NCBI GenBank assembly: GCA_965240325.2 | Contig: OZ251224.1 | Coordinates: forward strand, 992,001-1,056,000 | Direction: 5' to 3' | DNA length: 64,000 nt | DNA from: Rebecca billardiae RCC1528 | Lineage: Eukaryota; Protista; Haptophyta | Shown here: in pieces, positions 1 to 64,000 of the stretch | How the letters are laid out: each line of letters opens with the position of its first letter | Position numbering within the stretch: the first letter of the stretch is position 1 | The notes under the pieces: generated by a model | What the model saw: the letters and a program-made list of their open reading frames with translations, nothing else | Database searches by the model: none | Told to the model about the DNA's origin: nothing | Program-made: the position numbers and the translations under genes

Positions 1-564
1 GCCTTGGGCTTGGTCTTGACCCGAATGACCGAGTTGAGGCTCCGAGGAGCCCTGCACCGCCGGCCGGGCGGCGCGGTGCGAGCCTGCTCATGGCGGGCGC
101 GGGCCGTTGGCGGCGCTCTAACTAGTATGCTGTGTCAACTGTCTGAATTGCGACATGGCATTATTCATCAGCTATAATCTGCGCTAGTTATACGCGCAAA
201 TAATAATAACTCTGTGACTCGGACTGTCAGTCAGGCCAGATAATTCCCATTCTGAGGTGGGTTACTATTTGTTGTATGTTGAGACCCCTTCGTAGTTCGT
301 AACAGTTCGCGGCCTCCCAGGGGGCGCCAGGCGGGGTCAGAGCCAGGCCCCTCGCGGGCCGGGACACGGGTCCCCGCGGAGAGCACTATGCCCCCCCCCC
401 CCCCCCCGGCCGTGCCCGTCCGGGGGGGGGCGGGGGGGCTCCCGTGCCTCCGGACTGGCGCGGGCGGTAGTTACGGTATTCAAGAAGACGATATGATTCG
501 ATTTAGACCAGGCATGAATCCGCTTCGTACCGGTCCGGGCGGATCGGATCAACTCGGAGTGACA

Positions 565-2103
565 ATGGCGGCCGTGCTGTGCGTTTGGGTCTGGTCGTTC
601 GCGTGCGCACATCAGCCGCAGCCGCATGCGGCGTCTCCGGGCTGGCGGCTGCACACGTACGCCCCGCCTCTGGAGCAGCTCGGCGTGTCGGCAGAGGCGG
701 CAGCGCGCTACTGGCGGCACATTCAGATCGGACCGACGCGCTTGCCCTGGGACGCCGGTGGGCAGGCGCACAACCTTGCGCGGGATCTACCTAGAGCGCT
801 ACCAGCATGGACAGGTCCACCGCCCCGCCGAGCAGACGAGCGCGTGCTCTCCTTCCTTCCGATCGCGCCGTACGTGCTGTGCATGAACTCAGACGACTAC
901 GGTGCCGAGACGAGCAACGCCATGATGCGCCTCAAGGGCTCGTTCCCGAACTGGCGCAAACCTCCAGCGATGCGCAACGCGATGAACCCGCCGTGCCTTG
1001 CCAACACGACACTCGCATGTCCTGCGTACGAGCGCGTGCTGCGCTGGATGACCGAGCAGCCAAGCTGGCGTGCCCGTGAGCACCTGCATGCCCTGCTGCT
1101 CATGTCGGCCGACGTGCCGCGCCTCGCGCACGAGTGTGCCGAGCGGAACCGCATCCCTGAGCACGAGCGGTCGGTGTACGCCCTTGTGGGCCGTTCGATC
1201 CTCATCACGACGGAGGGGCGGCGCTGGACGTGGCGCGAGGAGCGCGCGGACGGCAGGCTGCTCGTCGCGCCGGACTGGACACCGCCCTTCTTCATGTTCA
1301 ACGGCTCGCACGCGCGCCTCCGCGCCTCCAAAACCGAGCTCGTGGCGATGAAGACCGTCGCAGCAAAAGAGTGCCACCGGTACGACAACCCACGACATCC
1401 GGCGAAGATGTATTGTGCGTCGTCGCCCGAGGCACGGCGTGCTATCGACGCTGGCAGGACGCCCCTCGCTGACGCACGGCCCGGTGAGGTCAGGCGCGCC
1501 CTGGTGATCGCCATGCACAACCTGACCGGCCTGCCGACGGGCCAGTACTTGTCCGGGCGGACCAAGCTGGAGAAGGCCCCAAAGACGGCGCTGCTGAGGA
1601 TCGCGCGCGCGTACAAGAAGGCGATCTTCACCATCGTGCCGCCCGGGGACACCGTCACATCGTGTCGCGTGTACAACGCGCTCGCAGCCGTCTCCATCCC
1701 AGTGCTCCTCATCCCTGACGAGTTCCTGCCCTTCCACTCGCTCGTGCCGTGGGCCAACGTCTCGCTGTCCATCGACCCTGCGGACGTGCTCGCCTACGCG
1801 CGAAGCAAGGCCCACGGAACCTCGCAGCACGCAAATCCACTGTGGAAGCTGCAGCAGCTTGTCGACTCGGAGCCACACCGGGTGGCCGAGATGCAGCGCC
1901 AGCTGGCAAAGTACCGCTGGCACGTGATGTACCACAACGGCTCGCCCAAGTCCAAGATGGGCGTCGTGCCCTTTGACCGGGAAGACGAGGAAGACCGCGC
2001 TCGCAGGCCGCCGCAAGAGTGGCCCTCCGCTGCAAAGAGCGTGGCGCATGATCTGGTGCTCGCTGCCGAGCGACGACGACGCTCGTTGACTGCAGGGCGG
2101 TGA
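565..2103 (+). CDS. Exostosin-like glycosyltransferase (GT47)
   Basis: C-terminal AIFTIVPPGDTVTSCRVYNALAAVSIPVLL..EFLPFHSLVPW matches the exostosin motif (FCL.P.GD....R..DA....CIPV). Probable start is ATG 565 (hydrophobic MAAVLCVWVWSFACA) within ORF 388..2103. No intron needed. Confidence 0.75.
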   Translation: MAAVLCVWVWSFACAHQPQPHAASPGWRLHTYAPPLEQLGVSAEAAARYWRHIQIGPTRLPWDAGGQAHNLARDLPRALPAWTGPPPRRADERVLSFLPIAPYVLCMNSDDYGAETSNAMMRLKGSFPNWRKPPAMRNAMNPPCLANTTLACPAYERVLRWMTEQPSWRAREHLHALLLMSADVPRLAHECAERNRIPEHERSVYALVGRSILITTEGRRWTWREERADGRLLVAPDWTPPFFMFNGSHARLRASKTELVAMKTVAAKECHRYDNPRHPAKMYCASSPEARRAIDAGRTPLADARPGEVRRALVIAMHNLTGLPTGQYLSGRTKLEKAPKTALLRIARAYKKAIFTIVPPGDTVTSCRVYNALAAVSIPVLLIPDEFLPFHSLVPWANVSLSIDPADVLAYARSKAHGTSQHANPLWKLQQLVDSEPHRVAEMQRQLAKYRWHVMYHNGSPKSKMGVVPFDREDEEDRARRPPQEWPSAAKSVAHDLVLAAERRRRSLTAGR

Positions 2104-2251
2104 CGAGTCGTTAGTGTGGTGCTCGGGCCCCGCGGGTGGACCGCGCGTCGCGTCGAAGCCGGAGCCGCGCAGCCTGACGCCTGGCTGTGCATGATCAGCG
2201 TGGGCCTTGCTGTCTAATAACCCTGTCAGTGGCGCGCGGTTTATTGCTGAT

Positions 2252-2316
2252 GATATATACATATACATATATATATATGTATATATATGGATGATGTATA
2301 TACATATATATATGTA
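2252..2316. repeat. TA-rich microsatellite
   Basis: Runs of atatatatacatatacatatat... Confidence 0.8.
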
Positions 2317-3033
2317 TCTGATGACGTAATATGATTTTATAGCAGCATTCAGTTGATGATGTCGACGATCAGATAGTGAGATATCGAGTCATCGTCGTCT
2401 GACGATGATGCTGACACTGTCAGTCGCAGCGCGCACAGGCGTCCGATCCGCGCGGGGTCGTCGGCCGTACAAGCACTGATGAGTCATCACTGATGAAGCA
2501 GCTAGTGCCCGAATTCACGCGGCGAATTCAATAACATATTACTAATAACAAGACCACTCGGCTCTGCTGAATCTAAGCAGCGGTGTTCTGAGTGAGTCAG
2601 CGGCAGTGAGCACGACTCAGCAGCAGCAGTAGTTAGCGGCGGCCTGCGCGCGCGTGCCGCCCAGCTGACCCGTGACGGGCCGTGTGACCGGGCGCCGTGC
2701 CGCCGCCCGAGCCGCTCGGCGCGGATCGGTCATTCGGCGGCCGGCGGGAGCCACGGACAGAGAGTATACGGTATTGCTAGATAACGGTACGTATACGTAT
2801 AGCTCTGCTGCCAGTCTGTCGCGGTAGAGCTAGTGATAGGTCTTAAATCGACATTATCAGTTAATTCGTCTGGCTCACTGGGTCTGGGACTCCACCGACA
2901 CGATGGCCCAGTACACCGGCCTACGTGCCTCCGCGTCAGGCCGTCGCCGTCTGGACAGTCGACACGCCATCACCGCGAGTGAGGCCCATGTGGCACATCA
3001 ACACGACACGCCCGGACACGGGCTCTGTCGGGC

Positions 3034-4797
3034 TCAGCCAAAGAAGCCGCCACCGCCTCCGAAGCCTCCCCCGAATCCAAATCGTGAGGGGTCGGGCATG
3101 TCTGGGTGGAGCCCTCGCCCGCCCATGCCACGGCCGAGGCCGCGCCCACGCCCCATGCCCCGCCCGGGCATCGGCACGCCGCCCGCGCCGCCAAACCCAC
3201 CGTCGACATCCATGTCCGGATGGATCGGGTCAAAGCGCGAGCCTGGGGGCACAGCGCCGCCGGGCAGCCGGCCGTCGGGGTCTCCGAGCGGGCCGAGCGG
3301 CATGCCGCCGCCACCGCCGCCAAAGGGGTCGCCGCGCGGGCCGCCGATGGGCAGCCCGCCGGGCAGCCCGCCGGGCAGCCGGTCGTGGTCGCCGCCGATC
3401 ATCCCAGGGAAGGGCATCGGCCCGCCCCCAAACGGCCCGAGCGGGCCGGTCGGGTGTGGCCTCGCCGGGTGCGGCAAAAACATGGCGCGCGCCGCCTCCT
3501 GCTCGGCGCGCATGCGCGCCTCCATCTCGCGGCGCGAGGCGGCTGCTTGCTTCACGTGCTCGGCGTACACGCGGCGCCAGCCGCCCGGCGGCGGCGTCGC
3601 CGGCACGCCGACCACGAAGTCCTCCGCCACCAGCCGGCGCCACAGCTGATCGTCCTGCGCGGTCGCGCGCAGCCCGCGGCAGGTCGCACCGACCGCGACG
3701 AGGCTGCGGGCGTCGAGGTGGTGCAGGAGGGAGTAGCGCAGCTCCGCGCACAGGTCGACGAGGAGCGCGCGCTGGCTCAGCGCGCGAAGCTGCGCGAGCA
3801 GCGGCTGCACCACGCGCAGGCCCGCCTCGCGCGCGAACTTGGCGGGCGAGCGCAGCGTGGCCGAGTCTCGCCAGCTCGCCGGCCCCGCCTGCGCGAGCGC
3901 CGCCGCGGGCGGGAGGTGGGGCGCCAGGCTGCGCAGGGCGAGGGCGGGCAGGCGCGGCGCGTGAGAGCCGCGCGCGCCGCGGGCCGCGCGCGCCACCCGC
4001 GCGCACACGCACCTGAGCTGCCACGTGTTCACGGCTGGCTCCTCAGCGCACGTCACGACTGAGTTGACGACGACGGCGAGCGGAGGCGCCACGCCGCCCG
4101 CGCCCATGGCGATGAGCTTGAGCTGCACCGCGGGCTGGGCTGCGTGAGCCGCGGGCGCGGCGGTGCCGTCAGGCAGAGGCCTCGCGACGGACGGGTGCTC
4201 GTACTCGAGCGCGCACAGGCCGGGCACGCCGTTCCAGCCCTGAGACAGGCCACTCGGCAGCGCCGATGCCGGCACGAAGCCCGCGTCGAGCATGAGCGCG
4301 TGCACGGCGGCGGCAACGAACTCGAGCGCGCTCGAAGCGTTGGCAGCAGGCAGCACCGTCTCGAAGCGCATCCGCGCGCCCTCTGGCAGCTCGTCTGCGG
4401 CCACGGCCGCCGCGGCCACCGCGGCTGCGCCCGAAGCCACGGGCGGTGCGCGAGCGGCTGCTGCCGCGGCCACAGCAACAGGAGGAACAGGGCGCGGGGC
4501 AGGCGCGGCGGGCGCGGGCTGCTCAGCAAGCATCGGGTCTGCGCCAGCTTGCTCGGCGGCCGATGTCTGGCCAGCGTCCACTCCGCCATCGAGCACGTAG
4601 AGCAGGTCGCCCGAGCGCAGGCCGAGATCGTGCAGCGAGCCCTCGCCCGTCAGCTCCGTCTTCTTGTTCAGCGAGACGCGGACCTCCTCGATGCCCGTGG
4701 ACGCGCGAATCGCTTCGACGAGGTCGCCCAGCGTACCCGACGCCTGCACGCGAGCGATGTTCGCGCCCGACGTGGCGGACTTGACGCGGAAGAGCAT
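3034..4797 (-). CDS. FBXO7: FBXO7-like protein: ubiquitin-like + FP (Fbxo7/PI31) + F-box + Pro/Gly-rich PI31-type tail; intron 3929..4012
   Basis: Ubl (MLFRVKS..LHDLGLRSGDLLYV), FP domain (AAAVHALMLDAGF..GW), F-box (LVDLCAELRYSLLHHLDARSLVAVGATCRGLRATAQDDQLWRRL) and the GAVPPGSRFDP motif. An in-frame 84-bp GT-AG intron removes a low-complexity stretch. Confidence 0.75.
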   Translation of the reverse strand: MLFRVKSATSGANIARVQASGTLGDLVEAIRASTGIEEVRVSLNKKTELTGEGSLHDLGLRSGDLLYVLDGGVDAGQTSAAEQAGADPMLAEQPAPAAPAPRPVPPVAVAAAAAARAPPVASGAAAVAAAAVAADELPEGARMRFETVLPAANASSALEFVAAAVHALMLDAGFVPASALPSGLSQGWNGVPGLCALEYEHPSVARPLPDGTAAPAAHAAQPAVQLKLIAMGAGGVAPPLAVVVNSVVTCAEEPAVNTWQLRCVCARVARAARGARGSHAPRLPALALRSLAPHLPPAAALAQAGPASWRDSATLRSPAKFAREAGLRVVQPLLAQLRALSQRALLVDLCAELRYSLLHHLDARSLVAVGATCRGLRATAQDDQLWRRLVAEDFVVGVPATPPPGGWRRVYAEHVKQAAASRREMEARMRAEQEAARAMFLPHPARPHPTGPLGPFGGGPMPFPGMIGGDHDRLPGGLPGGLPIGGPRGDPFGGGGGGMPLGPLGDPDGRLPGGAVPPGSRFDPIHPDMDVDGGFGGAGGVPMPGRGMGRGRGLGRGMGGRGLHPDMPDPSRFGFGGGFGGGGGFFG

Positions 4798-5787
4798 CGC
4801 CGATACGGTGGCACCAGGCGGGGGGCGGGCGGCCGTGGTCAAGGAAGTTGCGGACGTCCTCCGGCTTGCAAACCAAGCCCCCCAAAACAGGATGACGGGC
4901 ACTGGGCGACGCGAGGGCCCGCGTGCGCAGCGCTCCCAAGGCCGCATGCGGGCTTGACAGCCGTGCGCGGGCGCTTTGCGGGAGCGAGAACAGCCGTAGG
5001 CAGCCATCGCGCCGCCTCGTCCACGCCCTCGCCGCCCTCTCTGCGCGCAGAGACCTGCCGAATGGCAGGCGCAGTTCTCGAGAAGGCCTGTCCGACGAGC
5101 GTGATGGGCGCGCGTGCGTCCCTGGGGCGTTCAAGGTCGGCTTTTTCGCGTCTGTGCGATGGGCAGGAGAGTACTCAACATCACTGCGTCGCCATCAGCC
5201 ATGCTGACATCGGTTGGACCGCACGCGCGTGCGCGGCAGCTGGCAGGCCAGCAAGCGGTTGAAATGGCGGCGCGCGTGATCACAAGGCTGTCGACGAGGA
5301 GACCGCAGTGCGAGCAAAAGGAGGGCACGCCAGACATGCGTATCGGTCGCGGGGCGTGCGTGACCCGTGAGCACGGGCGCGACGGGCGCGACGAACGCCG
5401 CCATGCGCCTCGACGCGCACGCGCCGCGGCGGACGACCGAGGAGGGCGGGCGGGCTGGCCTTGCTGGCCTTCTCCGTGCTGCGGCAGTCCGGGAGTGCCC
5501 GCGCACGCGCAGATCGTATTCAAAAGCTCCCGGACGGGCAACACCTCCTTAAGAGGTGTTGCCCGCCAAGGCGCGAGGGGTTTTGGGGGGCTTGGTTTGC
5601 AAGCCTCCGGACCGCTCCCGCCGAGGATGTGTCCCCGTGTCAGCCCTGTCCTTCTGTGACATTCAGGCCGCCGTCGGTACAGTCAACAAACGATGACTGT
5701 ACACTACCGTCTGAAGGTCACGGTACAACGGACAACGGTACATCATGATTCTGATAGACTATGATTCTAGTATACGTTACAGTTACT

Positions 5788-7220
5788 AAACTGTGCCCTG
5801 GCGGGCGGGGGGGTCGGCGGGCCGTGCCAGTGCTGTCGCAATGTATCCTTTGCGGGTTCGCGTCTTTCCACATTCGCTCGTGGCCGTGGGTGACGGACAG
5901 TCGAGTGCAAGGACCAGTGACACGTGAAGTTGGCTCCCCGACGTGATGTACACACGTTTCACGGTCTGTACTCTTAGAGTATTGTATGCGCATCAGCGAG
6001 GCCCACACCCACGAGGGAATGTGCAGCACGCGGGGCGGGGCGGGTAGCCCGTTGCTCCGCGCGAGCGCGGGTACGCGTTGTATGTGCCGCATATCGACCG
6101 CGATGGCGTAATCGAGCGCCTCGCCGCCGTGGGCTCGGCGCAGGTCGCGTTGACGTCGTACACGGCCACCACGCTGAGCACGAGCGCGTTGACGTTCACG
6201 CGGTCGTCGCTCTTCGCATCTTCGACAGGTCTGGCGCTCGCGTGCTCGGGGGCACGAGGAGCTGTTGGTTGTGCGCGCGCGCGCGCACAGCGACAGCGTG
6301 TGCACTCGCGATCGAGAGTGGGCAAGCGCTGCTCACGCGAGCACACGAATCGCAGCGCATCCGTCACCGGCGTGACGACTTCCGCCTCGTCCCGCAGCGC
6401 CTGCGCCATGGACGAGGCCATGGCGCGGCGATGTTGCATGCTCGACGTTTCATCTCTCTGCGGATGGCATCACGGGCTTGTCTGTGTCGCGCTGCGGCGA
6501 GGGTCGCCAACTCGCGATGACGCGGTTGCTGCCACGGCGACAGACCCGGGAGGTGCGTCCGCTGCGCGTCGTACGCCGTTGGCGCTGCGCTTCCGTCGCA
6601 TTGGTCACCGTCGACGCCATGCAGGCCGGACGTGGGCTTCGGCAATGACTGAGTCCGGTGCGCGGATTCCGGCGATCGAGTTCAGAAGGCCGCGCCAAAT
6701 CTTGCGTCGCGTGCGATGGCGCTTCCCGCCCGCGAGACGCCTCGTGATGAGGGCTTTCTCGCACCGAGCCCGACGCGCGACGGTGGATCGCGCGAGGCGT
6801 TCATCGTGCGCAGCGCATGATGCTATGGCCGGTGCGAGCTTTCGACGTGCACGTCGGGCGAGGATCGCCCCAGGTCGCACGATCGTGTCGACGCGCCGAG
6901 CGTACCGCTCCAAACGTGTCGATTTAGCCCCCGTTCGACCTGCACGCGAGACGACGAGGGCAGCAATCGCGAATCGGGCGAAAACCCCCCTCGGGAGTCC
7001 TCTCGCGATGTCCGCGCCGGCGTTGGATTCGGCGCGCGCCGCCCATGCGCTCCGCGCCATGCGTCTGTTGTTTTCGGCCGAGCGTCCCCAGTGGGAGCTG
7101 CGAGGGCGCCCGGTAGTGAGCGAAGCGATTTTCTTTTCTTGGCGAGGCGATTTTCTTTTTCTTTTTCTTTTTCTTATCTTTTTCCCGGGCACTACAAGGG
7201 GCGGACCTACGGCCCGCCAT
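5788..7220 (-). mobile_element. Family A Helentron-like non-autonomous element, copy 1
   Basis: High similarity to 18957-20477, 38623-40189 and 27426-28267. Subterminal inverted repeats ggcgggccgt (5816-5825) / acggcccgcc (7209-7218). No TSD seen. Confidence 0.75.
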
Positions 7221-9179
7221 AACGTGTAACGTTTCAAGCAATAGGTATGCACACCTTAGCTATCAGAACAACGATCAGTGACAGCCTGGGATCTAGCCGC
7301 CGACAGACTGTCATCGGTCATTGCATAGGGGGGCCAAACCGCCCATTTAAAAATGAAAAGCAAAGTCGCGTCGCATTTTCGCTCCGCCCTCGGCCTTTTA
7401 GGGTGGCGCGGAGCCTTTTTCTCGGACCCCGCTCGAAAATCGAGCTCCGACGCCTCGGACGCTCAGAGCTCGGTTCCGCTCCAGCGCGAGCGGCCGGAGG
7501 CAGTGGACCGCCGCGCGCTCGCGACCTTTGAGACGCCGAGATGGTCTCGGGTGCGCGCGCGCGTGACGCTGGTGGGCGCTACTGACCCGTGCCTTTGCGC
7601 CACCAGCGGCTCACCACCCGCTTCTTGGCCACCTCGCGCCGTGCGCGGCGCGCGTCGGCCGGCTTGAATTGGCGCGCTGCGTGCGCCCGTCACGCTACCG
7701 CTCGGTGTGGGTCATGATCAACTCGGAGTGGTGAGATCGGTGCTCGGAGCAGTTGTCTAGGTATGTATGTGCATGGTCAACTCGCCTAACCTGCCCTACT
7801 GCGCCGGAATCGCCGTCAGCAGACCGGCGCGAGCTCGCGCGCAACACCTCCGCGGAGCTCGCAACTGTCATGTTCCGCTTGTAGGGCCCGTGTTTGCACC
7901 TGCCGTGGCACTTGCGATGGTCAGTACGTTGGGTATGGGTCACGTGTGCCCTCTGATGGCGTCTGGGCGCCTCCCATTCGCCTCTCAGGACGTCGCGGAC
8001 GTGCTCGCAGGCAGCGGTTGGCTCATTCGACAGGTCCGACGTGCACTCGACCGTGCCTGCAAGCGCGCCCCTGTGACGCTCATGCCTGCAGAAGCAGATG
8101 CAGATGGGCCCTCGTGCACCCTGGTGCGCCCAAGACCGGCGGGAGCGTCAGAGACCGTCTCAATCTTGACACCTTGCACACGCCGGCGCTTGCCGTTGGG
8201 CTCCGCGCAGCCAGCCAGGAGCGCCGAACAGCGCCGGATCAGCCTCTGTAGGCCGAATATCCGCCCCTAAGCCCAGAAATAGCGCGGAACAGGGTAGTGC
8301 GTACCTATATGGACCAATCCCATCCAGCCTGGTTTGGTGCAGACACGCCAGCCACCGCCTGGAGCAGACGTTTGCTGCCGAATCGCATGCTCGGCACTGT
8401 GCCGCACTGCGACGACGACAAATTTGACCTGCCTCGTAGGTCTCGGCCAGGGAGCGGTGACGGTTGGCTCGAGTGACTTTAAACCTTGACTATGACCGAG
8501 AGCACTCCCGGGCTGAGGACGTGGGGCCGGTGCTTTGGGTCTACTATGTCTGCAATACGCCGTACGCGTGGCCGTATACACAGTCTGAAAACGTATCTCG
8601 CAGCTCGAGATCAGACGAGGCTGTATTCATCAGCATGGCGCCTATATACACAGTGGGTATGCAACGATGAACGATCGGTGGCTTCTAGGAAACTACATAT
8701 TTGACAGCCTGCCAGTACACAGCCTATATCGCATGTTGGGACCTGCTGCTGCTGAGGACTCAGAACGATCTCGCTGAGATGCTCTATCAAAGTGAGGTCG
8801 ACATGGTCTATATGTCACATATAGGACGACCGTTACATGCCGTTTCCAATAAGTTCAGGCTCATTCTAATAAGTAAATATGCTAGCCGTTACGCCCTATA
8901 TTCAGGGTATGTGCACCTGATTTTTTTACATGCATGGCCGGCCCAGACCCCTCCAGAGGGCAAATGATCCAGCCCGAAATCAGCTCTAAACACTCGCTAG
9001 GACCCGCGCTCGTGGCCGTCAGTAACGCTACAGTGCCACTTTGGCCCCCCTACATCGGACAGACTGTCGATTATTCCGGTGGCAGACTGGCACAGTGGGC
9101 GCAGCTCGGCTGCGTCAGCTCGGCCGTGACCGGGCCAGGCGGCGGGTCGGACCTGACAGTGACAGTCATGTCACATGTG

Positions 9180-10616
9180 TCAGCCGCGCCATTGCGGCGG
9201 CGGCTTTGCGCCGGCCTTGTCAGGACCGTACAGCTCGCTCCACCAGCTGGTCGCCTGACTTGGCGTCGGCGATGATCCGGCCGCCGGGCGGCCGGGTGCG
9301 GTCATGCTCGTGGTGTTGGAGCCGCCCGGCAGCGCGGCGAAGTTGGGCCGGAGCCGGTCGACGACCCACTGCAGCGCCCTGGCCGTGCGCGCGCGCGTGG
9401 CGACCACCCTGCTCTCGGCAAGCTCGAGCTTGTCCGCGGTGCGCTCCAGCCCGGCAGCCATGGCCAGGCGGCGCTGCTCGACCGCAAAGCGCAAGTTGTC
9501 CTGCAGCACGCGCACGGGCCCCGAGATCACCACGTCCACCTGGTACTCGCCTGTGAACGGGTCGCTCAGGTCGGTGAGCAGCCCGGTGAGCGCGACGAGG
9601 AACGAGCACATGAACGAGAACGCGACGCGGATCTTGAGCGCCTCGCCAAACGACTCGTCGAGCGCGCCCGCGCACTCGGTCAGGAACGCGAAGATGACCG
9701 AGCAGCCCAGCACGAAGACCAGCACCCAGTGCAGCACGGGGAACTCGGTCTCGCGCGACGAGCGCCGGCGCGCGCGCACGCAGTCGAGCTGCACGATCAG
9801 GTTCGTGCCCGCCGTCGCCGTGTTGATGATCAGGTCGGGCAGCTTGGCGCGCTCGACCAGCTTCCGGTCGACGCTCGTGAAGATGAGCGAGTGCAGCTTG
9901 CGCGAGTGCTCGCGCTGGTCCTCGCTCAGCAGCTGCCGGTCGACGTCAGGGCAGCGCCATGAGCACTCGCACAGCAGGCTGATCAGGTAGCCTCGGATCT
10001 CGAACAGCGCGACCGCCAGCCGCGCGGGCGCGTCCCCGAGCAGGTGGCGGAACACTGTCGTGAGGTCCTCCAGCACCTGCAGCTCGGTGTTGAGCTCCTC
10101 GCGCAGCCTGCGCTGGCGCTCCCACTGGCGCGAGATCGTGGTGGAGACGAGCGTGCCAAAGAGCAGCGAGTTGGTCGGCAGCAGCACCGACGTGAGCACC
10201 GTCGTCGAGAGTGCGCGCGTCTGCGGCGACACTCTCCGCAGCGCCGTCACCGAGAGCGCGTCGACCAGCTCAGGCAGAGCCAGGTAGGCGAGCACCCCCA
10301 CGACGGGCACGAGCGCGATGATGATGTACGTGCGCGTGCGCACGATCTCGTCCAGCAGCGTCACCGGCCCGAACAGCGTCGACTCCGCCTCCTTCACCGA
10401 GACTACGCCGTCGCCGTTCTGGTCGAGCTGCTGCAGGTCGCTCAGCTTCTGCAGTAGCTCGTTGCGCGTGCTCCCCACCCTGGGTCCGGGCAGTATGGCC
10501 ATGCGTGGCGACACGCCGCGCCAGGTCGATCGTATGGCCGGCGCGCGCAGCGCTGCTGCGGGTGAGCACGTCCACGCGCCCAGCAGCACGAGGCTGCTCA
10601 ACGTGTGGACCACCAT
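9180..10616 (-). CDS. Plastid-targeted multi-pass membrane protein, DUF4239/bestrophin-like, with N-terminal EF-hand
   Basis: Signal+transit leader (MVVHTLSSLVLLGAWTCSPAAA-LRAP), EF loop DQNGDGVVSVKE, LLFGTLVSTTISRQWERQRRLR, FPVLHW and DLSDPFTGEYQV, all typical of DUF4239-like proteins. Confidence 0.7.
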   Translation of the reverse strand: MVVHTLSSLVLLGAWTCSPAAALRAPAIRSTWRGVSPRMAILPGPRVGSTRNELLQKLSDLQQLDQNGDGVVSVKEAESTLFGPVTLLDEIVRTRTYIIIALVPVVGVLAYLALPELVDALSVTALRRVSPQTRALSTTVLTSVLLPTNSLLFGTLVSTTISRQWERQRRLREELNTELQVLEDLTTVFRHLLGDAPARLAVALFEIRGYLISLLCECSWRCPDVDRQLLSEDQREHSRKLHSLIFTSVDRKLVERAKLPDLIINTATAGTNLIVQLDCVRARRRSSRETEFPVLHWVLVFVLGCSVIFAFLTECAGALDESFGEALKIRVAFSFMCSFLVALTGLLTDLSDPFTGEYQVDVVISGPVRVLQDNLRFAVEQRRLAMAAGLERTADKLELAESRVVATRARTARALQWVVDRLRPNFAALPGGSNTTSMTAPGRPAAGSSPTPSQATSWWSELYGPDKAGAKPPPQWRG

Positions 10617-10791
10617 GCGCGTCCGCGGCCTGCTGCGAGTCGGGCGGCAGCTTCTCCCAGCACTCGAGCAGCTCGCGGTACAGCGTCGACACGAGCGTGG
10701 CTGGTCCCCGCGCGCCCGATCAGCCGGCGACGGCGGCGGTCTCGTCAGTAAGTTCTCAAATTCGCGACCGGCAGGACTGCCACTGCTGTAG

Positions 10792-11900
10792 CAAGGGAGT
10801 CAAGGGTGCCCGCGCCCCAGTGGCGCGCTCGGCGGATGTTGGGATACACCTTTTTGCCCGCGGCCCTGCGGCGGCGGCGGCGGTGGCGTGCTCCGCTGGC
10901 GGGGCGAGCGCACGGGGCACGGCGCTGCGGGCGCGGATGTGCCCGCGAAGCCGGCGCGTGCGGACGGGCTGTTGCGGGAGAGCATCTGGCGCCCTCCTGC
11001 GACGCGCGACTTGCGCCACGCCTCTTTCGCCTCGGCTCAGAGCAGCGCGCACGCACGCGCCGCCTCAAGGCCAGCCTTGCCGCGCCGCAGCCGACCGCGC
11101 GCGCGCCGTGCGCGGCGTGGTCGGGAAGGAACGGGCGCTGCTGCCGGGCGAGATGGCGACGTCATAGGCGCACGCCATGCCGCCCCGCCACGCCTTGACG
11201 AGAGTGTCGTCGGTCCGTTTGCACGCCTTTTCGACTTGTCACAAATGGTGTGCACTGCCTCGCGGTCGTGACCGTTGTCGGGACGATCATTGAGACACAG
11301 AACAGTGCCAGACGGGCACGCGGGCTACTCTTACATGAATGTTCATCACCGCGTGGTCATGTAGAAGTGCTGGGTGCGACGCTTTCCTCGCGCTGATGCT
11401 CTTTCATCATCTTCTTCGAGCTCAGGTCTGGCTTCAGGCACGGCAAGAAATCAGCACTCGTCAACAGCTGTGCGGATCCGTTCTCGTGCTCTTTCGCGGC
11501 GCCGCGGGGCGGCATGGCGTGCGCCCATGATGTCGCCATCTCGCCCGGCAGCAGCGCCCGTTCCTTCCCGACCACGCCGCGCACGGCGCGCGCGCGGTCG
11601 GCTGCGGCGCGGCAAGGCTGGCCTTGAGGCGGCGCGTGCGTGCGCGCTGCTCTGAGCCGAGGCGAAAGAGGCGTGGCGCAAGTCGCGCGTCGCAGGAGGG
11701 CGCCTGATACTCTCCCGCAACAGCCCGTCCGCACGCGCCGGCTTCGCGGGCACATCCGCGCCCGCAGCGCCGTGCCCCGTGCGCTCGCCCCGCCAGCGGA
11801 GCACGCCACCGCCGCCGCCGCCGCAGGGCCGCGGGCAAAAAGGTGTATCCCAACATCCGCCGAGCGCGCCACTGGGGCGCGGGCACCCTTGACTCCCTTG
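10792..11900. mobile_element. Foldback/non-autonomous TIR element with 397-bp TIRs and 7-bp TSD GCTGTAG
   Basis: 10792-11188 is the reverse complement of 11504-11900 (about 4 mismatches seen). Termini CAAGGGAGTC...GACTCCCTTG. GCTGTAG lies at 10785-10791 and 11901-11907. Confidence 0.9.
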
Positions 11901-12029
11901 GCTGTAGACTGATGAACAATCCGGATCCACGGTTACACGGCGAGCTGAGCTCGGCAACTGCCCCACGATGGAGGTCTGAGGGGAGGGGCCCTTTGAAGCT
12001 GTGTCGGGAGCGCTTGGCCAAGGAGGAGG

Positions 12030-15000
12030 ATGGGCGAGCGCCATCACATTCAGGACGTGGGCCGCATCCTGCTGCAGGCGCAGCGCGATGTCGCCCAGCT
12101 GCGCTCGTCCATCGCCCGTGACGATGGCGGCTCGGACGCGGACGCCAAGCAGCAGGCGCTGGTGCAGGTGATGGAGAAGGTCGAGCACAGCCTCAAGCTC
12201 AAGTCGGATGCGGTGCTCAGCACGTCGATGGGCTACGCGGTCGCGGCGCTGCCCGCGCTCGACGACGCGAACTTCCGCGCGGGCGCCCCGCGCCCCGCGG
12301 ACGGCGCCGCACCGCGCAACCTGCTCGACCCGTCGCGGCGAGCGCGGCCGCCGCCGCGGCGGCCGAGCTCGGGCGAGCGCGGCGTGCGCATGCTCCCACC
12401 GGCGACGGTGAAGGGGCAGCTGCAGGCGCACCGGACGCAGAAGGCGTTCGACGACCCGACGTCCGCCGTCGGCCGCCAGGTGCTCGAGGAGCAGTTCGGC
12501 ATCCCGAGGGCGTCCTCACAGCCTCGGCGCGCGCGCTCGGCCACGCGGCTGCCGAAAGGGCAGCTCGCGCTGTCCAAGACGACGCAGCCGGCGGGTGTGG
12601 TCGAGCGCGAGGCGCGGACCAACCCGCAGGCGCCGCCGCCGCCGATCCGGCCCGAGGACGTCTCGAGGGGCCTGCTCAGCATGGTCAACCGCGGCCTCAT
12701 CCCCGGCCACGCCGACATGACGCCCGCGATCGCTCGCGTGCCCGCGCCGGCGATGCAGGCGCCCGCCCGGATGCACTCGTTCGACGAGAAGTTCGACAAG
12801 CACTCGGGGCCGGCGTACACGTCGCCGTTCGGCTTCAACGCGGCGAACGTGCGGCTCGACCTGCTCACCGGCGTCGGCGAGTCTCTGCGCGCGCGAGAGC
12901 TCCGCGAGGCGCGCGAGGAGGCGGAGGCGCTCGCGCGCGGCGAGGTGGCGCCGAGTGCGGTCGCGGTCGTGAACGCAGGCGAGAGCCTGCCGATGCCTGC
13001 GCCGGGCGGCGGGGAGGCGGGCGCCGAGGCGGCGGGGGCGGGCGCGGCGTTCACGGGGGACGCGCGCGGCTTCGAGGAGCTGATGGACACGTTCAGCCTG
13101 CACCACTTCATCATCCGCCGCGGCGAGCTCCTCGACGACACGCCCGAGTTTGTCTCGTACCAGCGCAAGAACCAGGAGCGGTGGGGCGCGCTGCTCGAGG
13201 TGATCAACGGGCTGAAGGAGCTGATGGCGGAGTACGCGGTGCCGCTGGCGTACGTGGACGGGAAGCGGGTGATCGACCTCGCGATGGACGCGCTCGGCAC
13301 GCGCAGCGAGCGCGAGCTGCTCGGCTGCCTCGTCAACGCCGAGCAGGTGGAGGCGCACATGCGCCAGCCGGGCGCGCGGTACCGCGGCACGCGCGCGCGC
13401 GCGGCCAACGCGGCCGCGACGCTCATCCAGGCGGAGGCGCGGCGGCGGCACGTGGCGAAGCACTTCGCGTTCCTGCGCGCGCAGCAGGCGGCGGCGTTTA
13501 CGATCGCGCGCGGCTGGCGCTTCTTCTGCGACCGCACCGCGACGCGCAAGGCGATCTCGGAGCGGCGCGCGCGCGAGCAGGCGGCGTGGGAGGCGATGAC
13601 CGCGCAGTTCTGGCGCGAGTGGCCGCGCATCCGCAGGTCGAAGCGCGTGCTGATCCACCTGCCGTCGCTGTCGTACTCGGAGCGGCAGCGCCGCACGATC
13701 GGGAACATCGACGTGCGGCAGAACGCGCAGATGCCGCGGCTGTGCGACGTGCGCGACCCCAACGTCGAGATCGTGTACGTGGCGCCGTTCCCGCTCAACG
13801 AGGAGACGCTCTCCTACTTCCAGAAGGTGCTGCAGATCGGCGGCGTGCAGCAGCCGGACAAGCGCTTCCGCGTGGTCGTGCCGGAGAACTACCACCGGTT
13901 CCCCGCGACGTACTCGCTCGCGACGCTGCTGTACTACTCGCCGCGCGCGCTGCGGCGCATCGCCAACTTCTGCCGCGCGAAGGAGGCGTACATCGTGCCC
14001 AACGTGGTCGGGCTGGACGAGCTGCGCCTCTCGATGCGGCTGGCGGTGCCGCTGCTCGCGACCGAGCCGCGCATCGCCGCGATCTACTCGACCAAGTCGG
14101 GCTCGAAGCGGATCTTCCAGTCGGCGCAGGTGAACGTGCCGCCGGGCGCGCACGACCTGTACGACGAGGACGACCTGATCGGCTCGCTCGCCCACCTGAT
14201 CGCGCACAACCTCGACGTGCCCAAGTGGGTCTTCAAGGTGGACGACGAGTTTGGCGGCCGCGGCCACGCGCACTTCCTCGCCGCCGACCTGCCCTCGTAC
14301 GCGCAGCTGCTGCGGCGGTACGACACGGACCCGCGCGCGTGGTCAGAGGACGCGGTGCAGAAGGTGGTGCAGGAGCTCATCGCCTCCGAGCTCGAGGAGA
14401 CGCTGCCCTTCAAGGTGCGCCGCGCACGGCCGCGCCCACGCGCGCGCGCCGCGGCGGCGCGACCTCGAGCTGCCGCGCCTCGCGCCGCCGTGGGCGCGGC
14501 CCCTCCCTCGCTCAGCCCCGCCCCGCGCACACCGCCGCGCGCCGCGTCGCCGCGCAGACGGTGATCGCGTCCAAGTGGCTGTTCAGCTCGTGGGTCGAGT
14601 TCATGGCTGCCTTCTCGCGCTCCGGCGGCGTGATCGAGGCGTCGCCGCTCGAGGTGCGTCCGCTGCCCCCGGGCGCGCCATCTCTTGCCTCGCGCCCGCT
14701 CGCCCGCTCGCCCGCTGGCCGAGACCGCTCCCTCACGCGCGTGTGCCGCCCCGCTGCGCCGCCCGCTGCGCGGCTTCTGGCCGCCGCCGCCGCCGCGGCC
14801 GCCGCGCAGGTGCGAAGTACGCCGTCGGTCAACCTGCTCATCGAGCCGGATGGCACGGTCAGCCTCACCTCGACGCACGAGCAGCTGCTCCGAGGCGACT
14901 ACTCGTTCATCGGCGCGGCGTTCCCGCAGACGTCGGTGCCGCACCCGGCGCTGCGCGACGCCGCGCTCGCCATCGGCCGCGCGTGCTTCGCAAAGTCGAT

Positions 15001-16056
15001 CATCGGGCACGTCGGGGTGGACATGATCGCGTTCGTCGACGAGAAGCGGCTGCTCCGCGTGTGGGCCGTCGACCTCAACCTGCGCCTCACCCAGTCGGCG
15101 CTCACCTTCAACTTCTTCCACTTCCTGATGGACGGCTCGTACGACGACACGACCGGCGTGTACTACGGCAAGCCGCCGCCCGGCCTGTCCGAGGAGGAGA
15201 AGCTCAAGCCGCGCGACCAGGACAGGCGGAGCTACATGATGAACGAGCTGCTGTACCACCCGGAGCTCTCGAACGTGCACCACACCGCCTTCTTCAACAT
15301 CTGCCGGCTCAAGGGCATCTCCTTCGACCTGCAGGTGTGTGTGTGCGCGCGTGCGTGCGCGCCAGGGGCAAGCGCGCGCGTCTCGCGGCCGTGCGCGTGC
15401 GGCCGTGCGCGCGCTCATGCGCCGCCGCCGCCCTCCGGCTGCGCTCGCTCGCCCCGACCCGACCACGCACACGCCGCCGCGCCGCGCAGAACAACACCGG
15501 CACCATCTTCAACCTGCTGGACAGCTTTGCGAGCGGCGTGCTGAGTGTGGTGACGGTCGGGCGCAACCACCTGGAGGCCCTCAAGCTCTTCACCGACTGC
15601 CTCGACTTCCTGCAGAAGGAGATCGGCTCGTCCACCGAGGAGGTGCCGTTTGCCAACGGCTTCGTCGAGACCGGGCTCAAGGACGTGGTCGATAGCGTCA
15701 AGGTGCTCGTCGAGCGGCACAAGAAGTACTCGCGGCCGCCTGGCGCCGCACAGCCGCCGGGCGCGCGCCCTGCGCTGCCGCCCCCGCCAGCGTCAGGCGG
15801 CGGTGGGAAGCCCAGCCCCGAGGGCGAGGCTGGGGCGCGCCCAGCGTCGCACGGCGCGACCGCGGACGCGGAGGCGAACTCGGCGCTCAGTGTGAGTGGC
15901 GCGGGCGCCGAGCTGCAAGCAGTCGGCAGCGCGACCGGCACGCGGACACCGGCGAGTGGGTCAACACAACGCGCGACGAGCGCGGCTGCGGCTGGCAGCG
16001 GTGGCGCGTCCACAGCTAGCAAAGGTGATGCAGGCCGGCGCGGGGCTAGCAAGTGA
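12030..16056 (+). CDS. IQCH: IQ motif-containing protein H homologue (IQ motif + ATP-grasp-like); introns 14415..14557, 14654..14809, 15335..15489
   Basis: ATLIQAEARRRHV IQ motif, RVLIHLPSLS..QNAQMPRLCDVRDPNVEIVYVAPF, KWVFKVDDEFGGRGHA, GGVIEA and PSVNLLIEPDG..STHEQ. Three GT-AG introns join ORFs 12030, 13181 and 14251. Confidence 0.85.
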
Positions 16057-17042
16057 CGAGCTCGCGTTACCAGTGCCTGCTCAGACCTCAGTCATCTACT
16101 GGTGCTCACGCGACTACGCGGCCGGCATGAAACGGCCGTGCCGAGCCCGAGGCTCTGGCTCCGAGTCCGGTTGACCCCTGCCAGTCCGGTCATGAATAGA
16201 AACCGGGCGTACCGAAAATGATCTTCGCATTCCTGCTGCGGCCGGCCGAATAATGAACGCCCGAAGTGTCCCACAGGGCTCCAAGTAGGGTAGTACTAAT
16301 ACTATGATGGATGGCCAATAAGTGCCCAGGGTGTGAAATGACTCACGCGTACACGGTTCAATGTGACTACGACTTTACAGACTGGCTATTTTTCATAGCT
16401 ATTTACCCAGTCCGGTGACACATTTCCAATAGCTACGGGTGCATCCGGATCGCTCCCGGACCGTGTTCTGACCAGAGTCTGAAATGGGTAAATACATAGT
16501 AAAATAGAGTCTGAACTATAGAGGAAGTGCTTGTTGATGGCCCAATATCGCTCTGAAGTCATCATCTACTATCTAGGTAGGCATCCATTGAGCCATTTGA
16601 GGTCCTCCTGTGCAGTTTTCACGAGTGACTTCATGAAGGAGCTCACAGTGCCCGTCTCTGGCAGGGCCGGTCAACCGAAGCCAGAGCCCCGATTGATGCG
16701 CTGAATAATCGGCTGATCGGGCATCGGCTCGTCGACTCGAACTACGCCTACGGAGTACGTACGGCGGTCTAACAGTCTGCCAGACCATTGCAGTCTGCAC
16801 TCCGCTGGTCAACGGCTGATGATTGCTTTGGACTTTTGGAGGACTTGCTGTGATGATGATGCGCAATATGCTGACCGCGAGTAACTTGCGAACCGTGTCG
16901 GTCACTCACGGCCACACGGGCACGGCGTGACAGGCAGTTCACCTCGAGTTCACGGTGCCTCTGCAGCCATCACTGCGTTGCTGCCGCAGGCTCACTTGCT
17001 GCCAGCAGGACGCAGATAGTGAGCAATCACTGAGACCGCTCG

Positions 17043-18347
17043 TCATGCGAGCGGTGGCTCAGGGATCGGCACATCCCGAGACGGAAAGAGCTCGTCGGCG
17101 ACATCGCGCGTCATGACGGATGACATACCCTGCAATGGCAGACAGTCGAACGGCTGCTCAATCTGGATGCCAATCTCCTGTACAGCAGGCAGGGCACACG
17201 CGGAGCGCGGGCGGGCGAGGGGCATGCCGCCGGGTGAGTGCGTGGGCGCGGGGCAAGGTGGCCGTGACGGGCGAGTACGCGCGTGATGGGGAGCGCGCAC
17301 GTCGATCCCAAGCATGACGTACGCGGTTGCCACGACGATGAGCGTCGCCGGCAGGGCGGCCACGCCTCCGCTGACCAGCCCCGCCGGCAGCATGCTCAGC
17401 CAGAGCAGCAGGCCGCGAGAGGTGTGCCGCATGTACGTGGGCGAGAGTGGCGTGGAGAACAGCCGCTCCATCCCGCCAAAGCAGGCGTTGAGCTCGCTGA
17501 TGCACGTGGAGATGCTCAAATCCACCGACTCCTTCAGCTCCAACGGCGCGGTGGCGCGCCGCAACAGCGTGAGGATGGCGAGCGGCGGCTTGCGCGCGCC
17601 GCACACCCACGCAGCCTCGGCGTGCGGCAGCAGCGTGTTCAGCACGACGGGAAGGTCCGGATCATTGCGCAGCTTCGCCTTCATCGCCCAGCCCAGGCTG
17701 CAGAGGAGGCGGCAGTACAGCGCGCGCGTCGCGCTCGGCAGCGCCGGCACGCACGCGACGATGCTCGCCAGGTTGCGCGCATGCAGCACCGCGCGGCCCC
17801 ACTGCGCACGCGCCTCGTTGAAGCGCGCGGTCGCAGCGTTCACGCGGAAGGCGAGCAGCAGCGCGAGCGGCGAGGCGGCCAGCCCGAGCGCGGGCAGCGG
17901 GAGCTTCCACTGCATGCGGCAGACGAGCAGCGTCCACGACGCGAGACAGAGGAGTGCAGGCGTCAGCGAGCGCACCACAGTCGAGCGGTACCAGTAGCTC
18001 AGGTGGCGCAGGTAGCGCCAGTGGTTTGTGTGCTTGGACCAGTCCTCGTGCGTCCACAGCTCGGTGACGGTGGAGTCCTTGCTCACAAGGATGCCCAGGT
18101 CGGTGGCCTTCGAGGTGGCCGTCTCGCTGACAACGCACTGCACGTTCGGCTGGCACGTCAAGTCCAGCACCTGCTCGATGTCTTCGAGCACGGACGACTC
18201 GGGCGTGTGCGCTCGCGTGACAGCCATGTGGAGAGCGCTCGCGTGGCTGACTCGAGGCAAGCGTGTGCGCGGCGTGTCGAAGGAGGCTCGAGCGTGAGGC
18301 GACGCCAGCGCCAGAGCCACCACCATCAGCGCGCGGTGGACGCGCAT
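17043..18347 (-). CDS. Bestrophin-like anion channel (UPF0187/BST type), probably plastid-targeted; intron 17178..17300
   Basis: LLLAFRVNAATARFNEARAQWG, GGMERLFSTPLSPTYMRHTSR and spliced LGID|EIGIQIEQPF. Signal peptide MRVHRALMVVALALASPHARA. Confidence 0.9.
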   Translation of the reverse strand: MRVHRALMVVALALASPHARASFDTPRTRLPRVSHASALHMAVTRAHTPESSVLEDIEQVLDLTCQPNVQCVVSETATSKATDLGILVSKDSTVTELWTHEDWSKHTNHWRYLRHLSYWYRSTVVRSLTPALLCLASWTLLVCRMQWKLPLPALGLAASPLALLLAFRVNAATARFNEARAQWGRAVLHARNLASIVACVPALPSATRALYCRLLCSLGWAMKAKLRNDPDLPVVLNTLLPHAEAAWVCGARKPPLAILTLLRRATAPLELKESVDLSISTCISELNACFGGMERLFSTPLSPTYMRHTSRGLLLWLSMLPAGLVSGGVAALPATLIVVATAYVMLGIDVRAPHHARTRPSRPPCPAPTHSPGGMPLARPRSACALPAVQEIGIQIEQPFDCLPLQGMSSVMTRDVADELFPSRDVPIPEPPLA

Positions 18348-18740
18348 CGTCGCGACACGAGACCGCGTGCACCGCCGACAACGACGGTTCGCGCTCTCTG
18401 ATTCCAGCAGGCCGTGAGGCCGGGTCGATGCTGACTTTCTGAGATCACACTGGGGTTCAGGCGGGTTCCAGCGGTAAAGTATTAGCAGCAGTACTGTCGA
18501 CGCGGCGTCGCTCACAGCGCAGGCAGGTGTTTGGCGTGGCTGCACTCTCGAGGTGGCTGGGATACAACATCCAGGTGCAGCACCCTCCCCGTGTGGTGTC
18601 AGAGCGCGCTCTCGAGCGCGTGCCTCCGAGCGCGGGGCGGCCGCTTGCTGCAATGGCCGCCTCGATGAGGTGCGGCAACGCGCCCCTCACCTGCCTGCGC
18701 CGGTCTGTGTTGTGGCGGTGTCTTTGTGCAGTGTTGGATG

Positions 18741-18945
18741 GCGTTAATCATCACGCCTTAAAACCAAGTGTGCACGTTAAATCATAGCGTAAACTGTACA
18801 GTTTACTAAGAATAAGAGACGCACACAGCTCAGGCAGGCGAGATTGACGCCCGCCAACTGTCACCGCCCATGAAGCCGTCACAGTTTACTAGCTATATAT
18901 GTTTTTAAGTTTTAACGTGCATGCACACTTGGTTAATAAAGGCGA
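18741..18945. mobile_element. Cluster of Tc1/mariner-like terminal fragments (D-end reversed, TA, C-end, D-like)
   Basis: Junction aaactg-TA-cagtttactaag at 18791-18810. The same modules recur at 28537-28650, 30515-30623, 40965-40996, 60936-61050 and 62752-62804. Confidence 0.6.
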
Positions 18946-18956
18946 CAGTGAAGTTA

Positions 18957-20477
18957 AAACTGTGCCCTCAGGCGGGCGGGGGGGTCGGCGGGCCGTGCCA
19001 GTGCTGTCGCAATGTTTCCTCTGCGGGTTCGCGTCTTTCTACAGCATTCGCTCGTGGCCGTGGGTGACGGACAGTCGGACCAGTGACACCTGTGAAGTTC
19101 TCCCACGCGGTGCGGTACGCGTCCGTGCGCATCAGCGAGGCCCACACCCACGAGGAAACGTGCAGCACGCGGGGCGGGGCGGGTAGCCCGTTGCTCCGCG
19201 CAAGCGCGGGTACGCGCTGTATGTGCCGCATCTCGACCGCGATGGCGTAATCGAGCTCCTCGCCGCCGACGAAGCCGCCAGAGTAGATCGTGTGCATGTC
19301 CTCCTGCCGCCAGCCGAGAGCGCTCGTCGCGAGGACGCTTGCCGATGTCCGCTCCGGGCATGATGGGCTCGGCGCAGGTCGCGTTGACATCGTACACGGC
19401 CGCCACGCTGAGCACGAGCGCGTTGACGTTCACGCGGTCGTCGCTCTTCGCCTCTTCGACAGGTCTGGCGTCCGCGTGTTCGGCAGCACGAGGAGCTGTT
19501 GGTTGTGCGCGCGCGCGCGCACAGCAACGGCGTGTGCCACTCGCGATCGAGAGTGGGCACGAGCTACTCATGCAGGAACACGAATTGCAGCGCATGCGTC
19601 ACCGGCGTGACGACGTCCGCCTCGTCCCGCAGCGCCTGCGCCATGGACGAGGATGGCGCGTCGATGTTGCATGCTCGACGATTCATCTCTCTGTGGATGG
19701 CATCACGGGCTTGTCTGTGTCGCGCTGCGGCGAGGGTCGCCAACTCGCGATGACGCGGTTGCTGCCACGGCGACAGACCCGGAAGGTGCGTCCGCTGCGC
19801 GTCGTACGCCGTTGGCGCTGCGCTTCCGTCGCATTGGTCACCGTCGACGCCATGCAGGCCGGACGTGGGCTTTCGGCTGAGGGACCGCGAAGATCTACAG
19901 GAGGTCCGGTGCGCGGATTCCGGCGATCGAGTTCAGAAGGCCGCGCCAAAATCTTGCGTCGCGTGCGATGGCGCTTCCCGCCCGCGAGACACCTCGTGAT
20001 GAGGGCCTTTCCGCACCGAGTTCGACGCGCGGCGGTGGATCGCGCGAGGTGGTTGTCGTGCGCAGCGCTTGATACTATGGCCCATGCGAGCGCTCGACGT
20101 GCAAGTCGGGCGAGGACCGCCCCAGGTCGCACGATCGTGTCGACGCGCCGAGCGTACCTCCAAACGCGTCGACTTTGGCCCTCGTTCGACCTGCACGCGA
20201 GACGACGAGGGCAGCAATCGCGAATCGGGCGAAGACCCCCCTCGGGAGTCATCGCGCGATGTCCGCGCCGGCGTTGGATTTGGCGCGCGCCGCCCACGCG
20301 CTCCGCGCCATGGCCGACCCCTTTTTCGGCCGAGCGTCCCCAGTGGGACTGGGAGCCGCGAGGGCGCCCGGTAGTGAGCAAGACGATTTTCTTTTCTTTG
20401 CGAGGCGATTTTCTTTATTCTTTTCTTTTCTGATCTTTTCCCCGGGCACTACAAGGGGCGGACCTACGGCCCGCCAT
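18957..20477 (-). mobile_element. Family A Helentron-like element, copy 2
   Basis: Same termini (aaactgtgccc... / ...gacctacggcccgccat) and internal sequence as copy 1. Confidence 0.75.
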
Positions 20478-20606
20478 TCAGCGAGCATTTTTCGATTATT
20501 TATTTTTCGAAGTGCAGATCGATCGACGTCGTCGAGACGACGATGATCGTCAGCAGTCATCAGTGCATGTACAGCATCTATAGCTATGCATTAATAAATG
20601 CGAATC

Positions 20607-20733
20607 ATGTATATATACACACACACACACACATAATCTATATATCTATATCTATCTATATATATAGATAGATATCTATATATCTATATATCTATATATC
20701 TATATATAGATAGCTAGCAATATATATAGCTAT
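20607..20733. repeat. (TA)/(CA)/(TATATC) compound microsatellite
   Basis: Directly visible simple repeats. Confidence 0.85.
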
Positions 20734-21214
20734 GACTACTATGCCTAGAGCACGCAGTTCGTATAGGCTACGCCTACTGCCGACGGCGACGCCGTCACCA
20801 CTCACCAGACCTCACCCGTCACCGCCGCTACTACTGTCAGCAGTACTGATCGTCAGATTCCGTAGCAGAGACCGTGGCTACGTGCTGCACGACGACCGAT
20901 CAGCATTGACTATGTAGCTCAGTATAATAACGAGACGCACACGACAGTAGACGAAGTGGGTGCGTGCCGTTCCGGTTGGCGACAGGCGGGATACGCCCAA
21001 GCCCCAACGCATCCGGGACCGCGATGCTGCCGCGAAGTTGACGCGACGACATAAAGTTGTCGTCGTTGTGAGACGAGGAGGACGACGTCGTCACGAGGAC
21101 GACGTCGTCAAACAAAGGCCCCAAAGCAGCGCGTCGCATGCGCGCGGTCGAGCGGCGCAGCAGCGTGCCGATCGGTGGCACCATGCAGGTGCAGCAGTCG
21201 TGGGCATGCTCGCC

Positions 21215-24200
21215 TTAGGCCATGTTTGCCGAGCCGGCGCCAGGGGCCGGCGGGCGCGCCGCCATCGTGCGCGACGCACGACGCGGAGGGCCGAGCTCGT
21301 CGACGTCCGCCACGCTCTCGCGTGCCGGTGCTGCCGTCTGGCTCGAGCTTGGGGAGGACCAGGACGAAGCAGTAGCCACGACCGTCGTCCACAGCCCCGC
21401 GGCGCTCGTCGACGGCTGGGGCGCTGCGTTGAGCGCAACGGCATGGAACTCTTGGAACTCAGCGGCAGGCCTCGCCGCGCTCGGAGCCGACTCGTCCGCC
21501 GTCGGCAGCGCCTGGTCTCCGGCGGCCTGGTAGGACACGGCGCGGGCGGAGTGGGTCAGCTTCGAGTCGTACTTCCAGCGCTTCCAGCCGGCGTACGCGC
21601 ACAGCGCGACCACTAGCGCGCCGACGGCGCCGGTGACAATGCCGATGAGCGCGGCGAGGCTGAGCGACGAGCCGCCGACGCCGCCGCCCGTCGCCGTGTC
21701 GGCGGCTCCGGCCGCGCCGCTGACGCGCGCCTGCGAACCCAGGTCGTCGTCGTCGTTGTCGTCGTCGTCGTCGTCGTCGCCGCCGTCCGCACCGGCACCG
21801 TCGTCATTCGCCTTGACACCGTCGACAACAACGCCCACCGCCTCGTCACCGCTGGCCGGCGTCGGCGTCGGCGTCGGCTGGAGCGGGTGGACCACCTCCT
21901 GCACGACCACGCCGGAGGTCACGCTTGAGCCCGTGCTCGCCTCGACGCTCGCCGCGAGCTGGGCGGCGCGTGTCTCCAAGTTCTCGATCACCTTGTCGAT
22001 CTGCTCGTCCTCGTCCGCGCGCACCACATCGAAGTGGACATTGACGCTCCCGCCGACCACGCTCGTGATGAGGACGTCCGACGTCGGGACCTCGGCCACC
22101 TGCGCGATCGAAGCGCCGAGCGCCGCGCGCTTGTCCGCCGCACCCGCCGCGCCGTCAGCCCAGTCTGCGAGGTCAGCCTCGAGCCCGAGTGAGCAGTGGA
22201 TGCGCGCCGCGTCGGTGGGGGGCTCGACACCCGGCAGCTCGTCGCCGCCGCCGTTGTCGTCGGGCACGGATGACTCGCCGCCGCCGTCGCAGCTCATCTC
22301 GAGCGAGTACGGCCCCTCGTTCGCCCCGAAGCCCTCGAGCAGCACCAGGTACTCCACGCCGCCCTCGAGCTCGAGCGAGAGCCGCGCCATCACGCCGCAG
22401 CCGCTGTCGTCGTCGCTGCCGATCTGCGCGTCCGCGTCGCGCGGGCAGCCGTCGTACACGCGGAGGAAGGTGTCGTACTCGGAGCCGCACGTGTCGAGGG
22501 TGACGGTCGTCGCGGTGGGCGCGCTGATCGTGTAGTAGTGCTCGCGCGCCGGGTTGCCAAAGTTGGCGTCCCCAGAGCCGTCGCGTGTGTCGCCGCGCAC
22601 AGTCGTGCCGCAGCTGAGCGGCAGCGCGCCCGCAGGGACACACGGCGCGGGTGGCGGCGAGGGCGAGGGCGGCGGCGAGGGCGGCGCGATCCTGCCCTCG
22701 TCCTCATCGGGGCAGCCCTCTACCGTCAGCTTGTACTGCCCCTCCTTCGTCACGAAGCCCTCCACCAGCACAATCACAGAGCCGCCGGGCGGCACGTCGA
22801 CCGTGAGCGCGGAAGCGTCGCCGCACTCGCCGCTGTCGTCGTTGACCGCGAGCTCCGTGGCGCCGTGAGGCGCGCCCGGGCAGCCGTCGAGCACGCGCAG
22901 GACCGTGTCAAAGTCGCTGCCACAGGCCGTGAGCCTCGCCGTGCCGCCGGCCTCGCCGAACGACAGCCGGTACAGCGCGTCGCCGCTCGGCGCGCCCCAG
23001 ACACTGGGCAGGCCGATTGTGGAGCCGATGGCGGGCGTGGCGCACGTGAGCCGGCCAACGGCGCACGGCTCGGGCGGCGGCGGCGGTGGTGAGGGGGGCG
23101 GCGAGGGCGAAAGTGGCGGAGGCGAGGAGGGCGGTGGCGGGCTGGGCGGGGGGCTGGGCGAGGGCATCGGCGAGGGCGTCGGCGAGGGGCTCGGCGGGGG
23201 TGTCGGCGGGGGTGTCGGCAGGGGGCCCGGCGAGGGCGACGGGCTCGGCACCTCGCAGCCCGTCATCGCAAGCGTGTACGCGCCCTCGCTGCTCGAGTAG
23301 CCCTCGACCATCACCACGTACCCGCTGTCGAGCGGCACGTCGAGCGTGATGAGCGAGGCGAGACCGCAGCTGCCGTCGTCGTTCGCCGCGAGCTGCACGC
23401 CGCCCTCGTCGGGGCACTTGCTATACACGCGCAGGTACGTGTCGTAGCTCGAGCCACACGTGTCGAGGCGGAGCGTGCCGTGCCCGCTGATCGCGTACAG
23501 GTGCTCGCCCGACGGGTTGCCCCAGTTGTTCGGCGCGCCGGCGGTCGAGCCGGTGGCGGGAGCTGCGCACGTGATCGTGCCGACGGTGCACGGCGGGCGC
23601 GGCGGAGCAGGCGGTGGCGAGGGCGGCGACGGTGGCGGCGGGCTTGGCGGAGGGGCCGGCGGCGACGTAAGCGACGTCGGCGGGTTCGGCGGCCGAGACG
23701 GCGGCAGCGGCAGGCTCGGGTTGTCGCAGCCCGTCATCGCGAGCGTGTACGCGCCCTCGCTGCTCGAGTAGCCCTCGACCATCACCACGTACCCGCTGTC
23801 GAGCGGCACGTCGAGCGTGATGAGCGAGGCGAACCCGCAGCTGCCGTCGTCGTTCGCCGCGAGCTGCACGCCGCCTACCTCGGGGCACTTGTCGTACACG
23901 CGCAGGTACGTGTCGTAGCTCGAGCCGCACGTGTCGAAGCGCAGCGCCGAGCCCCAGCCGTCGATCCCGAAGAAGACCTCGCCCGACGGGTTGCCCCAGT
24001 TGTTTGGAGCGCCGGCCGTCGTGCCAGTACGCGGCGTGCCGCAGCGGATGTGGCCGCTGATGCACGCCGGGCTCGGCGGCGGGCTCGGCGGCGAGGGCGG
24101 CAGCGGTGGGGGGCTCGGAGGCGAGGGCGGCGAGGGTGGCAGCGAGGGCGGCGGTGGCGAGGGCGGCGGCGAAGGCGGCGCGGGCGGCGGGCTTGGCGGC

Positions 24201-25487
24201 GCCATCGTGTACGCCTGGAGCAGCTTTGGCTCCTCCGGCGCGGGCACCCCCGTGACGATGTCGGGAACGGCTTCGGCGAGGATGAAGCTGAGCAGCTGCG
24301 CCGGCGTCGCGGAGGCCCCGAGCGCACTCGCCCACTGCGCGACGACGCCGGCCACGTGCGGACAAGCCATAGAGGTGCCCGAGATGGTGTTGGTCGCGTC
24401 GGGGCCGCCGATCCACGCGCTGAGGATGCTGCTGCCTGGCGCGTAGATGTCCACGCAGCTGCCGTAGTTCGAGAAGCCGGAGCGCGCGTCGCTGCTCGTC
24501 GTCGAGCCGACGGTGATCGCCAGCGGCGCGGACGCCGGGCTCGTGGTGCATGCGTCGTCGTTGTCGTTGCCCGCCGCGACGACGGTGGTCACGCCCGCGT
24601 TGACGAGGTTGTTGACGGCGTCGTTGAAGGTGCTGGAGAAGCCGCCGCCGAGCGACATCGACACGATCTTGATGGACTCCTCGCGCTCCGCCACCCACTC
24701 GAGCGCGGCGATGATTCCCGAGGTCGAGCCGGAGCCGGAGCAGCCGAGCACGCGCACGCCGTGCAGCGTCGCGCCCTTCGCCACACCGTAGTGCGTGCCG
24801 AGCACGGTGCCCGCGCAGTGCGTGCCGTGGCCTGCGTTCGCGCGCGGGTAGGGCACGCGGGAGGCGGGGATGGTCAATGCGTGCCGCCGCGGTGCGGGCG
24901 CGAGCGTGCATGCGCGTGCAGCTCGAGCGCAACCCACCGCCGCAGTCCGTCGGGTTGTCGTCGTTGTCGATGAAGTCGTAGCCGTCGCCGATGCGACCAG
25001 TCCACTCGTTGTGGCCCAGGTTGATACCCGTGTCCACCACAAAGACGTGCGCGTCCTCGCCCAGGCCGGGCGTCTCGAACGAGCCGTCGAGCGGCAGGTT
25101 GGTCTGGTCGATGCGGTCGAGGCCCCACGGCAGCGCCTCGAGGATGCCGACGCTGTACTTGCCCTTGCCCTGCTGCCGCTCGTCCTGGTCGTCGTTGGCG
25201 AGGGCGTACACGGGCAGGTCCTCCTCGATCGTCGCGCCCATCTTCTCGAGCATCGCCTTGGCCTCCTTGGTGAGCGTGCCGCTGAAGCCCTCGATCACGT
25301 TCGAGAACTCGTGCTTGACGCTCGCAGCGCCGGCGGGCAGCGCGCTCAGAGCGGTGGCGACGGCCGTCGACGAGCCGCCGCCGGGCTTGCCCTTGCCAAA
25401 GCTCACGATGTACTCGGTCACCTTGGCCTGGCCGTTGAGGTTGTCCTTGCCCGCCGCGACGGCGAGCGCGAGGAGGAGCGAGAGCAT
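21215..25487 (-). CDS. Type I membrane-anchored S8 subtilase (proteinase K/aqualysin-like): I9 prodomain, Ser-Pro linkers, four Cys-containing repeats, SEA-like domain, TM; intron 24832..24937
   Basis: Signal peptide, PWGLDRIDQ, catalytic D (VVDTGI), H (spliced DCGGHGTHCAG), oxyanion N (AAGND) and S (GTSMACPHVAG). Four DTCGS.YDT.LRVY..CP...NDD repeats. TM LAALIGIVTGAVGALVVALCAY. Confidence 0.9.
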
Positions 25488-25989
25488 GCTGCGAGTTGGC
25501 GTGCCGATCGTCGTTCCGTTGGCGGCTGGCGCGATTGCGTTGCGTCAGCTTGCGTCGTCGGGACGTCCGTTTGATCCGACAAGTCCGCGCGAGATTGAAG
25601 GTGGAACTTGTCTTGCCAGGCCGGAGTTCAGAGTCGGAGTGGTCGCCTGGTCGGTCGATCTTCCACTGGGCGCAGGAATTTCGGGTGGCGAATTTCTTTT
25701 CCGAATATGTTGGTGATGCCGTCAGAGCACCACCAACCTCTGCCGCTGGCGGCTGCGCTGACAGCGCGCTGGGCGGCGCTGGCGAGATTGGCGCCGACTG
25801 CGCGCCCTCCTGCGGTAGTTGCGTGCCCGCGAAGGCGGTGCGCGTGGTTGAGCGCGGCTGAAGAGCAGCCATTTGTGTCGTTCCGCCGCTCGCCGTTCGG
25901 AGTCACTGCATCCGCCGCGCCTCAGGCCATCGCGTGCGCCGCACCAACAAGGAAGTCGTGTGCATTCCTCGGCTGACTGCACGCGTGCC

Positions 25990-26760
25990 GCGAGCAGCGG
26001 CGTCGGCGTCCGGCACTTGGTTGCACTGGGCGATGTCCAGGTAGTTTATGCACGCGCCATCGCTCTTCACAGTACGCTGCCTGGCATACGCATCTGTACG
26101 GGTCACACAGCCGTCAAAAGGCATGATCGAGCATCACGCAGCCGTTGGCATCGACCTACGGCGAGGGTCGTGTGAGCATGAAAAGCACTGACATGCGCCC
26201 TTCTGGATAGTGATGTAGTGAGCACATTCCGCGTGAAAGGAGCGCGCGGCATTCAGGCACCGGACGCGGCGTCGGGGCTGGATGCTCACGTCTTGGGCAG
26301 GCTGATGCTGCCTTCCGGCTCAGGCTGCACGGGTGCGTCCATCAAGGCTGACCGTGTGTGCGCGATGCGCACCGTGAAGTTCGACAGGAACGTCCAGGCG
26401 TGAGCTACTGCTTGACAAGGTAGTACACACATTCATACACGCGCCGTGTCATCCGAAGAGGCACATACACGCAGGCCATGGGCCTCGTTCAGGTATGTTT
26501 TGCATTGCACGCATGTATGTGTTCGTACTGCCTCGGGCCAAGATTGACGTCGGAGCACACGTCAGGGAGGTCAGTGCCGAGGCAGAGCGGAACAACAGCC
26601 ACGTGCTCGGCGACTCCGTGCGAGCGCACATGCTGCGCGTCGCCGCAGATCAGCATGGCGTGCGCTGCAACGTCGTCGTCGGGCCAGGGCGCTTGTTTGT
26701 TCGACCAATCGAATCGTATGATGCAATCAGCACACCTGAACGCAGCTGTTCGGACCCGCG
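25990..26760 (-). pseudogene. Possible degraded coding fragments of unknown origin
   Basis: Short minus-strand stretches with coding-like codon use (PWPDDDVAAHAMLICGDAQHVRSHG..., HAWTFLSNFTVRIAH...) interrupted by stops. No family recognised. Confidence 0.25.
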
Positions 26761-27425
26761 CTCATGCGCGGCGGCGCAAGGCAGCGCAGTGCGTACAGTG
26801 TAGTTTCTCGCCACACGGAAGCGCATGCTCCGTGTTTGTCTCGCCTCGCATGGCGCACGCGGGGGAGGCTGGCCGTGTGGCGGTGTGCACAGACATGCTC
26901 GCCCGAGGCAAGTACAGCCGAATGCGAAGCGCGGGCGAAGCGGCGAATGGCACTTCAACACGACTGCCCGGCCTAGCTCGCCGGCTCTGCGCTCGCGGGA
27001 TCGTCCACACGCACGGGAGCGCGGCGCCGTCGCCCGCTCGCCCAAGACGCGCGCGGCCGCCGCGAAGCGCGCGGCGGAATAAATGCAAGGCGGAAATAAA
27101 AAGCGCGCCGATTTTCTCCGACCCTGGGTGCCGTGTCCCCAGTGGATGAGGATGGACCAGATCTAAGAATAGATCTTGGTGCCAGGCTTCCAGCGAATGG
27201 TCGGCCGTGGAGATGCGCAGATGGCGGCGCTCGACGACGTGACGATGATCAGGATTGTGTGACGGTGCGTGCGCAGCCGCACGCCGTAGGTCGCCTGCGC
27301 GTCGCCACGATGCGGTCAAACGAGCGCGGGGAAGCGCACCATGATGTCACCGCCATCGCCTGAGGCCTCGTCGTCGTTTGCGCCGCCCGACATGCGTTGC
27401 GCGAGGTCGGACGCCGAGCGCACGA

Positions 27426-28267
27426 GGCGCTTCCCGCCCGCGAGACACCTCGTGATGAGGGCCTTTCCGCACCGAGCTCGACGCGCGGCGGTGGATCGCG
27501 CGAGGTGGTTGTCGAGCGCAGCGCTTGATGCTATGGCCCGTGCGAGCGCTCGACGTGCAAGTCGGGCGAGGACCGCCCCAGGTCGCGCGATCGTGTCGAC
27601 GCGCCGAGCGTACCTCCAAACGCGTCGACTTTGGCCCCCGTTCGACCTGCACGCGAGACGACGAGGGCAGCAATCGCGAATCAGGCGAAAAAACCCCTCG
27701 GGAGTCCTCTCACGATGTCCGCGCCGGCGTTGGATTTGGCGCGCGGAGCCCACGCGCTCCGCGCCATCCAGGAACCCTTTTTCGGCCGAGCGTCCCCAGT
27801 GATGGGAGCTGCGAGGGCGGCCCGGTAGTGAGCGAGGGCTGGAAACCTGTTTCTGAAACGCATGATGGCACGCCGGGCCGGTGGCCCGAGCTCGGAATTC
27901 CGACGCTCGGTCATGGGCGCCACAGGGGCGCAGCGGCGGGGCTGACGACGCGCGCGCGTGTGCACGTCTGGGCACGGAGTGCGCGCTGCAATGACTGTCC
28001 CGTCTGCAGCACCACGCCCCGCGCTGTGAGTGAGAGTGTGGCCCCAAGCGAAACGGCCGGACCGGGGCGGCACTCCGCCGACCTTGCCGTCCGCCGACCA
28101 ACCCGCGGCCGCCTGCTGCAGCTCGTGGAAGGCACGCAGTCGCGCGCTCGCGCGTGGATGACGGGAGCTACAAGGACTCCCGGTAGTGAGCGACGCTATT
28201 TTCTTTTTCTTTTTCGTCTTATCTTTTCCCCGGGCACTACAAGGGGCGGACCTACGCGGCCCGCCAT
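27426..28267 (-). mobile_element. Family A element, partial copy 3 with internal ~350-bp insertion
   Basis: Matches the right half of family A, including the ...gggcactacaaggggcggaccta...cccgccat end. The gggagct..cccggtagtgagcga motif is duplicated around 27804-27834 and 28163-28193. Confidence 0.7.
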
Positions 28268-28351
28268 TTAGGTAGTTTCAATGATGTGCGAGTATGCGTA
28301 TGCACAGCAGTAGTACAGCAGTTATATTTACTACTGTAAGAATAAGAATTT

Positions 28352-30510
28352 ATGACCGCGTTCCGCGGTCCTTTTCCGTAGAACGAACGTAGTTCGGGGC
28401 CCGCGGTGGCGGTGCACCCTCCGTCGCGCAGTCGTCTAACTCTATTCAATTTCACTATTGTCCGATTCGGACAGACCTGAGGCTGAGAGTGAGACCAGTA
28501 ATGGCACGGTTGGCATGCCCGTACAACTACTGATGTAACGATTTTTTTCCGGCGGCGCTACCATCGGCGACGGCTTCATGGGCGGTGACAGCTGGCGGGC
28601 GTCAATCTCGCCTGCCTGAGCTGTGTGCGTCTCTTATTCTTAGTAAACTGTAGCAGTAGACTCCAGCGGCGCGCCGCCGCCTCGGCCGCGCCGGGCCGCC
28701 GGGGCGCCCGGGGCCGGGCGGGCCCAGTCGCAGCCGCCGCCGCGGCGCCGATATTGTGTACAGGCGGATGCGACGAGGCGTGATCGACGCATGAGCGCGA
28801 CTCCACGTGCACGCCAGGCCACGCGGAGCAGACAGCCAGGGAGCACGGTGCGGGGCCGCGGATTCGTTCGGGCCGCTGCGCCTGCTGCTGACCGCGCTGT
28901 CCCGTCACCGCGCGCCGGCAGCGGCCACGGGATAGATGATTTGCACTGGTCCGAGTAGGGTTCGACCAGCGCCTGCGCGACGGCCGACAGGCGGGCGCGA
29001 GGCGTGATCGACGCATGAGCGCAACTCTACGTGCACGCCAGGCCACGCGGAGCTGACAGCCAGGGAGCACGGTGCCGCGGTGCGAGGCGAGGCCGCGGAT
29101 TCGAGCCGAGCAGCCACAGCACCGGTGCCTTCGCGCGCGCCGCGCGTGGACCGGGTGACACACCTCGGTCAGGCTCGGCACGCGTCGCAGAGGCACGGCC
29201 AGCTCTGGGAGCGTCGCGCACCACCGTCGCCCGCGCTGCTCGTCCTCCTATGTCCGTCCGTCCAGCGCTAGACAGACTTGCCGGCGCGGGCTGATGACCC
29301 AGCCATTTCAACTTTCATGCAAGCATGCCGCTCTGCGCATCGATGGGACACGCGTGCGGAGGCGCGTGGCGGCGCACTCGAGGTGAGCAGGGCGCGAGGG
29401 GAAGACTGACGTCCGCGGGACCCCGCCACCACTGCCCGCTGCCCAGGCGCCGTGTGTCACGGCAGCGTACAGACAGTACCGTCGCCTGCTCGGTTAGTCC
29501 GTCTTCCGTGGGAGACCCCGGGAAGGCATGACGAGGGGGGCGCGTCCACGGTGAAGTCGGAGACTCAGATGTCGATCAGTCCGCCATCAGGCGCCGCTGC
29601 CCCCGTGCTTGCGAGAGCCCGAAAGGGCGGCTCGGGCCTGCCGCGGCCGGTCGCGGGCGGCACGCGCGGTGCACGATTCCGCGCGCAGGCATCGATGATC
29701 GATCGATAGGGCGGCGGGGGCGCGCGGAGTTCAGAGTGAGCGGGGCACGAACGCGATGTCGACGGCCGTCGGGGCCCACCACAGCCGCGCGCTCCAGACG
29801 CCACTCGCCGCGCGCACCTCGTGAGACGTGCTCGGCATCATGTCCACGTGAGCGGCAAAAAAGTGGCCTCGAGCCTGCTCAGGCTAGCTCTTAAAGTGCG
29901 CACAACTGGCTCGCCAGAGGGCAAAAGGCCAATAGCTACTCCCAATTCCCGAAGGCTGATGATGAATACGCACACGTGCGCCTGATGAATATCGATGATA
30001 TTTTGCTCGACCCCGTAGCAGTCCATGAACCATATATATATTATAATGTATGAAAACGAAGCGGTGCAAATGTTGTTCTCCAGTAGTGGATACGACCCCG
30101 ACGAAGCGATTTTATGCCTGCGTGAACCATACAGCATATGAATCAGTAGTGAATACGACCCCGACGAAGCCAATATATATCGGTTGGTTACTTCGCTGAT
30201 CCCGTATGGACGTGCGAAAATAGCCTCAAAGAAGCTGACGCTTGTATTGGACTTGTAACCGTCCTACTTCACACAGAAGTGAACTCTCACGCCCGGCCGT
30301 CCACGATTGATTAGGGGAATGTTGTGGGCGCGGTTTTTTTCTCCGTGATGCACCTGTAGAGAGGGTCTCAAAATTCGAAACTCGGTCTCCGCCAGCCCTA
30401 AAAATCGGCCCCCGCGTCCCTTTTTCTTGATCAAAGATCTTTTTGAAACGTGGTTCGGGCCCACTGGTGCGGGCTCCACGCTGCGCGCTCCGCCCTGCAC
30501 CGCGGGCCAT
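28352..30510 (-). mobile_element. Family B Helentron-like non-autonomous element, copy 1
   Basis: Shares both ends and internal blocks with 58684-60422. Terminal hairpin gaccgcg-ttc-cgcggtc; subTIRs ggcccgcggtg (28398-28408) / caccgcgggcc (30498-30508). Confidence 0.7.
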
Positions 30511-30992
30511 AAGTGAGACGCAGGCAGAGTCGCACACAGCTCAGGCAGGCGAGATTGACGCCCGCCACTACTGTCACCGCCCATGAAGCCGTCGACGATG
30601 GTAGCGCCGTCGGAAGATTCGTTCAGCCGTCCGCCTGCGAGACCTGGATGAGGGCTGCGGCCGCCTCGCGGCGCGCCGCAGTGCCGCCGGCCGCAGCGCC
30701 CGTCTGCCGTCACGTCCTTCACTCCTCGCCCGCCGCAGGGCCGTGAGCAGTCGTCCACAACTGCTGTGAACGTCGGGCGGCGCCCTGGGAACTCCGCCCG
30801 TGTTACTCTCCGACTGAGCGCCGATGCGACAGCGCGCCGACAGGATGAGTATGTACAGGTAGTATGGAATGTGGAGCCCCACTGTCGGTTGGGGAAGGTA
30901 TGTTTCAAACAGCATGACGAATCGTATCTGAGATCGCTCTCGCAGCAACAGAATGCCGTCGTCTCCGTACGAGTATCATCTGGTCACCGTCG

Positions 30993-31916
30993 TCAGCTCC
31001 GAGACTGAGGCTGAGAGATTTCGAGCAACGTGACGTCGTCGCACGTGTACGTGGGGTGCAGCTCCTCCTTGCCAATGACGCGCACCCCAAAGCCGCGTCC
31101 ACGGATCGCGGATGTGAAGCGCGGCTCGGCTGTCCGGTTCCGCCCGTACGCAAAGATGGCCACGCCTCCAGACGTCCACGCACACGCAGTCACGAGCGTC
31201 TCGATGAGAGCAGGGACTGCCTCGTCGATGTACATCAGGTCGGCACCGAGGACCATATCGAATTCCACATCTGGTGGCGAGTGGCCCCATCTGAGTGCGT
31301 CGACGGACACCCGGCGCCGAGCGGACGCGGGCGTGCACTTGGCCAGGTTGGCACGGAGCAGAGGCAGGTTCTCCTCAAGGTCGGTCGCGGCCACGCGCCG
31401 CGCGCCGAGAACGATGGCCGCCGCCGAGGCGAGACCGCAACCCGCACCGAGTTCGAGTACGCGCTTACCCACGACGCGACCGTCAGCGTGGCGCTCGAGG
31501 TACTTGGCGAGCACAATGGATGAATCCCACACGGTCGATGCAAAGCCTTGCGTGGTGTACGGCTGCTGCGCGAGCTCGAGGATCCGTGCAGGTCGGTGCT
31601 TGGATTCGGCGATATGGTGAACGTACGGCTCGACGTGTCGCTGTTCGAAGCCGAGGTACTCGCGCTTCACAAAGGTGTCGGGCTGCCCGGGACGATTCGC
31701 CGGATCAGCAGACTTGGGAGCATTGTCGCCGCTCTGCGGCCGCTGTTGGGCTGCCGTCGCGTCAGCGGCCATGTCGTAGCATTCCTGGCTCTCCTCAGCG
31801 CGCCCTTCGTCGTCTAGCAGCTCGGCCAGGGCGATCAGCAGGCCGCTCCGCCGTGTGTACTCGTGCTCACCAAGGGCAGCAAGCTGCGCGCGCAAGTCGG
31901 TCTCTTCCGCCATCAT
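30993..31916 (-). CDS. Protein-lysine methyltransferase, METTL21/Methyltransf_16 family
   Basis: ASTVWDSSIVLAKYL, GKRVLELGAGCGL, ATDL, LRWG and FDMVLGADLMY motifs. Confidence 0.9.
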   Translation of the reverse strand: MMAEETDLRAQLAALGEHEYTRRSGLLIALAELLDDEGRAEESQECYDMAADATAAQQRPQSGDNAPKSADPANRPGQPDTFVKREYLGFEQRHVEPYVHHIAESKHRPARILELAQQPYTTQGFASTVWDSSIVLAKYLERHADGRVVGKRVLELGAGCGLASAAAIVLGARRVAATDLEENLPLLRANLAKCTPASARRRVSVDALRWGHSPPDVEFDMVLGADLMYIDEAVPALIETLVTACAWTSGGVAIFAYGRNRTAEPRFTSAIRGRGFGVRVIGKEELHPTYTCDDVTLLEISQPQSRS

Positions 31917-32014
31917 CACACAAGTGCAGCTCGGATGTCCGGGGACTTCGGTGAGCAGGACCGACGATGACAGCAGTGGGCGTCACTGGGCAGCCGCGCT
32001 CACGTCGTTCAGCG

Positions 32015-33746
32015 ATGGCGTCGCCGAGGCGCGCTCGCTTCCCGCCCGACTTCATTTGGGGCACCGCGACGTCGGCGTACCAGGTGGAGGGCGGGATCCA
32101 CCACAACAACTGGACGGCCTGGGAGAAGCAGGGCACGCGGCTCACCGATGACACCCCCACCATTCGCAACCACGAGCGCTGCGGGCGCGCCGCGGAGCAC
32201 TGGGTGCGCTTCGAGGAGGACCTCAAGCTCCTCGTCGGCCTGGGCGTGCGGATGTACCGCTTCTCGGTGGAGTGGAGCCGCATCGAGCCCATCGACGGCC
32301 AGATCGACTCGGCCGCGCTGCACCGGTACCGCGAGTGGTGCCTCCAGCTGCTCGAGCACGGCATCCAGCCGATGGTCACGCTGCACCACTTCACCGAGCC
32401 GTGCTGGTTCACCGCGAAGGGCGGCTGGGAGGTGCGCGAGAACATCGCGCTCTTCGTCCGATTCGCGTGCGCCGTGGTGGACGTGCTCGGGCCCTACTGC
32501 TCGTGGTGGTGCACGGTGAACGAGCCGTTCGGGTACGCGATGTGCGGCTGGGTGGCGGGCGAGCACCCGCCCGGGGGCAAGGACCCGGTGGTGGGCTTCA
32601 CGGTGCTGCGGCACATGATCGTTGCGCACGCGGAGGCGTACCGCGTCATCCACGCGGCGCACGCGCAGCTGCACAGCACCTCGTCCGCCGATCCGGGCGG
32701 CCTGCAGCCGCGCGGCGCGCGCCACCCGCGCGCGCCGCCCTGCTGCCAGGTCTCACTCGCCAAGAACATGATCTTGTTCCAGGCGCGCAGCTGGTGGAAC
32801 CCGGTGCTGGCCGTCGTGGTGAGCGCGATCAACTGGGTGTACAACCTGCTCATCTTCGACCTGCTCCTCACCGGGCGTCTCCGCTTCCCGTACAACCTCG
32901 TCGCGCGCGTGCTCTCCGCGCTGGGCCAGCTGGGGCCGGAGGCGCGCGCGGACATGGAGCGCGTCTCGCACACGGCCGACTTTGTCGCGGTGAACCATTA
33001 CTTCCGCTGGCTCGTCTCTGTGGGGCGGGAAGGGGGCGCGAGCCAGGGCCAGGGTGGGCGCGACCTCATCTTCCACCTGCCGTGCGGCCTCGCCCTCTCC
33101 GCGTGCTTCGACCCGGCCGCGCCCAAGTCGGACATGGGCTGGGACCTCACGCCCGCCTCCCTCGGCGTCGTGCTGCGCTGGGTGGGCGAGTACGGTGCGC
33201 CCGTGATGGTCACGGAGAATGGCGTCGCCGACGCGGCGGTGCCCGACACGCGCCGCCAGCGGTACGTCGAGACGGCGCTCAGCATGGTGGCCAGCGCCAT
33301 CGAGCACGGCGTCGACGTGCGCGGCTACCTGTACTGGAGCCTGCTGGACAACTTCGAGTGCGCGCGCCGCCCCCCCTCGGCCTCGCGCGCGTGTGCCGTC
33401 CGGCTGGTGCGACCCGACTCACGCGCCGCACTGCTGCGCGCCCGACCAACTCACGCCGTGTCCGCCTGCGCGCTGCGGCGCGCACAGGTGGGCCGAGGGC
33501 TTCGAGCCGCGATTCGGTCTATACCACGTCGACTACGAGACGATGGAGCGCACCCCGACCGGCACGGCCGAGTGGTTCTGCGAGGTGATCCGCACAGGCG
33601 CGCTGCCACATTGGGAGTCGGACGAGACAGAGCGAACGGCGCCGCACAGCGACAGCGAGGATCCCTCCGCTTCAGCCGCATTGCAGCCGCTGATGAGTGC
33701 CACTGGCGACAGGGACGACGACTCGCACACCGTCTCAGTAGAGTGA
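32015..33746 (+). CDS. Glycoside hydrolase family 1 beta-glucosidase; intron 33358..33487
   Basis: FPPDFIWGTATSAYQVEG, YRFSVEWSRIEP, acid/base TVNEP, nucleophile VTENG and spliced WSLLDNFEWAEGFEPRFGL. Confidence 0.93.
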
Positions 33747-33848
33747 CGCAGCTGAGCAGTGGCTGAGTGGGCGTGGCGGCGCCGGAAACGGGCACGGCGC
33801 CTAGTGGGGTAGCGAATAGCGAGTGGGTACTATAAAGTAGCTCGACGC

Positions 33849-33850
<2 letters not shown>

Positions 33851-33943
<93 letters not shown>
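33851..33943. repeat. (ATT)n followed by (AT)n microsatellite
   Basis: About 25 ATT units directly visible. Confidence 0.95.
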
Positions 33944-34826
33944 TTTAACGACGTGGCAGCATCGGACAAGCGTCAGGCTCAAGAGTGCAACAGACACATA
34001 GAATGCGTCCGCGCCTTCCGACCAGGTCAGACAGTGCGCCACCCGCAGCCCTGCCCCCCTACGGGAGCGGGGCCGGGATGGAGCACCGCCTCGGCCTGGG
34101 GCACGCGGCGGCGACGGCAGATGCCGCCGCGGCCGAGCGCCTTCCGGAGCACTTGGATGAGGGTGAGGTCGTATATATATAATATTACATTGTCCAGAAA
34201 TCTGAGAAGACTACAGATGAACTGGCTCCGGCTCCGACGCCCGCCGGCTCCGACGCCCTTGACAGCCGCTCGGCCTTGTACCGATGCCACCAACATGCTC
34301 ACCCGCCTTTGATTTATTGGTACCCATCCCGACTACCCATGCACTTCCTGGCGGGCCTGACGACGACGTCGACGCGGACGTCGCCGACAACACTCAGTGT
34401 CAGAGTGGTGTCAGGGCACTAGGTGTCTCGGTCAGTGGTTTGTGAGGTTGGGTGGGGGTGGTGGTTGGTCGGGGGGCTGGCCAGGGTAGGGCTGGGGGCT
34501 TCGGCCGCCAGTCTGATCACCCGGAGCCCGTTATGAAGGGGACTTTTATTTTTTTAAAAAAAACACGCCACACTCGACCCGCATCGCTCGTCACGACATC
34601 GGACATGAAGCGGCGGGGTGGCCGGCGGCGTCAGTATGGGGGTACGTTCGTCAGTATGGGGGTACTAGCCGCACACCTCTATGATAGAGTACCGTTGTCA
34701 TTGTCACCTCATGATGTCACATCACACTAAGAGTTCCATTTCGAACCTCACTCCCTTCGTCTCCGTCGATCGCCGGAGCCGGAACGAGCGCGCTGAGACC
34801 GCATTCCTCGCCGCAACCCGCCAACG

Positions 34827-37800
34827 ATGGGCGATTTCAAGCCGGTGGCCGACCTCGAGGCGCTCGCATACGTGTACGACAAGCCCAATGGCGCCGCCAT
34901 GCTCCGGGAGAACGTCCTCAACTTCCGCGCCATGTACGACGTGCTCAAGCCGAAGCACTTCCTCGCGATCGCTGACGTCGTGAAGACTTCGACTGCGCTC
35001 GTGGAGCTCGATCTCACGGACACGCAGATCGACGAGGCGAGCGTGGTCGCCATTGGCCACAGCCTCGCGCACAGCACGTCGCTCAAGCGCATCTTCTTCA
35101 GTCAGAACCCGATCACCGAGAAGGGCGCGCAGGCGATCGCAGCCGCTCTGACGCCACCCAATTCTACAGCACGCGTCGAGGAGCGCCGGCCTGGGGCCCG
35201 GGCCAGCTCGCCTGGCAAGCGCCGTCTTTCGACGGTAGTGTCGCAAAGCGTGTACAAGTCCGTTCTCCAGCGCCTCTACCTCCGCGACTGCAGCCTCTCG
35301 CCTGGCGCGGGCGGCGCGCTCTTCAAGATGCTCCAAGTCAACACGCACCTCCTCGAGCTTGACCTGAGCGGCAGCGTCTTCGGCGTGCCGCAGATCGAGC
35401 TGCTCGGCGAGGCGCTCAAGGTGAACACGAGCCTACACGAGCTCGACATCGACTACCCCGAGGTCGCGGTCGACCTCGTCGCGATCGCGGAGGGCGACGA
35501 AGAGAGCGACGACGAGCCGCCCAACCTGACCGAGCTCGTGGCGACCGTGCTCTCGGAGGGGATCGCAGCCAACTCGTCGCTCAAGGTGTTCAACATCACG
35601 GGCAACCTCAAGGCGTTCAAGGCGCACACATACCTGAAGCTGGCGCCATTCGAGCCCGAGCCGCGCCACCTGTACAGGCTCACGCTGCCGAACGGCGCCG
35701 CGCTGCTCAACCTGCACTCCGACTCCCCCCCTGTCCGCGCGTCGAGCGCGAGCGACGTCGAGGCATACATCAGCCGCTCGGAGGGGTGGGCGCTGTACTT
35801 CTCGGATCTGCCGGAGGCGTACATGGTCGAGGCGGCCGCGCGGCTCGTCGCGGCTGCGGGCACCGCCTGCCCCGACCACTTCATCCGCTTCGCCGTCGAG
35901 GTCTCGGTCAAGTGCGAGGGCCACTACTTCCGGCTGCGCGGAACGGCGCCCGAGGCGGCGGAGCAGGCGCGGCTCGCGTCGCGGCTGATGCAGCTCGCCG
36001 TGTGCGGCGTGACGCTGGGCAAGCAGGCGCAGATGAGCGCCTCCGATGACTCGTTCACCCCGCGCAACCTCTGGCGCGACCGGCACGAGGCCTTCGAGAT
36101 CGCCGCGGTGAACGAGTGCAAGTTCCTGCTCGGCTTCCCTTCCTTTCAGGAAGCGCACTCGGCCGCGTTCGCCGGCTCGCTCGGCGAGTACGTTGATTGG
36201 CTGCGGCGCACGTCGAAGCAGGACCAGTGGGGGTGGGTCGACGTGGTGTTCCACTGCGCCTTCCTCCTCCTCCAGATCCTCGTGCAGCCCGTGCTCTGGC
36301 TCCTTCTCGTCTTTGTGCCCGACCTGCTGCCGGTGCTGCAGTGGGCGACCCAGCCCAAGTTCTACTCGAGCAGGCTGCGCGCCGCGATGCGCGCGTGCAG
36401 GCTGCTGCCGCACCTGCCGTACAAGATCAAGGTGGCGCACTTCGTGTGGGTGTCGGACCCGTGGTTCCGCCTGCTTCTCGACCTCGTCGCCAGCCTCTTG
36501 CTCATCGCCATCGTCGTCTCGCTCGACCCGCACCCGGACAAGCTGCCGATGAGCGCCTTCGTCGGGCTGGCGATGGCGGTCGCGTCTTTGCTGCACGAGA
36601 TGGAGGAGCTGTTCAAGGGCAGCCTGCTCACCGCGCCGCTCCGGACGCTGTACACGTACACCTCGGACATGTTCAACTTCTTCGACCTCGTCGCGCTCGT
36701 CTTCACCATCTGGGGCCTCGCCGAGTACCTGCACGAGTACTCGGCCGACGAGGCCGTGCGGCGCTCGCCAGATGACGCGGGCGCTGACCGGGCTGAGAAG
36801 GTCGAGGGCCATCACTTCGTGCTCAGTGTCGCCACCCTCTTCCTCACACTGCGCACGATGAAGGTGATCAACATCACCGAGACGTTTGGCCCGTACATGC
36901 AGATGCTCATCAAGATGGTCTTCGATGGCACGCACGCGCGCGCGCGCGCACGCGCTTGGGACAGCCGCGCCCGTGCACGCGCTTGGGACAGCCGCGCCCA
37001 CGCACGCGCTTGGGACAGCCGTGCCCGCGCACGCGCTTGGGACAGCCGCGCGTGGGCGCCCGCGCGCGCAGGCCGCGCTCACGCGCACACCCGCCGCGCG
37101 CGCGCAGTGCTCAAGATCGTGGTGCTCGCCATCCCGCTCATGTGCGGGCACGCCTTCGCCCTCCACGTGCTCTTCAAGGCGTATGCCGAGGCCAACGATG
37201 GCGATGGCGGCTGCGCGTCCGCGGGCGACCCGGACGCGCAGGCGGAGGCGGAGGCCAACTTCCGAGACAACGTGGTGTTTGGGATGGTCGTGATGATCGA
37301 GCAGTTTGTGGCCGGCGCGGAGACTGGGATCGAATGCCTGCGCGGGTCCTCGGCGGGCTGGGCGGCGTGGGCGCTGCAGATCGTCTTCTCGTTGGTGATG
37401 ATTGTCCTCGTCCTCAACATGATCATCGCCGCGATGGCCAAGAGTGCGCGCGCGCGTCGCGCCCGCGAGCCTCAGGCGAGCGCTCCGTGCGTGCGCACGG
37501 CCCCGTGCGTGCGCGCGCTGCTCACGCGCGCCCCGCCGCGGCGGCCGCGCAGCCTTTGACCTCATCTACGAGTCGCTCGACCTGACGAGCATGCTCGTGC
37601 GCGCCAAGCTCATCCAGAACTCGACGTCGCTCAACATCGCGCCGCCCCCGCTGAACTTGCTCGGGCTGCCGAGCCGGCTGCTGATGTGCTGCGCGCGCGC
37701 CGGGCTGGAGAACTCGCCGCAGGGCGACACGGTCCGGCGCTTCACAAACACCTTCACGCGGTTGAACGAGGAGGGCGAGGCTGCCAACGTCTACGCGTCG

Positions 37801-38046
37801 CGCGCGTTCAAGGTGAAGCTGCGGGAGTACGTGCAGCTGTACGACTCCGCCTCGCTCTTCCTCCGCACGCACCGCTCGGAGGCAGACGGCGAGGACAAGT
37901 TCCGCCGCAAGATCTCGCAGCGCGTGCTCAGCCTCTCCATCCGGCAGGAGAAGAACACGGAGACCTTGGCCGAGGTGCAGGCTGACGTCAGGGCTATCCG
38001 GGACAAGCTGGTGGGCGGCGGCAGCAGGCGGCGGCGCCGCGGCTGA
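34827..38046 (+). CDS. LRR (RNI-like) + TRP-type ion channel, paralogue 1; introns 36928..37107 (GC-AG) and 37444..37552
   Basis: LRRs (LVELDLTDTQID, LKRIFFSQNPIT, LQRLYLRDCSLS, LLELDLSGSVFG). Six-TM region with NFFDLV, FGPYMQMLIKMVFDV, S6 LNMIIAAMAKTF, TRP-like VRAKLI and PPPLNLL, then a C-terminal coiled coil. Confidence 0.8.
36951..37050 (+). repeat. 27-bp minisatellite (about 3.7 units) inside GC-AG intron; also in paralogue near 44023-44127
   Basis: cgcgcttgggacagccg(c/t)gccc..gca repeated at 36951, 36978, 37005 and 37032. Confidence 0.9.
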
Positions 38047-38622
38047 GCCAGGGCTCGTGGCCTGCCGCAGGTCGGTGTGGCACCGCTGGCCCAGGCGCGC
38101 GCAGCACGTGTTGCCAGTGCCTCTCAGTGAGGTGAGGTGCGGACGACGCGGCTGCCGCCCGACCTTTGACTGGCTATCGTCACTATCCGAGCGACGCAGT
38201 CATGCAGGTCTACGCGCGTAGTGCTCAACTCATATGGCACTACTGGCATCAGAGCAGTGAGTGAGGGCTGGAGGCTTCGGCCGCCAGTCTGATCACCCGG
38301 AGCCCGTTATAAAGGGGAATTTTTAAACACTCGTCAACGGTATAAGGATACTTACTCATATCATACTGCTAGTCTCAGAGTGTCGATCGAGAGTGATCAC
38401 GGACACGGATGCCAAGAGTCAACGTATACAGATCGAGTCTCAGTGAGAGAGTCGCCCGAGAGTCGATCGCGCGCCGGCTCATCTTATTATTAGAATATCC
38501 AAGTGGCATCATGGCGCACTACGGCCCCTCCGAAAGGCGCCAATCGGCCAAAAAGGTCTGAGCGTGAGCGAATAAAGCAGGCGGCCAGCGGGGGGGGGGG
38601 GGGGCACGTGCTCCGCAAATAA

Positions 38623-40189
38623 AAACTGTGCCCTTGGGGGGGGGGGGGGGGGGGGGGTCGACGGGCCGTGCCAGTGCTGTCGCAATGTTTCCTCTGCGGG
38701 TTCGCGTGTTTCCACATTCGCTCGTGGCCGTGGGTGATGGACAGTCCGACGAGGGCGAGGACCAGTGACATTCCTGAAGTTCTCCTACTCGTGTACACGT
38801 TTGTGCGCATCTGAACGAGGCCCCACACCCACGAGGGAATGTGCAGCACGCGGGGCGGGGCGGGTAAGCCCGTTGCTCCGCGCGAGCGCGGGTAGGCGCT
38901 GCATGTGCCGCATCTCGACCGCGATGGCGTAATCGAGCGCCTCGCCGCCGACGAGGCAGCAGAGTAGATCATGTGCATGTCCTCCTGCCGCCAGCCGAGA
39001 GCGGTCGTCGCGTGGATGCTTGCCGATGTCCGCTCCGGGCATGATGGGCTCGGCGCAGGTCGCGTTGACGTCGTACGCGGCCGCCACGCTGAGCACGAGC
39101 GCGTTGACGTTCACGCGGTCGTCGCTCTTCGCCTCTTCGACAGGTCTGGCGCCCGCGTGTTCGGCGGCACGAGGAGCTGTTGGTTGTGCGCGCGCGCGCG
39201 CACAGCGACAGCGTGTGCCACTCGCGATCGAGAGTGGGCACGAGCTGCTCACGCGGGCACACGAATCGCAGCGCATCCGTCACCGGCGTGACGACTTCCG
39301 CCTCGTCCCGCAGCGCCTGCGCCATGGACGAGGATGGCGCGGCGATGTTGCATGCTCGACGTTTCATCTCTGCGGATGGCATCACGGGCTTGTCTGTGTC
39401 GCGCTGTGGCGAGGGTCGCCAACTCGCGAAGACGCGGTTGCTGCCACGGCGACAGACCGGGGAGGTGCGTCCGCTGCGCGTCGTACGCCGTTGGCGCTGC
39501 GCTTCCGTTGCATTGGTCACCGTGGACGCCATGCAGGCCGGACGTGGGCTCGGCTGACGGGCTGAGGGACCGCGAGCGACAGTCCGGTGCGCGAGGATTC
39601 CGGCGATCGAGTTCAGAAGCGGCGCCAAAACGGAAATCTTGCGTCGCGTGCGATGGCGCTTCCCGCCCGCGAGACACCTCGTGATGAGGGCCTTTCCGCA
39701 CCGAGCCCGACCCGCGGCGGTGGATCGCGCTAGTTGGTTGTCGTGCGCAGCGCTTGATACTATGGCCCGTGCGAGCGCTCGACGTGCAAATCGGGCGAGG
39801 ACCGCCCAGGTCGCACAATCGTGTCGACGCGCCGAGCGTACCTCCAAACGCGTACCGACGACTTTGGCCCCCGTTCGACCTGCGCGCGAGACGACGAGGG
39901 CAGCAATCGCGAATCGGGCGAAAAACCCCTCGGGAGTCCTCGCGCGATGTCCGCGCCGGCGTTGGATCTGGCGCGCGCCGCCCACGCGCTCCGCGCCATC
40001 CAGGAACCCTTTTTCCGTTTTTCGGCCGAGCGTCCCCAGTCAGTGCGAGTGGGAGCTGCGAGTGCGAGGGCGCCCGGTACTGGTAGTGAGGGACGTGATT
40101 TTCTTTTCTTGGCGAGGTCGGCGATTTTCTCTTTCCTTTTCTTTTTATCTTCCCCGGGCACTACAAGGGGCGGACCTACGGCCCGCCAT
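38623..40189 (-). mobile_element. Family A Helentron-like element, copy 4
   Basis: Same termini and body as copies 1 and 2; sits between the two TRP paralogues. Confidence 0.75.
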
Positions 40190-41907
40190 AAATCCGAAAG
40201 TATTGGCGCGCGTGATTTTGGGTATTTACGGTAATAGTGAGGGCGGAATAATTAATCTGAGTGTAGTGAGTCGATAACTCGGATAAGACACTCACAGTCT
40301 GTCTGTCACTCCGACGCTGATGCCGGATTAGATTCGTGATTGCGTTTGTACGCGTGTCTTCTCCCCCTCTCTCCCCCTTCTCCGTCCCCCTTCTCCCCCT
40401 CTCAGCCCTCTGACGCCATCCATATCCCCGCCGCAAATTAGCCTCAACCCAAAATATTTGCCCGACGCCGTCGGGTTTATTATCGGTTTATAATATCCAC
40501 CCGGATACGGTGGCGCGCACTGATGCGCTCCGCTGCGAGATGAGCGCCAAGCCCGTCGCGGCGCCCGTCACACGCGCTCGTCTCACGTCTGCGGCGGCTG
40601 TCACGGCCGTGGCGACAGCGCTTTGATAATTGCGGCCATCCTTCGAGGTAAACCTAATCCGGCTCCGCAGCCGAAATGTGCCGCCTTCAAAGCCTCCTGA
40701 CTAAAGCTCCTCTCCGCTTCTGAGCACCGCTCGACTGCCACCGGGCGAGAAAGCCAAGTGTTGGCTCTCCCGCGTCCGCTTCCGTCCGCGACATGCGCTA
40801 GAGTCGTGCCTCAGTGAACCGGGTATAGAAACCGGTGTGCATGGGACTGGCATGTATCTTGGCCCTCTTCAGGAAGCCCGCATACTGATACGGGCATAGC
40901 CCTTGCAGCATGGCCATGGGCATGGTGCCGGATGATGCGACGGCGCAGGCACCGCCAGCCGCGCGTGCACACTTGGTTTTTAAGGCGTGATCAACCGGTC
41001 CAGATCTCAGGATATGGGAAACTCGGAAAATGAGAGAATAATTCAAAACCCGCCGCGTGCGCCGCGTGCGCCGCCACAGCCATCCGGCGCGAGGCGCCGC
41101 CCGCTGCCGCGCCGCCGCGGTCGTAGACGTGCACGCGGCGATGGCGCACGCGGTCGGGCAGAGACATAGAACCTTTCTGCGCCGCCCTGCGCCGGGCGAC
41201 TCGCGTCTGACTATCTTCTCCGCGCCTTGAGCCCGCACGGACGCGTGCGCCGCCTCTCGCTTCAGCCGTGCTGTCCGGCCTCCCCGCAAAGTATGTGCGC
41301 GCTGAGCGCAAACCGAGGCGCGCATCCCAGGAAGGCGTGAGCCATGTTACAACTGTGAAGAGGGTTTAGTTTTGGGGCTGGCAAATCCCGACGGCGAGGT
41401 CTGGCCCGGTTGGTACCCCCATAGGTACTAGGTGCGACTAGACCTTCAACCTATGGCATCCGCCTCACGTCGCGCCGTCGCCCAGCCTTCGTCTTCACTG
41501 GCGCGCACGCGAGGCGAGGCCTCGCACGCCACTGGCAGGGCTACTACCGGCGCGCGGCCGGAAGATGTTTTCAGCGAGCGCCGCGGGGGCGCCGGCCACC
41601 GGATCCGACGACAGATGACAGCGGGCGCCTGAACGGTTGGCGCCCCTGGCCGCTGCCGCGAGCGGCTGGGCGCCGGTGCATCCAAAGGAATCCGGTACGC
41701 GTACCGAGCAGGCGAGCACCGGATCTTTATTGAGCCCTGCACCCCAGTATCGCGTAATCAAGGGCCCTTGGCGTAATGGTATTTCCGCTCTCGAGCGGAG
41801 GTGGAGCCGGAGCGAGGGAGACAACCGCATCTCCTCGCCGCAACCCGGCACCGCCGCGGCGACGTTGTCGCAAAAAGGGCGGCCGTGCCCTTGACAGCGC
41901 GCCAACG

Positions 41908-44900
41908 ATGGCCGATTTCAAGCCGGTGGCCGACCTCGAGGCGCTCGCATACGTGTACGACAAGCCCAATGGCGCCGCCATGCTCCGGGAGAACGTCCTC
42001 AACTTCCGTGCCATGTACGACGTGCTCAAGCCGAAGCACTTCCTTGCGATCGCTGACGTCGTGAAGACTTCGACTGCGCTCGTGGAGCTCGATCTCACGG
42101 ACACGCAGATCGACGAGGCGAGCGTGGTCGCCATTGGACACAGCCTCGCGCACAGCACGTCGCTCAAGCGCATCTTCTTCAGTCAGAACCCGATCACCGA
42201 GAAGGGCGCGCAGGCGATCGCAGCCGCTCTGACGCCACCCAATTCTACAGCACGCGCCGAGGAGCGCCGGCCTGGGGCCCGGGCCAGCTCGCCTGGCAAC
42301 CGTTCGACGGTAGTGTCGCAAAGCGTGTACAAGTCCGTTCTCCAGCGCCTCTACCTCCGCGACTGCAGCCTCTCGCCTGGCGCGGGCGGCGCGCTCTTCA
42401 AGATGCTCCAAGTCAACACGCACCTCCTCGAGCTCGACCTCAGCGGCAGCGTCTTCGGCGTGCCGCAGATCGAGCTGCTCGGCGAGGCGCTCAAGGTGAA
42501 CACGAGCCTACACGAGCTCGACATCGACTACCCCGAGGTCGCGGTCGACCTCGTCGCGATCGCGGAGGGCGACGAAGAGAGCGACGACGAGCCGCCCAAC
42601 CTGACCGAGCTCGTGGCGACCGTGCTCTCGGAGGGGATCGCGGCCAACTCGTCGCTCAAGGTGCTCAACATCACGGGCAACCTCAAGGCGTTCAAGGCGC
42701 ACACATACCTGAAGCTGGCGCCATTCGAGCCCGAGCCGCGCCACCTGTACAGGCTCACGCTGCCGAACGGCGCCGCGCTGCTCAACCTGCACTCCGACTT
42801 CCCCCCTGTCCGCGCGTCGAGCGCGAGCGACGTCGAGGCGTACATCAGCCGCTCGGAGGGTTGGGCGCTGTACTTCTCGGATCTGCCGGAGGCGTACATG
42901 GTCGAGGCGGCCGCGCGGCTCGTCGCGGCTGCGGGCACCGCCTGCCCCGACCACTTCATCCGCTTCGCCGTCGAGGTCTCGGTCAAGTGCGAGGGCCACT
43001 ACTTCCGGCTGCGCGGAACGGCGCCCGAGGCGGCGGAGCAGGCGCGGCTCGCGTCGCGGCTGATGCAGCTCGCCGTGTGCGGCGTGACGCTGGGCAAGCA
43101 GGCGCAGATGAGCGCCTCCGATGACTCGTTCACCCCGCGCAACCTCTGGCGCGACCGGCACGAGGCCTTCGAGATCGCCGCGGTGAACGAGTGCAAGTTC
43201 CTGCTCGGCTTCCCTTCCTTTCAGGAAGCGCACTCGGCCGCGTTCGCCGGCTCGCTCGGCGAGTACGTCGATTGGCTGCGGCGCACGTCGAAGCAGGACC
43301 AGTGGGGGTGGGTCGACGTGGTGTTCCACTGCGCCTTCCTCCTCCTCCAGATCCTCGTGCAGCCCGTGCTCTGGCTCCTTCTCGTCTTTGTGCCCGACCT
43401 GCTGCCGGTGCTACAGTGGGCGACCCAGCCCAAGTTCTACTCGAGCAGGCTGCGCGCCGCGATGCGCGCGTGCAGGCTGCTGCCGCACCTGCCGTACAAG
43501 ATCAAGGTGACGCACTTCGTGTGGGTGGCGGACCCGTGGTTCCGCCTGCTTCTCGACCTCGCCGCCAGCCTCTTGCTCATCGCCATCGTCGTCTCGCTCG
43601 ACGCGCACCCGGACAAGCTGCCGATGAGCGCCTTCGTCGGGCTGGCGATGGCGGTTGCGTCTTTGCTGCACGAGATGGAGGAGCTGTTCAAGGGCAGCCT
43701 GCTCACCGCGCCGCTCCGGACGCTGTACACGTACACCTCGGACATGTTCAACTTCTTCGACCTCGTCGCGCTCGTCTTCACCATCTGGGGCCTCGCCGAG
43801 TACCTGCGCGATTACTCGGCCAACGAGGCCTTGGTGCGCGTCATCGCGAGCGCTGACCTCACCCAGAAGGTCGAGGGCCATCACTTCGTGCTCAGTATCG
43901 CCACCCTCTTCCTCACACTGCGCACGATGAAGGTGATCAACCTCACCGAGACGTTCGGCCCGTACATGCAGATGCTCTTCAAGATGGTCTTCGACGGCAC
44001 GCGCGCACGCGCGCGCGTGCGCACGCGCTTGGGACAGCCGCGCCCGGGCGGCCGCGCTTGGGACAGCCGCGCCCACGCACGCGCTTGGGACAGCCGTGCC
44101 CGCGCACGCGCTTGGGACAGCCGCGCGTGGGCGCCCGCGCGCGCAGGCAGCGCTAACGCGCACGCCCGCCGCGCGCATGCAGTGCTCAAGATCGTGATAC
44201 TCTCCATCCCGCTCATGTGCGGGCACGCCTTCGCCCTCCACGTGCTCTTCAAGGCGTACGCCGCGGCCAGCGATGGCGATGGCGGCTGCGCGTCCCAGGG
44301 CGACCCGGACGCGCAGGCGGAGGCGGAGGCCAACTTCCGAGACAATGTCTTGTTTGGTTTGGTTGTGATGGTCGAGCAGTTTGTGGCCGGCGCGGAGACT
44401 GGGATCGAATGCCTGCGCGGGTCCTCGGCGGGCTGGGCGGCGTGGTCGCTACAGATCGTCTTCTCGTTGGTGATGGTTGTCCTCGTCCTCAACATGATCA
44501 TCGCCGCGATGGCCAAGAGTGCGCGCGCGCGTCGCGCCCGCGAGCCTCAGGCGAGCGCTCCGTGCGTGCGCACGGCCCCGTGCGTGCGCACGCGGACAGA
44601 CGCGCGCTGCTCACGCGCGCCCCGCCGCGGCGGCCGCGCAGCCTTTGACCTCATCTACGAGTCGCTCGACCTGACGAGCATGCTCGTGCGCGCCAAGCTC
44701 ATCCAGAACTCGACGTCGCTCGACATCGCGCCGCCCCCGCTGAACTTGCTCGGGCTGCCGAGCCGGCTGGTGATGTGCTGCGCAGGCGCCGGGCTGGATA
44801 ACTCGCCGCAGGGCGACAAGGTCCGGCGCTTCACAAACACCTTCACGCGGTTGAACGAGGAGGGCGAGGCTGCCAACGCTTACGCGTCGCGCGCGATCAA

Positions 44901-45135
44901 GGTGAAGCTGCGGGAGTACATGCAGCTGTACGACTCCGCCTCGCTCTTCCTCCGCACGCACCGCTCGGAGGCGGACGGCGAGGACAAGTTCCGCCGCAAG
45001 ATCTCGCAGCGCGTGCTCAGCCTCTCCATCCGGCAGGAGAAGAACACGGAGACCTTGGCCGAGGTGCAGGCTGACGTCAGGGCTATCCGGGACAAGCTGG
45101 TGGGCGGCGGCAGCAGGCGGCGGCGCCGCGGCTGA
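41908..45135 (+). CDS. LRR + TRP-type ion channel, paralogue 2; introns 43997..44182 (GC-AG) and 44519..44641
   Basis: Near-identical tandem duplicate of 34827..38046 with the same intron positions. Confidence 0.8.
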   Translation: MADFKPVADLEALAYVYDKPNGAAMLRENVLNFRAMYDVLKPKHFLAIADVVKTSTALVELDLTDTQIDEASVVAIGHSLAHSTSLKRIFFSQNPITEKGAQAIAAALTPPNSTARAEERRPGARASSPGNRSTVVSQSVYKSVLQRLYLRDCSLSPGAGGALFKMLQVNTHLLELDLSGSVFGVPQIELLGEALKVNTSLHELDIDYPEVAVDLVAIAEGDEESDDEPPNLTELVATVLSEGIAANSSLKVLNITGNLKAFKAHTYLKLAPFEPEPRHLYRLTLPNGAALLNLHSDFPPVRASSASDVEAYISRSEGWALYFSDLPEAYMVEAAARLVAAAGTACPDHFIRFAVEVSVKCEGHYFRLRGTAPEAAEQARLASRLMQLAVCGVTLGKQAQMSASDDSFTPRNLWRDRHEAFEIAAVNECKFLLGFPSFQEAHSAAFAGSLGEYVDWLRRTSKQDQWGWVDVVFHCAFLLLQILVQPVLWLLLVFVPDLLPVLQWATQPKFYSSRLRAAMRACRLLPHLPYKIKVTHFVWVADPWFRLLLDLAASLLLIAIVVSLDAHPDKLPMSAFVGLAMAVASLLHEMEELFKGSLLTAPLRTLYTYTSDMFNFFDLVALVFTIWGLAEYLRDYSANEALVRVIASADLTQKVEGHHFVLSIATLFLTLRTMKVINLTETFGPYMQMLFKMVFDGTRARARVRTRLGQPRPGGRAWDSRAHARAWDSRARARAWDSRAWAPARAGSANAHARRAHAVLKIVILSIPLMCGHAFALHVLFKAYAAASDGDGGCASQGDPDAQAEAEANFRDNVLFGLVVMVEQFVAGAETGIECLRGSSAGWAAWSLQIVFSLVMVVLVLNMIIAAMAKSARARRAREPQASAPCVRTAPCVRTRTDARCSRAPRRGGRAAFDLIYESLDLTSMLVRAKLIQNSTSLDIAPPPLNLLGLPSRLVMCCAGAGLDNSPQGDKVRRFTNTFTRLNEEGEAANAYASRAIKVKLREYMQLYDSASLFLRTHRSEADGEDKFRRKISQRVLSLSIRQEKNTETLAEVQADVRAIRDKLVGGGSRRRRRG

Positions 45136-45758
45136 GCCAGGGCTCGTGGCCTGCCGCAGGTCGGTGTGGCACCGCTGACCCAGGGGCGCGCAGCACGACT
45201 GCACGTGTTGCCAGTGCCTCAGTGAGGTGGCGGACGACGCGGCTGCCGCCCGACCTTTGACTGGCTCGCGTCATATGGTCCGAGCGACGCAGTCAGCCAG
45301 TCACGCAGGTCTACGTAACTACTAGCTACGGCTACGCGCGTAAGCTATACATAGACGAGTAGTAGTACTTCTGTACGGAGACGTAGTTGTGCTCGTCATG
45401 CATTTTCATCCGAACCGTTCAACCGCAACGACTACTGGTCTGTAACACTCTCTGTACTCTGTAGCGGACTACTGTCTACTCTCGTCAGACATCATGACGA
45501 TCGGCACTCTGATGCTGCCGCAGCTGCGACGCGAATAATAACTACGACGGGCGCACGTATAACACGACGACGCGACGAGCACGGCGGGGTGAAGTCGATA
45601 TTGTCATCAAATGGACGATGCTGCCGCTGACTCAAATTTAGCAGCATGCACAGAATCGGCGAACGCTGCGGACTCACGGCGGCGTTGCGGCCCCGCCCGT
45701 CCGGCCCAACGGGAGTGGAGTGCACCCACGCTCCCGCACAGAGCTGCCCCGGGGCCGC

Positions 45759-48700
45759 TCAGCTCGTCTTTGCGGCTTCTGCGAGGCCGAGCGCGGTGCG
45801 CAGCACGCCGATGCGCGCCTTGGCGTCGTCGTCCATCGGTCCGTCCTTCATCGCGTTGGACTGGTAGCGCATCAGGATCTCCTGCGCGGCGTGGCGGGGG
45901 CGGGGGCGGCGCTCGCGGCGTGCATGAGCGCGCGCGCGCCGCGCTGGCGCCGCGCGCGCGCGCAGCCAGCCTGCCCCGCCAGGGCGCGCGTGCACGCGGC
46001 GCGCGCAGACGGCCTCGCGCGCGCGCACCTGCAGCTCCTGCGGCTGGACTGCGCTCGACGTCACCTTGAAGGGTGAGAGGCAGTTGAAGCGGATGAGCTG
46101 CTCGGTCTCGTCGAGGACGAGGTCCGGCTGGTTGCGTCGCAGCGCAGACATGGCCTGCAGCAGGTGCCCGTTGCACCGCCGCTCGATGCACTCCTGCAGC
46201 TCCTTGGTCACCGTCGGCTCGGGCAGGCCGTACGCCTCCTGCAGCTCCTGCAGCCGCGTCGTGTCGTCGGGCGGCACGTCGCCCGCCTCGATCGCCGACT
46301 CCATCTCGCAGCGGAGCATGCGCACGAGCCTCGAGACGGGCAGCTGCAGGTCGCGCTGCAGGTCGAGGCCAAAGCCCTCCGCGGTGTCGCGCACGCCGGC
46401 CACCGCCTCGGGCGTGACCTGCGACGCGTCGAACATGCGCTCGACCATCGTGGAGACGCGCATCTTCTTGGTCTCGCTCAGCAGCCGCTCGCACAGCGCG
46501 CCGTCCATGCCGAGCGCGGTCTGGATCGAGACGAGGAACTCGCGGTCCTCGTCGTTGAGCTGCCGCTCAGCGAGGACCTTGCTGAGGTACTTGCGGTAGA
46601 TCACCGCGCCCAGGTCGGACTGGATCCCCGCAACCTCCGCCGCGTCCAGCCCGAGGATCTTGGAGAGCAGCGGCGCCTCGCCCAGCCGCTTCTCCGAGTC
46701 GTCGCCCGAGCCGTTGAAGCACTCGACCAGGAACTGCTTGTACAGCTCCTTGAGCGACTTTGGGTCGACGAGGCCGCGCAGCGAGATCTTGCAGATGTCC
46801 GAGCCGTCCGCGTCGACCACCAGCTTCGCCGCGCGCGCGAACTCGACCAGCTTCAGCGCCTCGGCCGAGACGACGCCGCCCTCGACGCCGATCTTGCCTG
46901 CGCGGCGCGGAGCGCGCGCGGTGTTGCGCGGGGCGCGCTCGCGGGCGGCGGTGAGCGAGCGCGCGCGCGCGCGTGGCGACGGTGCGTGCGGGCGCGCGCC
47001 CGGCGCACGCCTCGCACAGCGGTGCCCGCCTCTCGCCGCACGGCGCGCGCCCGTGCGCGCACCCTCCGCCTCCTCGCCGTCCTTCTTGTCCACCTCCTTC
47101 TGCAGCGCGTCGATCATCTCCGCCACCGCCTTGTCGCCCACCTCCTTGAGCTTGCGCCGCGCCTCCTTGAGGTAGATCTCCTCGGCGACGTGCTCGGGGA
47201 GGCGCAGCCGCGCCTGCAGCTTCTCGAGGCCGTCCCAGTACTCGTCGAGGATGATGCCCGTGGTGCCCATCACCTCCTTCACCGAGCCCGCGTACGACGC
47301 GGCGCACACCTCCGTGTGGATCGGCTCGGTCACGCCGTCGTCGAGCTCGAGGAAGGTGCGCAACGAGCCGAGGCTCTCGTCGTCGGCCTCGGTCGGGATC
47401 TTGCCGCCTCCCGCCTTCTCAGAGAGGCGCGCCTTGTACACCGCGGCCTTCTGCCGCGTGACCACGTCGGCCGGCAGGCCGAGCTGCTGCTGCAGCGCCT
47501 TCAGCTCCGCCGCGCTCTCCGCCGAGAAGGCGGACGCGCCCGCCGGCGCGACCGCCTCGAGCTTGCTCTTGTACAGCGGCCCGGCCGCCTCCTCAAACGC
47601 ACGCGACGCGTCCGAGTCGCTCATGCCGAGCAGCGCCTTGAGCCGCGCGAGCGTGGCCTCGGCGCTCGCGTCGAGCTTGGACTGCTCGAGCGCGCGCAGC
47701 AGGTACACGCGGTACAGCTGGTTCGACTCGCTCGCCGAGCACTTGGTCGCCACGTCGCCCAAGTAGGTGCCGAGCACGGCCGCGTCGTCCGCGTCGGCCG
47801 CCGCCTTGCCCGACTTCTTCACAAAGCTCACCACGCGCTCCGAGAATGTGAGCAGGCCGTCGAGCGTCGCGCCGGCCTCCGCGGTGTTCTGCGAGCGCAG
47901 GCTCGTCAGCGCCGACGCGATCACCGACGAGGCGCGCTGCCGCACCGCGCTCACCTCGAGCTTGGACGCGCCTGCGCGGCGCGCGGCGCGTCCGAGCAGC
48001 GAGCGGCGCGCGGCGCGGTGAGCGCCGGGCGCGCGCCGTCCGGCGCCGTCCGGCGGCGGGGCGGGTCGCGACGCCGCGGGCGCGCGGCGCGATCCCCGGC
48101 GCGGCGGCGGCGCGCACCGCTCGTGCTGAGCGAGAGCTCCTGCTGCCGCGTCGCCAGCTTGCCCAGCAGCTGCGCCGACTGGTCGGTCTCGCTCTCTGCG
48201 AGCTCGGCCACGACCTCGTTGAGCGCGGCCGCGTAGAAGGGCGTGACCACGCCCTCGAGCACCTCGCGGCACGCGTCCTCGGTCAGGCCGTACGACGCGC
48301 GGATGGCCTCGAGCTTCTCGAGCTGCGAGGGCGTGAACTTGGCGCCCGACGTCTCGAGCGTCTTCGTCACGTGCCGCCGCAGCTCGTCCAGCTTCATCTT
48401 GAGCGTGCTCTGCTCGGAGAGGCCGAGCTGCGCGCCGACCGCGGCGAGGTCCTTCTCGCTCACCTTGCTCGGGTCCTTGAGGATGGTGGTGAGGAGCTCG
48501 CGGTAGAAGGGCGCGGCGACGCGCTCGACCCGCGCGACCCACTCCGCCTCGGCCAGCCCGAGCTTCTTCGACAGCCGCGTCTTCTCGTACCGGAAGCCCT
48601 CCTCGCTCGGGTCCTCGCCGAGCGTGCGGTCGGCGAGGAAGACGAGCTTGTCCAGCTTCTGCTTCGCCTCGTGCTCGTCGTCGGCCTGGAAGTAGGCGCG

Positions 48701-49360
48701 CTGCTCGGAGTAGAAGCGGCTGGCGGCGGCGAACGTCGCGTCGCCCACCACGTCGAAGCTCAGCTTGAACGCGCGCATCATCGTGAGCAGGTCGCTCAGC
48801 TCGGACGTCTTGGCCTGCGCCGAGCGCAGGCAGCCCGACAGGTAGATGCTGTACAGCTCGGCGAGCTGGCCGGGGAAGTCGGCCTCGGCGACGCCATACG
48901 ACTTGGCCAGCTCGAGGGCCTCGTCGTAGCCCACGTTCGCCACGCCCTTTTTCGACAGGAGCTGCGCCAGCACGGGCGAAGCCGCCTGCCTCCGCACGCT
49001 CATCAGCCGCTTGCGCGCGATCAGGCCGACGCCGCCCGCGGCCGCGGCAAAGACGCCCTTGACGACCGGGCGCACGGACGGCGTGAGCACCCAGCCGCCG
49101 GCGGCAGACGCGATCACGATGCCCTGCATCGCCAGCTTGCCCACCGGCGTGCCCAGCTTCGCCGGGAGGCCGCCCGCGTCCAGCGACGCCTCGAGGAACT
49201 TGTCGTCACCGCCAAACATCACGACGGCCGGCGCGCGCACACGCGAGGCCGGTTGCAACGGGCGTGCGCGCACGGCGGCGGGGGCACCACGCGCAGCCAC
49301 GTACGCCGCGCACGGCGACGCCGCGAACGCGAGCAGCAGTGTAAGCACAGCGCTCGCCAT
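45759..49360 (-). CDS. TIC110: Plastid inner-envelope translocon component Tic110; introns 47972..48117, 46898..47062, 45882..46028
   Basis: Bipartite leader, two N-terminal hydrophobic segments, LAELYSIYL, KLDKLVFLADR, LYRVYL..LKALLGM and LYKQF..LSKILGL. About 1050 aa, helical. Confidence 0.75.
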
Positions 49361-49515
49361 CGCGCCGCGTGTCTGGGTCGCCGGCGGTCGAAGATTGGAC
49401 TGCGCGAAAGCCGCGTGGCCGGAAGGTCGTGCGTGTATCGTCACTAATGAGCTTCATTTCAGCCCGCCATGCTGGTTCGTGACCGTGGTTTTTCGGAGAA
49501 CCGGAACGGCTGACG

Positions 49516-50481
49516 ATGCACTTTCCGCGCGAAAAATCAAAAACGGCCAAAGACAATCGTCATGCCAACAAACGGAAATTCCGGGCACCTTGCCGGGCCA
49601 CGGCGGGCCAGGTGCCGGCAGGGGCCCGGCGTCCCGCACGGCGTCGCACGACGGGCACCACGACGTACGCATGCGATGACGGCGGCGGCGGGGGTGGCGC
49701 GCGCATCGTGCTCGCCGTCCACCCCAAGGTGCCGCCTCAGCTCCTCCGCGACGCGCTGCGCGCGCTGGACGCCGCTCCGCGACCCATGCAGGCGAGCGTG
49801 GCCGTCGACCTCTACCTCGTGCCCGACGCGACGAGCGCGGGCCGCGCGGCGTACGTGGTGCGCGCGTCGACGGCCGCGCGCGCGCACGTGCTGTGCGATG
49901 GATCGATCGTGCACATCGAGCCGAGCGTCGCGGGCCTGCTCGGCCTCCGCCTCCTCGCGCACAAGCCGGGCGGCAGCATTCGCGTCGAGCAGTACGAGCA
50001 GTACACGTGCGGCGACTTCGTCCTCCGGCGCGGGCGCGTGTACCACCGCAACGCCGTGCAGTGCGACGTGCTCGAGGTCGAGTACACGCCGTGTGCGCAT
50101 GCTGCCCGCGGCGTCGCCCTGCTCCACGCCTTTGTGCGCGAGGCGCTGCCGCGCGAGCTCTTCCAAGCGCCGGGCAGCGGGGGCGCCGAGCCGGCCGGCG
50201 CGTCCGGCGCAAAGCGCGCCAGAGGGGCCGGCGGCGAGCGAGTCGTCATGCAGCAGCCGTACGCGTACGTGTACGACTACGATACGGCAGTACGCCCCGC
50301 GGGCGATGGCGAGGCTGTCGACGGCCTCCTCGCGCTCTCGCTGCTGCCGGCTCACCACACGGCCGAGCACACCGCGCGCGCGTATGCGGCGATGGCGCGG
50401 CAGATTGCGTCGGCTGGCGCAGCGCAGCAGGCCGTCTCGGCCCGCGCGGCGTCGGCCGCCGGGCGAGAGCGCCGGCACTGA
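49516..50481 (+). CDS. MED20: Mediator subunit MED20-like (start uncertain)
   Basis: IRVEQYEQYTCGDFVLRRGRV...VLEVEYTPC and terminal HTAEHTARAY resemble the Med20 GDF.++.G and ++E+EY.P signatures. Confidence 0.7.
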   Translation: MHFPREKSKTAKDNRHANKRKFRAPCRATAGQVPAGARRPARRRTTGTTTYACDDGGGGGGARIVLAVHPKVPPQLLRDALRALDAAPRPMQASVAVDLYLVPDATSAGRAAYVVRASTAARAHVLCDGSIVHIEPSVAGLLGLRLLAHKPGGSIRVEQYEQYTCGDFVLRRGRVYHRNAVQCDVLEVEYTPCAHAARGVALLHAFVREALPRELFQAPGSGGAEPAGASGAKRARGAGGERVVMQQPYAYVYDYDTAVRPAGDGEAVDGLLALSLLPAHHTAEHTARAYAAMARQIASAGAAQQAVSARAASAAGRERRH

Positions 50482-50702
50482 GGCTCGCGTCGCGGGCGCT
50501 CAGCCCCGTCCCGCGCGCGGAGCTCGGGCGCTTGGCTGCCAATGTGAGTCCGGGCCGCCTTGCGAGACGGTCCGGACGCAGCGGCATAAATTAACCGCAC
50601 GACGAAACTGCCCGCGCGCGCGGCTCGCGCTCGCTCTGTCGCTCATTACGGAGCCGCCGCCGCCGCACGAAGACGCCGACGTCCGTCGCAGACCCTCGAA
50701 AG

Positions 50703-51122
50703 ATGTTCGCCGTCCTCGCCCTCGCCGCGTCCGCCTTCTCGGGCCCTGCGCTCTCGCGCTCGGCGTTCTCGCCGGCGGTGCAGATGAGCGCGGCCGACAA
50801 CGTCAAGGCCGGCCTCGCCGCCGCCGCGCTCGTCGTGTCGGCGCCGGCCCTGGCCGCGGACCTCGCGAACGGCCAGTCGGTTTTCGAGGGCAACTGCGCG
50901 GCGTGCCACGCGGGCGGCCAGAACTCGGTGCAGCCGGAGAAGACGCTCGAGCTCGCTTCGCTCAAGTCGTACCTCGCAAACTTCAACGGCGACGAGTCGG
51001 CCATCGTGACGCAGGTCACCAACGGCAAGAACGCCATGCCGGCGTTCGGCGGCCGCCTCGAGGACGATGAGATCGCGGACGTCGCGGCGTACGTGCTCAG
51101 CAAGGCCAAGGGCGGCTGGTAA
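50703..51122 (+). CDS. petJ: Cytochrome c6, nucleus-encoded, with signal + transit + lumenal leader
   Basis: [44 protein letters not shown] and VAAYVL; CxxCH heme motif. Confidence 0.96.
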
Positions 51123-51713
51123 ACACGCAACGGTGTACCCGGTCGAGCGCAGTCGGAACCTGATCTGAGGGTTGCTCAGCGGTCGTCACCCACCCATCCC
51201 CCTCGCCGTGGAGGCGCGGACGGCCAGGCGCGTGCCGCCCCTGGCGTCCGCCGCTGCGCAGGCACTTTGTGCGCCTGCGCGGGTCGGCGGCGAGTGCACT
51301 TCGTCGTGCGCCCGCGGCACGGGCGGCCCCGTCAGGCGCTTTCGCGTCGCCGGGGTCGTCCTAGGCCAAGGCCCGGCTGCTGGCTACATGCAGCCCACCT
51401 GGCCTTGCGGGGTTCCAACCGCGCTCGCTGTAACCGGCAGCCAGCAAGCGGACGACGCGGTAACGGGAACGGCGGTGCGTTGGGTTCAGGATGACTGTGC
51501 TGAGGGCTGACTCGGAGCAGGGCCGCCGCTGCGGTGGCGGTCCGTGGGGGCCGACAGCGCTTGACCGCGACGATTGTACATACGGCGCTGTTTAGGTCGC
51601 CGCTAGTAGACTGATTCGGATGAACGACTGAGTGACTGACCGATTAAAATTTAGGCTTATTAGATTATTCCAGGATATAGTTCGAAATTCGATCTAAATT
51701 GTACCGCCCAGTA

Positions 51714-51822
51714 CTGGCTGATTGAGACCCAGCCGTTTCATCTCCGCGACGTCGATTTTCTGGCGACGCCGCTCCGCGCCAGCGCGGAGCTCGCCAGAAA
51801 AGGCGGGGTCTCAACCCGCCAG
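51714..51822. mobile_element. 109-bp MITE with ~21-bp TIRs and 9-bp TSD CGCCCAGTA
   Basis: ctggctgattgagacccagcc ... ggcggggtctcaacccgccag. CGCCCAGTA at 51705-51713 and 51823-51831. Internal hairpin 51756-51801. Confidence 0.8.
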
Positions 51823-51937
51823 CGCCCAGTAGGCCAGTCATTTGAAGTCACGACCCGGAATCCGAAATCCGGATGCCTCTGGTTCGCTGCTGCAGTGCTT
51901 GGATACCGTAAAGGTAAACGCAGAACTGGCGCCCAAC

Positions 51938-52891
51938 TTATCGCGGAGCGTGCAGCTGGCTATGCTTGCTGTAGAGGCCAGCTGCGAGCACGGCCACTGC
52001 CCCAACGGCAATCGCGTGCGCCAAGCGGTGCGAAGAGCGCACCTTCAGCTCATCGGGAGCTCGCGTGAACTGGCCGCGCGCGAGCTCGCGCCATGGCGCG
52101 TTGGCGTGCTCTGCCTTCATGTGCACGCTCTTGTCGTCGAGCTTGAGCATGCGCCCGGTCTGCTCGTCCCTGAGCAGCACACTGCGGTGCATGAGCGGCA
52201 CGGCGGCGGCAACCATGACGCCGAGCGCGAAGATCACCAGCACGAGCAGCGTCCCCGGCGGAAGCCGCGCCGCGCGTGCGAGCTGCAGCCACGCTACTGG
52301 CCACGGCACGCGTGGGAGCGAGTGCTGCTGCGCGGAGGCGACAAAGGCGAGCGAGCCGAGGACGGCCTGCTGGTTGGCGTCGAGGCGGTGGAAGTGCGTC
52401 CACGCAAGGTTGAGCCACCAGAGCCACGAGGTGCCGCACTCGGCGCGCATCTGCATCAGCACCGTGGACTCCGTACCCGCGCTGTCGAGCTCGCGCCACA
52501 GCAGGTGGCCCTCCTCGCGCACGAAGCGGAAGCCGTCTGCAGACCACTCGGCACGGCCGATGGGCGCCGCGTGCTCGGCAGCCGCATCGCTGGCTGGAGC
52601 GGCCCCCGCCGCACCGTCGCGCCCTTCCGAGGACGACGGGTGGCCAGCCGGCGCGCCGATCATCCGCAGCTGGTGCGCCGCTCCCGTCGCCGTGTATCGA
52701 TCGATGAGCGCACCACTTGCCTTGTCGCGCGACACCCACACGTGTTCCGCGAAGGTGGCCTGGCGCACCCGGCCACCACGCGGGATATCGTGGTACCACT
52801 TTTCCTCCCCGCCATTCAGCCAGTATACGCCCACCAAAGCCGCGTTACAGGCGCCGTGGACAGCGAACTCGATCGAGACAGCGGACGCCAT
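51938..52891 (-). CDS. VHL beta-domain protein with C-terminal hydrophobic segments
   Basis: SIEF....VGVYWLNGGEEKWYHDIPRGGRVRQATFAEHVWVSRD matches the VHL beta domain (V.VYW+...G....Y..L.PG....QTY..HPW). TM LLVLVIFALGVMVAAAVPLM. Confidence 0.65.
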   Translation of the reverse strand: MASAVSIEFAVHGACNAALVGVYWLNGGEEKWYHDIPRGGRVRQATFAEHVWVSRDKASGALIDRYTATGAAHQLRMIGAPAGHPSSSEGRDGAAGAAPASDAAAEHAAPIGRAEWSADGFRFVREEGHLLWRELDSAGTESTVLMQMRAECGTSWLWWLNLAWTHFHRLDANQQAVLGSLAFVASAQQHSLPRVPWPVAWLQLARAARLPPGTLLVLVIFALGVMVAAAVPLMHRSVLLRDEQTGRMLKLDDKSVHMKAEHANAPWRELARGQFTRAPDELKVRSSHRLAHAIAVGAVAVLAAGLYSKHSQLHAPR

Positions 52892-53158
52892 GATTGTCGA
52901 GTGTAAAGGCTGCGAAGTCCGGCCGGGCAACTCGGGGCAAGCCCCGCACCGCGCAGCGGGGCAGTGGTCCGATAAGGATCCATCAAGTCACGGCTTGGCT
53001 TGATGAGGATGACGAGCAGGCGCCGGCGTGGATCGTCTACAATAGCACGGACCGCAGGCCTGATGGCAACAGCCAACGTATGCCAGTAGTTGTGTCTGAT
53101 ACCTCATGCCGCGGATGTGACAGTCCAGCAGTCCGAAGCCTGCCAGTGACGTACAGAC

Positions 53159-54061
53159 TCAGAGCACGTGCGCCCACTTGTCGACCATGGACTCGCTGCC
53201 GTACCACGCGTAACTGTCTGGCAGCTCGATGCTGTCGAGAGCAGTGGGTATGAAGCCGGCGTGGTGGCACTCGTCCAGCACGAGCGAATCGCAGCCGCCA
53301 TCGAGCAGCCCCGTCTGCACGGGGATCAGGCCGTCCCCCGCCACTCCAAACGACTCGCCGCTCAGCGCGAGGTACGACGGGAGCGCGACGAGGCGCTCGA
53401 GCAGCTGCGAGCGTCCGCGCTCGGGGTCCCAGCTCTGGGACTTGAGAAGCTCGCCGACGCCGCCTGTGCTCGTGCCGCTGCCGATCACGCAGCAGACACG
53501 GCTCGGCTGCAGCGGCGCGCCGCACGGGAACTCCGAGTTGATGTACGTGAGCAGGCCGCGCGTCTGGTCGACCTTGGAGAGCGGGGACGCCTCGGGCGGC
53601 GGCTGGTGCGGCGTGCCCAGCGTCACGAGCCGTTGCACGCGCGCACGGGCGCGCTCCTCGCCGAGCCGCTCGCCGAGGTACGCGCGCGCGACCCATCCGC
53701 CGATGCTGTGCCCGATGAGCGAGACAGGGCTGTCTGGGCCGTGCTCCTCATCCACGCTGGCGAACGCGCGGTCGAGCGCCTCGTAGTAGAAGCCGAGAGT
53801 CGGCGTGGGCCGTAGCTCGCCCTTCCAGAACTCGGGCGTGAACGTCGCCGGGGCAATGCGCAGCCAAGAGAATCGCGTGAGTGGCGCGACGTACACGCTA
53901 TGCCCGCGCGCCTCGAGCTGGCTGGCGAGCGTGCGGTAGTCTCGTGGCACCCCGAACTGAGCGGGCGCGATGATGACCGGCCGCGCGGCCGCCGGGCCGC
54001 ACGATGCCCTCGCAGCAAGCGCGCACAGCAGCAGCGCCGCACGACGCACCGACGAGAACAT
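53159..54061 (-). CDS. Alpha/beta hydrolase (PGAP1/lipase-like)
   Basis: Nucleophile elbow LIGHSIGGWVARAYLG, LVTLGTPH, GDGLIP and WYGS; N-terminal signal-like peptide. Confidence 0.85.
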   Translation of the reverse strand: MFSSVRRAALLLCALAARASCGPAAARPVIIAPAQFGVPRDYRTLASQLEARGHSVYVAPLTRFSWLRIAPATFTPEFWKGELRPTPTLGFYYEALDRAFASVDEEHGPDSPVSLIGHSIGGWVARAYLGERLGEERARARVQRLVTLGTPHQPPPEASPLSKVDQTRGLLTYINSEFPCGAPLQPSRVCCVIGSGTSTGGVGELLKSQSWDPERGRSQLLERLVALPSYLALSGESFGVAGDGLIPVQTGLLDGGCDSLVLDECHHAGFIPTALDSIELPDSYAWYGSESMVDKWAHVL

Positions 54062-54247
54062 CCTAATGACCGTGCAGGGTCCGTCCGCGTGCAGCACCGG
54101 TGGGCAGGGTGCGTCGCACGGTCGCAGATGCACGACCGCTGTGTTCCGGCGTGGGCGTAGCGCCAGATTCCGTCACATCTCGGCAAGTCGGGAACTTTTG
54201 ACTTTTATTCGCGTTGCGTTCCAGCCGGAACTGACCTGGAGACCAGC

Positions 54248-54734
54248 ATGGCGCCCCGACCAGGCGCCACGGCCAGGCCCAAGCCGAGAAAGAAAGCCAA
54301 GCAGAAGGGAGATGAAGTCAAGCACGAGCGCGCACTGGTGTCCTCGGTTCTAGACCAGATGATGGAGAAGCAGAACCGCCAGCTGGAGCAAGAGCGGGAC
54401 AAGCAAGACGCCATGGTTTCGGCGGAAGAGGCGCAGCGCAAGAAGCGCGAGCAGCGCAAGGTTGCAAAGGTGTGCATGTCGCTACCACGCGCGCCCGCGC
54501 GTGCGCCTCGTGACATGCGCACGTCATGGGCTGAACCCCTCAACCCCCACCCTTGCGCAGCTTGAAGCACGCAGACGACGCAAGGCTGAAATCAAGGCCA
54601 TCGCACAGGAGCGGGCAGCCTCTCGCGCAAAGCAGCACAAGTCCAAGCTGGCCAGTGCTGCACGTGGCAAGAAGGGTGTCCACAAGCGGCAGGGCAGGGT
54701 CACTTTCGCTGCAGATCTACTTGCCCGTGGATGA
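54248..54734 (+). CDS. Small basic coiled-coil hypothetical protein; intron 54470..54560
   Basis: Lys/Arg-rich ORF joined by GT-AG intron (KVAK|LEARRRRK), ending RVTFAAD. Confidence 0.65.
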
Positions 54735-54975
54735 CACCCCCAGCGCATCGCTAAGTTGTTTCTCCGTGTGTATCATACTGCTATGTACCGGGCTCATGGC
54801 TCGCCTCCGACCCGAGCACGGAGCATTGCCGGTCCCGCGCGCCCGTGCCGGGCCGCCGTCTGCGGTCTGAGCCCACGAGGCTCCGTCGCAGCCTGCTGGC
54901 GCTGCTCATCAGAAGTCCGACAGCAGGTGCGTCCTAACTTGGTGACGCTCTGCTGCTGTAACGACCCACTAATAA

Positions 54976-56924
<1,949 letters not shown>

Positions 56925-57537
56925 GCCCGGGCACAGCGCACGTGCCGGCATCGGCATCGGGTGGCGCGAGGTTACCTGAGGTACCGGCGCACTGGACCAG
57001 GCTGGCAGGCGGCCGGTGGCCGCCCGGCTGGGACCCATGCCCGTGGCGCGGTTGGGTTATATGGACGACGGATCGGTCGCCGATCGGCGCCAATCGCGGA
57101 ATGGCCGCGGGCAAGCTGAGGCTGTAACGGGCACGGCGCACGGTTGGCCAGTCCGGGCCAGCGCGGGAGTGCCGCGCCGCTGACGGCCGGGGCTGCCCGC
57201 CCGTGGCAGGCTGCCCGGGATTGCAGCGCGTTATTACAACGTCTTGGAGCATCGCCATCGGCATCGGGCGCCGTTGGTAATGGTATTGGTAACGTCACTG
57301 ACGCACGTGCATAGGAGCATTTGACCATTGTGCCAGAGTCCGAGGATAGCACCGCATAGTTGCCGTGAGGGGTTGGACGACGGACTCGGTCTCGGAGGCT
57401 GCAGCGCGCATCAAAATGACGAATGAATATGACCAAAGGAGCGCCCAAAATAATAATGCCAAAATGGGAGCGCCCGTCCGCGGACATCGGCGGCGGGAGG
57501 CCGCGACTTGCCGACTTCGGTGTCGCGACACAATCGC

Positions 57538-58384
57538 ATGGCTTTCTCCATCATGCTCGCCCGAAGCCTTCGGATGAGGGCGATGACAGTGCCGCACGCC
57601 GCGTGGGTGGCGGGCGTGCGCCGCTTGGCTGCGGCCTCTGGCGCCCGCCAACGCTTCCCCGTCCCCGCGATGGGAGACTCGATCACAGAGGGCACGATCG
57701 TCGAGATTGGGAAGGCGGTGGGCGACCGCGTGGACGCGGAGGAGTTGCTCATGCAGGTCGAGACGGACAAGGTGCGGAGGGCCGCGCCAGCATTCGCGCT
57801 CTCCCTGCACGCGCATCTCACACACGCATGCGTGCATCCCCGCCCGACCCCCGCCCTCCCCGGTGCAGGTGACCATCGACGTGCGTTCGCCCGAGTCTGG
57901 TGTGCTCACGTCGCTCTTCTCACAAGTGGGCGACACCATCATCGTCGGCAACGACCTTTACGAGCTCGAGCTCGGGGAAGGTTCAGCCGCGTCGGCGTCC
58001 GCCACGGCCGATGCCGCCGCGCCTCCGCCGCCGCAGCCCGCCGCCGAGCCGCCAGCAGCTGAGCATGCTGGTGGCAGCGCGCCTGCTGCCTCCGGTCAGC
58101 GCGTGCACCCGTCGGGCAACCCGGTGCTCATCAGCTTCAGCCGCCGCGGAACCGGAGGGGCGACCAGTGAGACTACTGCCAGCGAGGCCAGGGCCCCAAA
58201 AACAGCGCTGGCGACGAGCCCCTCCAGCTCCGTCGGCACCCCGGCGAGCGCGCACCCGTTCACGCTCGCGCCCCTGTGGAGCGCGCAGGACGAGGAGGTG
58301 GTGCGCAGGTACCGCCGGCTGCAGCTGAGCGAGGACGAGATGGCGGTGATTGACTCGGGCGGCGCGGACCACTTCATAAAATGA
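57538..58384 (+). CDS. Mitochondrial lipoyl-domain protein fused to KGD4/MRPS36-like motifs; intron 57772..57868
   Basis: Arg/Ala-rich presequence, E2o-type lipoyl domain (VPAMGDSITEGTI...VETDK|VTIDVRSP), PVLISFSRR and C-terminal RYRRLQLSEDEMAVIDSGGA. No acyltransferase domain. Confidence 0.8.
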
Positions 58385-58683
58385 ACGCGGCTGGCGTTGG
58401 CGATGGTGAGGCATGCACGTCGCTTACAGCCGCAGTCACGCGCCGCTCGGAGCGCTGGCTGATATATAATTTGGGCCGGGGGAAAATTGGCAAGTCATCT
58501 GAGCTGGCGCGCCGTGCCGGCCGGCGTGGCGCGAATCGCGCGAATTCATCACTACGCACATCATCGACGCATATCGCTTGGGCACCGGCACCGGCCACCG
58601 GGGCCGGGGCCCGAATGCCATATGGCGACGAAACCGAGAGTATTTCGCAACTGACTTGATCTGAATGATGACTACAATAATGA

Positions 58684-60422
58684 ATGACCGCGTTCCGCGG
58701 TCCTTTTCTGCGTAGAACGAACGTACTGTAGTTCAGGGCCCGCGGTGGCGGTGCACCCTCCGTCGCAGTCGTCTATTGACAGACCCGGAGTTGCATGCCC
58801 GTACAACTAGACTCCAGCGGCGCGCCGCCGCCCGCCGCGCCGCGGCCGGGCGGGCCCATCACACTCTTCGCAGCCGCCGGCGCGGCGCCGATTGTGTACA
58901 GGCGGATGCGACGAGGCGTGATCGACGCATGAGCGCGACTCCACGTGCACGCCAGGCCACGCGAAGCTGACAGCCAGGGAGCACGGTGCGGGGCCGCGGA
59001 TTCGTTCGGGCCGCTGCTGCTGACTGACCGCTGTCCCGGGTCACCGCGCACCGGCAGCGCCAGGATAGTTAGATGATTTGCACTGGTCCGAGTAGGGTTC
59101 GACCAGCGCCTGCGCGACGGCCGACAGGCGGGCGCGAGGCGTGATCGACGCATGAGCGCAACTCTACGTGCACGCCAGGCCACGCGGAGCTGACAGCCCG
59201 AGGGAGCACGCAGTGCCGAGGTTCGAGGGCACCGCAGTCACGGATCGTTCGCGCACGCCGCGCGTGCACGGGCTGACACACCTCGATCAGGCTCGGCACG
59301 CGTTGCAGAGGCACAGCCAGCTCTGGGGACGGCACGCACCACCGTCGCCCGCGCAGCTCGTCCTCCTCGTAGAGTACCGTTCAGTTCCGAGGCGTAGCCC
59401 TCGCTCAGAGTCCACCGTCGCCCGCGCAGTTCGTCCTCCTCGTAGAGTACTGTTCAGTTCCGAGGCGTAGCCCTCGCTCAGAGTCGACCGTCGACGATGG
59501 ACTCGGATCGTCGGCGCTCCCCGGCAAGGCATGGCAAGGGCGGCGCGTGGTGAAGTCGAAGACTCAGAGATCGATCAGTCCGGCATCAGGCGGCGCCGCT
59601 GCCCCCGAGCTTGCGAGAGCCCGAATACAGATTACAGGGCGGCTGCCGCGGCGCGGCCGGGGCGCCCCGGGCGACGCGCGCGGCCGCGCGCCGAGGGGCC
59701 CGTGAGGCATCGACACGGGGCGGCGGGGGCGCGCGGAGTGAGCGGGGGCACGAACGCGATGTCGACGGCAGTCGGGACCCGCCACAGCCGCGCGCTCCAG
59801 GCGCAACTCGCCGCGCGCACCTGCCCATCGCCGTCCTCACCCGTCGGTCGCTCGTGCGGCTCGCCCCGGCGGCTCTCGCGGAGAGTGCGCAGCAACCATG
59901 AACCAAGGTTTGGCTTTGCTGGGCAGCCGTCCGGTCCAGACTCGTGTCAGATCGTATTGAGATACGCCGAAGTTGGCGCATCGGCTACTGACCCTTGCCC
60001 TGTTGGCTCCTGATACAGACACGGCGCGATTGAATAGTTGATTCAACTGATTCAAGGGACGTACATGGTCACATCGGTTCGCGGCAATCTCTATCTAGAT
60101 ACGTCATCGCTCCTTGGACCTTGCTGCAATCTCATTGGCCGGGAAAAATCGCTTGTAACGGTTCGTTACGTTAGGGATCCTAAAGGGCGTGAAGTTTTTT
60201 GGACGGGCGCCACTCCACGCTTTACTATGAACTTGTCGTGGGCGCGACCTTTTTCGGCCGTGATGCGTGTTAGAGAGGGTCTCAAAATTCGAAACTCGGT
60301 CTCCTCCAGCCATGAAAATCGTCCCCCGTCCCTTTTTTCTTGATCAAAGATCTTTTTGAAACGTGGTTAGGGCCCACGGAGCGGGCTCCACGCTGCGCGC
60401 TCCGCCCTGCACCGCGGGCCAT
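58684..60422 (-). mobile_element. Family B Helentron-like element, copy 2, with 73-bp tandem duplication at 59339-59484
   Basis: Same termini atgaccgcgttccgcggtcc... / ...ctgcaccgcgggccat as 28352-30510. Confidence 0.7.
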
Positions 60423-60935
60423 AATATGCATCATCACATCATCATTTTTTAAATTTTAATTCTAAGCGGGCGGCATGTTGCCACAGGCACAAGCCACCGT
60501 ACAACGGTGCAGTGAGTTAGGCTGCTGAGAGTGGCACTACGGTATAAGACTGTTAGTGTTAGAGTAAGAGTAACTAGCGGATCGACGGTTAATTGAATGT
60601 ATCATACCATGAGCCTTTGAACTACTCGGGCAAAGGAACCAGGCATGCCTTTAAGTTTAGATTCCTTTCACCTTTATTATATTGCGGATCGTTATACATC
60701 ATACAGATTACAGAGTCAGACAGTGCGCCACTGCCTAAGTGGTGCCGTACGGACGCGGCATGTGATGTGATGTAACTATTTAGACTTGCATTCAGTGCTT
60801 ACAAGTGCTGGCATCACCGGAGCCAGTGCGCGCCGTGCCGACTCCGTGATTGGTTCTGGTTTCTGACGCTTTCTGACGTCTGACTCAGCCGCCTCGAGCG
60901 ACCTCGTCTTTCTCTCGGCCTCAGCCTGGCAATTA

Positions 60936-61050
60936 CAGTTTACTATGATTTAACGTGCACACTTGGTTAAGGCGTGATTAACGCCACAGTTTACTAAGAA
61001 TAAGAGACGCACACAGCTCAGGCAGGTACAGTTTATTTGTTTTAACGTGC
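60936..61050 (+). mobile_element. Tandem array of three CAGTTT-initiated transposon-end fragments
   Basis: cagtttactatg.. (60936), cagtttactaag.. (60987), cagtttatttg.. (61029). Confidence 0.6.
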
Positions 61051-61349
61051 GTAAGGCTCACGGTGGCAGGTTGCCGCGCCATCCTTCATCGCACGCTCTC
61101 CATACACGACGCAGTTGTTCTTCCGTCTGATTCGGATTTGCGCGCTTTTTTGAGCCAGTTTCCGGTGAAAGCTGCAAGGGCCTCGGCTGGACGGCCGTCC
61201 GGCCGCAGCGCTGGCGCAGCAGCTCTCAGCAGGACCAAAGGCGCGAGCCCCGCCGGCGCGGCCGCGCGGGCTGAGGATGCGGCGAGAGTCTCGAAGGTTC
61301 GCGCCGCTGGCGTAATCTAGCCGCGGCTGGGCGCGACTCGCTGTCGATC

Positions 61350-62276
61350 ATGACGCCGACCCACGCGCTCGCGCTGACGGTGCTCGCGGGCGCACTCTCG
61401 ACATGCGGCGCGTTCGCGCCGGCCTTGGCGCCAACCGCAAGCCGAGTGCGCGCAACCGCGCTCGGTGGGCGGCCGTCGCTGCTCGTGATGAACGAAGACG
61501 GTGGGCTCAAGTTTAACAAGGCACCGGAGGGCTCGGAGGATGCGCCTGTGCTCGACCAGACTGCGGCGGAGGTGGCGGCGCGCGAGGGCGTGGGGATTGG
61601 CAAGGTGAGCGATGGCGGCGCGTCCGGCTCGACCACAGCCTCGTCGGCGGAGCTCGAGCTCGAGCTTCGCCCGGTCGAGGAGCTCTCGGAGCAGGAGCGG
61701 AAAGACCGCGCGCGCATGCTTGCCATCAAGAAGTACGCACCGTGGATGGCGGACATGGCGACGCCCGAGGCGATCGCGGCGCGCGAGGCGTCGGAGAGGG
61801 AGCGCAAGGCGAACAAGGCCGACAAGCTCGTGGGCAACCGCATCGATCCGGCGAAGCAGGAGGTGTCGGGCGCCGGGCTGAAGGCGCAGGTGAGCATGAA
61901 CGAGGTGGGCGGCGACGTGTCGCTCGCCTGGTACATCGGCTCGGAGGAGGACAACCTCGGGTTCATCGTGCAGCGCAAAGCGGCGGGCGAGCCCGACTTC
62001 AGCCCGCTGTCTAGCTACGAGACGGACGCCTCGCTCCGCTCGAAGGGCCCGAGCGGCGGCTCGTACACGTACGTGGACGCAAACGTTCCACCGGGCAGCT
62101 ACCTGTACAAGGTGCAGGATGTGGCGGAGCGCACCAAGTTCACCACGGACGTGTGCCAGCGCGGGGTGGATATCCTCTCGAAGGAGGAGCAGTCGAGCAA
62201 CCTCACGCTGCTCGCTGGTTTTGGCGTCGTGATGGCAGGGCTCTTCGCCGCGGGCCTGCTGCTTGACCCGCAGTGA
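61350..62276 (+). CDS. Plastid-targeted protein with FN3/Ig-like domain and C-terminal TM
   Basis: Leader ..STCGA-FAP. VSLAWYIGSEEDNLGFIVQRK...GGSYTYVDANVPPGSYLYKV resembles FN3-like domains. TM followed by LLLDPQ. Confidence 0.7.
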   Translation: MTPTHALALTVLAGALSTCGAFAPALAPTASRVRATALGGRPSLLVMNEDGGLKFNKAPEGSEDAPVLDQTAAEVAAREGVGIGKVSDGGASGSTTASSAELELELRPVEELSEQERKDRARMLAIKKYAPWMADMATPEAIAAREASERERKANKADKLVGNRIDPAKQEVSGAGLKAQVSMNEVGGDVSLAWYIGSEEDNLGFIVQRKAAGEPDFSPLSSYETDASLRSKGPSGGSYTYVDANVPPGSYLYKVQDVAERTKFTTDVCQRGVDILSKEEQSSNLTLLAGFGVVMAGLFAAGLLLDPQ

Positions 62277-62943
62277 GCGCCCTGCCTTCGTGCTGCTCGC
62301 TCGCATCGGCCGTGCCCCGCAGCCGTCGGTGCCCACTCGATCCCGTGTACGCACGCTTGTGCAGTATCTGCCTCGACGAGCTCTCCCGCGACAGGCTTGC
62401 GTGCTCGCCGATCGCTCATGAGTCCTGAGCTCGTGCTAGCTCCACCTGTGGTGAGCGGCGGCGCCGTGCGTTCGGCGCGGCCGCGGATCGCCGATCGGGC
62501 CACGCGGCGGACGCGCGCTTCGGCTGGCCGATCACCCTGACAGAGGGCCGTGGCTATGGCATCCCTGTCAATGGTTCAGACCACGGTAGTAGCCATGTAC
62601 CGCGCACTCAGGTTTACCACCCAGTCCCCGATCGTGCTCCAGATTGGCGGCCAAGCTTCCCGATTGTTGATTGAGGCCAAACTTTTTGACGGTGGGCGGC
62701 TGAGAGGGTGAGAGGAGAATCGGTGTTGACGTGGATGACAGTCAACCGATACAGTTTACTAAGAATAAGAGACGCACACAGCTCAGGCAGGCGAGATTGA
62801 CGCCAGTAGTAGTACAGTACTACCTAACTGAGTACCTAGACTGTACCACTGGGGGTATGAACGTGTAGGTCAACGTCAAAGTCCCGGCCAAAAGCACGGC
62901 CAAATTCAAATCCCGAGCGGAATTTGCGTGCATAACTGTCGCC

Positions 62944-64000
62944 ATGGGGGACAAGGAAGCGATCGTCGAGCGGCTGAGCGGGGTCGTCATAGGCGACCTC
63001 TCGGGCTCCGACTGCAACGAGATCGCCGCGGCGATCGGGCGGCTGAGCGGCGAGAAGCCTCCCACCAAGATCGGCCAGAAGCGCGTGTACATCGAGGACT
63101 GGTTCAACACCAACAAGGCGGCGTTTGCGCCGGTCGGCGGTGGCGGTGGCCGAGCGAGCAATGCGGCGCCACCAGCAGGCGGGGGTGGGCAGCTCTCGCC
63201 GAGCCGAGCGCCCCCGCCGCCACCCGTGGCTGCCCCCATCGGCAACGGCGCGCCTCCGCCCGGCGGCTCGAACGTCGCCAACACGCCGCCGCGCATGGGT
63301 GGCGGGCACCCACCGTCGGTCGGCGCGAGCTTCGACGCGCCCGCTGGCATGGGCGCGCCCGGCGGCGGCGGGGGCTCGCAGCTGCCCCCTCTCGAGTCGG
63401 TCGACACGATCCTCCGCGCGATCGCCCAGTTCCGCGGCGGCGAGATCCCGATGGTCGACGTGCACACGATCGCGTCCGCCATCCAGCGGTTTGACCACAC
63501 GCGCCCGCCCGGCTCGATCGCGCAGAAGCGCGTCTACATCGACGACTTCTTCCAGGCGAAGACGGGCGGGCAGTTCGAGCTGGGTGGCGGCGGCGGCGGC
63601 GGCGGTGGCGGTGCGGGCGTCGCCCTCGGCCTCGCGCCCGCCGCGCCCTCGCCCGCGCGGCCGGGCAGCGCGGCGCCGGTGGGCGCGGCTCCCGACCTCT
63701 CAAACGGCGAGGCGCTGCTGGGCGCTGTGCACGCGCGCATCGTGCAGGGCGGCGGGTGGATCGCGACGATGGACGAGGCGATCCCGCTGGCGCGCGCGGT
63801 GTACAACTTCACGAACATGCCGACCGACGGCTCCGACCCGCAGACGTACGTCGCGGACTGGTACAACTGGGTGCGGCACACCTCGCAGCCGCTGCCGCCG
63901 CCGGCCGTGCCGCCGCACGACGACTCAGCGCAGCTCGCGCTCGACGCGGCCGGCGGCGGCGCCGAGTCGGACTCGCTGCGCCGCGAGATCGCCGAGCTGA
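62944..64000 (+). CDS. Hypothetical protein with repeated helical modules and Gly/Pro linkers (runs off window)
   Basis: Open frame from ATG 62944 (MGDKEAIVERLSG...) to the window end, absent from the ORF track. Repeats IGQKRVYIEDWF, IAQKRVYIDDFF and DPQTYVADWYNW. Confidence 0.7.
   Translation, partial: MGDKEAIVERLSGVVIGDLSGSDCNEIAAAIGRLSGEKPPTKIGQKRVYIEDWFNTNKAAFAPVGGGGGRASNAAPPAGGGGQLSPSRAPPPPPVAAPIGNGAPPPGGSNVANTPPRMGGGHPPSVGASFDAPAGMGAPGGGGGSQLPPLESVDTILRAIAQFRGGEIPMVDVHTIASAIQRFDHTRPPGSIAQKRVYIDDFFQAKTGGQFELGGGGGGGGGGAGVALGLAPAAPSPARPGSAAPVGAAPDLSNGEALLGAVHARIVQGGGWIATMDEAIPLARAVYNFTNMPTDGSDPQTYVADWYNWVRHTSQPLPPPAVPPHDDSAQLALDAAGGGAESDSLRREIAEL

Follow-up and report, generated by a model that had tools for sequence, protein, structure and literature searches.

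Our analysis identifies a haptophyte gene that joins, in one predicted polypeptide, a lipoyl domain (LD) of the type found in E2o (sucB / DLST / Kgd2) to a tail that profile comparisons relate to the small adaptor protein KGD4/MRPS36. The gene lies on the forward strand of the 64-kb window, i.e. the whole stretch of 64,000 nucleotides that was analyzed, and its spliced product of 249 aa contains no E2 catalytic part. The protein is probably a lipoylated, E3BP-like E3 adaptor of 2-oxoglutarate dehydrogenase (OGDH); we infer its targeting, its lipoylation, its partners and the catalytic use of its LD.

The features of the locus are compiled in Table 1. The start codon is the first ATG downstream of an in-frame stop, and the protein runs from an Arg-rich presequence through an LD with the motif ETDK(78)VT and an Ala/Pro linker to RVHPSGNPVLISFSRRG, which is followed by a Ser/Thr linker and by RRYRRLQLSEDEMAVIDSGGADHFIK. 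The preliminary description of this DNA had listed the spliced presequence, the LD with its lysine, the Ala/Pro linker and the motifs, and all of them are present where it had located them. It erred in placing the stop right after SGGA; the actual C-terminus reads ...SGGADHFIK.

Table 1. Features of the LD-KGD4 gene and their positions in the window.
Feature	Position	Strand	Remarks
Two-exon LD-KGD4 gene	57538-58384	+	start ATG 57538; stop 58382-58384 (TGA)
Exon 1: start codon, presequence, N-terminal LD half up to the lipoyl lysine	57538-57771	+	78 codons in frame
Putative mitochondrial presequence, aa 1-38	57538-57651	+	6 Arg, 10 Ala, no Asp or Glu in 38 residues
Lipoyl domain, aa 39-116, split by the intron	57652-57982	+	contiguous Pfam profile across the splice
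Lipoyl-attachment lysine codon AAG, K78 in ETDKVT, last codon of exon 1	57769-57771	+	
Intron	57772-57868	+	97 nt, GTGCGG...GTGCAG (GT..AG), phase 0
Exon 2: C-terminal LD half, linkers, two KGD4 motifs, stop	57869-58384	+	single open frame; Pfam Biotin_lipoyl 41-71, Kgd4-YMR31 64-116
Ala/Pro-rich flexible linker, aa 117-155	57983-58099	+	read from sequence
N-terminal KGD4 motif RVHPSGNPVLISFSRRG, aa 156-172, presumed E3-binding element	58100-58150	+	R, H, P, G, F nearly invariant in 24 tails
C-terminal KGD4 motif LAPLWSAQDEEVVRRYRRLQLSEDEMAVIDSGGADHFIK, aa 211-249, presumed E1o-E2o core binder	58265-58381	+	hhalign vs LD-less KGD4/MRPS36-type set

The intron length of 97 nt is not a multiple of three, so that retention of the intron would shift the frame; exons 1 and 2 lie in different frames, and splicing is therefore required. 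Pfam models were scored on the two exon products separately, while the full spliced protein was used only in local analyses. The Biotin_lipoyl comparison suggested in the preliminary description returns a match in both exon products: exon 1 covers positions 2-40 of the profile with 31.4 bits and exon 2 continues with 41-71 at 14.7 bits, so that the profile is continuous across the junction. Alignments obtained by tblastn with seven E2o proteins break at the same two points as the splice sites, and homologues known from intronless ORFs or from transcripts read ETDKVT without interruption. The intron is also retained in L005, a genomic Logan contig that stems from the same species and is 99.4% identical; the coding sequences of contig and window differ by one substitution, E to G in the linker, which is too little to assess selection. 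Judged by homology, on which the splice rests, this is a genuine two-exon haptophyte gene. A mis-joining of neighbouring genes was considered and rejected: exon 2 alone carries, in a single frame, half of the LD together with linker and tail.

Residues 1-38 have the composition of a typical matrix presequence, which suggests mitochondrial targeting; homologues are alignable only from RFPVP on. Sequence comparisons classify the LD that follows as E2o-type. It is 68% identical to the LD of Diacronema lutheri and 46-57% identical to LDs of E2o, and in a search of 5.8 billion proteins the nearest relatives without the fusion are E2o proteins. For the LDs of five relatives, the best NCBIfam models are sucB/PRK05704 (E2o equivalogs), with a margin over the E. 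coli-type E2p model that is small for some members (69 vs 67.8 bits in Diacronema). The residues T-D-K-V are invariant in 26/26 full-length fused homologues, a sign that the LD is under selection; that the lipoyl lysine never varies in lineages as distant as Discoba, Stramenopila and Haptista speaks for lipoylation being important. Structural information comes from an AF2 model of a relative with 50% identity (P0131, not the window protein), in which the LD forms eight strands with a pLDDT of 93-96. Foldseek matches of this model are solved lipoyl domains, for instance 1ghj (the LD of OGDH; 38% identity, rmsd 1.8 A). The linkers of the model are disordered – the equivalent of the Ala/Pro linker has a pLDDT of about 50-57 – and its two tail elements reach about 62-71 (HPSG..LI.F element) and 85-93 (C-terminal two-helix pair).

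The tail shares with KGD4/MRPS36 the same motif order and spacing, i.e. an N-terminal H-P..LI.F and a C-terminal R..R...S..E...I..GG at the protein end. In the window protein, NPVLISF occupies aa 161-168; LSEDEMAVIDSGGA follows at aa 231-244 and leaves five residues before the stop. Neither the F of LI.F nor the terminal GG varies within the fused family. Whereas the described members of KGD4/MRPS36 are single-domain proteins of about 80-140 aa, the window protein with its 249 aa additionally possesses the LD and the Ala/Pro linker. A further difference lies in the subgroup to which the window belongs, which has VVRRY where LPARF/Y is usual. The Pfam score is low as well: the exon-2 product obtains 17.9 bits (E 0.01) with the model Kgd4-YMR31 (PF10937), whose cut-off is 22 bits, and the closest relatives P0127 and P0131 are likewise under the curated cut-off. 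This is the model that the preliminary description had named S36_mt; the family is the same, but it is now called Kgd4-YMR31. Read to the letter, such a score would come halfway to the missing hit that the preliminary description had named as a refutation.

Homology to KGD4 is settled by three independent tests – an HMM of LD-less proteins, a reverse profile search and hhalign. The HMM comprises 22 LD-less KGD4/MRPS36-type proteins, among them eight named ones from animals or fungi. The spliced window protein reaches 33.9 bits with it, LISF (aa 165) and SGGA (aa 244) being the ends of the alignment; the maximum among 2000 composition-matched shuffles of the tail is 9.7 bits. In this comparison, the N-terminal motif aligns from L165 onward to (K)PH.PLIKF of the HMM. 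In the reverse direction, a profile of 24 fused-protein tails was searched against 1.84 billion representatives and retrieved 261 matches at E<=1e-3. Among the 150 matches listed, 30 have a full or truncated LD and 120 have none; the LD-less proteins have a median length of 95.5 aa and include entries such as '28S ribosomal protein S36, mitochondrial', 'alpha-ketoglutarate dehydrogenase component 4-like' and '37S ribosomal protein YMR-31', the named ones originating from molluscs, an insect and fungi. Finally, hhalign relates the fused tails to the LD-less KGD4/MRPS36-type set; over the 34 columns at the C-terminus the probability is 99.4%, with an E-value of 1.8e-21. On the strength of these profile comparisons, the window tail is homologous to KGD4/MRPS36, and the relationship that the preliminary description had wanted to see in a Pfam hit is thus established by other means, although the Pfam score itself falls short of the cut-off. 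A sequence search of the PDB with the tail profile gave no match at E 10.

The window protein belongs to a family with a common order of elements, i.e. presequence, LD, Ala/Pro linker, R.HPSG.PSLI.FP.RG, a second linker and LPARFRR...SEEEMEAV.SGGA, close to the end of the protein. The fusion, for which the preliminary description had proposed a survey of architectures, recurs in Prymnesium parvum (AB1Y20_022087), Diacronema lutheri (KFE25_000896), Emiliania huxleyi (EMIHUDRAFT_204165, a partial model), the diatoms Seminavis robusta and Pseudo-nitzschia multiseries, Nannochloropsis oceanica (P0207) and Naegleria lovaniensis (C9374_010294, P0244). The last two pass both curated cut-offs (LD 55.4 bits and Kgd4 25.7 bits in Nannochloropsis; 69.4 and 29.3 bits in Naegleria), and the Kgd4-YMR31 cut-off is also exceeded by P0003 (31 bits) and P0185 (23.5 bits). 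All of the 26 full-length fused homologues match Biotin_lipoyl, and 20 of the 26 match Kgd4-YMR31 at E<=0.01. In Tara contigs, both parts are found in single uninterrupted ORFs. Furthermore, two members that carry both parts, P0127 and P0199, are MMETSP transcripts, so LD and tail are co-transcribed in these relatives. As far as sequences can tell, the LD-KGD4 fusion is real and not an artefact of gene models.

Within the family, the C-terminus lies 1-6 residues past GGA in haptophyte-type members and in two Tara proteins (P0002, P0003), while diatom members are about 15 residues longer at this end. The closest relatives of the window protein are P0127 (48% identity), P0131 and P0264 (50%) and the Diacronema homologue (42%), with which it shares the subgroup signature LAPLW.A.DE. 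The host is a GC-rich haptophyte and the gene is nuclear; its closest relatives are Pavlovophyceae-like, e.g. Diacronema lutheri.

KGD4/MRPS36 was recognised as a fourth subunit of OGDH in 2014. This eukaryotic subunit, which also goes by the name YMR-31 (PF10937), has been termed E3BPo in Chaetomium thermophilum (PMC10203282). Pull-downs in yeast recover E3 with the N-terminal part of Kgd4 and the Kgd1-Kgd2 core with its C-terminal part (PMC4214781). [quoted passage not shown] That KGD4 binds E3 as well as the E1o-E2o core, and stabilises E3 on OGDH, is known only for the yeast, mouse and bovine proteins (PMC4214781, PMC9974300). In OGDH from pig heart, KGD4 went undetected (PMC11436768), so that for some systems even the role of the canonical adaptor is under debate.

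Applied to the fused protein, the division of labour described for KGD4 leads to the following model. After import and removal of the presequence, K78 would be lipoylated; the C-terminal two-helix motif would dock on the E1o-E2o core of OGDH, and the HPSG.P.LI.F motif would hold the E3 dimer in place of the PSBD missing from eukaryotic E2o. The Ala/Pro linker, some 40 residues long, would let the LD swing beside E3. This extra LD would be reductively succinylated by E1o and reoxidised by E3, like the LD of E3BP (protein X) in pyruvate dehydrogenase. In E3BP, the LD is a substrate of E1 and E3. We thus expect, by analogy, that the LD of the window protein is an additional swinging arm and not a decoration.

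The two proteins follow a common logic – an LD on a flexible arm, an E3-binding element, a core-binding element and no catalysis – but they realize it differently. E3BP uses a folded PSBD and an inactive core with an acyltransferase fold, whereas the window protein would rely on short linear motifs of the KGD4 type; it has no Pfam match to E3_binding or 2-oxoacid_dh, and its tail is unlike the PSBD+core profile. Beyond the LD, the likeness to E3BP is therefore analogous and not homologous. The idea of an E3BP-like, lipoylated OGDH adaptor was already put forward in the preliminary description. Its structural side is supported, i.e. the fusion of LD and KGD4, the E2o-type LD, the lack of a catalytic core and the E3BP-like layout; the adaptor role itself is what these sequence features most naturally suggest.

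Two other interpretations of the gene have to be weighed against an OGDH adaptor. The LD and the Ala/Pro linker are of the E2o type, and several databases label relatives 'dihydrolipoamide succinyltransferase'; one could hence suspect an ordinary E2o with catalytic exons further downstream, or the pseudogene of a truncated E2o. Both searches for the succinyltransferase core, whose absence the preliminary description had rightly noted, came back blank: the exon-2 product has no Pfam match to PF00198 (2-oxoacid_dh) or PF02817 (PSBD) even at E 10, and tblastn with the seven E2o proteins matches only the LD, with no catalytic domain in the entire 64-kb window including the 5.6 kb downstream of the gene. 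The next plausible gene on the + strand is an ORF at 61350-62276 (308 aa); it starts with a hydrophobic segment and has another hydrophobic stretch at its C-terminal end, and none of the seven queries matches it with its catalytic part. Moreover, the stop follows a conserved C-terminal motif common to more than 25 homologues of similar length, and the contig from the same species differs by a single coding substitution. We consider this first interpretation scarcely credible. A truncated E2o was rejected as well; lacking the 2-oxoacid_dh domain, and with a tail unlike the post-LD part of E2o, the window protein is not an E2o. The other interpretation has the protein serve a different complex, such as 2-oxoadipate or branched-chain 2-oxoacid dehydrogenase, either as an adaptor or to carry a lipoyl group, or makes it a free lipoyl protein with no link to OGDH. 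This interpretation could draw on an ESM Atlas cluster auto-named 'lipoamide acyltransferase component of branched-chain alpha-keto acid dehydrogenase' and on the small margin of E2o over E2p seen for some LDs, such as that of Diacronema. However, OGDH is the sole documented partner complex of KGD4, to which the tail is homologous (PMC4214781, PMC9974300), and the nearest relatives of the LD are LDs of E2o, so that we regard a role outside OGDH as very unlikely.

How the fusion and KGD4 itself arose is a separate question. KGD4/MRPS36 has no prokaryotic homologue, and it has been proposed to have emerged as a replacement of the PSBD lost by eukaryotic E2o (PMC9974300). A widespread form that bears an E2o-type LD offers the first concrete handle on this unexplained origin. 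The preliminary description favoured a truncated E2 duplicate as the source of KGD4. In agreement with this are the E2o-like LD and linker, the placement of the motifs at the positions of PSBD and core, and the occurrence in three distant lineages; the tail, however, does not resemble E2o, since hhalign of the tail profile against the PSBD+core of bacterial and eukaryotic E2o detects no similarity (probability 0.4% and 3.2%, respectively). A route via a truncated E2o intermediate is no more than a possibility.

Phylogenetic analysis of the LDs is based on 76 columns, with long branches and with no lineage-matched LDs of E2o in the dataset. The window protein groups with its closest relatives (100/98), and the haptophyte-type fusion LDs form a clade of their own (97/98, then 93/94). 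LDs of diatom and Nannochloropsis fusions cluster with LD1 of eukaryote-type E2o (92/90), and those of Naegleria and P0199 fall near LD2 of E2o and bacterial LDs. In the free tree, the fusion LDs are consequently not one clade; when a single clade is constrained, the tree is 17.5 lnL units worse, which does not lead to rejection (AU p 0.07). The tree of 76 columns therefore neither supports nor rejects a single fusion origin. The eukaryote-type E2o proteins recovered during the analysis (P0038, P0041, P0045, P0047, P0058 from Mallomonas, and others) have no PSBD and possess two tandem LDs; LD1 and LD2 form separate, well-supported clades.

Two evolutionary scenarios can be drawn from these data. 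In one of them, the lipoyl-bearing form is the ancestral eukaryotic KGD4, a paralogue of E2o whose PSBD and core shrank to two motifs, and the LD was later lost in animals and fungi. We regard this scenario as tentative and rather doubtful. If it held, KGD4/MRPS36 would correspond to E3BP within OGDH not only in function but also in ancestry. The OGDH of many protists would then have a second class of swinging arms, catalytically competent and located at E3. In the other, a small adaptor KGD4 gained an LD of E2o later, once or several times, in some protists; the product would still be a lipoylated adaptor, but it would be uninformative on the origin of KGD4. The tail without detectable similarity to the PSBD or core of E2o is in line with such a secondary fusion, and so are the divergent affinities of the LDs, stramenopile ones going with LD1 of E2o, Naegleria and P0199 with LD2 and bacterial LDs, and haptophyte-type ones standing apart. 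It has to be reconciled with the identical domain order and the presence of both tail motifs in Discoba, Stramenopila and Haptista, and with the fact that one clade of all fusion LDs is not rejected by the 76 columns. The chance that the fusion is secondary appears to us to be not far from even. Based on a thin sample of named sequences, the taxonomic distribution does not separate the two scenarios: named fused forms are found only in Haptista, Stramenopila and Discoba (i.e. Diaphoretickes plus Discoba), and named unfused forms only in animals and fungi (opisthokonts). A root between the fused and unfused sets makes gain and loss equally parsimonious.

A literature search, with most subscription journals outside its reach, found the LD-KGD4 fusion described nowhere. 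Papers on KGD4/MRPS36 make no mention of a lipoyl-bearing form; this holds for a phylogenetic study that covered 304 homologues (PMC9974300) as well as for the one that introduced the name 'E3BPo' (PMC10203282). What is new is the recognition and interpretation of the fusion; the sequences are already public under automatic names, and the pair of Pfam domains is precomputed for many of them. The architecture accounts for a set of database proteins that bear labels such as 'lipoyl-binding domain-containing', 'E2 succinyltransferase' or 'branched-chain acyltransferase'. The OGDH of haptophytes, diatoms, eustigmatophytes and Naegleria probably contains an E3BP-like lipoylated subunit, which would alter the lipoyl stoichiometry and the architecture expected for this complex; among the lipoylated proteins of these organisms, one more band than anticipated would then appear. 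The finding is relevant to 2-oxoacid dehydrogenase complexes and to mitochondrial evolution.

Some variants of the architecture were noticed during the analysis. P0247 (347 aa, from a Logan contig) possesses two LDs before its KGD4-type tail, and these are each other's closest relatives (98/93). P0132 (129 aa, from a JGI metagenome) has a tail of the pavlovophyte type (RLHPSGKPVGIRF ... LAPLWAAEDA ... DSGGAE) and a presequence-like N-terminus, but no LD; it may be a true paralogue without the domain, or else an intron has truncated the ORF call. On a Tara scaffold (locus L004), P0002 is encoded at 1827-2681, between an APG6/beclin gene and a gene for a TPP enzyme of 971 aa. The neighbourhood is very compact and apparently intronless, which suggests the genome of a picoeukaryote. 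In the ESM Atlas, P0002 is nearest to a cluster assigned to Chlorophyta, which makes an occurrence in green algae a candidate lead; a word search with the P0002 tail for named green-algal relatives matched only P0002 itself.

In the window, the gene is preceded on the same strand by an ORF at 55728-56924 (+) that ends in an unmistakable C-terminal half of enolase, so that some 600 bp separate the end of the enolase gene from the beginning of the LD-KGD4 gene. Downstream of the latter, a direct repeat of 64 nt (58912-59198; copies 95% identical and 223 nt apart) is followed at 59339-59484 by a tandem pair of 73-nt units with 97% identity.
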